From an uncultured Clostridia bacterium (GTDB lineage: Bacteria > Bacillota > Clostridia > TANB77 > CAG-465): a stretch of DNA of 64,000 bases. The stretch spans positions 90,383-154,382 of the forward strand of contig CAKPOO010000001.1 in the NCBI GenBank assembly GCA_934169925.1. Direction: 5' to 3'. Shown one piece after another: positions 1 through 64,000 of the stretch. Both the position numbers and the translations under genes were made by a program. The notes beneath the pieces are model-generated. The model was not told where the DNA came from, did no database searches, and saw only the letters and a program-made list of their open reading frames with translations. The first letter of the stretch is position 1. Every line of letters starts with the position of its first letter.

Positions 1-666
1 ATGGGATGTCCTGCTCCAAAGCTTGTAAAAAATGGTGATGGTGCAGGTTTACTTCTTGATTTAAAAAATGTAGAGCAAATTGTAAAAAAAGCAGTAGAGG
101 TATCTTCTAAACCTATAACTGTAAAAACAAGAAAAGGCTTTGATAAAGATCATATTACAGCTGTTGATGTTGCAAAGATTTGTGACGAAAATGGTGTATC
201 TCAAATTGTTGTACATGGAAGAACAAGAGAAGAATACTATTTAGGTAAAGCTGATCTTGAAATTATAAAAGAAGTAAAAAATGCAGTATCAATTCCAGTT
301 ATAGGAAATGGTGATATTGTTGATGTAAATAGTGCTATGCATATGTTTGAATATACAGGGTGTGATGGTATTATGATCGGAAGAGGAGCGCAAGGCAATC
401 CTTGGATTTTTAAATCTATTTTAGAGGGAAAAGATTATAAGCCAAACATTGATGAACTAGAACAAGTCATAATGGAGCATATTAAGTATCAACTTGAGTT
501 TGAAGATGAAAAACAAGCAAACTTAAAACTTAGAAAGCATCTTGCGTGGTATATAAAAGGCTTAGATGGAAGTGCTAAGATAAGAAATGAAATTAATAGA
601 TGTGAAAATATTAATGAAGTAAAAAAAGTATTAGATGAATATTTTAATTTCTTAAGAAAACAGTAA
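1..666 (+). CDS. dusB: tRNA-dihydrouridine synthase, C-terminal part (5' end outside window)
   Basis: ORF is open from base 1. Dus-family motifs GCPAPK, VHGRTREEYY and GRGAQGNPWIF, followed by a helical C-terminal domain. Confidence 0.85.
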   Translation: MGCPAPKLVKNGDGAGLLLDLKNVEQIVKKAVEVSSKPITVKTRKGFDKDHITAVDVAKICDENGVSQIVVHGRTREEYYLGKADLEIIKEVKNAVSIPVIGNGDIVDVNSAMHMFEYTGCDGIMIGRGAQGNPWIFKSILEGKDYKPNIDELEQVIMEHIKYQLEFEDEKQANLKLRKHLAWYIKGLDGSAKIRNEINRCENINEVKKVLDEYFNFLRKQ

Positions 667-687
667 TGTATAAAGTAGAGAAAAATT

Positions 688-1491
688 ATGATTGATAAAG
701 AAAAAAAGGCTAATATTTTAAAAAGATTTGATAAAAAACAAGAAAAAATTTTTGTATCCAATATTTTAGATAAGGCTTTTAGATTTGAAAAAGTTAATAA
801 AATAGAGTATACAGATTTTTTAAATTTAAATGAAGTAAAAGTAATAGATGAAATACTAAAAAATTTAAATGTTTTTCATATTGTATTTAAAGTAAATGAA
901 AATGCAGGAAAATCAAATATATTCTTTATTCCAGATTATATTTTTGATAGTACTTATGTTATAGAAGAACACATAAAAGCTTTAAAAGTTATTCCTAAAG
1001 ATATGACTAAACTTTTACATAAGGATTTTATGGGTGCAATATATAATCTAGGAATAAAAAATGAAAAAATAGGTGATATTTTCTTAACCAATGATTGTGC
1101 TTACTTTTTTGTTATGAATGATATAGAAGAATATATTTTAAACAATTTATTTAAAGTTAAAAATCAAGAAGTAAAAGTAGAGAAAATAGATCTTTTTGGA
1201 GAAGAAGTAAAAAATATATCACTTAATTTAGTAAGAATGGAATATGTTTGTGCTAGTTTTAGAGTTGATAGTATTTTATCAACTGTTTATAATTTAAGTA
1301 GGGAAGAAACTAAAACAAAGATAATATCTGGTGATTTGTTTATAAATGATAAAAATATTATAGTACCGGATACTAAGTTAAATGATGATGATATAGTTAG
1401 TTTTAAACACTTTGGAAAATTTAAGTTTTCTAAGAAATTATATGATACTAAAAGTGGTAAAATTAGAATTGAAATTTTTAAATATGCATAA
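688..1491 (+). CDS. ylmH: YlmH-like RNA-binding protein with C-terminal S4 domain
   Basis: Length and layout resemble YlmH. An S4-like segment (FRVDSILSTVYNLSREETKTKIISGDLFINDK) lies near the C-terminus. Confidence 0.6.
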   Translation: MIDKEKKANILKRFDKKQEKIFVSNILDKAFRFEKVNKIEYTDFLNLNEVKVIDEILKNLNVFHIVFKVNENAGKSNIFFIPDYIFDSTYVIEEHIKALKVIPKDMTKLLHKDFMGAIYNLGIKNEKIGDIFLTNDCAYFFVMNDIEEYILNNLFKVKNQEVKVEKIDLFGEEVKNISLNLVRMEYVCASFRVDSILSTVYNLSREETKTKIISGDLFINDKNIIVPDTKLNDDDIVSFKHFGKFKFSKKLYDTKSGKIRIEIFKYA

Positions 1492-1521
1492 AAAATACAA
1501 GCGTAATGCTTGTATTTTTTA
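1490..1521. terminator. bidirectional rho-independent terminator (ylmH / rmuC)
   Basis: A-run, ATACAAGC ... GCTTGTAT, T-run. Confidence 0.7.
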
Positions 1522-1525
1522 GTTT

Positions 1526-2824
1526 TTAAGTGTCATCTGATACGTTATCATTATCATCTAGTAATAACATATTTGATGAATCAATTGAATAAAAATCAGA
1601 TTCATTTTCTACAGGTAAAGCTTCAACTTTCTTTAATTTTTTCTCTATAGTTCTAGTTTTTTTAGAAGCAAGTTCCATAGTGTTAGAAATCTCAGCAAGT
1701 TTTTTATTTGTTTTATCAAGTATATCTCCAAATTTTGAAAATTCACTTTTTACCATACCAAGTAATTGCCAAACTTCACTTGTTCTTTTTTCTATAGCAA
1801 GTGTTCTAAAGCCCATTTGTAAACTATTAAGTAATGCTACAAATGTTGTAGGGCCTGATACTACAATTCTATATTTTTGTGATATAAATTCACAAAGTCC
1901 TGTATTTTTTAGCACTTCACAATATAAACTTTCAGTAGGTAAAAACATAATTCCAAAGTCTGTTGTATATGGAGATTCAATATATTTTTCTGATATATCC
2001 TTAGCAAATGATTTTATAGATATTTCTAATTTTTTTCTACATTCTTGTATTTTTTCAACATTTGCTTCATCTTCAGCATCAACAAGTCTAGAATAATCTT
2101 CAATTGGAAATTTAGAATCAACAGGTAACCATACAAATTCGTTATCATTTTTGCCAGGTAATTTAATTGCAAATTCAACTAAATCATTAGATTTTGGCTT
2201 TGTTTTAACATTACATGCATATTGATCGTTAGTTAAATATTGTTCTAGAATATTACTTAATTGAATTTCTCCCCAATATCCTCTAGATTTTACATTTGTA
2301 AATACTTTCTTTAAATCTCCAACTCCTTGTGCAAGAGATTGCATTTCGCCAAGACCTTTGTATACAGATTCAAGTCTATCGTTTACAATTTTAAATGATT
2401 CACCAAGTCTTTGTTCTAATGTACCTTGTAATTTTTCATCAACAGTAACTCTCATTTTTTCTATTTTTTCGTTATTATCTTTTTGCATTGATGTAAGTTT
2501 ATCTTCTACTGTTTTTCTAACATTTTCAAGTTTATCATCCATAGTTTTTCTCATATTATCAAGTTTTGTTTCATTAAGATTGGAGATACTAGAAAGTTGG
2601 ATTTGTTGCAATTTAGAACTTTGAGTAATTTGATTATTCAAGTTTTTTGATATTTCCTCACGAGTTTGAGAAAACATAGCAGAAATTTCTTGTTTCATTT
2701 GACTTAATTCTAAACTAAAATTTTGATTTGTTGATTTAGATTTAATTTTTAATAACAAAAATATAGTTAATAGCAAAAGTAAAATAATTGTAATACATAA
2801 AATAATTTCAATATTCATATTCAA
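1526..2824 (-). CDS. rmuC: DNA recombination protein RmuC
   Basis: N-terminal TM helix, long coiled coil, then an RmuC-type domain (YWGEIQLSNILEQ, IMFLPTESLY). Confidence 0.85.
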   Translation of the reverse strand: MNMNIEIILCITIILLLLLTIFLLLKIKSKSTNQNFSLELSQMKQEISAMFSQTREEISKNLNNQITQSSKLQQIQLSSISNLNETKLDNMRKTMDDKLENVRKTVEDKLTSMQKDNNEKIEKMRVTVDEKLQGTLEQRLGESFKIVNDRLESVYKGLGEMQSLAQGVGDLKKVFTNVKSRGYWGEIQLSNILEQYLTNDQYACNVKTKPKSNDLVEFAIKLPGKNDNEFVWLPVDSKFPIEDYSRLVDAEDEANVEKIQECRKKLEISIKSFAKDISEKYIESPYTTDFGIMFLPTESLYCEVLKNTGLCEFISQKYRIVVSGPTTFVALLNSLQMGFRTLAIEKRTSEVWQLLGMVKSEFSKFGDILDKTNKKLAEISNTMELASKKTRTIEKKLKKVEALPVENESDFYSIDSSNMLLLDDNDNVSDDT

Positions 2825-2982
2825 ACCTCACCAGAAAAAATTATATCAAATGAACTAATGTTTGTCAATTGAACTTGGGTTAAATTTTATTATATAATTA
2901 CAAAAAATAAAAGCATTAATAATATTTTTTGTTGAAAAAAGACTTTTTTTATGATAGACTATCAATAAATTGAGGTGTGATT

Positions 2983-4998
2983 ATGGAAGAATTAATTGAA
3001 TGCATATGCGATTATATAAGAAAACCATATACTGATTATGCAGTTATGTTAAATGGAGAATGGGGTAGTGGAAAAACTTATTTTTGGAATAACAAATTAA
3101 GAAGTAGATTAGAAGCTATAAAAAACTCTGCTGGTAAAAATTATAAAACTATATATATGTCACTTTATGGTATAAATAGTTTAGAAGAAATAAGTAAAAA
3201 AATATTTATTGAAACAAATCCAACTATAAATAAAACATTAAAGAAAATAGCTGATACTAGAGAAGGAAATATTATACCAGAATATGTAAAAACTGGTCTT
3301 GATATGGCAAATCTTTTTGGTACAACTTCTTTTAGTTCAGATAAAGTAGATTTTTCTAAAGTATTTTCAATTGATGATAAAATTTTATGTTTTGATGATC
3401 TTGAAAGAGCAAATGTAGATGTTATTGATATTTTAGGTTATATTAATAATTTTGTTGAACATGACGGAATAAAAACAATTCTTATTTGTAACGAAAAAGA
3501 ACTTGCAACTAAATTTAAAAATTCAAATCATGAAATAAAATCTTTAATTGCAACATATATCCTTGATAAAGAAGGATACATAGCTCCAAAAAAGAAAAAA
3601 GCATTACTTGCAGCTGATGGTGAAGATCCAGAAAAACCACTTGCAAATATGATAGAAGATAAAATATCTGATATATTTGATAAAGCAAATGCTTATGAAA
3701 GAATAAAAGAAAAATTAATTGGTGAAACTTTTGAATATGTTCCTGAGTATTCATACATATTAAGTGGTATGATAATGAAATATTCATATAACGAGAATTT
3801 ATCTGATTTTTATAAAAGAAATACATCATTAATTATAAGTGCATTTAAAAAATCACATACTAGAAATTTAAGAATATTAAAGCATGCTCTTGGTGATTTT
3901 GAAAAAATATATAATGAAATAAGAAATAATTATCCTGATGTTGATCAAAGTATCTTAAAGACTATTTTGACATTTACTATTGCCGTTTCTTTTGAAATAA
4001 AAGCAGGTAACATCAGTAAAGAAAAATTAAAGTCAATTAATAATAATGATGAATATAATTCAGTTATATTTACATCAAAAATTTTAAATGATAAAAACCA
4101 GTTTTATTTAAGAGATTTTGATAATAGATATTTCTTAAATAATTATTCTAAATATAAATTTTTCAAATTTGTTGAAGTATATATTAGAACTAGATTTTTT
4201 GATGAAAAATTATTTAAAGAAAATATGGATGAAGCTATATCAGCTCTTGCTGATAATAACGAGTCTAATAAACAAGTACCTACAAAGTATACAACTTTAC
4301 TTAGTGGTGAATATTGGAAACTTTCTGATTTTGAATTTGATCTTCTTTGGAAACAGGTGTTAGATGAAGTAAAAAATGGTAAAATTAATTTTGAAGAATA
4401 TTTAAATTTATTTGTAGTGTTTAAATATTTAATATCTATAAATCTTATTAATTATTCTATTTCAGAATTAAAACAAAACTTTACTTTAGGTATGCAAATA
4501 TCAGCTGCTGATAATTTAGAAAGTATTGATACAAAAAATGATTCAAAAAATAAATTTGATACTACAGATCCTGATATAGAAGAAATGCAAGAAATCTACT
4601 TAGGTATAAAACAAAGTGCTATAGAAGAACTTGCAACAAATAAAGCTTCAGACTTATTTAAAAATTTACCTAATAATGTACCAGAATTTTATAAATTAAT
4701 TATAAATGAGTATAAAGACATTCCAGTCTTTTCTAAATATGACATGGAGGATTTATATGAAAAGTTAGTCCTTACTCCCAATTATGATGTTTATAATTTT
4801 ATAAATATGATACAAGTAAGATATACGGATTCTAAAAAATTATTAAGATCTGATTCTAAAAATTTGAAAAAGTTATCTGAGATAATAAAAAAATCAAAAC
4901 CAGCAAAAGAAAAGACAATAAAATACGCATTGCTTGAAAATTTAGCTGCAGAAATTGATAAATTAATGCCAGCAACAAAATCTAAAAAGGAAGCATAA
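2983..4998 (+). CDS. KAP-family P-loop NTPase
   Basis: Walker A GEWGSGKTYFW and KAP-style Walker B ILCFDDLERA, followed by a long helical C-terminal region. ATG 2983 follows GAGGTG; the track start GTG 2977 lies inside the RBS. No obvious TM insert between Walker A and B. Confidence 0.8.
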   Translation: MEELIECICDYIRKPYTDYAVMLNGEWGSGKTYFWNNKLRSRLEAIKNSAGKNYKTIYMSLYGINSLEEISKKIFIETNPTINKTLKKIADTREGNIIPEYVKTGLDMANLFGTTSFSSDKVDFSKVFSIDDKILCFDDLERANVDVIDILGYINNFVEHDGIKTILICNEKELATKFKNSNHEIKSLIATYILDKEGYIAPKKKKALLAADGEDPEKPLANMIEDKISDIFDKANAYERIKEKLIGETFEYVPEYSYILSGMIMKYSYNENLSDFYKRNTSLIISAFKKSHTRNLRILKHALGDFEKIYNEIRNNYPDVDQSILKTILTFTIAVSFEIKAGNISKEKLKSINNNDEYNSVIFTSKILNDKNQFYLRDFDNRYFLNNYSKYKFFKFVEVYIRTRFFDEKLFKENMDEAISALADNNESNKQVPTKYTTLLSGEYWKLSDFEFDLLWKQVLDEVKNGKINFEEYLNLFVVFKYLISINLINYSISELKQNFTLGMQISAADNLESIDTKNDSKNKFDTTDPDIEEMQEIYLGIKQSAIEELATNKASDLFKNLPNNVPEFYKLIINEYKDIPVFSKYDMEDLYEKLVLTPNYDVYNFINMIQVRYTDSKKLLRSDSKNLKKLSEIIKKSKPAKEKTIKYALLENLAAEIDKLMPATKSKKEA

Positions 4999-5041
4999 AA
5001 TTTAAAGATAATATTGTTAAAAAGGCAATATTATCTTTTTA

Positions 5042-5137
5042 TTTACAAAAATTTTAATTTATGATATAAATATGATATTGATTGATTTTAATCTAATTAT
5101 AATTATGAGGAGGTGTTTTATGTTTACAAAAACTTGA
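5042..5137 (+). promoter_or_regulatory. promoter-leader module copy C (TTTACA-17-TATAAA, leader, GAGGAGG) driving only a 5-codon stub ORF (5120-5137, MFTKT)
   Basis: -35 at 5042-5047 and -10 at 5065-5070. The leader is colinear with modules A and B. The stub ORF overlaps the -35 of module A. Confidence 0.55.
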
Positions 5138-5196
5138 TTCTATGCTATAATTATAGTGTAGTTGAATTTTAATCCAGTTATAATTAATAAGGAGGA
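5123..5196 (+). promoter_or_regulatory. promoter-leader module copy A (TTTACA-17-TATAAT plus 45-nt conserved leader ending in GGAGGA)
   Basis: -35 at 5123-5128 and -10 at 5146-5151. The leader 5152-5196 matches leader B at 36 of 45 positions, with the last 20 nt identical. Confidence 0.65.
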
Positions 5197-5204
5197 TAAT
5201 AAGT

Positions 5205-5774
5205 ATGATAGTTATTACAAATGGAAATGATAACCCAAATGAAAGACAGGGAGCTAGTGGAGAGAATTTCTATGAGATGTTAGATAAGATTGATTCCCTT
5301 GGTTCTTTAAAGGAAGTTGTTGAAAGTCAGGATTGGATAAAGGCAATTATTGCATATAATGGCGATCGTCACTTTTTCCATGCTTTTATTTGCAGGATTA
5401 ACAAAGCTTTAAAGGATAATTCTTTAGATCCTAGTAGTCTTAAGTGGTTTAGATCTGGTCTTGTTTCAGAGTGGATTATTAATATTGATGATACAGTTTC
5501 AAAGTATGGAAAAAGATCTTCTTATCCGGCTGAAACTTTAGATAAGCTTAATTACCTTGCTTGTTTGCAGGATGCTAAATCTTTTGTTGCTTGCTTTTCA
5601 CATGATGATATTAAAGAGGCGTTAAACTCTAGTAACTCAGGCAATGAACTTACATTTTGGAGGACTAATACAGAAATTCCTTTAAATGGCAGAGTATCTC
5701 TTGCGTATGAGTGGTTAGATGCAGGATATACTAAAGCTGCAAAAAAGCTTCTACAGGCTATAGCAAGAATTTAA
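5205..5774 (+). CDS. hypothetical protein, paralog A of the 6391-6969 product
   Basis: AAGGAGG RBS, own TTTACA-17-TATAAT promoter. By eye more than half of residues are identical to the 6391 product (AYNGDRHFF, SLKWFR, SYPAE, LDKLNYLA, DAKSFV, CFSH). No family recognised. Confidence 0.75.
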   Translation: MIVITNGNDNPNERQGASGENFYEMLDKIDSLGSLKEVVESQDWIKAIIAYNGDRHFFHAFICRINKALKDNSLDPSSLKWFRSGLVSEWIINIDDTVSKYGKRSSYPAETLDKLNYLACLQDAKSFVACFSHDDIKEALNSSNSGNELTFWRTNTEIPLNGRVSLAYEWLDAGYTKAAKKLLQAIARI

Positions 5775-5793
5775 GACTAAAAGGGGTACGCTT

Positions 5794-6225
5794 ATGAAGG
5801 ATCTTAGTTATTTAAGTGGAACTTGTATATCTAAGGAAAAGGTAGCTAAAATTTGCATATATTATGCAAAAAGTGAAGCAACAATGGGAGAGGTTGCTGA
5901 TGAACTTGAGGTAGGAAGAAATACAGTATTAAATTCCATTTTAAGATGCTTATACTATGAACTTGTACCTAAAAAGTACATAGATATAGCAATAGCAAAA
6001 GAAATGAAAAATGTAAGAGGTCTTTCCAGGAAAAGTTCAATTGATGAAAAAGCAACTACTTTAGAAAATCTAAGAGATGAGAAGAAAGCTTTGATTAAAA
6101 AAAGAAAAGATTGTCTGTTAATAAGAGAAAAATTAGGCAGTACTACTTTGTATAAAGATAAGATTTCTTCGATTGAAGAATCCCTAGAAAATATCGAAAA
6201 AAAAGCTATAAGTCTTATGCGTTAG
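5794..6225 (+). CDS. hypothetical small protein with probable helix-turn-helix and C-terminal coiled coil
   Basis: Starts 19 nt after the preceding stop, with an AAAGGGG RBS. HTH-like segment TMGEVADELEVGRNTVLNSILRC. Charged heptad-like C-terminus. Confidence 0.65.
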   Translation: MKDLSYLSGTCISKEKVAKICIYYAKSEATMGEVADELEVGRNTVLNSILRCLYYELVPKKYIDIAIAKEMKNVRGLSRKSSIDEKATTLENLRDEKKALIKKRKDCLLIREKLGSTTLYKDKISSIEESLENIEKKAISLMR

Positions 6226-6310
6226 AGTTTATTTATGATTTTTTAAAAAATTCAAATAATATTTTTAAAATTAAGGTTGGGAGAGTGAAATATTCTTCCA
6301 ATCTTTTTTG

Positions 6311-6384
6311 TTTACATAAGCTTTTATTTATGATATAATTACAGCGCAATCAAATTGTAATCTGGTTATAATTAATAAGGAGGA
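6311..6384 (+). promoter_or_regulatory. promoter-leader module copy B (TTTACA-17-TATAAT plus 45-nt conserved leader)
   Basis: -35 at 6311-6316, -10 at 6334-6339, leader 6340-6384. Confidence 0.65.
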
Positions 6385-6390
6385 TTTTTT

Positions 6391-6969
6391 ATGGTAATTA
6401 CAAATGGAAGTAAGCATCCAAATGAAAAGCAAGGAAATGACAATGAAGACTTTTTTGAAATGGCAAAAAAACTAAATTTAATTGCTACATTAAAAGAATT
6501 AGTTGAATCTGAAGAGTTCATAAAATCTATTATTGCATATAATGGTGATAGACATTTTTTTTATGTTTTTATTTGTCTTATAAATGAAGCATTAAATGAT
6601 AAGTCGTTAAAGGGTGATAGTCTTAAGTGGTTTAGAAATGGAATGGTAGCACAGTGGATTATTGATATTGATAAAACGGTATCAGAATATGGAAATAGAG
6701 CTTCTTATCCTGCTGAAATTTTAGATAAACTAAACTATTTAGCTTCCTTAAATGATGCAAAATCTTTCGTTTCTTGCTTTTCTCATCATGATATTATAGA
6801 GGTTTTAGACTCAGACTCTAAGAATATTGAACTTACATATTGGACGAGAAATTTAGATATTCCATTAAAAGGAAGAGTAAATCTTGCGTACAAGTGCATA
6901 GATGATGGGAAAATTGAAGCAGGTAAAAAAATCTTACTACCTGCAACAGATGAACTTGCTTACTGTTAA
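6391..6969 (+). CDS. hypothetical protein, paralog B of the 5205-5774 product
   Basis: Same promoter-leader module and RBS as paralog A. Followed by a hairpin terminator. Confidence 0.75.
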   Translation: MVITNGSKHPNEKQGNDNEDFFEMAKKLNLIATLKELVESEEFIKSIIAYNGDRHFFYVFICLINEALNDKSLKGDSLKWFRNGMVAQWIIDIDKTVSEYGNRASYPAEILDKLNYLASLNDAKSFVSCFSHHDIIEVLDSDSKNIELTYWTRNLDIPLKGRVNLAYKCIDDGKIEAGKKILLPATDELAYC

Positions 6970-7080
6970 TTTTCTAAAAAATTATAAAAAAAAACAAAGG
7001 TAATTTAATATTTTATCTTTGTTTTTTTGTGTATAAAAAGTAAACATAGAGAAAATACTATAGTTAAAGGAGATTGGCAA

Positions 7081-7614
7081 ATGACAAATTTAGGAATAAT
7101 TAGAAGAATAGATGATTTGGGAAGAATAGTTATACCAAAAGAATTAAGGAAAAAGTTAAAAATAAACGAGGGCGATGAAGTTCAAATTTATACACAAGAT
7201 AATGAAGTAATTTTAAAAAAACATGTTCCTTTAAACGTAAACAAAGAATTAATAAATAGTATAACAAAATCTTTTGAAAAGGTAGTAGAGGCTGATTTTT
7301 TTATTTGTAATAAAGAAAAAATAATTAGTGTTAGTAATAAAAGAAAAAATAAAATTAATGACTTAGAAATTTCAAAAGATTTATTTGAATTATTAGATGA
7401 AAGAAAAATAACTTTAATTGATAGTAATAAAAAAAGTATAAATCTATTAGAAAAAAATACATTTATGCCAAAGGAAGAATATATAGTGCCGATAATATCA
7501 AATACTGATTTAATAGGTGGGATTGTTTTATTTTTGGATGAGTATGGACATATAACTGATATGGATAAAAATATAATATGTCAAATAGCAACGCTTTTAA
7601 GTGAGTATATTTAA
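7081..7614 (+). CDS. spoVT: stage V sporulation protein T (AbrB-type N-domain plus GAF-like C-domain)
   Basis: N-terminus GIIRRIDDLGRIVIPKELRKKLKINEGDEVQIY closely resembles remembered B. subtilis SpoVT. Length is about 177 aa from ATG 7081, preceded by AAAGGAG. The upstream part of the track ORF overlaps the terminator. Confidence 0.85.
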   Translation: MTNLGIIRRIDDLGRIVIPKELRKKLKINEGDEVQIYTQDNEVILKKHVPLNVNKELINSITKSFEKVVEADFFICNKEKIISVSNKRKNKINDLEISKDLFELLDERKITLIDSNKKSINLLEKNTFMPKEEYIVPIISNTDLIGGIVLFLDEYGHITDMDKNIICQIATLLSEYI

Positions 7615-7623
7615 CTTTTTTAT

Positions 7624-7652
7624 TTGACCTTTAGATGTTTATGTGTTATAAT
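7624..7652 (+). promoter_or_regulatory. sigma-A-type promoter of the 7704 gene
   Basis: TTGACC, 17-nt spacer, TGT-TATAAT extended -10. The -10 lies inside GTTATAATTAATTAGG, which resembles the conserved end of leaders A and B. Confidence 0.6.
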
Positions 7653-7703
7653 TAATTAGGTAACTAATTTTGTAACTTTATAATAATTTAGGAGGTAGAC
7701 AAC

Positions 7704-8270
7704 ATGCAAAAAGGATTAATAAGGCAGAATTTTGAATATCAGAATTTTGCAAAGTTACTTGATGATGTGTTTAACAAAAATTTTTTTTATCCTTATTATT
7801 GCTATAAAAGAAATAATCATGAGGAAAAGAAGATGCAGGATCTTTTCTTACGGTTAGAAGAAATAATTAGCGAAGCTATGAAAGATTTCTCTGATATAAG
7901 GAAGAATATTGTTTATTGTAGATATGCAATAAATGGGGTAAAGAAAGTAAAGACAACTCAGCTTGCAGATAAATATTATAACTCCGATTATTCAAAATAC
8001 GTGTATGAAATGAATCAGGTTATAAGTTTACTTGCAGGTAATGAAAAGATCATTAAAGTAAAGCAGATGTTCTTTACAAGGCAGGGGAGAATTAATAAAG
8101 AAGACTTTAAGGGTATCTTTTCTGATGAGTTTCTTAATTTGTATGTTGAGTTCTTTGGATCAAAGAAGCCAAACGATAATACAGATTATTTACTTTCAGA
8201 GTTCTTCGATGCTTACATTGAAACTTATAAGGTAAAGGAAAATGTTAAGAATTTAAATTCTAAGCATTAA
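7704..8270 (+). CDS. hypothetical protein
   Basis: Strong promoter TTGACC-17-TATAAT and a TAGGAGG RBS, with a terminator hairpin downstream. More G/C-ending codons than neighbouring genes. No family recognised. Confidence 0.7.
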   Translation: MQKGLIRQNFEYQNFAKLLDDVFNKNFFYPYYCYKRNNHEEKKMQDLFLRLEEIISEAMKDFSDIRKNIVYCRYAINGVKKVKTTQLADKYYNSDYSKYVYEMNQVISLLAGNEKIIKVKQMFFTRQGRINKEDFKGIFSDEFLNLYVEFFGSKKPNDNTDYLLSEFFDAYIETYKVKENVKNLNSKH

Positions 8271-8371
8271 GCAGGTAAAATATAGGGTGAATAATTTATT
8301 CACTCTATATTTTTTATATCTTGAAAAATTTTTTTGTTTAATATAAAATATTAACGTAAAGGTGATGATAT

Positions 8372-9988
8372 ATGAAAATAAGTTTTTTTGGAGCTGCTAG
8401 AATGGTAACAGGTTCTTGTTATAAAATAGAAGCAGCAGGTAAGAAATTTTTGGTTGATTGTGGACTTTTCCAAGGAAGTCTTACAGATGAAATGCTAAAT
8501 TATGATGATTTTCCATTTAGTGTTTCAGACATTGATTTTATGATTTTAACACATGCACATATTGATCATGCTGGTAGAATTCCAAAGTTATATAAAGCTG
8601 GATTTACAGGCACTGTATATGCAAGTACTGCAACACTTGATCTTAGTGCAATTATGCTTCCAGATAGTGGACACATTCAAGAAAAAGAAATTGAATGGGT
8701 AAATAAAAAAAGAAAAAGGGCTGGTAAAAAGGAAAATAACCCAATTTATACAGCACAAGATGCAATAGATTGTTTAGAAATATTTAAAGGTGTTGAATAT
8801 AACGATGATATTGTAATTAATGATAATTTGTTTTTCTGTTTAAAAGATGCAGGACATATGCTTGGCTCTGCTATTGTTGAACTTTATATAACAGAAGATG
8901 GCAAGCAAAGAAAAATTGTATTTTCAGGTGATCTTGGTAATGAAAATATGCCAATTATAAATGATCCTACATATATTGATGAAGCAGATACTGTTATTAT
9001 GGAATCTACTTATGGTGATAGATTACATGGTAGTATGGAAGACCAATCAGGAAAATTAGTTGATATTATATTAGAAACAATCGATCGTGGTGGTAATGTT
9101 ATAATTCCATCATTTGCTGTTGGTAGAACTCAAGAGATATTATATGAAATAAACAAATATGCTGATGAAAAATTATATAAAGAAAGACTTTCAAAAATTC
9201 CAGTATATGTTGATAGTCCACTTGCTGTTAATGCTACAAAAGTATTTAAGCAAAATCCACAATATTATGATGAAGATGCATTAAATTATCTATTAAAAGG
9301 AGATAATCCATTAGAATTTCCAAATTTGCATTTTGTTGAATCTTCTGATGAATCAAAAGCTTTAAATGAAGATATGACACCAAAGGTTATAATTTCTGCT
9401 AGTGGAATGTGTGAAGTTGGTAGAATAAAACATCATTTAAAACATAATTTATATAGACCAGAATCAACCATTTTATTTGTTGGTTACCAAGCACAAGGAA
9501 CTTTAGGTAGAAAATTACTTGATGGAGAAAAGCTTGTTAAATTATTTGGCGACGAAATAGCTGTAAAAGCAGATATAAAATATTTAGATGCGTTCTCAGG
9601 TCATGCTGATAAAAATGGTCTTTTAAAATGGGTATCAAACTTTAAAAAGAAACCGGAAAATATATTCATAGTACATGGTGAATATTCTGCTCAAATAGCT
9701 TTAAAAGAGGCTATCGAAAAAGAATTTAATATACCGTGTCAGATACCAGAATATGCTCAAACATATTCTATTGATGGTAATTTACTTGACTTTGTTAAAA
9801 CAGAATATAAATCTACTAGATTTGATATACTTGAAATGTTGTCTTTCTTAAAACAAGATGTTGATGATATGACAAATGTTGTAAAAGCAGATTTAAAAAA
9901 TAATCGTGATAATGATAATTTAGATTCTGTATTACAAAAATTACAAGAGGTAAAAGAAGCTATATTAAATGCTAAAAAGAATCAATAA
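8372..9988 (+). CDS. MBL-fold metallo-hydrolase with beta-CASP/RNA-specificity domain (RNase J/CPSF-like)
   Basis: HxHxDH motif (THAHIDHAG) and later conserved Asp/His positions typical of beta-CASP nucleases. About 540 aa. Confidence 0.8.
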   Translation: MKISFFGAARMVTGSCYKIEAAGKKFLVDCGLFQGSLTDEMLNYDDFPFSVSDIDFMILTHAHIDHAGRIPKLYKAGFTGTVYASTATLDLSAIMLPDSGHIQEKEIEWVNKKRKRAGKKENNPIYTAQDAIDCLEIFKGVEYNDDIVINDNLFFCLKDAGHMLGSAIVELYITEDGKQRKIVFSGDLGNENMPIINDPTYIDEADTVIMESTYGDRLHGSMEDQSGKLVDIILETIDRGGNVIIPSFAVGRTQEILYEINKYADEKLYKERLSKIPVYVDSPLAVNATKVFKQNPQYYDEDALNYLLKGDNPLEFPNLHFVESSDESKALNEDMTPKVIISASGMCEVGRIKHHLKHNLYRPESTILFVGYQAQGTLGRKLLDGEKLVKLFGDEIAVKADIKYLDAFSGHADKNGLLKWVSNFKKKPENIFIVHGEYSAQIALKEAIEKEFNIPCQIPEYAQTYSIDGNLLDFVKTEYKSTRFDILEMLSFLKQDVDDMTNVVKADLKNNRDNDNLDSVLQKLQEVKEAILNAKKNQ

Positions 9989-10148
9989 AAAATTTTAAAA
10001 AGAATAAGTTATTACAAATAAATTTTAATTTATTTTGTAGTGACTTATTTTTATTATCTTAAAATTGTAATAAAAATAAAATATAAATTTTAAGAATTGA
10101 GTTTTACAATTTTTATTATGTCGAATTTTGTAATAAAAAAAGTTAATA

Positions 10149-10195
10149 ATACAATATATTGACAAATAAATTTTAAAAAGCACAATTTGTTGTAT
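10149..10195 (+). promoter_or_regulatory. tandem candidate NrdR boxes
   Basis: ATACAATATATTGACA (10149-10164) and GCACAATTTGTTGTAT (10180-10195), with centres 31 bp apart. They resemble the remembered 16-bp palindromic consensus acaCwAtATaTwGtgt. Confidence 0.55.
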
Positions 10196-10229
10196 GCTAC
10201 ATAATACTGTTTCTTGCAAAAAAAAATTG

Positions 10230-10258
10230 TTGACTTTATATTTTTGTGGTGCTATAAT
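10230..10258 (+). promoter_or_regulatory. nrdD operon promoter
   Basis: TTGACT (10230-10235), 17-nt spacer, TATAAT (10253-10258). Confidence 0.7.
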
Positions 10259-10267
10259 CATTTTCGA

Positions 10268-10283
10268 ACACAAGATATTGTGC
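10268..10283 (+). promoter_or_regulatory. NrdR box overlapping the predicted transcription start
   Basis: ACACAAGATATTGTGC, with palindromic arms CACAA/TTGTG. Confidence 0.7.
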
Positions 10284-10319
10284 TTTATACTATTAGTTTA
10301 TACAAGGGGTGGAATTGTT

Positions 10320-12848
10320 ATGATTACTAAAATCATTAAAAGAGATGGTAGAGTAGTACCTTTTAACACAGAAAAAATAGCAAAAGCTATTTATCAAGCA
10401 GCAGTTTCAGTAGGTGGCAAAGATTATTATGAAGCTGAAAAACTTGCTTCTAAAGTTTATGTAAATTTAGAAAAAAGTTGCCAAGATGAATGTCCATCAG
10501 TTGAACAAGTTCAAGATGAAGTTGAACGTACTTTAATTGAAGAAGGACATGCTGCAACAGCTAAAGCTTATATTTTATATAGAGCAGAAAGAACACAAAA
10601 AAGAGATATGAATTCTGATATCATGAAGACATATGAACAATTAACTTTCTCTGATGCAAAAGATAGTAATGTAAAAAGAGAAAATGCTAATGTAAATGCA
10701 GATACTGCTATGGGAACAATGCTTAAATATGGATCTGAGGGTGCAAAGAAATTTTATCAAATGTTTGTACTAAAAAAAGAACATGCAGATGCTCATAAAA
10801 ATGGAGATATTCATATTCATGATTTAGACTTTTTAACTTTAACAACAACTTGTTGTCAAATCGATCTAATTAAATTATTTAAAGATGGTTTTTCAACTGG
10901 TGAGGGTCATTTAAGAGAACCTCAAAGTATAGCTTCATATGCAGCACTTGCAGCAATTGCTATTCAATCAAACCAAAATGATCAACATGGAGGTCAATCA
11001 ATTCCAAATTTTGAATATGCTATGGCAATAGGCGTTAGAAAATCTTATAAAAAGCTATATGAAAGAAATTTACAAAAAGCAATTGAACTTTTAACTGATG
11101 CTGATAACAACGATGAAATTTCAAAATCTATTTTAAATAAAATAGCAGCTAAAGAAGATTTAGTTGAATCATTAGAAAAAACAATTGAGTTTTTAAAAGA
11201 TGCTAAATATTCAAAAGAAGTTACAAAACAAACTATAGCAAAATTAAAAGAACAAAAAGATATGATACCATCATTAGAAGAAACAATTTCTTTATTAAGT
11301 GAACTTGAATCTTCAGATGATATTGCAAAATCTATAATTAATAAAATATACAAAGAAAAAAATATTTTACCAACATTAAAAGATACTAGTGGATATTTAA
11401 AACTTGAAAATGAAGAATTAACTAAAAAATTTGGTAAAGAAATTGCAGATAAAATTCAAAAATTTACTGTAAAATATACTGAAAAAGAAATAAAAAGAGA
11501 TACTTATCAAGCAATGGAAGGATTTATTCATAATTTAAATACAATGCATTCAAGAGCTGGAGCTCAAGTACCATTTTCATCTATTAACTATGGTCTTGAT
11601 ACAACTCCTGAGGGTAGACTAGTTATGGAACAATTACTTTTAGCTACTGAAGCTGGTCTTGGACATGGTGAAACTCCAATATTCCCAATTCAAATTTTAA
11701 AAATTAAAGATGGAATTAACTATAATGAGGGAGAACCAAACTACGATATATTTAAACTTGCTTGTAGAGTTTCTGCAAAAAGATTATTCCCTAACTTCTC
11801 ATTTATAGATGCACCATTTAATTTACAATACTACAAACCAGGAGATTATAACACAGAAATTGCATATATGGGTTGTAGAACAAGAGTTATGGGTAATGTT
11901 TATGATCCTACAAAAGAAGTTACTTGTGGAAGAGGAAACTTAAGCTTTACATCAGTTAACTTACCAAGACTTGCTATACTTGCAAATAAAGATATTGATA
12001 AATTCTTTGAAATGTTATCTGATAAAGTTGATTTAGTAATTGATCAATTACTTGATAGATTACGTATTCAATCTAAGAAAAAAGTTAAAAATTATCCATT
12101 CTTAATGGGACAACATGTATGGCTTGATTCAGAAAAATTAGGCTATGAAGATGAAGTTGGAGAAGTATTAAAACATGGTACTTTAACTTTAGGATTTATA
12201 GGTCTTGCAGAATGTTTAATTGCACTTATTGGTAAACATCATGGTGAAAGTGAAGAAGCACAAAAATTAGGATTAAGAATTGTTGGATACATGAGAGATA
12301 GAATGGATCAAGCATCTGCAAAAACAGGACTTAATTTTTCGTTAATTGCTACACCTGCAGAAGGTTTATCTGGTAGATTTGTAAAAATGGATAAAAAGAG
12401 ATTTGGTATTATACCAGGTGTTACAGATAAAGATTATTATACTAACTCATTCCATGTACCAGTATATTACAAAATAAGTGCATTTGAAAAAATAAGACTT
12501 GAAGCACCATATCATAATTTAACAAATGGTGGTCATATTAGTTATGTTGAACTTGATGGGGATCCTACTAAAAACTTAGAAGCATTTGAACAAGTTGTAA
12601 GATGCATGAAAGAAAGTGGAATAGGCTATGGTGCAATTAACCATCCTGTTGATAGAGATCCAATTTGTGGTTATACTGGTGTTATTGAAGATGTATGTCC
12701 AAATTGTGGAAGAAAAGAACATGATTCTAACAATGTTGGTTTTGAAAGAATAAGAAGAATAACTGGATATTTAGTTGGAACTGTAGATAGATTTAATGAC
12801 GGAAAAAGAGCAGAAGTAAATGATAGAGTAAAACATACTACAAATTAG
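10320..12848 (+). CDS. nrdD: anaerobic ribonucleoside-triphosphate reductase (class III), with N-terminal ATP-cone
   Basis: ATP-cone (IIKRDGRVVPFNTEKI). Cys-rich Zn site (CGYTGVIEDVCPNCG). C-terminal glycyl-radical motif RRITGYL. ATG 10320 follows GGGGTGG. The track start 10194 would overlap the promoter and NrdR boxes. Confidence 0.95.
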   Translation: MITKIIKRDGRVVPFNTEKIAKAIYQAAVSVGGKDYYEAEKLASKVYVNLEKSCQDECPSVEQVQDEVERTLIEEGHAATAKAYILYRAERTQKRDMNSDIMKTYEQLTFSDAKDSNVKRENANVNADTAMGTMLKYGSEGAKKFYQMFVLKKEHADAHKNGDIHIHDLDFLTLTTTCCQIDLIKLFKDGFSTGEGHLREPQSIASYAALAAIAIQSNQNDQHGGQSIPNFEYAMAIGVRKSYKKLYERNLQKAIELLTDADNNDEISKSILNKIAAKEDLVESLEKTIEFLKDAKYSKEVTKQTIAKLKEQKDMIPSLEETISLLSELESSDDIAKSIINKIYKEKNILPTLKDTSGYLKLENEELTKKFGKEIADKIQKFTVKYTEKEIKRDTYQAMEGFIHNLNTMHSRAGAQVPFSSINYGLDTTPEGRLVMEQLLLATEAGLGHGETPIFPIQILKIKDGINYNEGEPNYDIFKLACRVSAKRLFPNFSFIDAPFNLQYYKPGDYNTEIAYMGCRTRVMGNVYDPTKEVTCGRGNLSFTSVNLPRLAILANKDIDKFFEMLSDKVDLVIDQLLDRLRIQSKKKVKNYPFLMGQHVWLDSEKLGYEDEVGEVLKHGTLTLGFIGLAECLIALIGKHHGESEEAQKLGLRIVGYMRDRMDQASAKTGLNFSLIATPAEGLSGRFVKMDKKRFGIIPGVTDKDYYTNSFHVPVYYKISAFEKIRLEAPYHNLTNGGHISYVELDGDPTKNLEAFEQVVRCMKESGIGYGAINHPVDRDPICGYTGVIEDVCPNCGRKEHDSNNVGFERIRRITGYLVGTVDRFNDGKRAEVNDRVKHTTN
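11112..11402 (+). repeat. intragenic repeat region inside nrdD (about three units of roughly 30 aa)
   Basis: DEISKSILNKIAAKEDLVESLEKTIEFLKD / KQTIAKLKEQKDMIPSLEETISLLSE / DDIAKSIINKIYKEKNILPTLKDTSGYLK. Confidence 0.6.
12741..12836 (+). repeat. 96-nt copy 1 encoding the glycyl-radical peptide (3' end of nrdD)
   Basis: Direct comparison with 13045-13140 gives 90 of 96 identical. All 6 differences are synonymous third-position changes. Confidence 0.95.
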
Positions 12849-12885
12849 TAAGATCTATCTATTATATATTTTTGAGGTGATAATT

Positions 12886-13149
12886 ATGAGAGTTGATGTA
12901 AAAGGTGGAACTTTAGAAAATAAAGAAATTGAGGCATATAAAGAGTATTTAGAAAAAAAATTCCCAGATAAAAGAATTGATACATTAAGCTTAGAAGTAG
13001 ACGGAGATTTTGTTAATATGAATTATACTTTTGAATCTGTGCCATTTGAAAGAATAAGAAGAATAACTGGATACTTAGTTGGAACCGTAGATAGATTTAA
13101 CGATGGAAAAAGAGCAGAGGTAAATGATAGGGTAAAACATTCAGTTTAA
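12886..13149 (+). CDS. small autonomous glycyl-radical-motif protein (duplicate of the NrdD C-terminal 32 residues)
   Basis: GAGGTG RBS. The C-terminal FERIRRITGYLVGTVDRFNDGKRAEVNDRVKH is identical to the NrdD C-terminus. The N-terminal part (about 53 aa) is unrelated to NrdD. Confidence 0.75.
   Translation: MRVDVKGGTLENKEIEAYKEYLEKKFPDKRIDTLSLEVDGDFVNMNYTFESVPFERIRRITGYLVGTVDRFNDGKRAEVNDRVKHSV
13045..13140 (+). repeat. 96-nt copy 2 encoding the glycyl-radical peptide (3' end of the small ORF)
   Basis: See copy 1. Differences are tat/tac, act/acc, aat/aac, gac/gat, gaa/gag, aga/agg. Confidence 0.95.
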
Positions 13150-13163
13150 GAAGGGTTTAGACT

Positions 13164-13673
13164 ATGGAAAATGAAATGTTAAGAGTCGCAGGCTTTGTAA
13201 AAGAGTCAACTGTTGATGGCCCTGGCTTTAGATATGTTATTTTTACTCAAGGTTGTCCACATCATTGTAAAGGATGTCATAATCCAGGTACACATGATTT
13301 TAATGGAGGAACTTTGGTAAATATAAATGAAATAGCAATGGATATAAATAAAAATCCACTACTTAAAGGTGTAACTTTAAGTGGTGGGGATCCATTTATA
13401 CAAGCAAAGGTATTAAGTAATTTACTAAAAAAAATTGATAAAAGATTATCAGTTATAACATACACTGGATTTGAATATGAATATTTAATAAAAAATGCAA
13501 GTGATAAGAATGGTTATTTAGATCTTTTAGAAATGACAGATGTTTTAATAGATTCAAAATTTGAAGAATCATTGAAAACAGACGAGCTTCCATATAGAGG
13601 AAGTTCAAATCAAAGAGCAATAGATGTTAAAAAAAGTTTAGAAAGTAATACTATTTGTTTGTATAATTTTTAA
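13164..13673 (+). CDS. nrdG: anaerobic ribonucleotide reductase activating protein (radical SAM)
   Basis: CxxxCxxC cluster motif (CPHHCKGCHNP), about 170 aa, located in the nrdD operon. Confidence 0.9.
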   Translation: MENEMLRVAGFVKESTVDGPGFRYVIFTQGCPHHCKGCHNPGTHDFNGGTLVNINEIAMDINKNPLLKGVTLSGGDPFIQAKVLSNLLKKIDKRLSVITYTGFEYEYLIKNASDKNGYLDLLEMTDVLIDSKFEESLKTDELPYRGSSNQRAIDVKKSLESNTICLYNF

Positions 13674-13685
13674 AAGAGGTGTGTT

Positions 13686-14132
13686 ATGAATTGTATAAAA
13701 TGTGGCTGTGAAGATAGTAAAGTTATAGATTCAAGATCTATTGAAGAGGGAAATTCAATTAGAAGAAGAAGAGAATGCCTAAATTGTAAATATAGGTTTA
13801 CTACTTACGAAAAAATAGAGTATACACCAATAATTGTTATAAAGAAAAATGGCGAAAGACAAAAATTTGATAGAGATAAAGTTAAAAATGGAATGCTTAG
13901 AGCTTGTGAAAAAAGACCTGTAAGCATTGGAACTTTAGAAAAAGCCGTAGACGAAATAGAAATGGAAATTAACAATTCTTTAGAAAGAGAAATTGATGCT
14001 ACTAAAATAGGAGATTTAGTTATAGAAAAATTAAAAAATATTGATGAAATTGCTTATGTAAGGTTTGCATCAGTTTATAGACAATTTAAAGATATTGGAG
14101 AATTTAAAGAGGAATTAAATAAATTATTGTAA
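13686..14132 (+). CDS. nrdR: transcriptional repressor NrdR
   Basis: N-terminal zinc ribbon (CIKCG...[10 protein letters not shown]) plus an ATP-cone. About 148 aa. Confidence 0.95.
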
Positions 14133-14261
14133 TTATATAAAAGAGTGCATTTTTATGATGTGCTCTTTTACTATTTTTATTACAAATAAATTTTAGTTCT
14201 TTGATTGAATTTATATAAAAAAATTGGTATAATATTTTTTAGTTAATATGAAAGGATTTTT

Positions 14262-16067
14262 ATGTATAAACAAGAAAATATAAGAAATTTTAGTATAATA
14301 GCACATATAGATCATGGTAAATCAACATTATCTGATAGATTAATACAATTAACAGGTAGTTATGATGAAAGAAAAATGCATGAACAATTGCTTGATAATA
14401 TGGATATAGAAAGAGAAAGAGGTATAACAATAAAATCTCAATCTGTTAGAATGAAATATCATGCAAAAGATGGTGAAGATTATATTTTAAATTTAATTGA
14501 TACACCAGGCCATGTTGATTTTAATTATGAGGTATCAAGATCTCTTGCAGCATGTGAGGGAGCTGTTTTAGTCGTTGATGCAGCTCAAGGAGTTGAAGCA
14601 CAAACTTTAGCAAATGTATATTTAGCATTAGATAATGATCTTGAAATTTTACCTGTTATTAATAAAATTGATTTACCTGGAGCAAGACCAGATGAAGTAA
14701 AAAAAGAAATTGAAGATATAATTGGTCTTGATGCAAGTAATGCACCATGTATTTCTGCTAAAACAGGACTAAACGTAGAAGAGGTTTTAGAACAAATTGT
14801 AAAAAATATACCAGCACCAACAGGAAATATAAATAATCAAACAAAGTGCCTTATATTTGATTCAGTATATGATAATTATGAGGGTGCTCTTGCTTTTGTA
14901 AAAGTTGTAGATGGTAGCGTAAAAAAAGGTGATATTATTACCACAATGTCAAATGGAAAAGAATTTGAAGTTGTTTCTGTAGGTTATTTTAAACCAGGTG
15001 GGTATACAAAAACAGAGGTACTAAGAGCTGGTGAGGTAGGATATATTGCTGCTAGTATAAAAACTATATCAGATATTCATGTTGGTGATACAGTAACTTT
15101 AAAATCAAATCCAGCAAAAGAAGCTTTAAAAGGATATAAAGAAGTAAAATCAATGGTGTATTCTGGTATATTTCCAGCAGATGGTAGTGATTATGAAGCA
15201 TTAAAAGAAGCTTTAGAAAAATTAAAATTAAATGATGCAGCTATTCATTATGAATTAGAATCTTCAAATGCTTTAGGTCATGGATTTAGATGTGGTTTCT
15301 TAGGATTACTACACATGGAAATTGTACAAGAAAGATTAGAAAGAGAGTATGATTTAAACTTAATAACAACAGCACCATCAGTAATATATAAAGTGTATAA
15401 AACAAATGGTGAGGTGTTAGAGTTATATAATCCATCTGATTTACCATCTCCAGATAAAATTAGTTATATGGAAGAGCCAATTGCAAGAACTCAAATTATT
15501 ACTCCAAAAGAGTATGTTGGTAATATAATGGAACTTTGTCAACAAAGAAGAGGAGAATATATCAATATGAAATATATTGATGATAATAGAGTATCTCTTG
15601 AGTATATGCTTCCTTTAAATGAAATAATATATGATTTCTTTAATAGTTTAAAATCTAGAACAAGAGGTTATGCATCATTTGATTATGAAATTGAGGGGTA
15701 TAAAAGAGCAAATCTTGTAAAACTTGACATTTTATTAAATGGGGAAGTTGTTGATGCTTTGTCATTTATTGTTAATAGACAAAAGGCAGAAGCAAGAGGT
15801 AGAAAAATGGCAGAAAAATTAAAAGATATAATACCAAGGCAATTATTTGAGGTACCAATACAAGCTGCAATAGGTGGTAAAGTGGTAGCTAGAGAAACTG
15901 TTAAAGCTATGAGAAAAGATGTACTTGCTAAATGTTATGGTGGCGATATTACAAGAAAGAAAAAATTATTAGAAAAACAAAAAGAAGGCAAAAAGAAAAT
16001 GAGAAAAATAGGAACTGTTGAATTACCACAAGATGCCTTTATGAGTGTTTTAAAATTAGATGAGTAA
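14262..16067 (+). CDS. lepA: translation elongation factor 4
   Basis: GTPase G1 AHIDHGKST and DTPGHVDF motifs. LepA-specific C-terminal domain. About 600 aa. Confidence 0.95.
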
Positions 16068-16078
16068 GGAGATAAAAT

Positions 16079-16813
16079 ATGGGCTTAATATATGGAAAAA
16101 ATCCTGTTTTAGAAGCTATTAATTCAGGTAAAACAATTAACAAAATATATTTTGCAAATTCTTCAAAAGAGATTTATGATATTATAAAAATTGCAAAAGA
16201 TAAAAGAATAGTTGTTGTTGAATCTGATAAGAAAAAATTAGATAAAATGGTTGATTTTAAAAATTCACAAGGAATTGTTGCATCTGTTACAGAATATGAA
16301 TATTCTACAGTTGATGAAATATTGGAAAATGCAAGATCAAAAAATGAGCAACCATTTGTTTTAATATTAGATAAAATAGAAGATCCACATAATTTAGGAG
16401 CTATAATTCGTACTGCTGAATGTATGGGTGTTCATGGAATAATAATTCAAAAAAGAAATGCTTGCCAGATAACAGATACTGTTGAAAAAACATCTGCTGG
16501 TGCTATAAATTTTGTAAAGGTTGCAAGAGTTACTAATATAACTGAAACAATAAAGACTCTAAAAGAAGAGGGATTGTGGATTTATGGACTAGATATGAAT
16601 GGAGACTCAAATATATATGACACAAAATTTGATGGCCCAATAGGCGTAGTTGTTGGAAATGAAGGCAGTGGAATAAGTAGGCTTGTAAGACAAAATTGTG
16701 ATTTTATATTAAGTATACCAATGTATGGAAAAATTAATTCTTTAAATGCATCTGTAAGTGTTGGTATGAGTGTTTATGAAATATCTAAACAAAAAAATCT
16801 TAATAATAAATAA
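16079..16813 (+). CDS. rlmB: 23S rRNA (guanosine-2'-O)-methyltransferase, TrmH/SpoU family
   Basis: SpoU motifs (LDKIEDPHNLGAIIRTAE, VVGNEGSGIS, LNASVS) with an N-terminal substrate-binding domain. Confidence 0.85.
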   Translation: MGLIYGKNPVLEAINSGKTINKIYFANSSKEIYDIIKIAKDKRIVVVESDKKKLDKMVDFKNSQGIVASVTEYEYSTVDEILENARSKNEQPFVLILDKIEDPHNLGAIIRTAECMGVHGIIIQKRNACQITDTVEKTSAGAINFVKVARVTNITETIKTLKEEGLWIYGLDMNGDSNIYDTKFDGPIGVVVGNEGSGISRLVRQNCDFILSIPMYGKINSLNASVSVGMSVYEISKQKNLNNK

Positions 16814-16921
16814 CAAATAATAAATAATGTAAAAAAGAACTTGTTATATAAGTTATTATAATAAGTTCTTTTTATTTTGACTTTTAATTTTATTTATAAT
16901 ATAATTATTTGCGGTGATAAA

Positions 16922-17443
16922 ATGACAGAAAATATAGCAAGTAATATTGTTAATGCATTTGGTGATTTTGGACAAACAACACTTGAAAAATCAATAATAG
17001 TATTTTTATTATCAATGTTACCAATTATGGAAGTAAAGGGAAGTTTGATTGCAGCAGGAATGATAAATTTAAAACCTATTATAGCGTTTTTTGTAGCTGT
17101 TATAGGAGATTTAGTACCAGTTCCTTTTTTACTTATGTTTTTAAATAAATTTTTTGACTTTTTAAGAAAGCATAATAAATTTACTAAAGTACTAAATTTT
17201 TTTGATAGAAAAGTAGAAAAAAATAAAGAAAAGATTGTTGAAAGAGGAGCAATGCTTGGTCTTATTTTGTTTGTTGGTATTCCAATTCCTGGCACTGGTG
17301 CTTGGATGGGATCTTTAGTTGCAAGTTTAATGCATCTAGATAAGAAAAAATCATTTTTAGGTATTTTTATTGGAGTAATAATGACAAGTACTTTTATGAT
17401 GCTTGTTTCATATGGTGTTTTGAATAGTTTTTTATATAAATAG
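16922..17443 (+). CDS. small membrane protein (COG2426-like putative small multidrug export protein)
   Basis: Several TM helices. The LPIMEVKGSLIAA motif resembles this family. ATG 16922 is preferred over the track start. Confidence 0.55.
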   Translation: MTENIASNIVNAFGDFGQTTLEKSIIVFLLSMLPIMEVKGSLIAAGMINLKPIIAFFVAVIGDLVPVPFLLMFLNKFFDFLRKHNKFTKVLNFFDRKVEKNKEKIVERGAMLGLILFVGIPIPGTGAWMGSLVASLMHLDKKKSFLGIFIGVIMTSTFMMLVSYGVLNSFLYK

Positions 17444-17471
17444 TAATGTTTGTAAGTTTAGGAGGTTATCT

Positions 17472-19286
17472 ATGTGTGGTATAGTTGGATTTTGGGATAA
17501 TACTGAAAAAAAAGAAGATATAATAAAACAAATGACAGATAAAATTTTGCATAGAGGACCAGATGGAGTAGGATATTATATAGATGAAAATCTAGCCTTA
17601 GGACATAGAAGACTTGCAGTTATTGATATAAAAGCTGGAAAGCAACCTATGATAAGTGAAGATGGAAACTATGTTATTGTATATAATGGTGAGATATATA
17701 ATTTTAAACTTCTTAAAAATGAATTAAAAAAATTAGGGTATAACTTTTTTACAAATTCAGATACTGAGGTTATTTTAAATGGATATATTGAATGGAAAGA
17801 AAATTTACCTAGTAAATTAAGAGGAATGTTTGCTTTTGCAATTTATAATAAAAAAGAAAAAGAATTGTTTTGTGCAAGAGATAATTTTGGAATAAAGCCT
17901 TTTTATTATTATTTTGATAATGATGTGTTTATGTTTTCATCAGAGATTAAAGCATTTCTTTTACATCCAAAATTTGAGAAGATTTTAAATGAAGAGCTTT
18001 TACCACTTTACTTTTTATTTGGTTATACACCAAGTAATAAAACTTTATTTAAAAATGTTTTTAAATTAAATCCAGGATGTATATTAAAGTATAAAGATGG
18101 AAAAATTGAAATTTCTAAGTATTATGAAGTTTCTTTTAAAAGTAATAAAGAGACTTCATATGAAGAAAGTGTAGAGAAACTTTCAAATGTGGTAAAAGAT
18201 GCTGTTAAATGTAATTTAATTAGTGATGTAGAGGTAGGAGCTTTTTTATCAAGTGGTGTTGATTCATCATATATTGTATCACTTGCAAAACCCCAAAAAA
18301 CATATACTGCTTATTCAAAAGTTGAAGGATATGATGAGTACAAAGATACAAAAGAACTTGCAAATATTTTAAATTTTGAAAATATAGGTGTTAATATAGA
18401 TAAAGATGAATATATAGAAAATATTGATAAAATAATGTATTTTGCTGATGAACCAATTGCAGATCCTGCAGCTTTAGCACTGTATTTTTTATCAAAAGAA
18501 GCATCAAAGAATTTAAAAGTGGTACTTTCTGGAGATGGTGCAGACGAATTTTTTGCAGGGTATAAAGAGTATAAAAATAGGTATTACAAAAAAACAAAAA
18601 AGTATGACATTTTACCATATAAATTTAGAAATAATATGGCATGTTTATTTAATCATAAAATTTTTGGAAAGTATCAAAGATACTTTGTAAAACATGGCAA
18701 TCTAACAGATATTAACTTTTTAAGAAATCAGAGATTTTATGAGTTTGAAATTAATAGGTTATTAAAAGAAAATAAAAATTTTGATGTAACATATGTTATT
18801 GATACTAAAAATTTAAATAAAACAAAGTCAGTTATTTCAAAAATGCAAATAAATGATATAAATATATGGCTTGCAAACGATATTTTACAAAAAACAGATA
18901 AAATGTCTATGGCAAATTCATTAGAAGTAAGAGTACCGTTTATTGATAAATATGTTTTTGATTTTGCATCTTCATTAAAAGATGAGTATAAAATAAATGA
19001 AAAAACAACTAAAGTAATACTAAGAGATGCAGCAAAAAAATCTATACCAAATGATTCATATAACAGAGTAAAAAAAGGATTTTATATTCCAATAAAAGAA
19101 TGGATTTTAGATAAAAAATGGTATAGTATAATTAAGAATACATTTGAAAATAATAGTGGGGACTTTTTAAATAAAAAATATATTTTTAAATTATTAAACG
19201 AACATAAAAATAACAAAAAAGATAATTCTAAAAAAATATGGATTATATTTTGTTTTTTAAGATGGTATGAAGTATATTTTAAATAG
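17472..19286 (+). CDS. asnB: asparagine synthase (glutamine-hydrolysing)
   Basis: N-terminal MCGI nucleophile and a PP-loop SGGVDSS-like motif (LSSGVDSS). About 600 aa. Confidence 0.9.
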   Translation: MCGIVGFWDNTEKKEDIIKQMTDKILHRGPDGVGYYIDENLALGHRRLAVIDIKAGKQPMISEDGNYVIVYNGEIYNFKLLKNELKKLGYNFFTNSDTEVILNGYIEWKENLPSKLRGMFAFAIYNKKEKELFCARDNFGIKPFYYYFDNDVFMFSSEIKAFLLHPKFEKILNEELLPLYFLFGYTPSNKTLFKNVFKLNPGCILKYKDGKIEISKYYEVSFKSNKETSYEESVEKLSNVVKDAVKCNLISDVEVGAFLSSGVDSSYIVSLAKPQKTYTAYSKVEGYDEYKDTKELANILNFENIGVNIDKDEYIENIDKIMYFADEPIADPAALALYFLSKEASKNLKVVLSGDGADEFFAGYKEYKNRYYKKTKKYDILPYKFRNNMACLFNHKIFGKYQRYFVKHGNLTDINFLRNQRFYEFEINRLLKENKNFDVTYVIDTKNLNKTKSVISKMQINDINIWLANDILQKTDKMSMANSLEVRVPFIDKYVFDFASSLKDEYKINEKTTKVILRDAAKKSIPNDSYNRVKKGFYIPIKEWILDKKWYSIIKNTFENNSGDFLNKKYIFKLLNEHKNNKKDNSKKIWIIFCFLRWYEVYFK

Positions 19287-19301
19287 ATTAGGAGTAATAA
19301 A

Positions 19302-20039
19302 ATGTTAGAAGAAAAGTTTCAAGAATTTGAAAAATATGCAAATAAATTTGATATGAATGAGGAGGCTATAAAAAGAAAATTTGATCATTCTTATAGAGTT
19401 GCAAAGTATGCAAATGAAATTGCAAAAAGTATGAATTTAAATGAAAGTGATGTTTATCTTGCAACTTTAATTGGACTTTTGCATGATATAGGACGCTTTA
19501 ATCAATGGAAAATATATAAAACTTATGTTGATGGAGATTCTTATGATCATGCTTTACTTGGTGTCGAAGTTTTAAAAGAAAATAATTTTATTAAAAAATT
19601 TGAAAAAGACACGGTAAATCAAGAAATAATTTTAAAGGCTATATATTATCATAATAAACTTGCAATAGATGAAAATTTAGATGAAAGAACAAAATTACAT
19701 GCAAAAATTATACGTGATGCAGATAAGTTAGACATAATGATGACACAAGGAACAGAAGTTATAAAAAGTGATTATTTAGTAGGAGAAGAATTAATAAAAA
19801 GTATAAAAGAACATAGACAATGTAGAAATCAATATGTACAAACTAAAATAGATCATGTAGCAAGAATGTTGTGTTTTATATTTGATTTAAACTTTAAGTA
19901 TTCTTTAAAATTTGTAAAAGAACAAAATTTTATTGAAAATAAGCTTAAGATAATGAAAGATTATCTACCAGATGGAGTAGATGAAAAATCTCTAAAAGAA
20001 GAATTTTATAATTACATTAATAAAAAACTTAAAGAGTAA
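19302..20039 (+). CDS. HD-domain phosphohydrolase
   Basis: H...HD motif (GLLHDIGR) and a later RDADKLD. Confidence 0.75.
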   Translation: MLEEKFQEFEKYANKFDMNEEAIKRKFDHSYRVAKYANEIAKSMNLNESDVYLATLIGLLHDIGRFNQWKIYKTYVDGDSYDHALLGVEVLKENNFIKKFEKDTVNQEIILKAIYYHNKLAIDENLDERTKLHAKIIRDADKLDIMMTQGTEVIKSDYLVGEELIKSIKEHRQCRNQYVQTKIDHVARMLCFIFDLNFKYSLKFVKEQNFIENKLKIMKDYLPDGVDEKSLKEEFYNYINKKLKE

Positions 20040-20061
20040 ACATTTTATGTTTACTTTTTTC
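20036..20061 (+). terminator. terminator after the HD-domain gene
   Basis: GTAAACAT-TTT-ATGTTTAC followed by TTTTTT. Confidence 0.65.
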
Positions 20062-20105
20062 TTTTGTTTATGGTATAATACTAACATATTAAATAGGAGT
20101 TTTTT

Positions 20106-22403
20106 ATGAAAAATAAAGTAGAATTATTATGTCCTGCGGGAAATATTCAAAGTTTTAAAGCTGCTTGTCAAAATGGAGCAGATGCCATATATATGGGAGT
20201 TGATAGGTTTAATGCAAGAGCAATGGCTAAAAATTTTACTATAAATGAATATGTTGATTGTATTAAATATGCACATATAAGGAATATAAAAGTATATTTA
20301 ACTTTAAATACACTTTTATATGATGAAGAGATAAAGGATGCTTTAGAAGTTGTAAAATCGTTATATGAATGTGGTCTTGATGCTGTAATATTACAAGATT
20401 TAGGACTTGCAACTTTAGTCCATAAAATGTTGCCAGATTTACATTTACATGCAAGTACACAAATGAGTGTGTATTCTTTAGAACAAGTTAAGTATTTAGA
20501 AAAATTAGGATTTAGTAGAGTCGTTCTTGCACGTGAACTTACAGTATCAGAAATTGAGTATATTTGTAAAAATTGTAATGTTGAAATAGAAGTATTTGTA
20601 CATGGTGCTTTATGTGTTTGTGTGTCAGGTCAATGTTATTTAAGTAAATCAATTGGAAATAGAAGTGCAAATAGAGGAAGTTGTGCACAGCCATGTAGAA
20701 TGAAATATTCATTATATAAAAATGGTAAAATAATAGAAAAAGAAAGATATTTATTAAGCAAAAAAGATATTTTTGGAATGGATTATATAGATAAACTTAT
20801 TTTAGCAGGAGTTCATTCTTTAAAATTAGAGGGAAGAAATAAATCTCCTGAATATGTTGCTTGCGTTACTAGTAGTTATAGGAAAAAAATTGATCAAAAA
20901 ATAAATGAACAAGAACAAAATAACATCCAAAATAATTTGTTACAAATGTTTAATAGGGACGGAAAATCTTCTGGTTATTTAGGAGGTGTTAGATATAAAG
21001 ATTCAATAACATTAAATAGTCCAAAAAATACAGGAAAAGTACTTGGTAAAGTTTTAGATAAGAAAAATAAGTTTATAAAAGTAAAATTAATGGAAGATAT
21101 TGATTTACATGATGGATTTGAAATATATTCAGATGGAAATGTTGTATCAAGCATTGTTACTTGTATTAGAGATGATAAATACAAAATTACAAATACTATT
21201 TCGAAAAAAGGTGAATATGTTTGGATTGGTGATATAAACAAAAATGTAAAGATAAATTCTTTAGTTATAAAAACATCAAGTAATAAATTAAATGAAGAAT
21301 ATAGAAAAACTTATGAAAATGATGTGCAAAATATAAAAGAAAATATATATATTGATATTTCTTTTAGAAAAGGCAAGAACGTAAAAATAAAATATTTTTC
21401 AAAAAATAATGAGGTTTTAAAAGATGAGATTTTTTTAGAATATATACCTGATATTGCAAAAAATAAAGCGTTAACAAAGGAAGATGTAGATAATTCATTT
21501 AAAAAGACAATAGATATTCCTTTTAATTTTATACTAGATAATGCAGATATTGAAAATGGTTTGTTTGTTCCAGTATCTATGTTAAATGAAATAAGAAGAA
21601 ATATTTATGCAAGTATTTTATCTAAATTTGAATGTAAGAAAAATATTGATATTAATTATGATAAAGTACTAAAATTTGATGGTATTACTAAAAAAAGAAA
21701 AATAGATTTTAATAATTCATTATTTGTATATAAATATGACAAGGAAAAAACATACAATCTAGAATATGATTTTGATGTGCTTATTATTCAAATTCAAGAT
21801 TATATTAGGTATAGCGAAGATATTATAAACAAATATATAAATAATAATATTAAAATAGCTATAAGTATTCCAAATGTAGTTTTTGATAATGTAAATGAAT
21901 TTATTAATGAAAATATTGAAAAAGTAATAATTGATAATAAAATTTCAGGTGTAATTTTAGGTAGTTTTAGATATTTTGAAAAACTAAAAAAATTAAAAGA
22001 AAAATATAATTTTTATTTAATAGCAGATTATAGTTTTAATGTTACTAACAAGTATTCTGCAATGTTTCTTAAAAATATTGGATTTGATACTATAACACTT
22101 TGTGATGATTCAAGATTAGAAGATTTTGAAAAATATGATAAATTCATAAATGTTGTAATTATTCAAGGATATAAAACAATTATGACATCAAGATATTGTA
22201 TAATAGGAAGCTTTGTTGAAAATAGAAAAGTAGGTAGTGCTTGTAAAAGAAGTTGCATGAAAGAAAGTTTTTATATCGAAGACTTTAAAAATACAAGATA
22301 TGATATAGTATGTGATAGCATAGATTGTGTAATGAGAATAGTTAAAAATGATGACAAAACTAATGATAATAACTTTGGAATAAAAAGAAATTGCATATTA
22401 TAA
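20106..22403 (+). CDS. U32-family peptidase / RlhA-like protein
   Basis: N-terminal U32 domain (ELLCPAGN, GADAIY, ARELT, EVFVHGALC). Long C-terminal extension. Confidence 0.8.
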   Translation: MKNKVELLCPAGNIQSFKAACQNGADAIYMGVDRFNARAMAKNFTINEYVDCIKYAHIRNIKVYLTLNTLLYDEEIKDALEVVKSLYECGLDAVILQDLGLATLVHKMLPDLHLHASTQMSVYSLEQVKYLEKLGFSRVVLARELTVSEIEYICKNCNVEIEVFVHGALCVCVSGQCYLSKSIGNRSANRGSCAQPCRMKYSLYKNGKIIEKERYLLSKKDIFGMDYIDKLILAGVHSLKLEGRNKSPEYVACVTSSYRKKIDQKINEQEQNNIQNNLLQMFNRDGKSSGYLGGVRYKDSITLNSPKNTGKVLGKVLDKKNKFIKVKLMEDIDLHDGFEIYSDGNVVSSIVTCIRDDKYKITNTISKKGEYVWIGDINKNVKINSLVIKTSSNKLNEEYRKTYENDVQNIKENIYIDISFRKGKNVKIKYFSKNNEVLKDEIFLEYIPDIAKNKALTKEDVDNSFKKTIDIPFNFILDNADIENGLFVPVSMLNEIRRNIYASILSKFECKKNIDINYDKVLKFDGITKKRKIDFNNSLFVYKYDKEKTYNLEYDFDVLIIQIQDYIRYSEDIINKYINNNIKIAISIPNVVFDNVNEFINENIEKVIIDNKISGVILGSFRYFEKLKKLKEKYNFYLIADYSFNVTNKYSAMFLKNIGFDTITLCDDSRLEDFEKYDKFINVVIIQGYKTIMTSRYCIIGSFVENRKVGSACKRSCMKESFYIEDFKNTRYDIVCDSIDCVMRIVKNDDKTNDNNFGIKRNCIL

Positions 22404-22437
22404 AAATAAAAAATAAGTAATTAATTAATATAAAGTA

Positions 22438-22466
22438 TTGACAATCTTTTTTTTATATGGTAAGAT
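22438..22466 (+). promoter_or_regulatory. promoter of tRNA-Leu
   Basis: TTGACA, 17-nt spacer, TAAGAT, about 12 nt before the tRNA 5' end. Confidence 0.6.
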
Positions 22467-22478
22467 TAATATGCAGTT

Positions 22479-22563
22479 GCGGGTATGGCGGAATTGGCAG
22501 ACGCGCCGGACTTAGAATCCGGTGTCTAGCGACGTGAAGGTTCAAGTCCTTTTACCCGCACCA
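22479..22563 (+). tRNA. tRNA-Leu (anticodon UAG), class II with long variable arm, CCA encoded
   Basis: Acceptor GCGGGTA/TACCCGC. Anticodon stem CCGGA/TCCGG with loop CTTAGAA. T-arm GAAGG-TTCAAGT-CCTTT. 3' ACCA. Confidence 0.93.
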
Positions 22564-22601
22564 AAAAAGATCAATCAGAATTATTTCTGGTTGATTTTTT
22601 T
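22561..22601 (+). repeat. direct repeat copy 1: tRNA CCA end plus rho-independent terminator hairpin
   Basis: CCAAAAAAG then ATCAATCAGAA-TTAT-TTCTGGTTGAT-TTTTTT. The 32-nt core 22570-22601 is identical to 23335-23366. Confidence 0.9.
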
Positions 22602-22737
22602 GTCTAAGGACAATATTAAAATATTGAATGTTGTGAAGATTTATGGTAAAATATTTACATAATTTAATTATCTTGCAATTATGCAAGTTTTAAATATAGT
22701 AACTTTTAACAATGATTATTGTAAAGGAGGAAGAACA

Positions 22738-22953
22738 ATGTATGTAAGTTTACCGTATAAGATTGGTACAATTTTGAAAACAGTAGAATCTGACAAAGTA
22801 CAATATGATAAAGTACATCATTATATTGTAGGAGAAAAAATTCAAGTTGTATTAGAATTGTGCTATGATACAAAACCAAGATTATCTGTTCCTATTGACA
22901 TTAAAAGATTGAAGAGAAAGTGGACTATTTGTGACAGCAAAAGTGAAATTTAA
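22738..22953 (+). CDS. hypothetical small protein (71 aa)
   Basis: AAAGGAGG RBS 6 nt before ATG 22738. First gene of the cassette flanked by the duplicated terminator. Confidence 0.6.
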   Translation: MYVSLPYKIGTILKTVESDKVQYDKVHHYIVGEKIQVVLELCYDTKPRLSVPIDIKRLKRKWTICDSKSEI

Positions 22954-22973
22954 GATTTATTAAGGAGGAAAAT

Positions 22974-23315
22974 ATGGAAATAGTAACTATCAAACGGTCA
23001 GAAAAAGACCAAAAGCAGCAAATAATTGAACTGTTAAAAGAGAATAATAGTCGTATTATAGTTATGATGAGTAAAGCGTGGTTCTCTGATTTTAAAATCC
23101 GTGCAGATGTGAGGCGAGATATGTATGAATATACTATTGATCAGCCCGATGAAATTATATATGAGATTTATGAAAATGAAAGAACACTTGTATGCAAATT
23201 CTATGGAAGAATGAAATTTCAACTTATTGGAGGACTATATTTTTTAGAAACTTGTGATTTTTTAAAGTATGAATCAAGTGGTGATGAAGCAAGTAAGATT
23301 ATTTTTCTTGAGTAG
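22974..23315 (+). CDS. hypothetical protein (113 aa)
   Basis: AAGGAGG RBS. Contains codons rare in the neighbours (CGG, CGT, GCG, CCC). Followed by the second copy of the terminator. Confidence 0.65.
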   Translation: MEIVTIKRSEKDQKQQIIELLKENNSRIIVMMSKAWFSDFKIRADVRRDMYEYTIDQPDEIIYEIYENERTLVCKFYGRMKFQLIGGLYFLETCDFLKYESSGDEASKIIFLE

Positions 23316-23328
23316 TTATTAAAATATT

Positions 23329-23366
23329 CCAAAAATCAATCAGAATTATTTCTGGTTGATTTTTTT
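23329..23366 (+). repeat. direct repeat copy 2: CCA-A5 plus the same terminator hairpin
   Basis: CCAAAAATCAATCAGAATTATTTCTGGTTGATTTTTT lies immediately after the 22974-23315 ORF. Confidence 0.9.
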
Positions 23367-23755
23367 AGTAATAAGGTAGAGATTTAGAAATTTTGTAGAA
23401 TATTTTTCTTAAAATTATATAGAGAAGAACTATTAGAACGATATATAAATTATGAAGCAGCAATGTATGTAATTGTAAATTATTGCAGAAATTTAGTTGT
23501 GCAATATGATAAATTATTAGATAATAAAATCTTATCAATGCAAAGAATGAAGAAAATATATACTTGCATTGTTAAACGAGATAATAAAATGCATGAAAAA
23601 AATGCTAGTTATTACTCTGAAAAAATGAAGATAACAAGATAAAATATTAAAAAGTTTTATATTAACTTATCGTTATATCTATTTTTATTGAAAATTTTGT
23701 AAAGTTTAGTGTAAAATGTAAGTGTTAGATTTTTAAATAAAAATGGAGGCATAGA

Positions 23756-24034
23756 ATGGGAATAGAAAACAGAAAAAGAAATATTGAAAAAAGTGATTTA
23801 GAATCATTTTCTGAGATGAGATGGGATGATAAAAAAGATAATAGTACTAAAAAAATTACTATGGAAGATTTGGATGATATAAAAGATTTATTAATAAATG
23901 AACCTTATTTTTCAGAATTAGAAGTAGCAAAAGCTACAAAGGATGTTAAATTTGAAGAAAAACAAGAAGCTCAAAAATATGATGAAAAAATGATTGATGA
24001 GTGGTTAGATAAATTAGATGATTTAATTAAATAG
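23756..24034 (+). CDS. hypothetical acidic small protein
   Basis: ATGGAGG RBS. Separated from the next ORF by an 11-nt gap. Confidence 0.55.
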   Translation: MGIENRKRNIEKSDLESFSEMRWDDKKDNSTKKITMEDLDDIKDLLINEPYFSELEVAKATKDVKFEEKQEAQKYDEKMIDEWLDKLDDLIK

Positions 24035-24045
24035 AGGTAAAATTA

Positions 24046-24495
24046 ATGGAAGAAACATATGAAAAAGCATATACAGAAGTTGTAGAATTATTAAAGTATT
24101 TTAAAAAGGAATCTGTAGAAAAAATACCAAAAGAAAAATTAGATTTATATATGAGTAAAAAAGATAAATCATATAACTATAAAGTTGATACAAGTAAGTC
24201 TTTTGAAGAACAAAAAATGTCAGATAAAACTAAAGCAATATTTGCTAATATATATAGGGATTATTGGGCAAATGATTACCAAAGAGAAAAGATAAAACAA
24301 AAGGAAGAAAAAGAGAAAAAATATTTAGAAAATTTAGAAAGTTCAATGAAGATAGATTGTAATTTTGATGATATTTTTAATAATAAGGTAAAAGAAAGTA
24401 ATAAAGATGATAAAAATAGTATTGTTGTTTTAGATAATAAAAAAGGTTTCTTTGGAAGATTATTTGAAAATATAAGAAAAATTTTTAGTAAATAA
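24046..24495 (+). CDS. hypothetical protein
   Basis: The N-terminal half (YEKAYTEVVELLKYF..IPKEKLDLY...YRDYWAN) resembles a small-protein family I recall from Firmicutes. This is recollection only. Confidence 0.55.
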   Translation: MEETYEKAYTEVVELLKYFKKESVEKIPKEKLDLYMSKKDKSYNYKVDTSKSFEEQKMSDKTKAIFANIYRDYWANDYQREKIKQKEEKEKKYLENLESSMKIDCNFDDIFNNKVKESNKDDKNSIVVLDNKKGFFGRLFENIRKIFSK

Positions 24496-24608
24496 GTATT
24501 ATATTATGTAAATTAAGCTTTTTAATTGACATATTAATAAAAAATTGGTATAATCTACATGTTACTATATTTTGATTTTTTATATAATTATAACGTAGGA
24601 GGTCTGTG

Positions 24609-25253
24609 ATGAATGAATTTTTAAATGAAAAAATTGTCATCATGGACATTGATGGCACATTTTTTAGAGATTACAAAAAAGTATACAAACGGATAATAGG
24701 TGAAATATTTGGTAAAAATAAAGCAGTTATTTTTATTAACAATTTTTTGTATAAAATTAATGATTTAGATATATTTTCAAATACTATGTTTTTATTTAAA
24801 TGTGTAATATTATTTTATTCTATAATTTCATTTTCAAGTTATAGAAAAAACATAATTAAATTTGAGAAAAAATATGTAAATTATGCAAAAAAGAGTATTG
24901 AGTTAGAATATGACAGAATAATTAAACCAATAGAGCAAAAAGGATACAAAGTTCTTTTTATTTCACAAGATATTTTTACAGAAAAATTAAAAAAATATGT
25001 AAAAAATCCAATTATTATTCCAAAAAGTAAACTTGTTTTTGTTATCAATAATTTTTTGTACATGGATGTGATATTTTCTGTAGGTAATAACTATTTTGAT
25101 GATATTTTACCGGCAAAAATTTTAAATTTTAATAGTAAAAAAGTAAAAGTAGTTCCTGTATATATAGGAAATAGTAGGCTTGCAATTAAAATATCTGGTA
25201 AAAATACTTTAAAATTTACTGATATAAGAGATTTTATCACTAAACATTTTTAA
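24609..25253 (+). CDS. HAD-superfamily-like hydrolase
   Basis: DxDGT motif I (MDIDGTFF) near the N-terminus and a late GNNYFDD motif. TTGACA-17-TATAAT promoter and AGGAGG RBS. Confidence 0.5.
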   Translation: MNEFLNEKIVIMDIDGTFFRDYKKVYKRIIGEIFGKNKAVIFINNFLYKINDLDIFSNTMFLFKCVILFYSIISFSSYRKNIIKFEKKYVNYAKKSIELEYDRIIKPIEQKGYKVLFISQDIFTEKLKKYVKNPIIIPKSKLVFVINNFLYMDVIFSVGNNYFDDILPAKILNFNSKKVKVVPVYIGNSRLAIKISGKNTLKFTDIRDFITKHF

Positions 25254-25290
25254 GAAGCACTTTTTAGTGCTTCTTTTATTTTTATAAAAA

Positions 25291-25305
25291 ACAAACTTTT
25301 GTTTG
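25291..25305 (+). promoter_or_regulatory. candidate LexA operator (Cheo-box variant)
   Basis: The palindrome CAAAC-TTTT-GTTTG (AAC-N4-GTT core) overlaps the -35 of the lexA promoter. Confidence 0.5.
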
Positions 25306-25331
25306 ACAATGATTTTTATATATGGTATAAT
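25303..25331 (+). promoter_or_regulatory. lexA promoter
   Basis: TTGACA (25303-25308), 17-nt spacer, TATAAT (25326-25331). Confidence 0.7.
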
Positions 25332-25362
25332 CGAAAATAAGTTATTTAGGAGGAGAAAATAT

Positions 25363-25965
25363 ATGGAGTCTTTAAATGCAAAAGAACAAAAAGTTTTTGA
25401 TTATATAAAAGAAAAGGTAAAAGATACAGGTTATCCGCCTTCTGTAAGAGAAATATGTGCTGCTGTTGGATTTAAATCAACTTCATCTGCACATCAATAT
25501 ATTGCTAAACTTGCAGAAAAAGGATATATTTCAAAAGATGATTTAAAAACAAGAGCAATAAAAATAGTTGGTGCGGAATCTACAATTGCAATTCCCGTAG
25601 TTGGAAAAGTTGCTGCTGGTGAACCAATACTTGCAGAAGAAAATGTAGAAGATTATTTTTCTATTGGTGAGAGCTTTTTTAGTAAAGATGCTTTAAGAAA
25701 TGATAATTTTATTTTAAAAGTTCAAGGTCAAAGTATGATAAATGTAGGAATAAATAATGGTGACTATATAATTGTATCTAAGCAATCAACAGCAAGAAAT
25801 GGTCAAATTGTTGTAGCTATGATAGAAAATGAAGCTACAGTAAAAACTTTTTATAAAGAAGATGGACATATAAGACTTCAACCAGAAAATGATACTATGG
25901 ATCCAATTATTGTAAAAGATGTTACTATACTTGGAAAAGTTGTAGGATTATTTAGAAAATTTTAA
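25363..25965 (+). CDS. lexA: SOS repressor LexA
   Basis: Winged-helix N-domain (GYPPSVREICAAVGFKSTSS). Cleavage site VAAGEP. S24 peptidase Ser/Lys domain (GQSM...VKTF). ATG 25363 follows AGGAGG. Confidence 0.95.
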   Translation: MESLNAKEQKVFDYIKEKVKDTGYPPSVREICAAVGFKSTSSAHQYIAKLAEKGYISKDDLKTRAIKIVGAESTIAIPVVGKVAAGEPILAEENVEDYFSIGESFFSKDALRNDNFILKVQGQSMINVGINNGDYIIVSKQSTARNGQIVVAMIENEATVKTFYKEDGHIRLQPENDTMDPIIVKDVTILGKVVGLFRKF

Positions 25966-25977
25966 TTAACATAAAAA

Positions 25978-26018
25978 ACACTCTCGACATAGAATATATA
26001 TTAGTCGGGGGTGTTTTT
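25978..26018 (+). terminator. hairpin plus T-run between lexA and spoVFB; the 3' arm contains the only SD-like sequence of spoVFB
   Basis: ACACTCTCGAC (25978-25988) pairs with GTCGGGGGTGT (26004-26014), giving 11 bp with 2 G-U pairs. TTTT follows, then ATG at 26019. Confidence 0.55.
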
Positions 26019-26600
26019 ATGCAATTAAAAAATTTGAATGTTGGACTAGGTATAACCGGCTCTTTTTGCAATTTTAAATATGTAAGAGATATTATTGAGG
26101 ATTTAAAAAGGCAAGAGGTAAAAAATATAATTCCTATTGTTTCATATAATGTAAAAAATTTAGATACAAGATTTTATAAAGCGCAAGATTTTATAAAAAT
26201 GTTGGAAGAAACTACAGAAAATAAAGTAATAGATAGTATTGTAAAAGCTGAACCGATTGGTCCAAAGAATTTAATAGATGTTTTGATAATTTGTCCATGT
26301 ACAGGTAATACACTTGGAAAAATTGTAAATGCAATAACTGATACACCAGTGACAATGGCGGTAAAATCACATATTAGAAATAACAAACCAGTTGTTATTG
26401 GAATATCAACTAATGATGCTATGGGGTATACATTTGAAAATATTGGAAAATGTTTAAATACTAAAAATTTCTATTTTATACCATTTAGGCAAGATGATTT
26501 TTTGGCAAAACCTAAATCTTTGGTTTTTGATAGTAATCATTTAATTGAAGCAACAATGCAGGCAATGGATAATAAACAAATAGAGCCTATTATTTTATAA
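26019..26600 (+). CDS. spoVFB: dipicolinate synthase subunit B-like flavoprotein
   Basis: GITGSFC N-terminus. The block DSIVKAEPIGPK...TGNTLGKIVNAITDTPVTMAVKSHIRNNKPVVIGISTNDA...FIPFRQDD closely resembles remembered B. subtilis SpoVFB. Confidence 0.7.
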   Translation: MQLKNLNVGLGITGSFCNFKYVRDIIEDLKRQEVKNIIPIVSYNVKNLDTRFYKAQDFIKMLEETTENKVIDSIVKAEPIGPKNLIDVLIICPCTGNTLGKIVNAITDTPVTMAVKSHIRNNKPVVIGISTNDAMGYTFENIGKCLNTKNFYFIPFRQDDFLAKPKSLVFDSNHLIEATMQAMDNKQIEPIIL

Positions 26601-26640
26601 TAAAAAACAGCCACTAGAAATATCTAGTGGCTGGAATTTG
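26601..26640. terminator. hairpin terminator, best T-run on the minus strand (serves the 26683-27117 gene)
   Basis: CAGCCACTAG-AAATAT-CTAGTGGCTG, flanked by an A-run on the + strand. Confidence 0.65.
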
Positions 26641-26682
26641 CTATTTTAATAATAAATAAAATAAAGTATAGTAATAAAAAAA

Positions 26683-27117
26683 TTAGTACTTACTACAAAC
26701 GTAGTTGTAAAGATTTACTATTGTGCGTTTTCCTGCAGCTTTCTTAAAATCGCCTTCACCTGAAATGGTCTTCTTAGTTTTCTTTAAAACCTCGTAGTCA
26801 AATGTTGGTTTGGAAATTAATTTTCCAAGCGTATCTCCTGAAAGTTTGAATAAGCTTGTATTGTCAGACAATTTCTTTAATTCCAAAGAAATTAATTCAC
26901 CTTTACTAAAAGTCGCAAAGACTACGTAATCAAAGTGAACTGTTGTTGGTAAAGCTTTCTTTGAAGTTTTTACTTCTTTTCTTAATTTCTTTTCATTTGC
27001 CATAGTGCAAAACAAGATATCATCAGCATCAAAGAAGTTTGCAAAATAAACTCGCTTTAGCTGTTTCTTTTCTTTTGAATCTTTTTCCAATACTTCATCC
27101 TTTAACTGTTGTGTCAT
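26683..27117 (-). CDS. hypothetical protein (144 aa)
   Basis: AGGAGG RBS before ATG 27117. TTGACA-17-TACAAT promoter on the minus strand. Terminator hairpin at 26608-26633. Codon style enriched in AAG/CTT. Confidence 0.65.
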   Translation of the reverse strand: MTQQLKDEVLEKDSKEKKQLKRVYFANFFDADDILFCTMANEKKLRKEVKTSKKALPTTVHFDYVVFATFSKGELISLELKKLSDNTSLFKLSGDTLGKLISKPTFDYEVLKKTKKTISGEGDFKKAAGKRTIVNLYNYVCSKY

Positions 27118-27318
27118 AACTAAACCTCCTGCAAAAATAATCATAAAGTGTAAATTTACCTTTATCTAGTTTATAAGTTACATAAATTATTGTAACATAG
27201 TAATTAAAAAATGTCAAATGAATAATACCCTAATTTTTACATATTTTTTACAAATTTAACTTTTAAATTAATTCCATATATGATATAATTCTATGAGTTA
27301 AAGGAAGGAAGAAAATAT

Positions 27319-28635
27319 ATGAATTTAGGACTTGTAACTTTAGGATGTTCAAAAAATCAAGTTGATAGTGAAGTAATGCTTGGATTTTTTAAAAGTAAGG
27401 GCTTTAATATTGTAAATAATCCAGAAGAAGCTGAAGTAATTGTGGTTAATACTTGTGGTTTTATTGAATCAGCAAAAAAAGAAGCTATTGATACTATTTT
27501 TGAAATGGCTGATTATAAACAATATGGAATATGCAAATATCTTATTGTAACAGGATGTTTAGTTAAAAGATATAAAAAAGATATTTTAAAATTAATGCCT
27601 GAAGTAGATCTTTGTATTGGTAATGACGAATATGATAAATTCGATACTATTTTTTCAGATTTTTTTAAACTTAATTTACCTTGTAAAAAATTAAATTTCG
27701 GTGATAGACTTATTTCTACAAAATTTCCAATGGCGTATGTAAAAATTTCAGATGGTTGTGATAATAGATGTACTTATTGTGCAATACCTTCAATAAGAGG
27801 AAATCATAGAAGTAGAAAAATGGAAGATATTGTAGATGAGGTAAAAATGCTTGCATCCCAAGGAATAAGCGAGATTTGTTTAATTGCTCAAGATACAACA
27901 AAATATGGTGTAGATTTATATGGAAAATATATGCTTACAGAATTAATAAGAAAAATTTCTGAAATTGAAGGTATAAAATGGATAAAAATATTATATATGT
28001 ATTTATATGAGGTTACAGATGAATTAATAGAAGAAATTAAAAATAATGATAAAGTTGCAAAATATTTTGATGTACCTATTCAACATATAGATGACGATAT
28101 TTTAAAAGCGATGAATAGACATGATACAAGTAAAATTATATATGATACTATAGAAAAAATCAGAAAAAATATACCAAATGCAATTTTAAGAACAACTGTT
28201 ATAACTGGATTTCCTGGTGAAACAGATGAAAATTTTGAACATTTATATAATGCAGTAAAAAGTATAAAATTTGATAGATTGGGCGGATTTACATATTCTC
28301 AAGAAGAAGGTACAAGAAGTGCTGAATTTAAAAATCAAATTGATGAGAAAGTAAAAAAAGATAGATTAGATAAAATATTAAAGGCTCAACAAGAAATTTC
28401 ATTAGAAAAAATGAAAGAAAGAATTGGTGAAAAGACAGAAGTAATTGTTTATGATATTTCAGAAGATGAAAAATATTTTGTTTGTAGATCTATAAAAGAA
28501 GCACCAGATGTTGATGGCAATATTTATATCGAAATTAATGAAGAAACGGCAAATAAAGTTGTTATTGGTGAGTATTGTAATGTTCAAATCATCGATAATA
28601 ACGAGTATGATTTATTTGCCAAATTAGCTTATTAG
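27319..28635 (+). CDS. rimO: ribosomal protein S12 methylthiotransferase
   Basis: UPF0004 N-domain (LGCSKNQVDSE), radical SAM CxxxCxxC (CDNRCTYC), C-terminal TRAM domain. About 438 aa. Confidence 0.85.
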   Translation: MNLGLVTLGCSKNQVDSEVMLGFFKSKGFNIVNNPEEAEVIVVNTCGFIESAKKEAIDTIFEMADYKQYGICKYLIVTGCLVKRYKKDILKLMPEVDLCIGNDEYDKFDTIFSDFFKLNLPCKKLNFGDRLISTKFPMAYVKISDGCDNRCTYCAIPSIRGNHRSRKMEDIVDEVKMLASQGISEICLIAQDTTKYGVDLYGKYMLTELIRKISEIEGIKWIKILYMYLYEVTDELIEEIKNNDKVAKYFDVPIQHIDDDILKAMNRHDTSKIIYDTIEKIRKNIPNAILRTTVITGFPGETDENFEHLYNAVKSIKFDRLGGFTYSQEEGTRSAEFKNQIDEKVKKDRLDKILKAQQEISLEKMKERIGEKTEVIVYDISEDEKYFVCRSIKEAPDVDGNIYIEINEETANKVVIGEYCNVQIIDNNEYDLFAKLAY

Positions 28636-28645
28636 GAGGTAAATT

Positions 28646-29971
28646 TTGTATAGTAAAGAAAAATTAAAGAGTTCTACTTTGACTCAATTAAGACAAATAG
28701 CAGATGATTTAAAAATTGATGGTTATCAAAGATTAAAAAAAGAATACTTAATAGAAGAAATTATTAAAAATTTAGAAGATAGCAATAGCTTAGAAGAAAA
28801 AATTGATATTCAAATTGAAAATCCAGAAACAGATTATATTGCAGAGGGAATATTAGAAGTTATGCCTGATGGATATGGATTTTTAAGAAGTGATAATTAC
28901 TTACCTGGAGATAAAGATATATATGTATCACAAACTCAAATAAAAAGATTTAAACTTTCAACAGGTGATATGCTAAAAGGAATTGCTAGATTTACAACTG
29001 ATCCACAAAATAAATTTCCATCTCTTATATATATTGATAAAATAAATTCTGATAGAGTAGAAGTTGCTCTAAAAAGAAAAAATTTTGATGCTTTAATACC
29101 AATTTATCCAACCGATAGATTGATTCTTGAAACAGATACTAAAAATTTTTCTACAAGAATTATTGATATAATAGCACCAATAGGTAAAGGACAACGTGGA
29201 TTAATAGTTGCGCAACCAAAAGCTGGTAAAACAACACTTTTAAAGCAAATAGCAAATGGAATATTAACTAATAATAAAAATGTTAAGCTAATGGTATTAT
29301 TAATTGATGAAAGACCAGAAGAAGTTACAGATATAGAAAGATCAATTGATGCAGAGGTTATTCATTCAACTTTTGATGAGTCACCAGAACATCATATAAA
29401 AGTTGCAAAAATGGTTTTAGAAAGAGCAAAAAGATTAGTTGAACATGATAAAGATGTAGTTATTTTACTTGATAGTATCACAAGACTTACAAGAGCAAGT
29501 AATTTAACTGTAGATCCAAGTGGTAGAACTTTATCAGGTGGTCTTGATCCTGCTTGCTTGTATTTTCCTAAAAAGTTTTTTGGTGCTGCTAGAAATATTG
29601 AAAATGGTGGAAGTTTAACAATACTTGCAACTGCTCTTACAGATACTGGTAGCAGGATGGATGATATTATATTTGAAGAATTTAAAGGTACAGGAAATAT
29701 GGAAATACATCTTGATAGAAAATTAACAGAAAGAAGAATATTTCCAAGTATTGATATATATAAGTCTGGAACTAGAAGAGATGATTTACTACTTTCAAAA
29801 GATGAACAAGAATGTGGAACTTATATAAGAAGATTAATGTCACAAGGTAATACATCATCTTGTAATGTAGAGATGATGGAAAAAATATTAAATATAATTA
29901 CAAAAACAAAGAATAATAAAGAATTTGTTGAAGTTTTTTTAGAAAATATGAGAAAAAAATCTAATAAATAA
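28646..29971 (+). CDS. rho: transcription termination factor Rho
   Basis: Rho N-terminal and RNA-binding domains. Walker A AQPKAGKTTLL. RecA-like core. TTG start after AGGAGG. Confidence 0.95.
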   Translation: MYSKEKLKSSTLTQLRQIADDLKIDGYQRLKKEYLIEEIIKNLEDSNSLEEKIDIQIENPETDYIAEGILEVMPDGYGFLRSDNYLPGDKDIYVSQTQIKRFKLSTGDMLKGIARFTTDPQNKFPSLIYIDKINSDRVEVALKRKNFDALIPIYPTDRLILETDTKNFSTRIIDIIAPIGKGQRGLIVAQPKAGKTTLLKQIANGILTNNKNVKLMVLLIDERPEEVTDIERSIDAEVIHSTFDESPEHHIKVAKMVLERAKRLVEHDKDVVILLDSITRLTRASNLTVDPSGRTLSGGLDPACLYFPKKFFGAARNIENGGSLTILATALTDTGSRMDDIIFEEFKGTGNMEIHLDRKLTERRIFPSIDIYKSGTRRDDLLLSKDEQECGTYIRRLMSQGNTSSCNVEMMEKILNIITKTKNNKEFVEVFLENMRKKSNK

Positions 29972-29999
29972 AAGTAAAAATATAAAAGAGGGATAATAT

Positions 30000-31649
30000 A
30001 TGAATAGGAAAATAAAGGTTATTTTTGAAGATGAAAGGCAAATAGAAGTTGATTATAAAACACCTGCTATTGAAGCTGTAAAAATGGTACAAGGTGACGT
30101 AAATAAAATTCTTGCTTTAAATATAAATAATGAAGTAAAAGGATATGATTACGAACTTGTTAAAGATGCAAATTATATAAAATTTATAGAATATCAATCA
30201 GAAGATGGATATAGAATATATTCTAGAACTTTAAAAATGATTTTATATATGGCACTTACTTCTTTGTATTCTAATGCAAATGTTGATTTTATTGCTACAA
30301 TAAACAAAGATCAGTATTTTGTAACAAAGGATATGAAATTAACACCATTCAAAATAGAAAAAATAAAAGAAAAAATGAAAGAAATCATAAAAAAAGATTT
30401 ACCAATTGTAAAAAAAGTGATTTCATTAGAAGAAGCAGAAGTTTTATATACAGCATCTAATGATCTTGAAAAATTAGATGCATATAAAAATAAATTAACT
30501 AATTATATTAGCATATATTTTTGTGATGGAATGTATAATTATTTTTATGGTAGACTTGCTCCAAGTACGGGATATACTAGTATATTTGATTTAGTACCAT
30601 ATAAAGATGGGGCAGTCTTAGTATTTCCAGATAAAAATTGGAATGTAAAAAAAGATATTACAGAAGATAGAATGTATGAATCATATATTAATTGCAACAA
30701 ATTAAATGATATTATAGGTGTAAAAAATGTTGGACAATTAAATAAAGCAATTTTAAATGATAAATCAAGTCAAATTATACAAGTATGTGAAGCAATTCAT
30801 CAAAGAAAAATGGTTGAAATTGCTTTAGATATAGAAAAAAGAAAAAATATAAAAATGATTTTAATTGCAGGTCCATCTTCTTCTGGAAAAACAACTTTTG
30901 CACAAAAATTAGGTGTACAATTAAGACTTACAGGGTATAATCCTATTACAATTTCAATGGATAATTATTTTAAAGAAAGAGTTGATACTCCACTTGATGA
31001 AGAAGGAAAATATGACTTTGAGACTGTAGATGCTCTTGATATTGAATTATTTAATACACAAATGAGAGATTTAATAGCCGGAAAAACTGTTGAATTGCCA
31101 GAGTTTGATTTTTATGAAGGTAAGAAAAAATATAACGGAAAATATTTAAAATTAAATAAAAATGATATATTAGTTGTTGAAGGAATTCATGCATTAAATC
31201 CAATACTTACAGAATTTACACCAGCAGAAAATAAATATAAAATATACATTGCACCTGTTGCAGCAATTAATATGGATGGATATACAAAAGCTTCATCTTC
31301 TGATATTAGATTAATAAGAAGAATGGTAAGAGATTATGCTACACGTGGACATAGTGTTGAAAGAACTTTCGAACTTTGGAAGAATGTAAAAAGAGGAGAA
31401 GAAAAATATATTTTCCCATTTGTAAATACAGTAGATTTTGTTTTTAATTCAAGTCTTGCATATGAAACAAGTGTAATAAAAACTTTTGCTCAACCACTTT
31501 TACTACAAGTTGACAAAGATAGCAAATACTATGGAGAGGCAAGAAGACTATATGAACAATTAAATTATTATTTACCTATGGAAACAGGAAATGTTCCAAT
31601 TGATTCTATAATTCGTGAGTTTATAGGAAATGGATGCTTTTATAGATAA
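30000..31649 (+). CDS. uridine/nucleoside kinase family protein with N-terminal TGS/ThrRS-N-like extension
   Basis: P-loop GPSSSGKTT in the C-terminal half with a PRK/uridine-kinase-like fold. The N-terminal 250 aa or so resemble ThrRS N-domains. Confidence 0.75.
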   Translation: MNRKIKVIFEDERQIEVDYKTPAIEAVKMVQGDVNKILALNINNEVKGYDYELVKDANYIKFIEYQSEDGYRIYSRTLKMILYMALTSLYSNANVDFIATINKDQYFVTKDMKLTPFKIEKIKEKMKEIIKKDLPIVKKVISLEEAEVLYTASNDLEKLDAYKNKLTNYISIYFCDGMYNYFYGRLAPSTGYTSIFDLVPYKDGAVLVFPDKNWNVKKDITEDRMYESYINCNKLNDIIGVKNVGQLNKAILNDKSSQIIQVCEAIHQRKMVEIALDIEKRKNIKMILIAGPSSSGKTTFAQKLGVQLRLTGYNPITISMDNYFKERVDTPLDEEGKYDFETVDALDIELFNTQMRDLIAGKTVELPEFDFYEGKKKYNGKYLKLNKNDILVVEGIHALNPILTEFTPAENKYKIYIAPVAAINMDGYTKASSSDIRLIRRMVRDYATRGHSVERTFELWKNVKRGEEKYIFPFVNTVDFVFNSSLAYETSVIKTFAQPLLLQVDKDSKYYGEARRLYEQLNYYLPMETGNVPIDSIIREFIGNGCFYR

Positions 31650-31743
31650 AATGTTAAACTTTAAAGATAGTAGGTTTATGCTTACTATCTTTATTGATAT
31701 TTTACATATTTTATGTTAAAATGTATTCATTGAGGTTTTATTT

Positions 31744-32055
31744 ATGTTTATAAAAAACGATAATGAATTTGTTTGTATTAATTGTGGAAAGAAAGTAGAA
31801 AAACTTGGATATACATCTAGAGATCATTGTAATCATTGCTTATATTCTGTACATGTAGATATTATGCCAGGGGACAGATTAAATGATTGTAAAGGTATTT
31901 TAGAGCCTATAAATGTTATACAAACATCTAAAAAAGGAAAAGTGATAATTTATAGATGCAAAAAATGTAATAAAGAATTAAGAAATATAGTTGCATCAGA
32001 TGATGATGAAAATGTAATTTATGATATTATAAAAAAATATTCAAAAGGAGTTTAA
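31744..32055 (+). CDS. RNHCP-domain zinc-ribbon protein
   Basis: CINCG...RDHCNHCLYSVHVD...CKKC Cys pattern. Confidence 0.7.
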   Translation: MFIKNDNEFVCINCGKKVEKLGYTSRDHCNHCLYSVHVDIMPGDRLNDCKGILEPINVIQTSKKGKVIIYRCKKCNKELRNIVASDDDENVIYDIIKKYSKGV

Positions 32056-32056
32056 A

Positions 32057-33775
32057 ATGGAAGAAATAAAAAAATATATAGCAAGTAAAATATTTGAAGC
32101 TGTACAAAATCCTGATATTTTATTAGATGATATTTATGCAAAAATAGAAGTACCTAAAGAAAAATCAAATGGAGATTTTGCATACCCTTGTTTTATGCTT
32201 GCAAAAGTATTAAGAAATTCACCAATAAATATAGCAAATGATATAAAATCAAAAATAAAATTAGATGAAAGAATTGAAAAAGTAGAAGTAGTAAGTGGTT
32301 ATTTGAATTTTTATTTAAACAATTCAAATGTAGTTTGTAATACTATATTAGATATTTTAAATAAAAAAAATCTTTATGGTACATCTAATATAGGAAAAGG
32401 TGAAACTGTTTGTATAGATGATTCTTCTCCAAATATTGCAAAGCCTTTTCATTTAGGACATTTAAGAACAACAATTATAGGTAGAACGCTATATAATTTA
32501 TATAAAGCTCTAGGGTATAATGTTGTTGGAATTAATTACTTAGGTGATTGGGGAAGACAATTTGGACTTGTTATTGAGGGATATAAGAGATTTAAAGATG
32601 AATATGATTTAGAAAAAGATCCACTACATGCTTTATCTGATATGTATGTAAGAGCTAATAGACTTGCAACAGAAGATGAACAAGTTATGAATGCTGCAAG
32701 AGAAAATTTCAAAAAATTAGAAGAAGGAAATGAAGACTATTTAAAACTTTGGAAATACTTTAGAGATTTATCTTTAAAAGAATATAACAAAATATACGAT
32801 TTACTAGGTTGTAAATTTGATTCATATAATGGAGAAGCATATTATAATGATAAAATGCAAGAAGTTATTGATATATTAGACAAAAAAGGCGTATTAAAGG
32901 ATAGTCAAGGTGCAAAAGTTGTTTATTTATCAGAAAATGAACCACCATGTATTATAGTAAAATCAAATGGTTCTACAATATATGCAACTAGAGATCTTGC
33001 TGCAATACTTGATAGATCTAGAACTTATGACTATACAAAATCAATATATGTAACTTCATATGAACAAATACATCATTTTGATCAATTATTTAGAGTTGCA
33101 AAAAATATTGTAGATGAAAAATATACAAAAGGTTTAATACATGTTCCTTATGGAATGGTTAGATTAAAAACTGGAAAAATGTCTACAAGAGAAGGTACTG
33201 TAATCTATTTACAAGATTTAATAAATGATGCTATAAAGAAAGCTTTAGATGTTATTGAAAATAAAAATGTTGATGTAGAAGATAAAGAAAAATTAGCAAA
33301 ACAGATAGGTATTGGAGCTTTAGTATTTAATGATTTAAAGCATAGTAAAATAAAAGATGTAGTTTTTGATCTTGATGAAGTTATTAGCTTTGATGGTGAA
33401 ACTGGTCCATATGTTCAATATACATATGTTAGAATGATGTCAATATTAAAAAAAGCTGGATTTGATATGGAAAAGATAAATTTAGATGATTTAGAACTTT
33501 CTTTATTAAATACAGATGCTGAGGTATCTCTTATAAAAGAACTAGAAAAATTACCAAAAGTAATAAAGAGGGCTACTGATGAATCTGAACCTTCAATATT
33601 AACAAGATATATAATAGATGTTGCATCTGATTTTTCAACATTTTATTCAAAATGTCCTGTTATTGTAGAAGATGAAAAAATAAAAAATGCTAGATGTGCG
33701 CTTGTATATGCAACAAGTGTAGTAATTAAAAAAGGACTTGATATATTAGGAATTGAAACTCCTGAAAAAATGTAG
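32057..33775 (+). CDS. argS: arginine--tRNA ligase
   Basis: Class I HIGH-like motif (PFHLGHLRTT), MSTREG motif, C-terminal DALR anticodon-binding domain. Confidence 0.95.
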   Translation: MEEIKKYIASKIFEAVQNPDILLDDIYAKIEVPKEKSNGDFAYPCFMLAKVLRNSPINIANDIKSKIKLDERIEKVEVVSGYLNFYLNNSNVVCNTILDILNKKNLYGTSNIGKGETVCIDDSSPNIAKPFHLGHLRTTIIGRTLYNLYKALGYNVVGINYLGDWGRQFGLVIEGYKRFKDEYDLEKDPLHALSDMYVRANRLATEDEQVMNAARENFKKLEEGNEDYLKLWKYFRDLSLKEYNKIYDLLGCKFDSYNGEAYYNDKMQEVIDILDKKGVLKDSQGAKVVYLSENEPPCIIVKSNGSTIYATRDLAAILDRSRTYDYTKSIYVTSYEQIHHFDQLFRVAKNIVDEKYTKGLIHVPYGMVRLKTGKMSTREGTVIYLQDLINDAIKKALDVIENKNVDVEDKEKLAKQIGIGALVFNDLKHSKIKDVVFDLDEVISFDGETGPYVQYTYVRMMSILKKAGFDMEKINLDDLELSLLNTDAEVSLIKELEKLPKVIKRATDESEPSILTRYIIDVASDFSTFYSKCPVIVEDEKIKNARCALVYATSVVIKKGLDILGIETPEKM

Positions 33776-33806
33776 AGATAGTATTTATACTGTCTCTTTT
33801 TATTTT
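33775..33806 (+). terminator. argS terminator
   Basis: GAGATAGTA-TTTA-TACTGTCTC followed by a T-run. Confidence 0.65.
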
Positions 33807-33905
33807 TTATTTTACATAATTGTTGACATAATATGCAAATTATGTTATACTATAGTTGTAGCAATTTAAAAGCTAAAAAAATAATTTTTTAAGGAGAATA
33901 CATAT

Positions 33906-34232
33906 ATGAGTAAAAATATGGATTTAAAACAGATTAAGGGAGAATTTGAAAATAATGTTGGACAGGAAGTTAAAAAGATTTTAAGAAATGGCATTGTAAA
34001 TGTTGAGTATGAAGATGAAGAGTTTGTTGCATATAAGGATATAAACTTAAAAGATGGTGAAGCTTGTATAAAGTTATCCTTTAAAGAGGTAAATGGTACT
34101 AATCTTTCATACATTTCATTTCCAAATTTGCCAATGCTTGGCAGATATCCGATGGCGGCAATATCAGGGTATAAAGGCAGAGTTGTGTTAAACTGCACTA
34201 ACTTGAGAAAAAATGTTGTTTTTGAATTCTAA
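33906..34232 (+). CDS. hypothetical protein (108 aa)
   Basis: TTGACA-17-TATACT promoter (33823-33851) and AAGGAG RBS. Preferred over the antisense ORF 33866-34198, which has no such signals. Confidence 0.6.
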   Translation: MSKNMDLKQIKGEFENNVGQEVKKILRNGIVNVEYEDEEFVAYKDINLKDGEACIKLSFKEVNGTNLSYISFPNLPMLGRYPMAAISGYKGRVVLNCTNLRKNVVFEF

Positions 34233-34266
34233 AAAGAGGGCGTGCAAATATTATTTTGCATGCCCT
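34231..34266. terminator. hairpin between convergent genes, T-run on the minus strand
   Basis: AGGGCGTGCAAA-TATTAT-TTTGCATGCCCT. Confidence 0.65.
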
Positions 34267-34274
34267 TAAAACTT

Positions 34275-34556
34275 TTATATAAAGTATTTAGTTAATAAAA
34301 AGTATGTAATAATTATATTAAGTATAATAAGAAGAGGGATACCTATTACAAATTTTAAGTGTTTGGTTTTATGTCTAAAAATTTGCATTGCAAGATATTC
34401 ACCTGGTGCACCTAAAATAAAAGCAAGAATAAATAAACTTTTTTCACTAATTCTGTACATATTGTTTTTTGCATAAAATTTATCAAGTCCTGTAAATAAA
34501 AAAGATATAATATTTATAACTATAATATATAAAATAAAAAAATGTAAACTTGTCAT
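34275..34556 (-). CDS. DUF1294-family membrane protein
   Basis: LDKFYAK..RISEK.L...A..GG-like pattern and RHKTKH, with three TM helices. Confidence 0.7.
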   Translation of the reverse strand: MTSLHFFILYIIVINIISFLFTGLDKFYAKNNMYRISEKSLFILAFILGAPGEYLAMQIFRHKTKHLKFVIGIPLLIILNIIITYFLLTKYFI

Positions 34557-34643
34557 ATAATCACCTTAAAGGTATTATATCAGAATAAATTTAAAATAAC
34601 AAATAAAAACCAGTACAATTTTTCGTACTGGTCTTTTTTAGAA

Positions 34644-35300
34644 CTATTCTTCAGAATCAAGGTCAACATTTACAAGCTTTTTTATTTTTTTGAAAATGTT
34701 AAGCTCGAAGTCATCGTTTTCAGCTGGAATATCAAAAAGCAACAAAGCAATTAAGAAATCTTTTTCATCAAATTTTTCAAGATTGCTTCTGTAAATGTGC
34801 ATGAAGCTTTCCTGATAAGTAATTTCAAGGATTAAAAATTCAGTAATTGCACTTTTTTTAGCATAATCTAATGTATCGTTAAATAACTCATATACAATTT
34901 TTAAGTTATTTATACGATTTATGATTTTACTATTTTTAATACCAAGCTGCTCTAACAAAAAAGCAATGCTTTTGTATCTAAAATCTTTGATAATCTTAGA
35001 ATAGTCAGAAATACGATCCAAATTTCTACTAATTGAATCCATATACATCTGATATTGCAATACCTCAAGTCTTGCTTTTTGGATAGATCTTTTTATTTTT
35101 GGATTTTCTAAAAGAGTGTCACTTAATGTTATTATATCATTTGTAACAGCATCAAGACTATTTCTGTGACTGTTTACTGCCTTTGAAATGCTCATATCCA
35201 TTTCTACAATTCTATCAATTCTTGCTTTACCAGAATTTGTCTTTGCAGCTAAAACTTCCTTTATAAGATCCTTTGTTGTTTTTTCGTTAGCATTTGCCAT
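34644..35300 (-). CDS. hypothetical protein (218 aa), predicted helical
   Basis: AAAGGAG RBS on the minus strand and a terminator hairpin at about 34600-34630. No family recognised. Confidence 0.65.
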   Translation of the reverse strand: MANANEKTTKDLIKEVLAAKTNSGKARIDRIVEMDMSISKAVNSHRNSLDAVTNDIITLSDTLLENPKIKRSIQKARLEVLQYQMYMDSISRNLDRISDYSKIIKDFRYKSIAFLLEQLGIKNSKIINRINNLKIVYELFNDTLDYAKKSAITEFLILEITYQESFMHIYRSNLEKFDEKDFLIALLLFDIPAENDDFELNIFKKIKKLVNVDLDSEE

Positions 35301-35482
35301 GATGAATTCTCCTTTTTATAATTATAAACTAGTCAAAATTTACTACAAAAATTATTATAACATAATATGCTTTAAAAATCAAATATATGTAATATATGTG
35401 GTTTACGATAACATAAATTGACATATTTTATTCTTGCTTTTAATATATCGGTATGATAAAATTTATGCATTGGTGATTTTTA

Positions 35483-36094
35483 ATGTTTGAAAAATTTGTA
35501 ATGTTATTTTTATATTTTTTTATTTATTCTATACTTGGATGGATTATGGAAGTAATCAGAGTTTTTATAGATACTAAAAAATTGGAAAAAAGAGGATTTT
35601 TAATAAGTCCATGTTGTCCAATATATGGCTGTGGAGCTTTAATAATAACGTACGTTTTTAAATTTTGCTTAAATAATCCATTTGAACTTTTTGTACTTTC
35701 GGTTATTTTTTGTAGTGTGTTAGAATATTTTACTAGTTATTTTCTTGAAAAATTATTTGGTGCAAGATGGTGGGACTATACAGATAAAAAATTTAATTTA
35801 AATGGAAGAATTTGCCTTATTAATAGTTTATTATTTGGTGTTATTTCAAGTGCAATAGTTTATTTTATAAATCCTTTGATAAAGTATTTGCTAAATTTAA
35901 TTCCAATTGATATTTTAAATAGTATTGCAATTGTTACATTTTTTATTTTTATGTGTGATAGTATAATTTCTTGTTTTATAATGGTAAAAATAAAATCTCT
36001 TAATTTAAAAAAGAAAAATGATAATACTTCTGAGATAACTAAAAAAGTAGATGAAATATTAAATGGTAGTGAGTGTTCAAAAAAGGTAGAATAG
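35483..36094 (+). CDS. polytopic membrane protein (PF06541-like, 'putative ABC-transporter type IV')
   Basis: N-terminal YFFIYSILGWIMEVI motif and 5-6 TM helices. Confidence 0.55.
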   Translation: MFEKFVMLFLYFFIYSILGWIMEVIRVFIDTKKLEKRGFLISPCCPIYGCGALIITYVFKFCLNNPFELFVLSVIFCSVLEYFTSYFLEKLFGARWWDYTDKKFNLNGRICLINSLLFGVISSAIVYFINPLIKYLLNLIPIDILNSIAIVTFFIFMCDSIISCFIMVKIKSLNLKKKNDNTSEITKKVDEILNGSECSKKVE

Positions 36095-36152
36095 TGTATA
36101 AATATAAAATAATAAAAAATATTATTATTTTTTTGATATTGGAGTGTTTTAA

Positions 36153-38342
36153 TTGAAAATAGAAGGAAAAGTTGCAACAATTATATTTAAAAATGAATTA
36201 AATCAGTGGACTGTTATGTTAATAAAAACAAAAGATGGGTACATAACTGCAGTTGGTGAAACAGATGATATTGATGTTGGTGAAGAATTAGAAATAGAAG
36301 GAGAAATTACAGAACATAAAGTATATGGTGAACAAATTAAATTTTCAACATATAAAAAAATAATGCCTAAATCTGATATTGCCCTTATTGAATATATTGC
36401 TTCAAATATAAAAGGTGTGGGTAAAAAAACAGCAAAAAATATTGTAGATATGTTTGGAGAAGAAACTGTTGATGTTATACGTTTTCATCCTATGAAACTT
36501 TTAGATATAAAAGGATTAAATCAAGAAAAGATTGATAATCTTAATGAATTTTTTTCAGATGAATGGGAAAAATGGAATGTTGTTGATTATTTAAGTAGTT
36601 TTAATATATCAGTTGTTACTGCAAATAGAATATATAAAGCTTTAGGTGTTGATACTATAAAAATTGTAAAAGAAAGTCCGTATAATTTGATTGGTCTTGT
36701 AAAAAATGTTGATTTTAAGCTTATTGATAATATTGGTAAAAAAGAGGGTATTGACTTAAATGATCAAAAAAGAATAGAAACAGGAATTATTTATGCAATT
36801 ACAAATATTACAGAATTTGGCCATACTTGTGTATATAAACATAATTTGCTAAAGTATGCCTCAGAACTTTTAAATGTAAGTTTAGATACTATTGATAATG
36901 GAATTACAAGACTTATGTTAAAGGATAAATTATATTCTCAAGATATAAACAACGAAGAATGTATTTTTAAAAAAGGGTTTTATCTTTCTGAAGAAAATAT
37001 TGCAGAAACTATAATAGAGCATACTAAAATAAATTTTGAACTTAAAAGTTTTGAAAAATATATAAAAAAAGCTAGTAAAAAATTTGATATAGAGTTATCA
37101 AAAGAGCAAAACGATGCAATAAATATGGGTCTTACAAGTAGCGTTTCAGTAATTACTGGTGGACCTGGTACTGGAAAAACAACTATTATAAAATGTATAG
37201 TTGAAATACTTGAAAATTTAAATAAAGAATACGTTTTGTGTGCACCAACTGGAAGAGCAGCAAAAAGAATGAAAGAAACAACTAATAAGGAAGCAAAAAC
37301 AATTCATAGACTTTTAGAAATAACTAAGGTTGATGATACAGATACAGATAGAATTTATGAAATGCCAGTAACTCCAATTGTTGCAGATTTTATAATTGTT
37401 GATGAAGCATCGATGATTGATACTTTGATGATGAATAATTTATTAAAAGCAATTAGTATAAAAACACAAATTTTATTTGTAGGAGATGCAAATCAGTTAC
37501 CATCTGTTGGACCTGGTAATGTTTTAAAGGATATAATTTCTTCTAATACTGTAAAAGTTACGTATTTAAAGGACATTTATAGACAAAGTGCAACTAGTGA
37601 TATTATAGTTAATGCACATAGAGTAAATAGTGGAGAATATCCAGAGTTTAAGAATAAAGATACAGATATGTATTTTGTAAGTGGAAGTAGTACTAAAGAT
37701 ACTTTAGAAAAGGTAAAATCTTTAATATCACATAGACTTCAAAATTTTACTAATTTAGATATTGTAAAAGATTTACAAGTATTAACACCTATGAAAAAAA
37801 CAGAACTTGGAACAGTTGAATTAAATAATATGATGCAAGAGGTTTTAAATCCTAAAGAAACTTTTAAAAAGGAAAAAAATTTAAATGGTAAAATTTTTAG
37901 AGAAAATGATAAAGTAATGCAAGTTATTAATAATTATGATAAAAAGTTTTCTATAAATGGTGAATTTTTTACAGGTGTTTTTAATGGCGAAATTGGTTAT
38001 ATTTCAAGAATTGATTTAGTAAACGAGAAAATTTTTATTATGTTTGATGAAACAAAGGAAGTTGTATATGACTTTGATGAAGTAGATCAACTAGAACATG
38101 CTTATGCTGTTACAGTACATAAATCTCAAGGTAGTGAATTTGATTATGTATTGTTGCCACTTTTTAATGCATATCCAAAACTTTTTACTAGAAATCTTTT
38201 ATATACCGCTATGACTAGAGCAAAAAAAATGCTTTTTATAGTTGGAAATAAAAAAACTGTCGAATTTATGGTAAATAATATTGATTCAAATAATAGACTT
38301 ACAGGTCTTAAACAAAAGCTTATAGAAGAAACTTTAAAATAA
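36153..38342 (+). CDS. recD2: SF1B ATP-dependent RecD-like DNA helicase
   Basis: Walker A GGPGTGKTT and Walker B VDEASMID. HhH region, SH3-like domain, C-terminal TVHKSQGSE. Confidence 0.9.
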   Translation: MKIEGKVATIIFKNELNQWTVMLIKTKDGYITAVGETDDIDVGEELEIEGEITEHKVYGEQIKFSTYKKIMPKSDIALIEYIASNIKGVGKKTAKNIVDMFGEETVDVIRFHPMKLLDIKGLNQEKIDNLNEFFSDEWEKWNVVDYLSSFNISVVTANRIYKALGVDTIKIVKESPYNLIGLVKNVDFKLIDNIGKKEGIDLNDQKRIETGIIYAITNITEFGHTCVYKHNLLKYASELLNVSLDTIDNGITRLMLKDKLYSQDINNEECIFKKGFYLSEENIAETIIEHTKINFELKSFEKYIKKASKKFDIELSKEQNDAINMGLTSSVSVITGGPGTGKTTIIKCIVEILENLNKEYVLCAPTGRAAKRMKETTNKEAKTIHRLLEITKVDDTDTDRIYEMPVTPIVADFIIVDEASMIDTLMMNNLLKAISIKTQILFVGDANQLPSVGPGNVLKDIISSNTVKVTYLKDIYRQSATSDIIVNAHRVNSGEYPEFKNKDTDMYFVSGSSTKDTLEKVKSLISHRLQNFTNLDIVKDLQVLTPMKKTELGTVELNNMMQEVLNPKETFKKEKNLNGKIFRENDKVMQVINNYDKKFSINGEFFTGVFNGEIGYISRIDLVNEKIFIMFDETKEVVYDFDEVDQLEHAYAVTVHKSQGSEFDYVLLPLFNAYPKLFTRNLLYTAMTRAKKMLFIVGNKKTVEFMVNNIDSNNRLTGLKQKLIEETLK

Positions 38343-38430
38343 TATTAGTTAACTAAAAAAGAACATTTTTTCTTTTTACTTGATTTTAACTATAAACTGA
38401 TATATAATATTTGTGTTTAGAGGTAATGAT

Positions 38431-39435
38431 ATGATAGAAGATAGAGTTGTATCACCAGAATTTATTGAAGAAGAAAATGAAGTTGAGGAAGTTTCATTAA
38501 GACCAATAAGTTTTGATGATTATATTGGACAAGAAAAAATAAAAGAAAATTTAAAAGTATATATTTCAGCTGCTAAGCAAAGAGGAGAAGCTTTAGATCA
38601 TGTTTTGCTATATGGACCACCAGGTCTTGGAAAAACAACTCTTGCTATGATAATTGCAAATGAAATGGAAAGTAATATAAAAATCACATCAGGTCCTGCT
38701 ATTGAAAAACCTGGTGATTTGGCTGCAATTTTGACAAATTTACAACCAAATGATGTTTTATTTATTGATGAAATACATAGACTTAATAAGTCAATTGAGG
38801 AAATATTATATCCAGCTCTTGAAGATTTTAGACTTGATATTGTAATTGGAAAAGGTCCTTCTGCAAGATCAATTGGTATTGATTTACCAAAATTTACTTT
38901 AGTTGGTGCAACAACTAAAGCAGGTCTTCTTTCTTCACCATTAAGAGATAGATTTGGAATAATTCATAGACTTGATTTATATACGCCAGAAGAACTTGCA
39001 AAAATTATAAAACGTAGTGCAGGTATTCTTGGAATGAAAATAGATGATGAAGCATCATTAGAAATTGGCTCAAGATGTAGAGGAACACCTAGAATTGCAA
39101 ATAGGATGTTAAAAAGGGTAAGAGATTTTGCTATGGTTGATAATTTAGATGAAATTAATTATAGTGTTTCTAAAAAAGCTTTAAGTAGATTGGAAGTTGA
39201 TGAAATAGGTCTTGATAAAACTGATAGATTGATGCTTGAAACAATTATAAAAAAATTTGGTGGTGGTCCTGTAGGTCTTGATACGCTTGCTGCTTGTATT
39301 GGTGAGGATAAAGATACAATTGAAGATGTATATGAACCGTACCTTATGCAAATTGGATTTGTAGCAAGAAGCCCAAGAGGAAGAGTTGTAACACCACTTG
39401 GGTACGAACATTTAGGAATGGAGTTTAAGCAATGA
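38431..39435 (+). CDS. ruvB: Holliday junction branch migration ATPase RuvB
   Basis: [27 protein letters not shown]. Confidence 0.95.
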
Positions 39436-40016
39436 AAAAATTATTAATGCATGCATGTTGTGGACCATGTTTTGTATACGTTGAAGATGATTTAAGAAAA
39501 AATGGATTAAGAAATGATGATGGATCTTATAGTAAAGATTTTACTTACGAAGTTGTTTTTTATAATCCGAATATTCATCCAAAAGTTGAGTATGAAAGAA
39601 GAAAAGAAGCTTTTATAGAATTTTGTAAGATGAAAAATGTTAATTATAATGTTATTGACGAGTATAGCTTAAATGGTTTTGTAAAAAATGTTGTAGAACA
39701 AACTGGTGAAAATAAAAGGTATAAAATAAGATGCGAATTTTGTTATTATATGAGACTTAAAAGAATTTTTGAATATGCAAAAGAAAATAATTTTGACGTA
39801 GTTTCTACTACACTTACAATAAGTCCATATCAAAATCATGAACTTATAAAAAAAGTTGGAAAAAATTTAGAAAAAGAGTATGGAATTGAATTTAGATATA
39901 TAGATTATAGAGAACATTTTAGAGAAGGTCAAAGAATGGCTCGCGAAACTCAAATTTATATGCAGAAATATTGTGGATGTGTATTTTCATTTGATTCTGG
40001 AAAATGGAGGTATTAA
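39432..40016 (+). CDS. queH: epoxyqueuosine reductase QueH (DUF208)
   Basis: HACCGPC motif near the N-terminus and a C-terminal CGC motif. Start overlaps the ruvB stop (ATGA). Confidence 0.8.
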
Positions 40017-40900
40017 TGGAAAATAAAACTTATTCAAAAACTAAATTAAAGATTAGAAGAATAGTTACAATTGTTATTGTATGTGCACTTTTAGTTTTAC
40101 TTTCTTTTGGCGTATTTTTACTTGTAACTTCTATTAAAAATTATGTAAATTATGGAAATGTGAGTGAAATTTCAAAAGATGTATCTGATAATATTGCAAA
40201 ATCAGGCAATCCAATAATTGTAAATAATGTGCTAGTTGGTGCTGTAAAAGAAAATAACTGGATTTCAGCACAAAGATATTTTACTAATTTACAATCTACA
40301 ACAAATTTAGATTTAAGCGTTAATATGTATACAAAAAATGGTAAAAAGGCTACGTATGGAGTTTCATCATTTTATAATGATAAAGGAGTAATTTTTACTT
40401 CTGGAGAGGTAGCAGATTTTTCAGATGAGTATATAGCAACTGTAAAATCTAATACTAATATAATGCCAAGTCCTGCCACTGATGTAGAAGTTGAAAGTTC
40501 AGATTTAAAATATATAAAAAAAGCACTTGGAATATATAAATTATATAATAGTAGTGTAAAAGTACAAAATGCATATTCTATTTCTATAACGAGTGATGTA
40601 AAAGGAAAAATATTTGTTATAACAAATGAAGCAAGAAAAGGAATTGGAAGTTATAGCGCAGTTGTATTTTTAAATACAGTAAATAATAAAGCATATTTAA
40701 TAAAATATAGTTATGTTATGAATCTTAAGGATTCGAAAGATTGGCCATTATATAGTTTTAAATTTATTGCTGATATAAATGAAGATGGAATTAATGAAAT
40801 TGTGCTTCAAGAAACAAAAGAAGAAAATGTTTCATATGATATAATTTCATATAATGATGCTAAATTTACACAAATTTTAACAACAGAATTTACTGATTAA
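40016..40900 (+). CDS. hypothetical membrane-anchored protein
   Basis: N-terminal TM helix (IVTIVIVCALLVLLSFGVFLLV). GGAGG RBS. TAATG overlap with queH. DINEDGINE resembles an FG-GAP-like loop. Confidence 0.65.
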   Translation: MENKTYSKTKLKIRRIVTIVIVCALLVLLSFGVFLLVTSIKNYVNYGNVSEISKDVSDNIAKSGNPIIVNNVLVGAVKENNWISAQRYFTNLQSTTNLDLSVNMYTKNGKKATYGVSSFYNDKGVIFTSGEVADFSDEYIATVKSNTNIMPSPATDVEVESSDLKYIKKALGIYKLYNSSVKVQNAYSISITSDVKGKIFVITNEARKGIGSYSAVVFLNTVNNKAYLIKYSYVMNLKDSKDWPLYSFKFIADINEDGINEIVLQETKEENVSYDIISYNDAKFTQILTTEFTD

Positions 40901-40939
40901 TAATTGACAATTATAAATTTTTATTATATAATAATTTTA

Positions 40940-41168
40940 GCGTTGATAGGACAAGTAGAGATTCAAACTGTTACAAGAGAGAAATAGTCGTGGCTGTAAG
41001 CTATTTTTAATAAGCGTTTCTTGAAAACTACCCTGGAGCTTACTGGAAACAGTCGTTGATTTCGTATAAATCATAAAATGAGTAAAATATAAGGGTGGAA
41101 CCGTGCATGAAATATTTATGTACCCCTATAGTCAAAAAGTGTATTTTGTCTATAGAGGTACATTTTTT
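40940..41168 (+). promoter_or_regulatory. T-box leader (threonine specifier) with terminator/antiterminator, upstream of thrS
   Basis: T-box sequence AAGGGTGGAACCGTG at 41091-41105. Candidate specifier ACU/ACC at 41027-41032 in GAAAACUACC. Terminator stem 41120-41131 / 41150-41161 followed by a T-run. Confidence 0.85.
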
Positions 41169-41190
41169 GTAAATAAAAGGAGTGAATGTT

Positions 41191-42978
41191 ATGAAGTATA
41201 TTAACAACAAATCAGAAGTTTATGAAGCAGATGTAGATGTACAAATTATTAGACATACTACAGCACATATTTTAGCTCAAGCTGTAAAAAGACTTTATCC
41301 TGAGGCAAAACTTGCTATAGGTCCTGCAATTGATACAGGTTTTTATTATGATATCGACCTTGATTATCATTTAACAGATGAAGATTTAGTAAAATTAGAA
41401 GATGAAATGAAAAAGATTATAAAAGAAAATCTTAAGGTTGAATCTTTTGTTTTACCAAGAAAAGAAGCTATAGCTCTTATGAAGGAAAGAAATGAGGACT
41501 ATAAAGTAATGCTAATTGAAGATTTACCTGAAGATGAAACTTTATCATTTTTCAAACAAGGTGAATTTATTGATTTATGTGTGGGACCTCATTTGTTATA
41601 CACAAAAGCTGTTAAAGCTTTTAAATTGTTTAATGTAACAGGTGCTTATTGGAGAGGTAGCGAAAAAAATAAAATGCTACAAAGAATATATGGTACAGCT
41701 TTTGATAGTAAAGAAAAACTAGAAGAACATTTAAAGTTATTAGAAGAAGCAAAATTAAGAGATCATAGAAAAATAGGAAAAGATTTAAATATCTTTATGA
41801 CTCATAAATTAGTTGGATCTGGTTTACCACTTTATTTACCAAATGGAGCAACTATTAGAAGAACATTAGAAAGATATATTCAAGATAAAGAATTAGAACT
41901 TGGATATTCTCATGTTTATACACCATCTCTTGCAAATGTTGAATTATATAAAACATCTGGACATTGGGATCACTATAAAGATGATATGTTTCCTGTAATG
42001 AAAATGGATAATGAAGAATTAGTTTTAAGACCAATGAATTGTCCACATCATATGCTTGTATATAAAAATCAAATACATTCATATAGAGATTTACCAATAA
42101 GAATAGGTGAACTTGCAAATGACTTTAGATATGAAGCTAGTGGTAGTGTTTGTGGACTTGAAAGAGTTAGACAAATGTGTCAAAACGATGCTCATTTATT
42201 TGTAAGACCAGATCAAATAAAAGAAGAAGTTGGAAATGTTTTAAAATTAATATTCGAAGTATACTTAAAAGATTTTGGTTTTTCAAGGGATTCATTTAAG
42301 TTTAGATTGTCTTTAAGAGATAAAGAAAATAAAGAAAAATACATTGATAATGATACAATGTGGGAAACAGCAGAAGAACAATTAAGACAAATATTAAAAG
42401 AATTAAATATTGATTTTTATGAAGCAAAAGGTGAAGCAGCTTTTTATGGTCCTAAGATTGATATACAAATAAAAACTGCGTTAAATCATGATGTAACAAT
42501 ACCAACTTGTCAACTAGATTTTGCTTTGCCAGAAAGATTTGATCTTGAGTTTGTTGGTGAAGATGGTAAAAAACACAGACCAGTTGTAATACATAGAGCT
42601 ATACTTGGAAGTTCAGATAGGTTTATATCATTCTTACTTGAAGAAACAAAAGGTCATTTACCTTTATGGTTAAGTCCTGTACAAGTAAAAATACTTCCAA
42701 TTTCTGAAAATGAGCTAGATTATGCAAACTCATTAAAAGAAAAATTAAATAGTAAAAAAATTAGAGTTCAAGTTGACTCTTCTGATGAAAAAATTGGATA
42801 CAAAATACGTGAGGCTCAATTAGAAAAGGTACCATATATGGTAGTTATTGGAAAAAATGAAGCACAAAATGGTTCAATTTCTATTAGAAAAAATAATGGA
42901 GAAAAAATTGATGGTTTAACAATTGAAGATTTTATTTTAAAACTTAGAGATGAAATTGATAATAAATTAAAAAATTAA
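41191..42978 (+). CDS. thrS: threonine--tRNA ligase (lacks the N-terminal TGS domain)
   Basis: Editing-domain HxxxH (RHTTAHILAQA), class II catalytic core, anticodon-binding domain. ATG 41191 lies 8 nt after AAGGAG. Confidence 0.93.
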   Translation: MKYINNKSEVYEADVDVQIIRHTTAHILAQAVKRLYPEAKLAIGPAIDTGFYYDIDLDYHLTDEDLVKLEDEMKKIIKENLKVESFVLPRKEAIALMKERNEDYKVMLIEDLPEDETLSFFKQGEFIDLCVGPHLLYTKAVKAFKLFNVTGAYWRGSEKNKMLQRIYGTAFDSKEKLEEHLKLLEEAKLRDHRKIGKDLNIFMTHKLVGSGLPLYLPNGATIRRTLERYIQDKELELGYSHVYTPSLANVELYKTSGHWDHYKDDMFPVMKMDNEELVLRPMNCPHHMLVYKNQIHSYRDLPIRIGELANDFRYEASGSVCGLERVRQMCQNDAHLFVRPDQIKEEVGNVLKLIFEVYLKDFGFSRDSFKFRLSLRDKENKEKYIDNDTMWETAEEQLRQILKELNIDFYEAKGEAAFYGPKIDIQIKTALNHDVTIPTCQLDFALPERFDLEFVGEDGKKHRPVVIHRAILGSSDRFISFLLEETKGHLPLWLSPVQVKILPISENELDYANSLKEKLNSKKIRVQVDSSDEKIGYKIREAQLEKVPYMVVIGKNEAQNGSISIRKNNGEKIDGLTIEDFILKLRDEIDNKLKN

Positions 42979-43094
42979 TAATATTATTTTGTCGAAAATC
43001 TAGAAAGTTATTGAAATTTTTTCAATCATTATATATAATTTAAACATGTAGTAACAAACGTTACAAACTAATGAAAAAACATAGGGGGTAAAAA

Positions 43095-43358
43095 ATGGAT
43101 ATATTGAAAGTTTCAGCAAAATCAAGTCCAAATTCTGTTGCAGGTGCAATTGCAGGACTTGTTAAAGAAAATGGAAAAGCAGAAATGCAAGCAATAGGAG
43201 CTGGTGCTATAAACCAAGCTGTAAAAGCTGTAGCTATAGCTAGAGGATTTGTTGCTCCAACAGGTGTAGAACTTACTTGTTCACCTGCTTTTACAGAAGT
43301 ATCAATTGATAATGAAGAAAAAACAGGAATAAGATTTACAATTGAACCTAAATTATAA
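43095..43358 (+). CDS. spoVS: stage V sporulation protein S
   Basis: 87 aa. MDILKVSAKSSPNSVAGAIAG... is a near-canonical SpoVS sequence. Confidence 0.9.
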   Translation: MDILKVSAKSSPNSVAGAIAGLVKENGKAEMQAIGAGAINQAVKAVAIARGFVAPTGVELTCSPAFTEVSIDNEEKTGIRFTIEPKL

Positions 43359-43384
43359 TTATAGTTGTAATAAAAAATATATAT

Positions 43385-43425
43385 GACTCAAGAAGATGTA
43401 GTGCTATATCTTTTTGAGTCTTTTT
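43385..43425 (+). terminator. spoVS terminator
   Basis: GACTCAAGAAGAT ... ATCTTTTTGAGTC followed by TTTTT. Confidence 0.7.
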
Positions 43426-43480
43426 ATGATATAATTTTAAAGAAAAACAAATACTATATAATAAAAGTAGGTGAAAAAAG

Positions 43481-45280
43481 TTGAATCCAAAAATTATTGA
43501 TAAAAATAGATATAAAAAGACTACTAGAAAAAAAGCTACGAAAAATAAAAGGATAAATGAAGAAGATATAAAGAAAAAAGAAGAATTAAAAAAGAAGATT
43601 AGAGACGAAAAAATAAAGAAAAAGTGGCTTAATAATGATTTTAATGTAAGCTATATAAAGTTAAATAAAAATGTGAGTGTAAATAATCAAGAGGATGTAA
43701 CAAAATTTTTAAATAAAGTTAATAAAAAAAAGCAAAAGTCTCAAAAAGATTATACAAAATTTAACAATTATAGCAGCCTTATATATAAAGTTTCAATAAG
43801 CTTTAGCTTATGCGTTGTTTTACTCATACTTGGACTTGTATCAAAAATCATCATGCAAAATAATAAGCTAGAAGATAGTAAAACTGCATCTTCGAACATT
43901 GAAAAGAAAGTATCACTAGTGCAAGATTATGATTTTAAAGTTGGAATTTCAAAATTAGATAGTCTTGACTTTGAAAAATCAAATAATTTAATTTTAAAAG
44001 AATTAAGTACTAAATATAACGTAACATTAATAACTTTTGATACTGATTACAATATTACCTATAAACTTGCAAAAAAGATAATAAAACATTCAAATAAAGA
44101 ATATGAGATTATACTTGATAGTACATATGATGTATCTATTGATGATATAAAAAATGCAATAGATAATATTAAGAAAAACTCACAAGGCGTTATATATTAT
44201 TCAAAGATTAGCAATGTTGATTCTGTAAAACAAGCATCTAATGAAAAGATGTTTATATATTTAAAAGAAGATGATCCATATTTTGTTTATGCACTTGATT
44301 TTCCTATAAACTTAACAAGTAGTCAAGGGGAATATACAGTATCAGAAAAAAATGATGATAGTATTTTAATTTCAAGGCAAACTTCAAAATCTACTTTAAA
44401 AACAATAAGGATAAATTCATATAACGATTCATATAATATGGTTCAAGATTTTAATAACAATAAAATAGATGCATTTACAGCATCATCTGAAAATATAATG
44501 ACATATCTTGGAAGACACGATTATGGAGTAAAAAAATATAGAGATGGTGAAACTATATTTTTACTTGGTAATGTAGAATCAAAGTTATATAAACAAAAAG
44601 AAATAAGGCAAGCATTGCTTTATTCAATAAATAGAAATAAAATAATATCTGATGTTATGGGAAGTTTTTATGAATGTATAGATATACCATATATTTATAG
44701 TAAAATTGAGTATAAGTATGATAATTTTGGTGCTACAAATATATTACAATCTCAAGGTTGGACAAAAGTTCAAGGTGCATATTTTAAAAATATAGATAAT
44801 GAAAATACTGAACTTAATTTGAAATTACTTGTAAATAAAGATGATAGTACAAAGGTAAAAATAGCTGAAAATATAAAAAATATGGCTGAACAAAATGGAA
44901 TAAAGATACAAATTAATGCTTTAGATGAAAATGAATTAAAAAGTAAAATTGATAATAAAGATTATGATATAGTTCTTGCAAATGTTTCCATAAATCAAAT
45001 ACCAGATATAAATTTCATAAAAAGTTACTTAAATATAAATGAAAATGTTGCAAGTGCAATAAATATAGTTGATAATTCTAGTATTGATGATTTACCAAGT
45101 AATATTTCAAATCTTATGGAAGTTATATCAAATCAAGTTTGTTGTATTGGAATTTGTGCAAGAAACACTAATCTTGTATATCAAAGTTATATATCAGGTT
45201 TTTTAGATGATATTGGATATATGAAATTGTACAAAAATATAGAAAACATAGGAAAAATTCAAGATGAAAATGAGGGATAA
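43481..45280 (+). CDS. membrane-anchored protein with solute-binding-protein family 5-like ectodomain
   Basis: Lys-rich N-terminal region of about 100 aa, one TM helix (ISFSLCVVLLILGLV), then an SBP_bac_5-like region (IRQALLYSINRNKII, LNLKLLVNKDD...GIKIQI...DYDIVL). TTG start. Confidence 0.55.
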   Translation: MNPKIIDKNRYKKTTRKKATKNKRINEEDIKKKEELKKKIRDEKIKKKWLNNDFNVSYIKLNKNVSVNNQEDVTKFLNKVNKKKQKSQKDYTKFNNYSSLIYKVSISFSLCVVLLILGLVSKIIMQNNKLEDSKTASSNIEKKVSLVQDYDFKVGISKLDSLDFEKSNNLILKELSTKYNVTLITFDTDYNITYKLAKKIIKHSNKEYEIILDSTYDVSIDDIKNAIDNIKKNSQGVIYYSKISNVDSVKQASNEKMFIYLKEDDPYFVYALDFPINLTSSQGEYTVSEKNDDSILISRQTSKSTLKTIRINSYNDSYNMVQDFNNNKIDAFTASSENIMTYLGRHDYGVKKYRDGETIFLLGNVESKLYKQKEIRQALLYSINRNKIISDVMGSFYECIDIPYIYSKIEYKYDNFGATNILQSQGWTKVQGAYFKNIDNENTELNLKLLVNKDDSTKVKIAENIKNMAEQNGIKIQINALDENELKSKIDNKDYDIVLANVSINQIPDINFIKSYLNINENVASAINIVDNSSIDDLPSNISNLMEVISNQVCCIGICARNTNLVYQSYISGFLDDIGYMKLYKNIENIGKIQDENEG

Positions 45281-45282
45281 TA

Positions 45283-46293
45283 ATGGAATTTAATGGTATT
45301 TTAAAAAACATAGTTGATAGATCAAAAAAATTAAATAAAAAAATTGTATTACCAGAATCAGAAGATATTAGAGTTTTACAGGCTGCTAATATTGCTACTA
45401 AAAATAAAATTGCAAAGATTATTTTAATTGGTAATAAAAATAAAATTAAAGAAAAAATGAAAAAAGAATTAGGCGAATATTTAAATGAAGATATCGAAGT
45501 GATAGATCCAGACGAAAGCTTAAAAAAAGATGAGTATATAAATGAGTTTTATAACATTAGAAAAGATAAAGGTATTAGCATGGAGGATGCAAAAGATATT
45601 TTAAATGATTATGTTTATTTTGCAACAATGATGTTAAAACAAGGAGATGTAGATGGTGTTGTAAGTGGAGCTTCACATTCGTCAGCAGATACTTTAAGAC
45701 CTGCTTTGCAAATTATAAAAGCAAAGACTGGTGTAAAATGTGTTTCATCTTTTTTCTTAATGGAAACTGATAAGAAAAATTTAGGGCAAAATGGCGTATT
45801 TGTTTTTTCTGATTGTGGACTTGTAATTGAGCCAACAAAAGAAGAGCTGTTAGACATTGCTATTTGTTCTGCTGAAACATTTAAATATATAACACAAAAG
45901 AAAGCAAAAATTGCATTTTTATCTTTTTCAACAAAAGGAAGTGGAAAATCATCAAATATAGATAAGGTAAATTATGTAATGAGTAAGTTAGAGAAAATGA
46001 ACCCTGATTTTGAATATGATGGGGAATTACAACTTGATGCTGCTATAATTCCTGATGTCGCAGAAAAGAAAGCAAAAAATAGTAAAGTAGCAGGAAAAGC
46101 TAATGTACTTATATTTCCAAATTTGGATGCTGGTAACATAGGATACAAAATTGCACAACGTTTTGGCGGAATGCTTGCAATTGGCCCAATTACTCAAGGT
46201 CTTAATAAGCCTATGAATGATTTATCAAGAGGATGTAAGGTTGAAGATATTGTTGGAGCAATAGCAATAACAGCTTTACAAGCAGAAAATTAA
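45283..46293 (+). CDS. pta: phosphate acetyltransferase
   Basis: PTA_PTB domain motifs (VLPESEDIRVL, VSGASHSSADTLRPALQIIK). Adjacent to ackA. Confidence 0.9.
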   Translation: MEFNGILKNIVDRSKKLNKKIVLPESEDIRVLQAANIATKNKIAKIILIGNKNKIKEKMKKELGEYLNEDIEVIDPDESLKKDEYINEFYNIRKDKGISMEDAKDILNDYVYFATMMLKQGDVDGVVSGASHSSADTLRPALQIIKAKTGVKCVSSFFLMETDKKNLGQNGVFVFSDCGLVIEPTKEELLDIAICSAETFKYITQKKAKIAFLSFSTKGSGKSSNIDKVNYVMSKLEKMNPDFEYDGELQLDAAIIPDVAEKKAKNSKVAGKANVLIFPNLDAGNIGYKIAQRFGGMLAIGPITQGLNKPMNDLSRGCKVEDIVGAIAITALQAEN

Positions 46294-46321
46294 TACAGAG
46301 TTTTTACTCTGTATTTTTTTG
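46293..46321 (+). terminator. pta terminator
   Basis: ATACAGAGT-TTTT-ACTCTGTAT followed by a T-run. Confidence 0.75.
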
Positions 46322-46388
46322 TATTTTTATTGAAATTAAACTTATTTATGGTTATAATATTATTAGTTATTTAAGGAGGATTTTGTTA

Positions 46389-47600
46389 ATGAAAAAAGTT
46401 TTAATAATTAATTGTGGTAGTTCAACTATAAAATTCCAATTAATTGAAATGGAAAATAAAAAGGTACTTGCTAAAGGTAGATGTGATATGATAGGATACG
46501 ATGCATCTAATATTTTATACAAAAATTTATTAAATGGAGAAAAGTTAGATGAAGTTCCAGTAAGTATGCCTACACATAAAGAGGGAATGGAAGTTTTACT
46601 TAAAAATTTAATGGATGAAAAGTTAGGTGTTATTTCTTCACTTGACGAAATTTATGCAATAGGTCACAGAGTTGTTGCAGGTGGTGAAAAATATTCAAAT
46701 GCTGTATTAGTAGATGATAAAGTTATAGCTGATATATTAGAACTTGCTGAACTTGCACCTTTACATAATAAAGGCGCAGTTATGGGAATAAACGCTTTAA
46801 GAGAAGTTGCACCAGAAATTCCTAATGTAGTTGTTTTTGATACTGCTTTTCATCAAACAATACCTGATTATAATTATTTATATGCTATTGATAAAAAATA
46901 TTATGAAGATTATCATATTAGAAAATATGGTGCACATGGAACATCATATAAATATATATTAGGAAAATTATCAGAAGTTTTAGGAAAGAAAAAAGAAGAT
47001 ATAAATGCTATTGTATGTCATATTGGTGGAGGTGCTAGTGTTTGTGCTATAAAAAACGGAAAATCTTATGATACTTCTATGGGATATACACCTCTTGAAG
47101 GACTTGTAATGGAAACAAGATCTGGAGATATTGATCCTGCTGCTGTTTTAAAAATTATGAAATTAAATAATTTATCTATATCTCAAATGGATGAAATCTT
47201 AAATAAAAAATCTGGAAGATTAGGATTTTGTGGTATAGGTGATTTTAGACAAATGAAAGATGCAGCACTAAACGGAAATAAAGATGCTCAAACTATGAGA
47301 AAAATTCAATCAAATAGAACAAAGAAATATATTGGTGCTTATATGGCAGAACTTAATAGAGTTGATGCAATTTGTTTTACTGGTGGAATAATGGAAAATA
47401 ACGCTGATGAAATTCAAATGTGTATTGAAGATATGGACTTTTGGGGAATTAAATTAGATAAAGAAAAGAATTTAAAATGTGAAAGATCAGAAGGTGTAAT
47501 TTCAACTGATGATTCAAAAGTAAAATTATTTTTAATACCAACAAATGAAGAATTAGAAATTGCAATGGAAACTTTGGAGATTGTAGATAGTGCTAAATAA
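46389..47600 (+). CDS. ackA: acetate kinase
   Basis: LIINCGSSTIKFQL, GHRVVAGG, HLGGGAS-like motif (HIGGGASV). Confidence 0.95.
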   Translation: MKKVLIINCGSSTIKFQLIEMENKKVLAKGRCDMIGYDASNILYKNLLNGEKLDEVPVSMPTHKEGMEVLLKNLMDEKLGVISSLDEIYAIGHRVVAGGEKYSNAVLVDDKVIADILELAELAPLHNKGAVMGINALREVAPEIPNVVVFDTAFHQTIPDYNYLYAIDKKYYEDYHIRKYGAHGTSYKYILGKLSEVLGKKKEDINAIVCHIGGGASVCAIKNGKSYDTSMGYTPLEGLVMETRSGDIDPAAVLKIMKLNNLSISQMDEILNKKSGRLGFCGIGDFRQMKDAALNGNKDAQTMRKIQSNRTKKYIGAYMAELNRVDAICFTGGIMENNADEIQMCIEDMDFWGIKLDKEKNLKCERSEGVISTDDSKVKLFLIPTNEELEIAMETLEIVDSAK

Positions 47601-48837
47601 ATTAATAGATTGTTTAAAGTTATGTACAAATAATAAAAATAAAATATGGATAATGTATGAAAATGAAGGATCTGATAATTTTTTTGAAAAATATATATCA
47701 AAAAATATACAAACTTCAACATATTGTATAGTATCAAAAAAAGCTGTATATTTAATAGTAAATGAATTAGATAGTAGAAATTTAGATGAAATAAAGAAAA
47801 AGTATTCTAAGATGTTAAGTGATGAAACCTTAAATTTATATGTATATGATTTAAATGAAACGCTAATTAATATAATTTCTGAGATAATATATATAAATAA
47901 TTATCCTGAAGAAGTAATGTTTTCATATTCAACAATTAATGATAAATCTACAGATATAATAAGTCATGGAGATTATATTAAACTTACAAATATTATAAAA
48001 AGTATATATAAAAATTTTGATAAAAAAGTAAGGTTTAATTCAGCAGAAAAAATTATTTATGAATTTTCATCTAGAAAAACAAATAGTCAAATTGAAAGAT
48101 TAAAGTATGTATCAAGTTTTACTATAAAGATACTTGAAGAAACTTTTTCTAATATAAAAATTGGAATGTCTGAAAAAGAAATTGCAGATATGACTGCAAA
48201 AAATATGATTTTAATAATGCAACAAGAAAAAGAAAAAGGCATAATAAAAGATTATGAACTTGCATGGTTTAATTGTCCGATTGTTTTAATAGGAAAAAAT
48301 TTAGAAAAAGGTGGTCATAGTCTACCCTCTAGTAAAAAATTAGAAAAAGGAGAAACTATATATTTTGATTTTGGAATAGCTTGTATTTTTGATGATGATG
48401 AAAAAATTTGTTCAGATATTCAAAGAATGGGATATAGTTTAAATGATGATGAGAAAGTTCCACCAAAGAATGTTATGAAAGTCTTTGATACGCTAGTTTA
48501 TGCTATAGAACTTGGAATTGAAAACTTTAAACCTGGTGTAAAAGGATATAAAATAGATTCAATTGTACGTAACGCTATTATAAAAGAAGGCTTTAAAGAT
48601 TATAATCATGCAACAGGTCATCCGGTTTGTAATGAGGTTCATGATATAGGTTGCATATTAAGTAAAAAAACATCAAAAAGAGCTAATTTAGAATTAGTTG
48701 AAAATGGAGTTTATACAATTGAACCTAGAATTCAAATAAAAAATGGTGGTTCAATAGAAGAAATGGTGCAAGTTACAAAGTTTGGTGGCAAACCACTTTG
48801 TAAACCACAAACAAAACTTTATTTAATAAAGTCTTAG
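47590..48837 (+). CDS. M24-family metallopeptidase (Xaa-Pro peptidase-like)
   Basis: Pita-bread-fold metal ligand pattern in the C-terminal half (DFG...D, HATGHPV, EPR, EEM). Start is uncertain: GTG 47590 overlaps ackA, and ATG 47653 is the alternative. Confidence 0.6.
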   Translation: MLNKLIDCLKLCTNNKNKIWIMYENEGSDNFFEKYISKNIQTSTYCIVSKKAVYLIVNELDSRNLDEIKKKYSKMLSDETLNLYVYDLNETLINIISEIIYINNYPEEVMFSYSTINDKSTDIISHGDYIKLTNIIKSIYKNFDKKVRFNSAEKIIYEFSSRKTNSQIERLKYVSSFTIKILEETFSNIKIGMSEKEIADMTAKNMILIMQQEKEKGIIKDYELAWFNCPIVLIGKNLEKGGHSLPSSKKLEKGETIYFDFGIACIFDDDEKICSDIQRMGYSLNDDEKVPPKNVMKVFDTLVYAIELGIENFKPGVKGYKIDSIVRNAIIKEGFKDYNHATGHPVCNEVHDIGCILSKKTSKRANLELVENGVYTIEPRIQIKNGGSIEEMVQVTKFGGKPLCKPQTKLYLIKS

Positions 48838-48942
48838 GTGAAATTTATAAAAAACGTAGAAAATAGAAATATTTAATACAAATTAGTTTAAATTAATATA
48901 ATTAGTATATACTAATTATATTAAAAGAAAGAAGTTGATATT

Positions 48943-50307
48943 ATGGAATTAAAATATGAAAAAAAGGATGTTTTTTCTAGTTTAGAAAAATCAGAAATTA
49001 AAGAAGCTGATTCTTATGCTAAAGATTACATTAAATTTTTAAATAATGCAAAAACAGAAAGATTATGTACTGAAGAAATAGTATATTTATTATCAGTAAA
49101 TGGTTTTTGTGATATAGCTAAAAAAAGTAAATTAAAAAAAGGAGATAAGGTTTATTTTATAAATAAAGATAAATCTTTATTTGCTGCAGTAATAGGTGAA
49201 GAAAAATTAGAAAATGGCTTAAACATTATAGGGTCACATATTGATAGTCCAAGACTTGATATAAAACCAATGCCTTTATTTGAAAAATACGGTTTAAGCT
49301 TTTTAAAAACAGTTTATTATGGTGGGATAAAAGAATATCAATGGATGTCTATACCTCTTGCTATGTATGGAGTTGTCTATGATAAAAATGGAAATAAGCA
49401 AAAAATTGCAATAGGCGATAAAAAAGATGACCCATGTTTTACAATAGTAGATTTATTACCTCATCTTGCAAGAGAGCAAATGAAAACATCTGCCAAAGAT
49501 TTTATTGATCCTGAAAAAATGGCTGTAGTTGTTGGTAGTATAAAAGATAAGGAAAAAACAATAAAAGAAAATGTATTAAAAATATTAAATAAAAAATATG
49601 GCATGACAGAAATTGATTTTGCAAGATCAGATATTGAATTTGTTCCAGCTTTTGAAGCAAAATTTGTTGGACTTGATGAAGGTCTAATTGGTGGATATGG
49701 TCAAGATGATAGAGTTTGCTCATATGCTAATATTAGAGGCTTAATAGAAGCTTCAAATGAAAAATTATCTAAAACTGCTGTTTCAATAGTTATTGATAAA
49801 GAAGAAATTGGAAGCTATGGTAATACCTCTATGAGTAGTGAATCTTTTGATATGTTTGTAAATATGTTAATTGAAAAAACAGGTTCGAATGTAGATAGAT
49901 TACAAGTATATTATAATTCAAAAATGTTATCTGCAGATGTAACTGCAGCACTAAATCCTATGTATGAAGAAGTTCATGATGCACAAAATGCAAGCATTAT
50001 TGGATGTGGCGTTTCTGTAGAAAAATATGGTGGAAGTGCCGGAAAAGGTGGCGCAAGTGAAGCTAGTGCTGAACTTATGTCATATGTTATGAAATTATTC
50101 GAAGAAAGTAAAGTAAGTGCTCAATACGGTACTCTTGGAAAAATTGGAAAAGGTGGTGGAGGAACAATTGCATTTATTCTTGCAAATAAAAGTGTAGATG
50201 TAGTTGATTGTGGAACACCTATTTTAGCTATGCATTCACCATTTGAAGTTTCTTCAAAATATGATGTATATATGACATATAAAGCATATAAATCTTTCTT
50301 TAAGTAG
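48943..50307 (+). CDS. M18-family aminopeptidase
   Basis: GSHIDSPRLDIKP motif and a C-terminal MHSPFE motif. Confidence 0.8.
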   Translation: MELKYEKKDVFSSLEKSEIKEADSYAKDYIKFLNNAKTERLCTEEIVYLLSVNGFCDIAKKSKLKKGDKVYFINKDKSLFAAVIGEEKLENGLNIIGSHIDSPRLDIKPMPLFEKYGLSFLKTVYYGGIKEYQWMSIPLAMYGVVYDKNGNKQKIAIGDKKDDPCFTIVDLLPHLAREQMKTSAKDFIDPEKMAVVVGSIKDKEKTIKENVLKILNKKYGMTEIDFARSDIEFVPAFEAKFVGLDEGLIGGYGQDDRVCSYANIRGLIEASNEKLSKTAVSIVIDKEEIGSYGNTSMSSESFDMFVNMLIEKTGSNVDRLQVYYNSKMLSADVTAALNPMYEEVHDAQNASIIGCGVSVEKYGGSAGKGGASEASAELMSYVMKLFEESKVSAQYGTLGKIGKGGGGTIAFILANKSVDVVDCGTPILAMHSPFEVSSKYDVYMTYKAYKSFFK

Positions 50308-50336
50308 AATTTATATATAGTTTGGGGGAAAAATAT

Positions 50337-51455
50337 ATGCTAAAAAAATTGCTAAAAAATACTGATTTTATTTTATTTACGTGTATGGTAATTTTGGTAG
50401 TTGTTGGAATAATAGCAATATATTCAGCAGGTTACAATACAGATGTAAACAAAGATGAATATATAAAACAGATGATATGGTTTGGAGTTTCATTTATTCT
50501 TATGGTGCTAGTTTGGCTTGTAGATTATAATATGTTCGATATTGTAGGATACATTTTATATATCATAAATTTAGTGATGCTTATTGTAGTTTTGTTTATG
50601 CCAACTCTTATGGGAGCTAGTAGCTGGTTTAACTTTGGTGGATTTTTATATCAACCATCTGAACTTATGAAAATTGGTACAATTCTTTGTAGTGCAAAAT
50701 TTTTAAGTATATGTAAAAATAACATTAGTAAACACGATAATTTAAAAAGGATTTTATTAATTGCAATATCAGTTCTTACGTTTATATTACCAATAGGTTT
50801 AATAATATTACAACCAGATTTTGGTACTGCGATGACTTTTGTTGTAATAGCTGCGTTTATGTTATTTAAATTTGGAATTAAATATAGATATATATTTTGT
50901 ATACTTGCTGTAATACTTATTGCGATTCCAATTGTATATAATTTTATGTTAAATGATGTGCAAAAAGAAAGAATAAATGTATTTTTAAATCCAGAGTTAG
51001 ATCCTCTTGGAAGTGGGTATAACGCTATTCAATCAAAAATTGCAATAGGATCTGGTATGCTATTTGGAACTGGAATTTTAAAGGGAAGTCAAACTCAAAA
51101 TGGATATATTCCAATCAAATCTACAGATTTTATATTTTCTGTAATTTGTGAAGAAATGGGATATGTTATGGCTGTATTTGTAATAGTTGTATATACAGTC
51201 TTAATATTAAGATTACTAAATATAGCTAACAAAACAGATGATACATTTGCAAGTTTAGTTGTTGTAGGAATTGCAGGTATGTTTTTCTATCATTTTGTAG
51301 AAAATATAGGAATGACAATTGGTCTTTTACCTATAACAGGTGTTCCATTACCATTTTTAAGCTATGGAGGAAGTAACATGCTAACTAATACTCTTGCAAT
51401 TGCTATAGCTTTAAATATATCTGCAAGAAATAAAAAAGATACTCTATTTATGTAA
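50337..51455 (+). CDS. SEDS-family peptidoglycan polymerase (FtsW/RodA/SpoVE)
   Basis: About 10 TM helices. QPSELMKI, TDFIFSVICEEMG, TGVPLPFLSYGGS. Confidence 0.88.
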   Translation: MLKKLLKNTDFILFTCMVILVVVGIIAIYSAGYNTDVNKDEYIKQMIWFGVSFILMVLVWLVDYNMFDIVGYILYIINLVMLIVVLFMPTLMGASSWFNFGGFLYQPSELMKIGTILCSAKFLSICKNNISKHDNLKRILLIAISVLTFILPIGLIILQPDFGTAMTFVVIAAFMLFKFGIKYRYIFCILAVILIAIPIVYNFMLNDVQKERINVFLNPELDPLGSGYNAIQSKIAIGSGMLFGTGILKGSQTQNGYIPIKSTDFIFSVICEEMGYVMAVFVIVVYTVLILRLLNIANKTDDTFASLVVVGIAGMFFYHFVENIGMTIGLLPITGVPLPFLSYGGSNMLTNTLAIAIALNISARNKKDTLFM

Positions 51456-51491
51456 AAAAACACTACAGGAATTTCTTCTGTAGTGTTTTTT
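51455..51491. terminator. bidirectional terminator (SEDS gene / pseudouridine synthase gene)
   Basis: A-run, AACACTACAG ... CTGTAGTGTT, T-run. Confidence 0.75.
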
Positions 51492-51497
51492 ACATAA

Positions 51498-52424
51498 TTA
51501 CATATTAAAAAGCATATCAATATCTTCAGGAATTTTAGATTTTATATCAATTTTTTTATGAGTAATAGGGTGATTAAATGTTATATTATAGCAATGAAGA
51601 GCAGGTCTTTTTATATATCTAAAAATTTCTTCATTTGATAATGAAAAGTCATATTCTTTTGAGTACAATTCATCGCCAAGCAAAGGATGAAGAATATAAC
51701 TCATATGGACTCTAATTTGATGAGTTCTACCTGTATGTAGTAATACTTTTAATAGAGTGTAATTCTTATCTTCGTTTATTTTTAATGGGAAATATTCTGT
51801 TTTTGCAAAGTCACCAACAGTAGGATCATTTGATACTTTTCTTAAAATAATGGTATTTTCTTTTCTAGTTATATTTTTGTTAATGATACCACTTTTTTTA
51901 ATAATTCCTCTTACTGCACATATGTATATTTTTTTTAGATTGATTTCTTCTTTTTTCCTAACAAATAATTCTTGAATATATTTATTTTTTGCAAAAATGC
52001 AGATACCAGTTGTATTTTTATCAAGTCTGGTTAAAATATGTATAGAATGTATATCTTGCTTTTCAAGATATGCTGCTACAATATTTGAAAGAGTGTTATC
52101 ATAATTGTTAGCACTTGGATGAACTGGCATATTTGCAGGTTTATTTATTATTAATAAATAATCATCTTCAAAAAGAATATCGAGTGGTGTATCTACTAAT
52201 TTAAATTTATTTTTAAAAGCTGTTTTTTCTTTAGGAAGAATAACTTTTAATATATCATTTTCTTTTACTTTTGTATTTGTAAATGTAGTCTTGTCGTTTA
52301 AATAGTACATTTTTTCGCCAATTATTTCATATATTAAAATTTTAGAAAGATATAGTCTTTTTGACATAATATCTTTTATGCTCATATTTTCGTCTTGTTT
52401 TTTTACAGTATAATTTAATATCAT
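51498..52424 (-). CDS. RluA-family pseudouridine synthase
   Basis: Catalytic motif TRLDKNTTG and GRTHQIRVH. Start is ATG 52424 (after GGTGA) or ATG 52439. Confidence 0.85.
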   Translation of the reverse strand: MILNYTVKKQDENMSIKDIMSKRLYLSKILIYEIIGEKMYYLNDKTTFTNTKVKENDILKVILPKEKTAFKNKFKLVDTPLDILFEDDYLLIINKPANMPVHPSANNYDNTLSNIVAAYLEKQDIHSIHILTRLDKNTTGICIFAKNKYIQELFVRKKEEINLKKIYICAVRGIIKKSGIINKNITRKENTIILRKVSNDPTVGDFAKTEYFPLKINEDKNYTLLKVLLHTGRTHQIRVHMSYILHPLLGDELYSKEYDFSLSNEEIFRYIKRPALHCYNITFNHPITHKKIDIKSKIPEDIDMLFNM

Positions 52425-52533
52425 AATTTCACCAGTCATATTATATCAAAAAAAGTAATGCTTATCAAATACGGTTGACAATAAAATTCCTTTATGATAT
52501 AATTTTCAATGTTTAAGATTGGAGGTAATTTCA

Positions 52534-52836
52534 ATGAAAGAATATGACATAAATAGTGAAAAAGAAGCAAAAGTTTTAGAAATAAGTAATGATGAACTTC
52601 CTTTAAGTGTTTCAAAGAAAAATTCTGGCTTTTTTGGATTCTTAAAAAGAAATTACAACGAGTATAAAGATGCAAGGGAATACCAAAGAGTAGAAAAAGC
52701 ATCTGAAACTATTCAAAATAATTTTTCTCAAGAGGGTATTTTTAATGCAGTAAAAGCAACTGTTAGAAACACACCATTTAATGATGGATTATATTATGAA
52801 TTTAAAACTGAAGATCAAATAAAAAGAAGTTTATAA
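52534..52836 (+). CDS. hypothetical small protein
   Basis: GGAGG RBS before ATG 52534. Strong terminator at 52843-52880. Confidence 0.55.
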   Translation: MKEYDINSEKEAKVLEISNDELPLSVSKKNSGFFGFLKRNYNEYKDAREYQRVEKASETIQNNFSQEGIFNAVKATVRNTPFNDGLYYEFKTEDQIKRSL

Positions 52837-52842
52837 TTTTTT

Positions 52843-52880
52843 AAATAGTAACTATTATTTAATAGTTACTATTTGTTTTT
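52843..52880 (+). terminator. terminator after the 52534 gene
   Basis: AAATAGTAACTATT-ATTT-AATAGTTACTATTT followed by GTTTTT. Confidence 0.7.
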
Positions 52881-52890
52881 AAGGTGAAAT

Positions 52891-53646
52891 ATGAGTAAAA
52901 GAATAGATGATTTAGGTATTAATGATTTAAAAATTGTTCAAGATACAGATTATTTTTGTTTTGGAATGGATAGCGTTTTGCTTGCTAATTTTGTAAATTC
53001 TAAAAGTAAGAAAAATGTAGTTTTAGATCTTTGTTCTGGAAGTGGAGTTATTCCCGTTATTATTTCTGCAAAGAAAGAAAGTGGAAAAATTATTGCTGTA
53101 GAACTTCAAGAAAAAATGTATGAACTGTTGGAAGAAAATATTTTAAAAAATAATTTGAGTGAAAAAATAATACCTTTTAAATGTGATGTTAAAGATTATA
53201 AAAATATAGCTACAAAAATAAAAGAAATTACAAATACAGGTACTGTAGATATTGTAGTTTGTAATCCTCCATATAAAAAGTGTGGTAGTGGAATAAAAAA
53301 TCCAAATGATATTAAAACTATTGCAAGGCATGAAGTTTTATGTAGTTTAGAAGATATATTTATAACTGCGTCAAAATTACTTAATACAAAAGGAAAACTA
53401 TATCTTGTACATAAACCTGAAAGGCTTGTAGATTTACTTTCAATTTCAAGAAAGTATAAATTAGAAGCAAAAAATATAACATTTATTCAACCAACCAAAG
53501 ATATGAAACCTAGTATTGTTTTAATTGAATATGTAAAAAATGGTGGAAATGAAGTTTTAGTACAAAAGAATATTATAGAATATAACGATGATGGTAGTTA
53601 TACAGATGAAATATATAAAATATATGGTATAAAAAAAGAGGAGTAA
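52891..53646 (+). CDS. SAM-dependent methyltransferase, tRNA1(Val) m6A37 (YfiC/TrmN6)-like
   Basis: SAM motif I (VLDLCSGSG) and NPPY motif (VCNPPYKK). Confidence 0.7.
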   Translation: MSKRIDDLGINDLKIVQDTDYFCFGMDSVLLANFVNSKSKKNVVLDLCSGSGVIPVIISAKKESGKIIAVELQEKMYELLEENILKNNLSEKIIPFKCDVKDYKNIATKIKEITNTGTVDIVVCNPPYKKCGSGIKNPNDIKTIARHEVLCSLEDIFITASKLLNTKGKLYLVHKPERLVDLLSISRKYKLEAKNITFIQPTKDMKPSIVLIEYVKNGGNEVLVQKNIIEYNDDGSYTDEIYKIYGIKKEE

Positions 53647-53654
53647 AATATAAT

Positions 53655-54497
53655 ATGGAAAATAAGTTATATATAGTTGGAACACCAATTGGAAATTTAG
53701 GTGATATAACAATTAGAGCTTTAGAAACATTAAAAAGTGTTGATATAATACTTGCAGAGGACACAAGACAAACTTTAAAATTATTAAATCATTTTGATAT
53801 AAAAAAACATATGATAAGTTATCATAGACATAATGAAGATGATAAGATAAATACTGTTGTATCATTACTTGATGAAGGAAAAAATATAGCTTTAGTTTCT
53901 GATGCTGGTATGCCAATAATTTCTGATCCTGGATCAAATTTAGTTAAATATTTAATAGAAAAAGGATATAAAATAGAGGTAGTACCTGGAGTTACTGCAC
54001 TTACAACAGCAATTGTAAAGTCAGGTCTTGATTCTACAAGATTTGCTTTTGAAGGATTTTTATCAGTTAATAAAAAGCAAAGAAATTCTAGATTAAATGA
54101 AATAAAAAATGATACAAGAACATTAATTTTTTATGAAGCACCTCACAAAATTTTAGTTACATTGGAAGATATGCTAAAAGTTTTTGGAAATAGAAATATT
54201 TGCATTTCAAGAGAACTTACAAAGCTTCATGAAGAACAAATGTATACTAATTTAAAAGATGCTATTGAAAAAATAAAAATTGACGGAATAAAAGGTGAAA
54301 TTGTTTTACTGGTAGAAGGTGCAAATAAAGAAAAAATAGAAGAAAAAGAAAGAGATTTACTAAAAGAAAAGTCAAATATAGAATTAGTAAAAGAAGAAAT
54401 GAAAAAAGGTTTTTCCAAAAAGGATGCTATTAAAAATGTAGCAAAATTAAAAGGAATATCTAAAAACGAGGTTTATCAAGATTGTATTGAGTTATAG
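53655..54497 (+). CDS. rsmI: 16S rRNA (cytidine1402-2'-O)-methyltransferase
   Basis: LYIVGTPIGNLGDITIRAL and EDTR motifs of the tetrapyrrole-methylase-fold RsmI. Confidence 0.9.
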   Translation: MENKLYIVGTPIGNLGDITIRALETLKSVDIILAEDTRQTLKLLNHFDIKKHMISYHRHNEDDKINTVVSLLDEGKNIALVSDAGMPIISDPGSNLVKYLIEKGYKIEVVPGVTALTTAIVKSGLDSTRFAFEGFLSVNKKQRNSRLNEIKNDTRTLIFYEAPHKILVTLEDMLKVFGNRNICISRELTKLHEEQMYTNLKDAIEKIKIDGIKGEIVLLVEGANKEKIEEKERDLLKEKSNIELVKEEMKKGFSKKDAIKNVAKLKGISKNEVYQDCIEL

Positions 54498-54523
54498 TAA
54501 TAACATAAAAGAGGGGAATCTAT

Positions 54524-55591
54524 ATGAAAGCAAAAATGTATATAAGTAGTGAAAATTTAAAATATAATATTAATTATATAAAAAATAAAATAGGAAATAA
54601 AGAAATAATAGCAATGGTAAAAGCAAATGCTTATGGCACAGGAAGTAATTTTGTTTGCAAAAAGCTACAAGAAATTGGAATAAGTAATTTTGGAGTAGCA
54701 AATATTGATGAAGCAATTTCTTTAAGAAAAAATGGAATCTTAGGAATGATAATTATAACAGGTATAGTTTATGATGATGAAATAGATTTAGCAATAAAAA
54801 ATGACATTTCTATATCTGTATCAGATTATGAAAATGTACTTAAGATAAATGAAAAAGCAAAAAGAATGGGTAAAATTGCAAAAGTACATATTAAAATTGA
54901 TACAGGAATGACAAGATTAGGTTTTTATTTTAATGATGTATCTAAAATTTGGCAAGATATTATAAAATTGGAAAATTTAGATATTCAAGGTATATATACT
55001 CATTTAAGTTGTGCAGATAGTGATGAAGATTATACATTAAAACAAATAGATAGATTTACAAATGTTGTTAAAAATTTAAGTAAAAATCATAAATTTAAAT
55101 ATATACATATATTAAATTCTGATGGTATAGAAAAATATTCTGATAAAATAAATATTGATACTCATGTTAGAGCTGGAATAATGCTTTATGGGTATGCTTT
55201 TAATACAAAGCCTACAACTAAACTTGTTGCTCCAATAATTCATATTAATGATGTAAATTTTGATACTAAAGTTGGATATGGTGGAACTTTTATTGCAAAA
55301 CCAAATACTAAAATTGCAGTTGTAAAAATAGGTTATGCTGATGGAATTAGTAGATGTTTATCTAATAAAATTAAAGTAAAAGTTAATGGAGTTATATGTA
55401 ATCAAGTTGGTAATATTTGTATGGATTTAATGATGGTAGATGTAACAAACGTAAAGAATATAAAAATAAATGATGAAGTAGTTATATGGGACTTTGATAA
55501 TGATTTAAAAGAAATTGCTAAAAATTCAAATAAAATAGTATATGAAGTTATTTCAAATATAGGTAGTAGAATAGAAAGAATAATAAAATAA
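54524..55591 (+). CDS. alr: alanine racemase
   Basis: PLP-lysine motif AMVKANAYG and C-terminal beta domain motifs (GYADG, CMD). Confidence 0.9.
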   Translation: MKAKMYISSENLKYNINYIKNKIGNKEIIAMVKANAYGTGSNFVCKKLQEIGISNFGVANIDEAISLRKNGILGMIIITGIVYDDEIDLAIKNDISISVSDYENVLKINEKAKRMGKIAKVHIKIDTGMTRLGFYFNDVSKIWQDIIKLENLDIQGIYTHLSCADSDEDYTLKQIDRFTNVVKNLSKNHKFKYIHILNSDGIEKYSDKINIDTHVRAGIMLYGYAFNTKPTTKLVAPIIHINDVNFDTKVGYGGTFIAKPNTKIAVVKIGYADGISRCLSNKIKVKVNGVICNQVGNICMDLMMVDVTNVKNIKINDEVVIWDFDNDLKEIAKNSNKIVYEVISNIGSRIERIIK

Positions 55592-55595
55592 AATA

Positions 55596-55622
55596 GACCG
55601 AGGTTAAATAAACCTCGGTCTT
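55596..55622. terminator. hairpin between convergent alr and the ClpP-like gene
   Basis: GACCGAGGTT-AAATA-AACCTCGGTC. Confidence 0.65.
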
Positions 55623-55633
55623 AAAAATGCTTG

Positions 55634-56167
55634 CTAGTTTAAATCATTTTTTATTTCTTCTAAGCTTGAAATTTTCTTTGCTATCTTGTAGTCAATTAAT
55701 TCCTGCTCTGAAAAGTAGTAATCACACTCACAATCATCAAAAGTTTTCTTTAAAATTTCATCAGGTATTTCTGTGTGAGATTTTAAGTAATTCTTTACGA
55801 ACATATCATATTCTATAGATTTTTGAAGTGTATCCTTTAAATGCTTTGAATTAGCTTCATTAATGTTTCCAGCAAAAGTAGAATGTGACATAAAAATTGA
55901 GTATTCAAGAAAGTATCTTTTTTCAGTACATAAAAAGATAATATTAGCAGCTGAAAAACACTTACCAACGTTTATAGTTACAATGTTTTTACCTGATAAT
56001 TTAAGGTAATTTACTATTGCAACTGCAGATATAACAGCACCACCACTAGAATTAATAAACAAAAATATAGTGTCTACATCTTCCGGTATTTTAGTTAAAA
56101 AGTTAAAGACTTCCTTTTCCATTTCTTCATTAATTTTTCCTACAAGTTGTAAACATTCAAATTTCAT
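55634..56167 (-). CDS. divergent ClpP-like (S14 family) serine peptidase homologue
   Basis: FINSSGGAV aligns with ClpP INSPGG. Candidate triad is Ser in GKCFSAAN, His in FMSHS and Asp in the DCECD region. Lacks the ClpP N-terminal axial region. Confidence 0.65.
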   Translation of the reverse strand: MKFECLQLVGKINEEMEKEVFNFLTKIPEDVDTIFLFINSSGGAVISAVAIVNYLKLSGKNIVTINVGKCFSAANIIFLCTEKRYFLEYSIFMSHSTFAGNINEANSKHLKDTLQKSIEYDMFVKNYLKSHTEIPDEILKKTFDDCECDYYFSEQELIDYKIAKKISSLEEIKNDLN

Positions 56168-56355
56168 ATGATAAATCTCCTATAAATAATAATATTTCTG
56201 TTCTATCATTAGATATTGCATAAATAATCCAGATACTTAAATTATAGCATAGTTAACATAAAAACACAATAATGCATATTTAACAAATTTAAGATATTAA
56301 AATTTTTACTTTATTTTTCTATTTTTTTATTATATAATACCATTGTGAGGTAGTT

Positions 56356-56982
56356 ATGAAAGAACAAGAATTAGAAAGATTAAAAAATATGTTAAAAATA
56401 GAGGATTGTCTTTATGAAAAAGGCTACAATTTTATATGTGGAGTTGATGAAGCTGGAAGAGGTCCTTTATGTGGACCCGTTGTTGCAGCAGCTGTTATTT
56501 TACCAAAAGATGAATGTATAGAAGGTGTAAATGATTCAAAAAAATTAAGTGAGAAAAAAAGGGAAGTTTTATATGATGAAATAATTTCTAAAGCTGTAGC
56601 ATATGGAATTGGTATTTCTAATGTTGATGTTATAGAAAAGGTAAATATCTTAAATGCAACAAAAATTGCTATGAAAAATGCAATTAAAAATTTAAAAGTA
56701 GTACCTGATTATGTTTTAATTGATGGAAATCAAATGATTGATATTGATATACCTGGAAATACTGTAGTATCAGGAGATGCTAAATCAGAATCAATAGCAG
56801 CAGCTTCAATACTTGCAAAAGTAACAAGGGATAGAATGTTAAGAGAGTATGATAAAAAATATCCAGAATATGGATTTGCAAAACATAAAGGATATGGTAC
56901 AAAAGCTCATATAGAAGCTATTGGTAAATATGGGTTAACACCTATACATAGACCAAGTTTTTGTAAAAAGTTTGTTAAATAA
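56356..56982 (+). CDS. rnhB: ribonuclease HII
   Basis: GVDEAGRGPL and DSKKL motifs. Confidence 0.92.
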   Translation: MKEQELERLKNMLKIEDCLYEKGYNFICGVDEAGRGPLCGPVVAAAVILPKDECIEGVNDSKKLSEKKREVLYDEIISKAVAYGIGISNVDVIEKVNILNATKIAMKNAIKNLKVVPDYVLIDGNQMIDIDIPGNTVVSGDAKSESIAAASILAKVTRDRMLREYDKKYPEYGFAKHKGYGTKAHIEAIGKYGLTPIHRPSFCKKFVK

Positions 56983-56992
56983 GGAGTAAGTT

Positions 56993-57751
56993 ATGAAGTT
57001 TATATCTTGGAATGTTAATGGATTAAGAGCATGTATTACAAAAGGATTTGAAGATTTTTTTGAAAATATTAATGCTGATATATTTTGTATACAGGAAACT
57101 AAAATGCAAGAAGATCAAGCAGAAAATATAAATTTTAAAGGTTATTATAAATATATGAATTCAGCACAGAAAAAAGGATATTCTGGAACTGCAATTTTTA
57201 CTAAAATAAAGCCTATAAATGTAGCGTATGGTATAAATATTGATGAACATGATTTAGAAGGTAGAGTTATTACTTTAGAATTTGAAAAATTTTATTTAGT
57301 TAATTGTTATACTCCAAATTCAAAAAGAGAGTTAGAAAGACTAGAGTATAGGCAAAAATGGGAAGATGATTTTAGAAAATATTTAAATAATTTAGATTTA
57401 ATAAAACCCGTTATATTATGTGGAGATTTAAATGTTGCACATAAAGAAATTGATTTAAAAAATCCAAGTACAAATCATCATAATGCAGGTTTTACTGATG
57501 AAGAAAGAGAAAAAATGACAGCTCTTTTAGAAAGCGGCTTTGTTGATTCGTTTAGATATTTATATCCTGATAAAAAGGATGAATATTCTTGGTGGTCATA
57601 CATGAGAAATTCAAGAGATAAAAATATTGGATGGAGAATTGATTATTTTATTGTATCAAATAAATTAAAGGAAAATATAAAAGAGGCAAGCATTTATTCA
57701 GATGTTTTTGGAAGCGATCATTGTCCAATTGGACTAGATGTTGAGGTGTAA
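56993..57751 (+). CDS. xth: exodeoxyribonuclease III
   Basis: SWNVNG, QETK, GDLNVAH and SDHCP motifs. Confidence 0.92.
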   Translation: MKFISWNVNGLRACITKGFEDFFENINADIFCIQETKMQEDQAENINFKGYYKYMNSAQKKGYSGTAIFTKIKPINVAYGINIDEHDLEGRVITLEFEKFYLVNCYTPNSKRELERLEYRQKWEDDFRKYLNNLDLIKPVILCGDLNVAHKEIDLKNPSTNHHNAGFTDEEREKMTALLESGFVDSFRYLYPDKKDEYSWWSYMRNSRDKNIGWRIDYFIVSNKLKENIKEASIYSDVFGSDHCPIGLDVEV

Positions 57752-57752
57752 T

Positions 57753-58487
57753 ATGGCAAGAAGATTTATTGTAAATGACGAAGATATAAAAATTTTAAGT
57801 AATAATTGCTTTGAAATATCTGGTAATGAGGTAAAGCATATACAAGTATTAAGGCATAATGTTGGGGAGTTAATTGTTGTTAATAAATATATATGCAAAA
57901 TATCAAAAATGACAAAAAATACAGTGATTTTAGAGATTGAAGATGAAGCACCAAATAGAGGAATACCAAATATTAATTTAACTTTATATATGGCTATGGT
58001 AAAAAACGATAAAATGGACTTTATTGTGCAAAAAGCTGTTGAACTTGGTGTTAAAAAAATAGTACCTTTTTTATCTTGTAATGTTATTGTAAAACTTGAT
58101 GAAAAATCAAAGAAAAAAAGAAAAGAAAAACTACAAATTATTGCAAATGAAGCGTGCAAGCAATGTGGGAGAACTGATTTAGTAGAAGTTTCTGATTTTA
58201 TATCTTTTGATGGAATGTTAAATAATTTAAGAGGTATTAATTTATTTGCATATGAAAATGAAAAAAATAGTTTAAAGGAAAGTATAAATAATATTAAAGA
58301 TAAACTAGCTAGTAAAGATGTTAGTATTAACTGTATAGTAGGTCCTGAGGGTGGTTTTACAGAAAATGAATATAAATTATTAAGTAAAGCTAAGGATACT
58401 TATACAATAAGTTTAGGAAGTAGAATATTGCGTGCAGAAACAGCAGCACTAAATATAATATCAATAATTATGTATGAATTTGATTAA
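57753..58487 (+). CDS. rsmE: 16S rRNA (uracil1498-N3)-methyltransferase
   Basis: MARRFIV N-terminus, PUA-like domain, C-terminal GPEGGF and LG.RILRAETA motifs. Confidence 0.88.
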   Translation: MARRFIVNDEDIKILSNNCFEISGNEVKHIQVLRHNVGELIVVNKYICKISKMTKNTVILEIEDEAPNRGIPNINLTLYMAMVKNDKMDFIVQKAVELGVKKIVPFLSCNVIVKLDEKSKKKRKEKLQIIANEACKQCGRTDLVEVSDFISFDGMLNNLRGINLFAYENEKNSLKESINNIKDKLASKDVSINCIVGPEGGFTENEYKLLSKAKDTYTISLGSRILRAETAALNIISIIMYEFD

Positions 58488-58509
58488 AAATAACAAGGCA
58501 TAAACCTTG

Positions 58510-59406
58510 CTATTTTTGTATATGTACAATATTTACAGCACTAGGTAGTACTTTTAAATGTAATTTCTTTTTATAAATTACTTCTCCGTCAATACTAACA
58601 GGAAAATCTTTAGTAGATACAATAGTAACTTCTTTTGAATTTTGCATATGACATTCTTTTAATGTAGTATGTTTACTTTTATTATATTTTGGAAAGAAGC
58701 GAACTTTTTTTAGTATAGTAGTAGAATCAATAACACAAGTATTTAGTATTCCATCTGTTACCAAAGCTTCTGGGCAAGGTGAAATACCACCACCATAAAA
58801 TTTTCCATTAGTTACAGCTACTAAAGTAAAATGTCCTTTTAAAACTCTTGAATTATCATTATCGAATTTTATTTTAAATTTATAATTTTTATTTTTTAGT
58901 AGAGTATAAAGAATTGCTAAATTATATTTCATTTTACCTGTAATAAGTGGAAAATTCCTAAATATATCAACATTTTTTGCAACTAATGCATCAAAACCAC
59001 AATTTAAAATATTTACACAATACATATCATTGTTAACTTTTATAACATCTGTTTTTGTAGAAGGTGTGTTAATAGACTTTTTTATAATTTTTCTCATACT
59101 TAGGTATGAAGAAACGCTTTTTATAAAATCATTACCAGTGCCACATGGAATTACAACAATTTCAGAATCACTACCTATAATACCTGAAATTGCTTCATTT
59201 AAAGTACCATCTCCACCTAAAACATAAAATCTACATTTATGTTCATTAGATAATTTTTTTACTGTTTTAGTAAAATATTTTGGATATTTTGATACAATAA
59301 TATCTGCTGTAATGTTATTTTTATTTAATAATTTTTTTGTTGCGATTGCAAGTTTTAATCCTTTTTTCTTACCAGAAAATGGATTTGCTAATATATAATG
59401 TTTCAT
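58510..59406 (-). CDS. diacylglycerol/lipid kinase family protein (YegS/DagK-like)
   Basis: GGDGTLNE motif and GTGNDF motif. Confidence 0.82.
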   Translation of the reverse strand: MKHYILANPFSGKKKGLKLAIATKKLLNKNNITADIIVSKYPKYFTKTVKKLSNEHKCRFYVLGGDGTLNEAISGIIGSDSEIVVIPCGTGNDFIKSVSSYLSMRKIIKKSINTPSTKTDVIKVNNDMYCVNILNCGFDALVAKNVDIFRNFPLITGKMKYNLAILYTLLKNKNYKFKIKFDNDNSRVLKGHFTLVAVTNGKFYGGGISPCPEALVTDGILNTCVIDSTTILKKVRFFPKYNKSKHTTLKECHMQNSKEVTIVSTKDFPVSIDGEVIYKKKLHLKVLPSAVNIVHIQK

Positions 59407-59516
59407 AAATATTACCTCTTTTAATTATTTTAGCACATAAAAGATTTTTTTACCATATTTAATTCTAATAAAATATATTGTGAATAAAATATAGTATATA
59501 AAAAAGGGGTATTTTT

Positions 59517-60137
59517 ATGAGAAAAAAATTTATTAGAAATAATTCAAATCCAAGTAATAGAGGTATGTATAACAAATCTGGCAATATTACATCTAGTTTT
59601 GCTTTTCCTTACTATCTAAATTATGGAATGACAGGGCCAAATATTGAATGGTTACAAAAAATGCTTGTTGGTGTTGTTAATGTTTTACCAAGCTTACCTG
59701 TGTTAAATATTGATGGTGTTTTTGGAAGAAAGACAAAAGAGGCTGTAATTGAATTTCAAAAATTACAAGGTTTACCAATAACTGGAAATGTAGATAATAT
59801 AACTTTTGAAAAATTAAATGAGTTATATAAACTTGGTAGAATGAATGAGAAAAATTATATAAGAGAAGAGTTTTATGATATGTCTGCAAATGTGATTAAG
59901 CAGGGAGATAATAATAAATATGTTGTTGACTTACAAGAATCATTAAATAAAATTAGTTTAAAGTATCCTGTAATTCCAATGGTAAATGTAGATGGAAATT
60001 TTGGAGAAAAAACAAAGGAAGCAGTACTTGCTTTTCAAAAGAATTTTAATTTACAGGCAGATGGTGTAGTAGGTACTGTTACTTGGATGGCAATAGACGA
60101 TGTCTTAGACGGAAAAAAGATTCAATTTGACAGTTAA
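59517..60137 (+). CDS. protein with two peptidoglycan-binding (PG_binding_1) repeats
   Basis: Two copies of the pattern DG.FG.KTKEAV..FQK...L...G.V. Confidence 0.7.
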   Translation: MRKKFIRNNSNPSNRGMYNKSGNITSSFAFPYYLNYGMTGPNIEWLQKMLVGVVNVLPSLPVLNIDGVFGRKTKEAVIEFQKLQGLPITGNVDNITFEKLNELYKLGRMNEKNYIREEFYDMSANVIKQGDNNKYVVDLQESLNKISLKYPVIPMVNVDGNFGEKTKEAVLAFQKNFNLQADGVVGTVTWMAIDDVLDGKKIQFDS

Positions 60138-60206
60138 CATAAATTATGGTATAATCTTTTAGTATTTCAAATTTTATAATTTTATAATTAAAATTAGGAG
60201 GAAAAA

Positions 60207-60497
60207 ATGAAAGAAACAAGAAATGATTGCAACAATATTTTTAAAGAAAGAGAGGATTTGAAATTACTTAAGACTTTGTTTGAGTTTGATATCAAAAAAA
60301 CAGAAGATACTTATTCAAGCGTTAAAGAAATTGCAAAAGATGAAAACGTAGATGAAGATATCATAATTTGGAATATCTTTAAGAAGTATCAGTTAAGGCT
60401 TATAAATTTCGATGATATCAAACATAAAAGACTTGGCAGGATTGTTATTCCAAACTCTACTCAGGTTGCAAGTATGAAAGCTAAATTATTAGCTTAA
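60207..60497 (+). CDS. hypothetical small protein (96 aa)
   Basis: TAGGAGG RBS and a strong terminator at 60511-60541. Codon style enriched in AAG/CAG/AGG. Confidence 0.6.
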   Translation: MKETRNDCNNIFKEREDLKLLKTLFEFDIKKTEDTYSSVKEIAKDENVDEDIIIWNIFKKYQLRLINFDDIKHKRLGRIVIPNSTQVASMKAKLLA

Positions 60498-60510
60498 GTA
60501 TTAAATTTTT

Positions 60511-60541
60511 TGAGGTGGTAAAAAATACCACCTCATTTTTT
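60511..60541 (+). terminator. terminator after the 60207 gene
   Basis: TGAGGTGGTA-AAAAA-TACCACCTCA followed by TTTTTT. Confidence 0.8.
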
Positions 60542-60619
60542 ATGAAAAATAATTAAAATTTAACTAGACTAACATAGAAAAAAGTGATATAATTTCTAAT
60601 GCTTAGGAGATGGTAGATA

Positions 60620-61117
60620 ATGTCTTTAAATATTGTTTTGGTAGAACCAGAAATACCACAAAATACAGGAAATATAGCAAGAACTTGTGCTGCAATTGGT
60701 GCAACACTTCATTTAGTTTATCCTCTTGGATTTGATATATCAGAAAAAGCCGTAAGAAGAGCAGGACTTGATTATTGGGATAAAGTAAATATTGTTACAT
60801 ATGAAAATTTAGAAGATTTTAAGCAAAAACATAAAGATGATAATATGTATTTATTATCTACTAAATCTAAACAGTCATATACTGATGTTAAATATCATGA
60901 TGGAGATTATTTAGTCTTTGGTCCTGAAACTAGAGGATTGCCAGAAGATTTTATTCTTGAAAATTTTTCTTATGCAGCAAGAATTCCAATGAGAGAAACT
61001 CTAAGATCACTTAATCTATCTAATAGTGTTGCAATTGTTGCTTATGAGGCGTTAAGACAAATAGATTTTAAAGGATTAGAAGAAGAAAGCAAGTATTTTG
61101 ATAATAAAAAAAAGTAA
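60620..61117 (+). CDS. trmL: tRNA (cytidine/uridine34-2'-O)-methyltransferase
   Basis: IVLVEPEIPQNTGNIARTC N-terminus and SpoU-fold C-terminal knot (LNLSNSVAI). Confidence 0.88.
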   Translation: MSLNIVLVEPEIPQNTGNIARTCAAIGATLHLVYPLGFDISEKAVRRAGLDYWDKVNIVTYENLEDFKQKHKDDNMYLLSTKSKQSYTDVKYHDGDYLVFGPETRGLPEDFILENFSYAARIPMRETLRSLNLSNSVAIVAYEALRQIDFKGLEEESKYFDNKKK

Positions 61118-61134
61118 TATAAATTGGAGGATAT

Positions 61135-62121
61135 ATGTACACAAATGACAATCAAGATTTAATAAAAATTAAAGTATTAGGTATTGGTGGAGCTGGTAAT
61201 AATGCAGTAACAAGAATGCTTGATGATAAGATAAAAAATGTTGAATTTGCAATAGTAAATACTGAAGAACAAATATTAAATAAATTAAATGTAAAAAAGA
61301 AAATTCAAATTGGTAAAAAACTTACACTTGGACTTGGTGCAGGTGCAAATCCTACTATAGGTGAGCAAGCTGCTTTAGAAAGTATTGACGAAATAAAAGA
61401 GTACTTAAAAGGTACTGATTTGTTATTTTTAACAGCAGGCATGGGTGGTGGAACTGGAACTGGTGCTACTCCTGTAATTGCAAGAATTGCAAAAGAAATG
61501 GAAATACTTACAATTGGTATTGTAACAAAACCTTTTTCATTTGAAGGAAAATCTAGACTTGCTAAGGCAAAAGATGGAATTGATAGTCTTTATGAAAATG
61601 TTGATGCTTTAATAATTATACAAAATGATAAATTGATAAAAATTGCTGATAAAACAACGAGCTTAGAAGATGCATTTTATTTTGCAGATACAGTATTAAA
61701 ACATGGTGTAAAAAGTGTTATTGATCTTATAACTAGTATTGGTGATATAAATATAGATTTTGCTGATGTAACTGCAATTATGCAAAATAAAGGAATTGCA
61801 TATATGGGAATTGGTAGAGGAATTGGTCCTGATAGAATGATATCTGCAACAAAAATGGCTATTTCTAATCCACTTACTGAAGAAAGAATTAATGGTGCAA
61901 AAGGCGTTATATTTAATGTAAAAGGTTCTGAAAATGTAGGTATAATGGAAATTAATGAAGGAATAAAACTTATAAATGACGTTGTTGATGAAGATGCAAA
62001 TATTATTTTTGGTACAACAATAGACAATAATATGGGTGATGATGTGTTTGTAACAGTTATTGCAACTGGTATAGAAGATACAAATAAAGAAACACAAAAT
62101 GATACTCAATTTAATATATAA
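61135..62121 (+). CDS. FtsZ-family tubulin-like GTPase, short form without C-terminal linker/peptide
   Basis: GIGGAGNNAV, GLGAGANP, tubulin signature GGGTGTG, T7 loop NIDFADV. Ends about 16 aa after the globular core. Confidence 0.85.
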   Translation: MYTNDNQDLIKIKVLGIGGAGNNAVTRMLDDKIKNVEFAIVNTEEQILNKLNVKKKIQIGKKLTLGLGAGANPTIGEQAALESIDEIKEYLKGTDLLFLTAGMGGGTGTGATPVIARIAKEMEILTIGIVTKPFSFEGKSRLAKAKDGIDSLYENVDALIIIQNDKLIKIADKTTSLEDAFYFADTVLKHGVKSVIDLITSIGDINIDFADVTAIMQNKGIAYMGIGRGIGPDRMISATKMAISNPLTEERINGAKGVIFNVKGSENVGIMEINEGIKLINDVVDEDANIIFGTTIDNNMGDDVFVTVIATGIEDTNKETQNDTQFNI

Positions 62122-62123
62122 TA

Positions 62124-62154
62124 AAAGTACGTATTTTTTTGATACGTACTTTTT
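62124..62154. terminator. bidirectional terminator (ftsZ-like / glmU-like)
   Basis: AAAGTACGTAT-TTTTTTG-ATACGTACTTT. Confidence 0.75.
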
Positions 62155-62157
62155 ACA

Positions 62158-63174
62158 TTATATGTTTTTATTTTTTATAACTTGGTAAGGTTCTATTTTT
62201 GTAAAATCTTTAATAGTACTTGAGTCTATAGTACTAGTTTTTACTAAAACATTATTTCCAATAGTTGATGAGATAATATATGAATTAGGACCTATTATAC
62301 AATTTTCTCCAATTATTGTATTACCTTGTATATTAGCACCAGGATAAATAATAGTATCTTTTCCTATTTTTGTATCTAAGCTAATATATGTGTTATTTGG
62401 ATCTATTAGAGTAACACCATTATTCATATGATATTTTCTTGTTTTATTTAGCATAGTATTTGTTGCAAGAGATAATTCTTCTCTTGAATTAATACCTTGA
62501 TATTCAGTTATATCAGCAATTGTAAGGACACCAAAATTAAAACCTTTTGCTTTTATATGAGATGGCACGTCAGTTATGTAATATTCATTTTGAGCGTTAT
62601 TATCATCAAGTTTACCAAGAGCATCTTTTAATAGATTTCCTATAAAACAGTAAACACCAACATTAATTTCACAAATTTTTTCTTCGTCTTCAGTACAGTC
62701 TTTACTTTCAACAATTTTTTTTAAGTTGCCGTTTTCGTCACGAATAATTCTTCCTAACTTTCCTGGTTTATCAATAATAGCAGATAAAACAGTGCCACCA
62801 TAAGAACCTTGTTTTGTAAAAGAAATTAAAGATGTAATTGTTTTAGGTGATATAAGTGGTTGATCTCCGTTTATAACTAAAACGATATCATCATCGTTAA
62901 TTTTATCTACTGCTTGCATAACTGCATGACCAGTTCCAAGTTGTTCTTTTTGTAATATACAAGTTAAATTTTCTTTATCTTTTAAATGATTTTCTACAAG
63001 ATTTGCTTTGTGTCCAACAATTACATATATTTCATCTATATTTGACTCTATACAAGCATCATATACATAATCAATTATTGTCTTATCATAAATTTTATGT
63101 AATACTTTTGGTAAATCAGATTTCATACGAGTTCCTTTTCCACCTGCAAGTATTATAGCTTTTGTTTTTCCCAT
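62158..63174 (-). CDS. GlmU-like sugar-1-phosphate nucleotidyltransferase with truncated left-handed beta-helix
   Basis: N-terminal AIILAGGKGTRMKSDLPKVLH and LGTGHAV. Only a short run of hexapeptide repeats precedes the stop. 338 aa. Confidence 0.7.
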   Translation of the reverse strand: MGKTKAIILAGGKGTRMKSDLPKVLHKIYDKTIIDYVYDACIESNIDEIYVIVGHKANLVENHLKDKENLTCILQKEQLGTGHAVMQAVDKINDDDIVLVINGDQPLISPKTITSLISFTKQGSYGGTVLSAIIDKPGKLGRIIRDENGNLKKIVESKDCTEDEEKICEINVGVYCFIGNLLKDALGKLDDNNAQNEYYITDVPSHIKAKGFNFGVLTIADITEYQGINSREELSLATNTMLNKTRKYHMNNGVTLIDPNNTYISLDTKIGKDTIIYPGANIQGNTIIGENCIIGPNSYIISSTIGNNVLVKTSTIDSSTIKDFTKIEPYQVIKNKNI

Positions 63175-63315
63175 AATAAGATACCTCCTACAAAAAGAAT
63201 TATATCATATACATTTACTAAGTACAAGTATATTAGTTTTGATATATAAATATGAATATTTAATTGAAAAAAGACAAAAAATGTTGTAAAATGATACATT
63301 GTAAGGAGAAAGAAA

Positions 63316-64000
63316 ATGAAAGTTGCATTTTATACGCTTGGTTGTAAAGTAAATCAATATGAAACTGATTTAATGATCGAAAATTTTAGAAAAAATAATT
63401 ATGAAATAGTAGACTTTTTAGAAAAAGCAGATATTTATGTTATAAATTCATGTAGTGTAACTACTGTTGCAACAAGAAAAACAAGACAAATGTTAAGCAG
63501 AGCTAAAAAGAAAAATGGAATAGTTGTTTTATGTGGTTGTTATGCACAAGAAATCGAAAATCAAAAAATAGATAATGTTGATATAGTAGTAGGAAATGAA
63601 GAAAAAAACGATGTTGTAAAAATTGTTGAAGAATATATATCAAAAAATAGCAAAAAAAATATAGTATATAAAGTTGCAAATATATCAAATATTAAAAAAT
63701 TTTCACAAACAGATTTGCTAGAAAAAGGAATTAATATTAGAGAAAGTTTAAAGATTGAAGATGGTTGTAACAATTTTTGTAGTTATTGTATAATACCATA
63801 TTTAAGAGGAAGAGTTCGTAGTAAAGATATTAGTAAAATTGAAGAAGAAACAAAAAATCTAGTAAAATCAGGTGTAAAAGAAATTGTTGTTGTTGGAATT
63901 GAAATTGCATCTTATGGTAAAGATTTAGAAGATGATATAAATCTTGTCGATGTTATAGAAAAAATAAGCAAAATAGATGGATTAGAAAGAATAAGACTTG
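63316..64000 (+). CDS. mtaB: MiaB-family methylthiotransferase, MtaB-like (3' end outside window)
   Basis: My own translation from ATG 63316 (after AAGGAG) is open to the window end: MKVAFYTLGCKVNQYETD... with radical SAM motif CNNFCSYC. This ORF is absent from the supplied track. Confidence 0.8.
   Translation, partial: MKVAFYTLGCKVNQYETDLMIENFRKNNYEIVDFLEKADIYVINSCSVTTVATRKTRQMLSRAKKKNGIVVLCGCYAQEIENQKIDNVDIVVGNEEKNDVVKIVEEYISKNSKKNIVYKVANISNIKKFSQTDLLEKGINIRESLKIEDGCNNFCSYCIIPYLRGRVRSKDISKIEEETKNLVKSGVKEIVVVGIEIASYGKDLEDDINLVDVIEKISKIDGLERIRL

Follow-up and report, generated by a model that had tools for sequence, protein, structure and literature searches.

The segment at 22564-23366 of the window (by which the whole 64,000-nucleotide stretch of DNA is meant) is, with a probability of roughly 0.6, a decayed remnant, devoid of recombinase and relaxase genes, of a family of small integrative mobilizable elements (IMEs). 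The two-gene cassette in this segment is most likely the decayed form of an element type that is already known, namely Tn4451-like IMEs that carry a large serine recombinase (LSR) and reside at tRNA ends, and not a new system. It is most likely to be read as a CIME-like decayed islet, because a recombinase and a relaxase are missing and a second remnant, with a deletion of 4.66 kb, occurs in the same genome. The host genome comprises 1.23 Mb with 25% GC, and its relatives are MAGs of uncultured human-gut Clostridia as well as Clostridium sp. CAG:440. The features of the locus are as follows.

22438-22466, + strand: promoter-like site of tRNA-Leu, TTGACA-17-TAAGAT with TG
22479-22563, + strand: tRNA-Leu(UAG) (ARAGORN, Rfam), with encoded CCA at 22561-22563; insertion target
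22561-22601, + strand: repeat copy 1, consisting of CCA, AAAAAG, a hairpin (stem ATCAATCAGA/TCTGGTTGAT, loop ATTATT), and T7
22602-22621, + strand: stretch homologous to the left end of the islets, GTCTAAGGACAATATTAAAAT (homologous to GTTGTCTAAAAACAATATTAAAAT...)
22624-22652, + strand: cassette promoter, TTGAAT-17-TAAAAT with an extended -10 TG
22653-22737, + strand: conserved leader of 85 nt, with a palindrome (CTTGCAATTATGCAAG, 22672-22687) and a Shine-Dalgarno sequence (AAAGGAGG, 22724-22731)
22738-22953, + strand: ORF1, 71 aa, first gene of the cargo module, conserved, with a variable partner
22974-23315, + strand: ORF2, 113 aa, small orphan family, atypical codons
23329-23366, + strand: repeat copy 2, consisting of CCA, AAA, the identical hairpin, and T7
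24046-24495, + strand: gene for a 149-aa protein of a multi-copy, islet-associated family

The Repeat Pair at tRNA-Leu(UAG)

The tRNA-Leu(UAG) gene was placed at 22479-22563 by ARAGORN and matched the Rfam tRNA family with 60.9 bits, and Rfam revealed no RNA element other than tRNA in 22300-23800. The initial annotation had described a duplicated repeat with an identical 32-nt core that brackets two small ORFs, and both parts of this description hold. The 32-mer ATCAATCAGAATTATTTCTGGTTGATTTTTTT is present in precisely two copies in the window (22570-22601 and 23335-23366), which are identical including the loop; a search tolerating as many as 3 mismatches revealed no third copy in the window, and none of 100 shuffles contained a match. 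In copy 1, the 32-mer is preceded by CCA (22561-22563) and AAAAAG, and in copy 2 by CCA (23329-23331) and AAA. The CCA and A-run of the two copies can be aligned only with a 3-nt indel, and past the T-run the two flanks have only TAAGG in common. The folding energies of copies 1 and 2 are -18.6 and -16.2 kcal/mol (z -6.6 and -7.3), respectively, and T7 follows directly after each hairpin. Both copies thereby qualify as intrinsic (Rho-independent) terminators, and a simple terminator scan had listed neither of them.

The only tRNA sequence found in the repeat is CCA (with the A-run), and the remainder of the repeat is located 3′ of the tRNA gene. Because only CCA is common to both, the repeat is not a duplicated 3′ part of the tRNA, and it appears to be the terminator module of the element family itself. 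Copy 1 would serve as the terminator of tRNA-Leu, and its sequence matches the left-end module of the islet family. With regard to copy 2, a counterpart of its CCA (CCCATAAAA) occurs in the 3′ flank of the ORF2 homologue in genome G311 with no tRNA adjoining, and therefore the CCA of copy 2 may be coincidental and may not be an att remnant. The homology between the ORF2 module of G311 and the window ends between CCAAAA and the hairpin of copy 2.

The Cassette between the Repeats

Directly behind copy 1, the cassette begins with the stretch GTCTAAGGACAATATTAAAAT. Its homologue, GTTGTCTAAAAACAATATTAAAAT..., stands in complete elements 5′ of a gene for a protein of ~90 aa that starts with MKIIK (the MKIIK gene) and of the recombinase gene, and matches to 22566-22622 were obtained in L029, L034, L039, L042, and L050. 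The leader downstream of the promoter is also found in front of unrelated genes in G004 and in front of ORF2 homologues in G311 and P0036. The possibility that the leader is an RNA element was rejected, its folding being no better than that of shuffles (z -1.8).

ORF1 and ORF2 have the same direction, share one promoter, and are separated by 20 nt. Both are under purifying selection relative to their homologues, with dN/dS values of 0.08-0.28 for ORF1 and 0.23 for ORF2. The unusual codon usage ascribed to both genes in the initial annotation was borne out for ORF2, in which 12 of 113 codons (10.6%; CGG, CGT twice, GCG, CCC, CGA, CTG, and others) belong to the rare class (approximately the 94.5th percentile), but not for ORF1, whose rare-codon content is ordinary and which stands out in GC3 only (0.20, compared with 0.23 for ORF2 and 0.108 genome-wide). 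The GC content of the cassette is 25-30% versus 17-25% in the flanks and resembles that of lexA; it is a weak sign of foreign origin.

The absence of mobility genes inside the repeats, as noted at the outset, was verified: the 765 bp of the cassette contain no integrase or other mobility gene, and ORF1 and ORF2, the sole genes of 22564-23366, have no match to a recombinase or relaxase family. No TnpX-type LSR was detected in the cassette or in 22400-25300, and a Mob/Pre relaxase and TnpV are absent from the cassette. In addition, no tyrosine integrase lies near the locus, as the five Phage_integrase matches of the genome are located on other contigs or ~74 kb away.

Some other known arrangements were considered and discarded. 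A gene cassette of integrons is a promoterless ORF closed by attC (RYYYAAC...GTTRRRY) and is arranged in an array next to intI. Here, the cassette has its own promoter, the hairpin lacks integron core sites, and intI does not occur nearby. Readings of the hairpin as part of a group II intron or of an IS200/IS605 element were also rejected, since reverse transcriptase and TnpA are both missing and the enzyme that recurs is an LSR.

Distribution of the Hairpin in the Genome and the Genus

Behind tRNA-Arg(UCU), this genome carries the same 10-bp stem around another loop, and close variants of the stem are located 3′ of tRNA-Arg(CCU) and tRNA-Tyr. Across the genus, 25 copies of the exact stem were found in 12 of 50 genomes; 18 of these copies are found no further than 80 nt behind a tRNA or tmRNA encoded on the same strand, and in 24 of the 25 a CCA is present 3-45 nt upstream of the hairpin, mostly at 41-45 nt. 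The usual module spans ~90 nt from CCA and consists of a first hairpin (GTATCTGTTCGAAC...GAACAGA), the hairpin of the repeat with its T-run, and then GTTGTCTAAAAACAATATTAAAATCATCC, after which the MKIIK gene follows. Copies of the module within one genome are near-identical and often found at contig ends, as is typical of a repeated mobile sequence.

It had been put forward at the outset that the repeat might simply be a common terminator present at many unrelated loci, which would speak against an insertion. This is correct in part, in that the same stem or close variants occur after four tRNAs in this genome and after many across the genus, but this spread behind many tRNAs appears to be the footprint of the element family. 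In the window, tRNA-Leu(UAG) stands between a U32 peptidase gene and lexA. The order tRNA-Leu(UAG)-lexA is not conserved in the genus, and therefore no orthologous empty locus can be defined.

Complete Relatives with a Large Serine Recombinase

In relatives, the MKIIK gene is followed by an LSR gene (e.g., in L074) whose product has Resolvase, Recombinase, and Zn-ribbon domains. Full-length LSRs of this family comprise 612-650 aa and are at most 29% identical to the LSRs of the plasmid collection; the family is represented in 14 of the 50 genomes of the genus, a single genome having as many as 5 copies. At 16 of 25 LSR loci, a tRNA (Gln, Leu-UAA, Leu-CAA, Thr-UGU, Thr-CGU, Gly, or Asn) is encoded on the same strand 0.5-0.7 kb ahead of the LSR gene, and elsewhere the same LSR adjoins tmRNA. 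Elements of this family directly follow the CCA in at least nine tRNA species as well as in tmRNA.

An intact element in G050 (L119) is comprised of tRNA-Leu(UAA), the trailer, a 94-aa gene, an LSR of 632 aa, Mob_Pre, a 101-aa gene, TnpV, and a 96-aa gene. Pfam identified Resolvase plus Recombinase, Mob_Pre, and TnpV in this element, and Mob_Pre plus TnpV are also present in L046 and L120. The complete layout runs from the CCA of the tRNA or tmRNA through the trailer, usually with two hairpins, to the ~90-aa gene, the LSR, Mob_Pre, TnpV with small ORFs, and the cargo. The second hairpin of the trailer with its T-run is the repeat of the window and is predicted to re-terminate the tRNA. The cargo module at the right end contains a promoter and the leader ahead of ORF1 and a second gene that varies, after which comes a unit of ~75 nt that extends to ...GGCACCA; homologues of ORF1 were located downstream of LSR and Mob_Pre in metagenome contigs (L045, L046, and L048). 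The ~75-nt unit has its own promoter, and its conservation ends exactly at ...GGCACCA, beyond which another trailer module or unrelated sequence begins. A structured RNA is not claimed for this unit, as it matches nothing in Rfam and, apart from one invariant palindrome, shows no covariation. At both types of junction, the conservation of the family ends exactly at CCA, which is compatible with a short core.

Two side observations were made among these loci. In L038, the MKIIK gene has contributed its N-terminal codons to fusions with unrelated genes, and the islet of L050 contains an N-terminal fragment that resembles a tyrosine integrase by eye and was not confirmed by Pfam.

The Cassette as a Probable Fused and Decayed Element

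Fuller relatives are present at tRNA-Leu(UAG) in L053 and L088. In L088, which belongs to another species, this tRNA is followed by the trailer, a decayed MKIIK gene, the same leader, ORF1, and a 182-aa partner. The part of the cassette that is homologous to ORF1 modules of other species runs from the -35 element (22618-22622) to the ORF1 stop. From the left-end homology, the ORF1-module homology, and the gene order of L088, it follows that the window probably has the left end of the family fused directly to the right-hand cargo module, with the mobility genes missing. The window has kept the left-end hairpin with ~20 nt of flank, the ORF1 + ORF2 cargo module, and a second hairpin copy after CCA; it lacks the canonical trailer's first hairpin as well as the MKIIK gene and the ...GGCACCA unit. 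The putative link to the family is drawn from ~55 nt at the left end, the cargo module, and analogy.

The same genome offers a close parallel. After tRNA-Arg(ACG), the segment at 135918-136550 of contig C4 corresponds to the G050 element minus an internal 4.66 kb that includes the LSR, and its flanks are 92.8% and 98.1% identical to those of G050. No cognate recombinase was found in this genome, whose only LSR shows 27% identity and is encoded on another contig. Among the three options that had been proposed for the cassette (an integrase-less remnant, a mini-element mobilised in trans, and a cassette that captured the terminator), the remnant fits best, given the complete LSR relatives at tRNA CCA ends, including tRNA-Leu(UAG), in related species and the sister remnant that lost its LSR by internal deletion. 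The earlier idea of a site-specific integration footprint is upheld insofar as the tRNA 3′ end is an integration site, but the repeat is not a duplicated tRNA 3′ part and the enzyme would be an LSR and not a tyrosine integrase.

As a general scheme, the element would have arrived by LSR-mediated integration at the tRNA CCA, and its mobility genes would have been lost afterwards by deletion. Large serine recombinases exchange strands at a 2-bp core, and the enzyme itself makes no direct repeat of ~40 nt. An additional assumption is therefore needed for the two identical hairpins, be it tandem accretion, gene conversion, or a target site already equipped with the module. Copy 2 may be a displaced earlier trailer or, by accretion, the left end of an older tandem remnant. 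The gene for the 149-aa protein downstream, whose family occurs inside such islets in 30 of the 50 genus genomes, suggests that accessory DNA continues past copy 2, perhaps as a second, older remnant. The cassette would now be fixed or, at best, cis-mobilisable. The predicted empty site consists of the tRNA CCA, a short A-run, one hairpin, T7, and AGTAATAAGG; were the cassette excised, the circular joint would read ...TATTCCAAA-hairpin-T7-GTCTAAGG..., and the candidate recombination core is CCA or CACCAATG.

ORF1 and ORF2

The ORF1 family is narrow, with 34 clusters at 90% identity, 11 species in a species-level collection, and a presence in 2 of the 50 genus genomes. The ORF2 family comprises 26 clusters at 50% identity among 1.84 billion proteins searched; it was detected in 5 of the 401 genomes of the order, the other four of which belong to a different family. 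Profile searches and structure prediction, which the initial annotation had proposed for both proteins, yielded a usable model for ORF1 only (pLDDT 80, a small SH3/Tudor-like beta-barrel), the ORF2 model being unusable (pLDDT 43.6), and profile searches of the PDB returned nothing for either protein. Foldseek gave no match to the ORF1 model at an E-value of 0.001 or better. With VIA-align, the top Z was 6.7, and the neighbours included CarD, the Tudor domain of UvrD, VapX (Z 6.2), and R67 DHFR. These neighbours are within noise, and the model appears to be a generic small beta-barrel from which no function is inferred.

With respect to the partners of the two genes, ORF1 is followed by at least eight unrelated genes in different loci (among them a 189-aa LRV/HEAT protein, proteins of 89, 117, 167, 182, and 112 aa, and a 77-aa Zn-ribbon protein). 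In G311 and P0036, by contrast, ORF1 is missing and the same leader directly precedes the ORF2 homologue, which in G311 is near a Mob_Pre relaxase. Thus, ORF1 and ORF2 seem to be independent cargo modules and not an obligate pair. They are regarded as expressed accessory cargo because of their own promoter, their own terminator, and dN/dS well below 1, and they are probably involved in the conflict between mobile elements and the host.

No sign of a viral or plasmid origin was obtained: there is no confirmed relative of ORF1 in IMG/VR, the phage collection contains no match to ORF1 or ORF2, and no plasmid record matches the DNA of the cassette. Some neighbours in a protein atlas were labelled "viral"; their scores are below 0.9, and they are leads only.

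Alternative Explanations

It is also conceivable that the cassette was never part of an element integrated here and that homologous or microhomology-mediated recombination brought in the promoter-ORF1-ORF2 module (terminator capture, module shuffling), anchored on the leader, the CCAAAA run, and the conserved hairpin. A mosaic structure of the modules is evident from the exact bounds of homology at the -35 element and the ORF1 stop, the same leader before different genes, the end of the G311 ORF2-module homology exactly where the hairpin begins, and the MKIIK N-terminal codons joined to unrelated genes in L038. Such a swap is nevertheless unlikely in view of the family's own left end, ~55 nt (hairpin + GTCTAAGGACAATATTAAAAT) that directly adjoin the CCA of the tRNA, of the more complete arrangement in L088 at this tRNA, and of the proven deletion remnant in the same genome. 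A still-active mini-element (CIME- or satellite-like), moved via the two hairpin sites by a recombinase acting in trans from an incoming element of the family, would agree with the 100% identity of the two sites, loop included, and with the intactness of both ORFs and the promoter; mobilisation of CIMEs by accretion has been documented in other IME/ICE families (PMC5704250) and proposed for the Dehalococcoides ssrA islands (PMC3146451). It is quite unlikely here, since the genome lacks a cognate recombinase, the canonical right-end unit is missing, the searches of IMG/VR (ORF1), the phage collection (both proteins), and plasmid records (DNA) were negative, and the same cassette with the same two bounding sites was seen at none of the ORF1/ORF2 loci examined in the genomes and metagenome contigs searched. 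A wider reading appears rather unlikely as well, according to which the hairpin-bounded cassette would still be a functional, cis-mobilisable unit of this LSR family, whose members use the CCA end of many tRNA and tmRNA genes, supply their own terminator, and close with a tRNA-acceptor-like ...GGCACCA unit, and ORF1 with a swappable gene would constitute a new modular two-gene accessory system that acts, for example, on transcription or on competing mobile elements.

The remaining alternatives concern the enzyme and the cargo. That the repeats are the classic attL/attR of a tyrosine-integrase island whose integrase has since been lost is highly improbable: only CCA is common to the repeat and the tRNA, no 3′ part is duplicated, and the recurrent recombinase of the family is a serine recombinase, even though tyrosine integrases usually act at the 3′ ends of tRNA genes (PMC5704250) and the fragment in the related islet L050 looks integrase-like by eye, without confirmation by Pfam. 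Whatever the origin of the cassette, ORF1 and ORF2 might form a dedicated two-component system, such as the toxin-antitoxin or immunity pair on which the initial annotation had speculated. Two small co-directional genes 20 nt apart behind one promoter have the appropriate arrangement, and the VapX antitoxin is among the best structural neighbours of ORF1, with a Z of 6.2 that is only in the noise range. The proposal is improbable because of the unrelated ORF1 partners, the ORF2 homologues directly behind the leader without ORF1, and the lack of a match for either protein in Pfam, PHROGs, PADLOC, and NCBIfam, including toxin-antitoxin and defence families. A decayed, recombinase-less IME remnant with independent cargo modules is the preferred reading.

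Comparison with Known Systems

Tn4451 and Tn4453 are mobilisable transposons/IMEs that encode the LSR TnpX, the Mob/Pre relaxase TnpZ, and TnpV, and the 2-bp core of Tn4451 is GA. The complete relatives in G050/L119 possess the same triad according to Pfam and are of similar size (~3-6 kb), a likeness that rests on the gene triad. In contrast, the cassette of the window has none of the three genes, and the family described here resides at the CCA ends of tRNAs and tmRNA, brings a replacement terminator, and carries no resistance gene.

It was reported that CIMEs are decayed IMEs or ICEs that keep their att sites and often occur in tandem accretion at one att site (PMC5704250). The cassette resembles them in being placed at a family-specific insertion site, bounded by end sequences of the family, with a left end (the hairpin and ~20 nt) immediately behind the CCA of the tRNA, an identical hairpin after CCA at the right, and a probable second remnant adjoining. 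It also lacks its own recombinase and transfer genes, and recombination between its two sites is putative. However, CIMEs have been defined largely on tyrosine-recombinase elements, in which the repeats are true att duplications, whereas here the family uses an LSR and the repeat would be a terminator module.

Serine-recombinase islands at a tRNA-like gene are also known from Dehalococcoides, in which ssrA islands with a DsiB/CcrB-like serine recombinase form tandem arrays parted by short repeats of the 3′ end of the gene, and some units lack an integration module and were interpreted as cis-mobilisable (PMC3146451). These islands are inserted inside the T-loop, duplicate 20 bp, measure 10-30 kb, and have one target only; their recombinase gene overlaps attL and reads towards ssrA (PMC3146451). 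In the family described here, by comparison, the junction coincides with CCA or follows it, the targets comprise many tRNAs, and the recombinase gene is located 0.5-0.7 kb inside and reads away from the tRNA. On the other hand, tRNA islands of tyrosine integrases (P4-like and NBU-like IMEs) share with this family the hotspot at the tRNA 3′ end and a tRNA that is intact after insertion, but the recurrent gene set found here contains no tyrosine integrase, and no 3′ part of the tRNA of at least 15 nt is duplicated.

Implications

At the level of the locus, an apparent att duplication without an integrase would be the decayed end product of a mobile element, which is mainly a clarification. At the level of the family, serine-recombinase IMEs at the CCA end of many tRNAs and of tmRNA constitute a pattern that is not listed in the IME review, where tRNA 3′ ends are assigned to tyrosine recombinases only (PMC5704250), and this element family is under-described in the literature. 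The family is relevant to the mining of LSRs with natural tRNA-end targets and, because such sites break assemblies, to the annotation of MAGs. For the biology of small-genome gut Clostridia, these elements would make tRNA trailers hypervariable sites for cassettes and distribute one common terminator among unrelated tRNAs.

A deletion derivative in the source genome

Outside the window, the genome from which it derives carries the following remnant:

G000:C4:135846-136550, remnant after tRNA-Arg(ACG)

Here, the tRNA gene is followed, in order, by a variant of the trailer (the hairpin and T-run module directly after the tRNA CCA), an MKIIK gene in truncated form, and an ORF of 71 aa. Relative to the intact element of the genus genome G050 (L119), 4.66 kb is missing, including the genes for the large serine recombinase (LSR), Mob_Pre, and TnpV. 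This locus is the G050 element after deletion.

Terminal and candidate regulatory sequences

A second trailer type, comprised of TAAGRTAAAATCGTCGCACCAATGTGACG, a different hairpin, and a T-run, was found at two loci:

G000:C2:213859-214003, own genome, contig end
L120:925-1080, comparison locus

In the own genome, it follows tRNA-Gly(UCC) at the contig end; in the genus genome G052 it follows tRNA-Thr(UGU) and precedes a 90-aa gene, a 612-aa LSR, and TnpV. Within this trailer, CACCAATG is similar to the first type's CACCA|ATGACG junction, and it is possibly the true recombination core.

At the right end of islets (Tn4451-like elements at tRNA or tmRNA ends), a unit of ~75 nt was recognized in alignment A3 of comparison loci:

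L048:3302-3410
L049:777-885
L046:3572-3680
L053:4231-4340

The unit has its own promoter (TTGCAA-16-TATACT with TG) and contains the palindrome TTGATTGATATTTGTATCAATC, and its 3′ part, GTTGTAGATAACTAC...GGCACCA, resembles a tRNA acceptor end, with CCA as the exact limit of conservation in the alignment. It had no match in Rfam, no covariation was seen within it, and it is absent from the genome of the window. One possibility is that it forms the attP P arm; another is that it is a small RNA.

A simple terminator scan flagged a sole terminator-like site, which lies in the conserved leader before ORF1 of the cassette:

22672-22696, leader palindrome CTTGCAATTATGCAAG then TTTTAAAT

Its CTTGC/GCAAG stem is unchanged across leader copies from two families of the order, and the palindrome could be an operator or attenuator.

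Accessory and cargo genes

Downstream of the cassette lies a member of a multi-copy accessory family:

24046-24495, 149-aa ORF

The family, for which no Pfam match was found with this ORF, occurs in 30 of the 50 genus genomes with several copies each, frequently at contig ends or in LSR islet interiors; a paralogue on own contig C13 is 36% identical.

In one lineage of human-gut metagenome contigs (L060-L067), a frame change shortens the ORF1 homologue to 52 aa and the 77-aa Zn-ribbon gene downstream is still intact, which suggests that the partner gene does not depend on ORF1. Recurrent genes resembling, by eye, DinD (DNA-damage-inducible protein D), KilA-N, and Bro-N adjoin tRNA-end islets (L088:1678-4318, L028, L034, and L054), which hints at a phage or satellite ancestry of some cargo.
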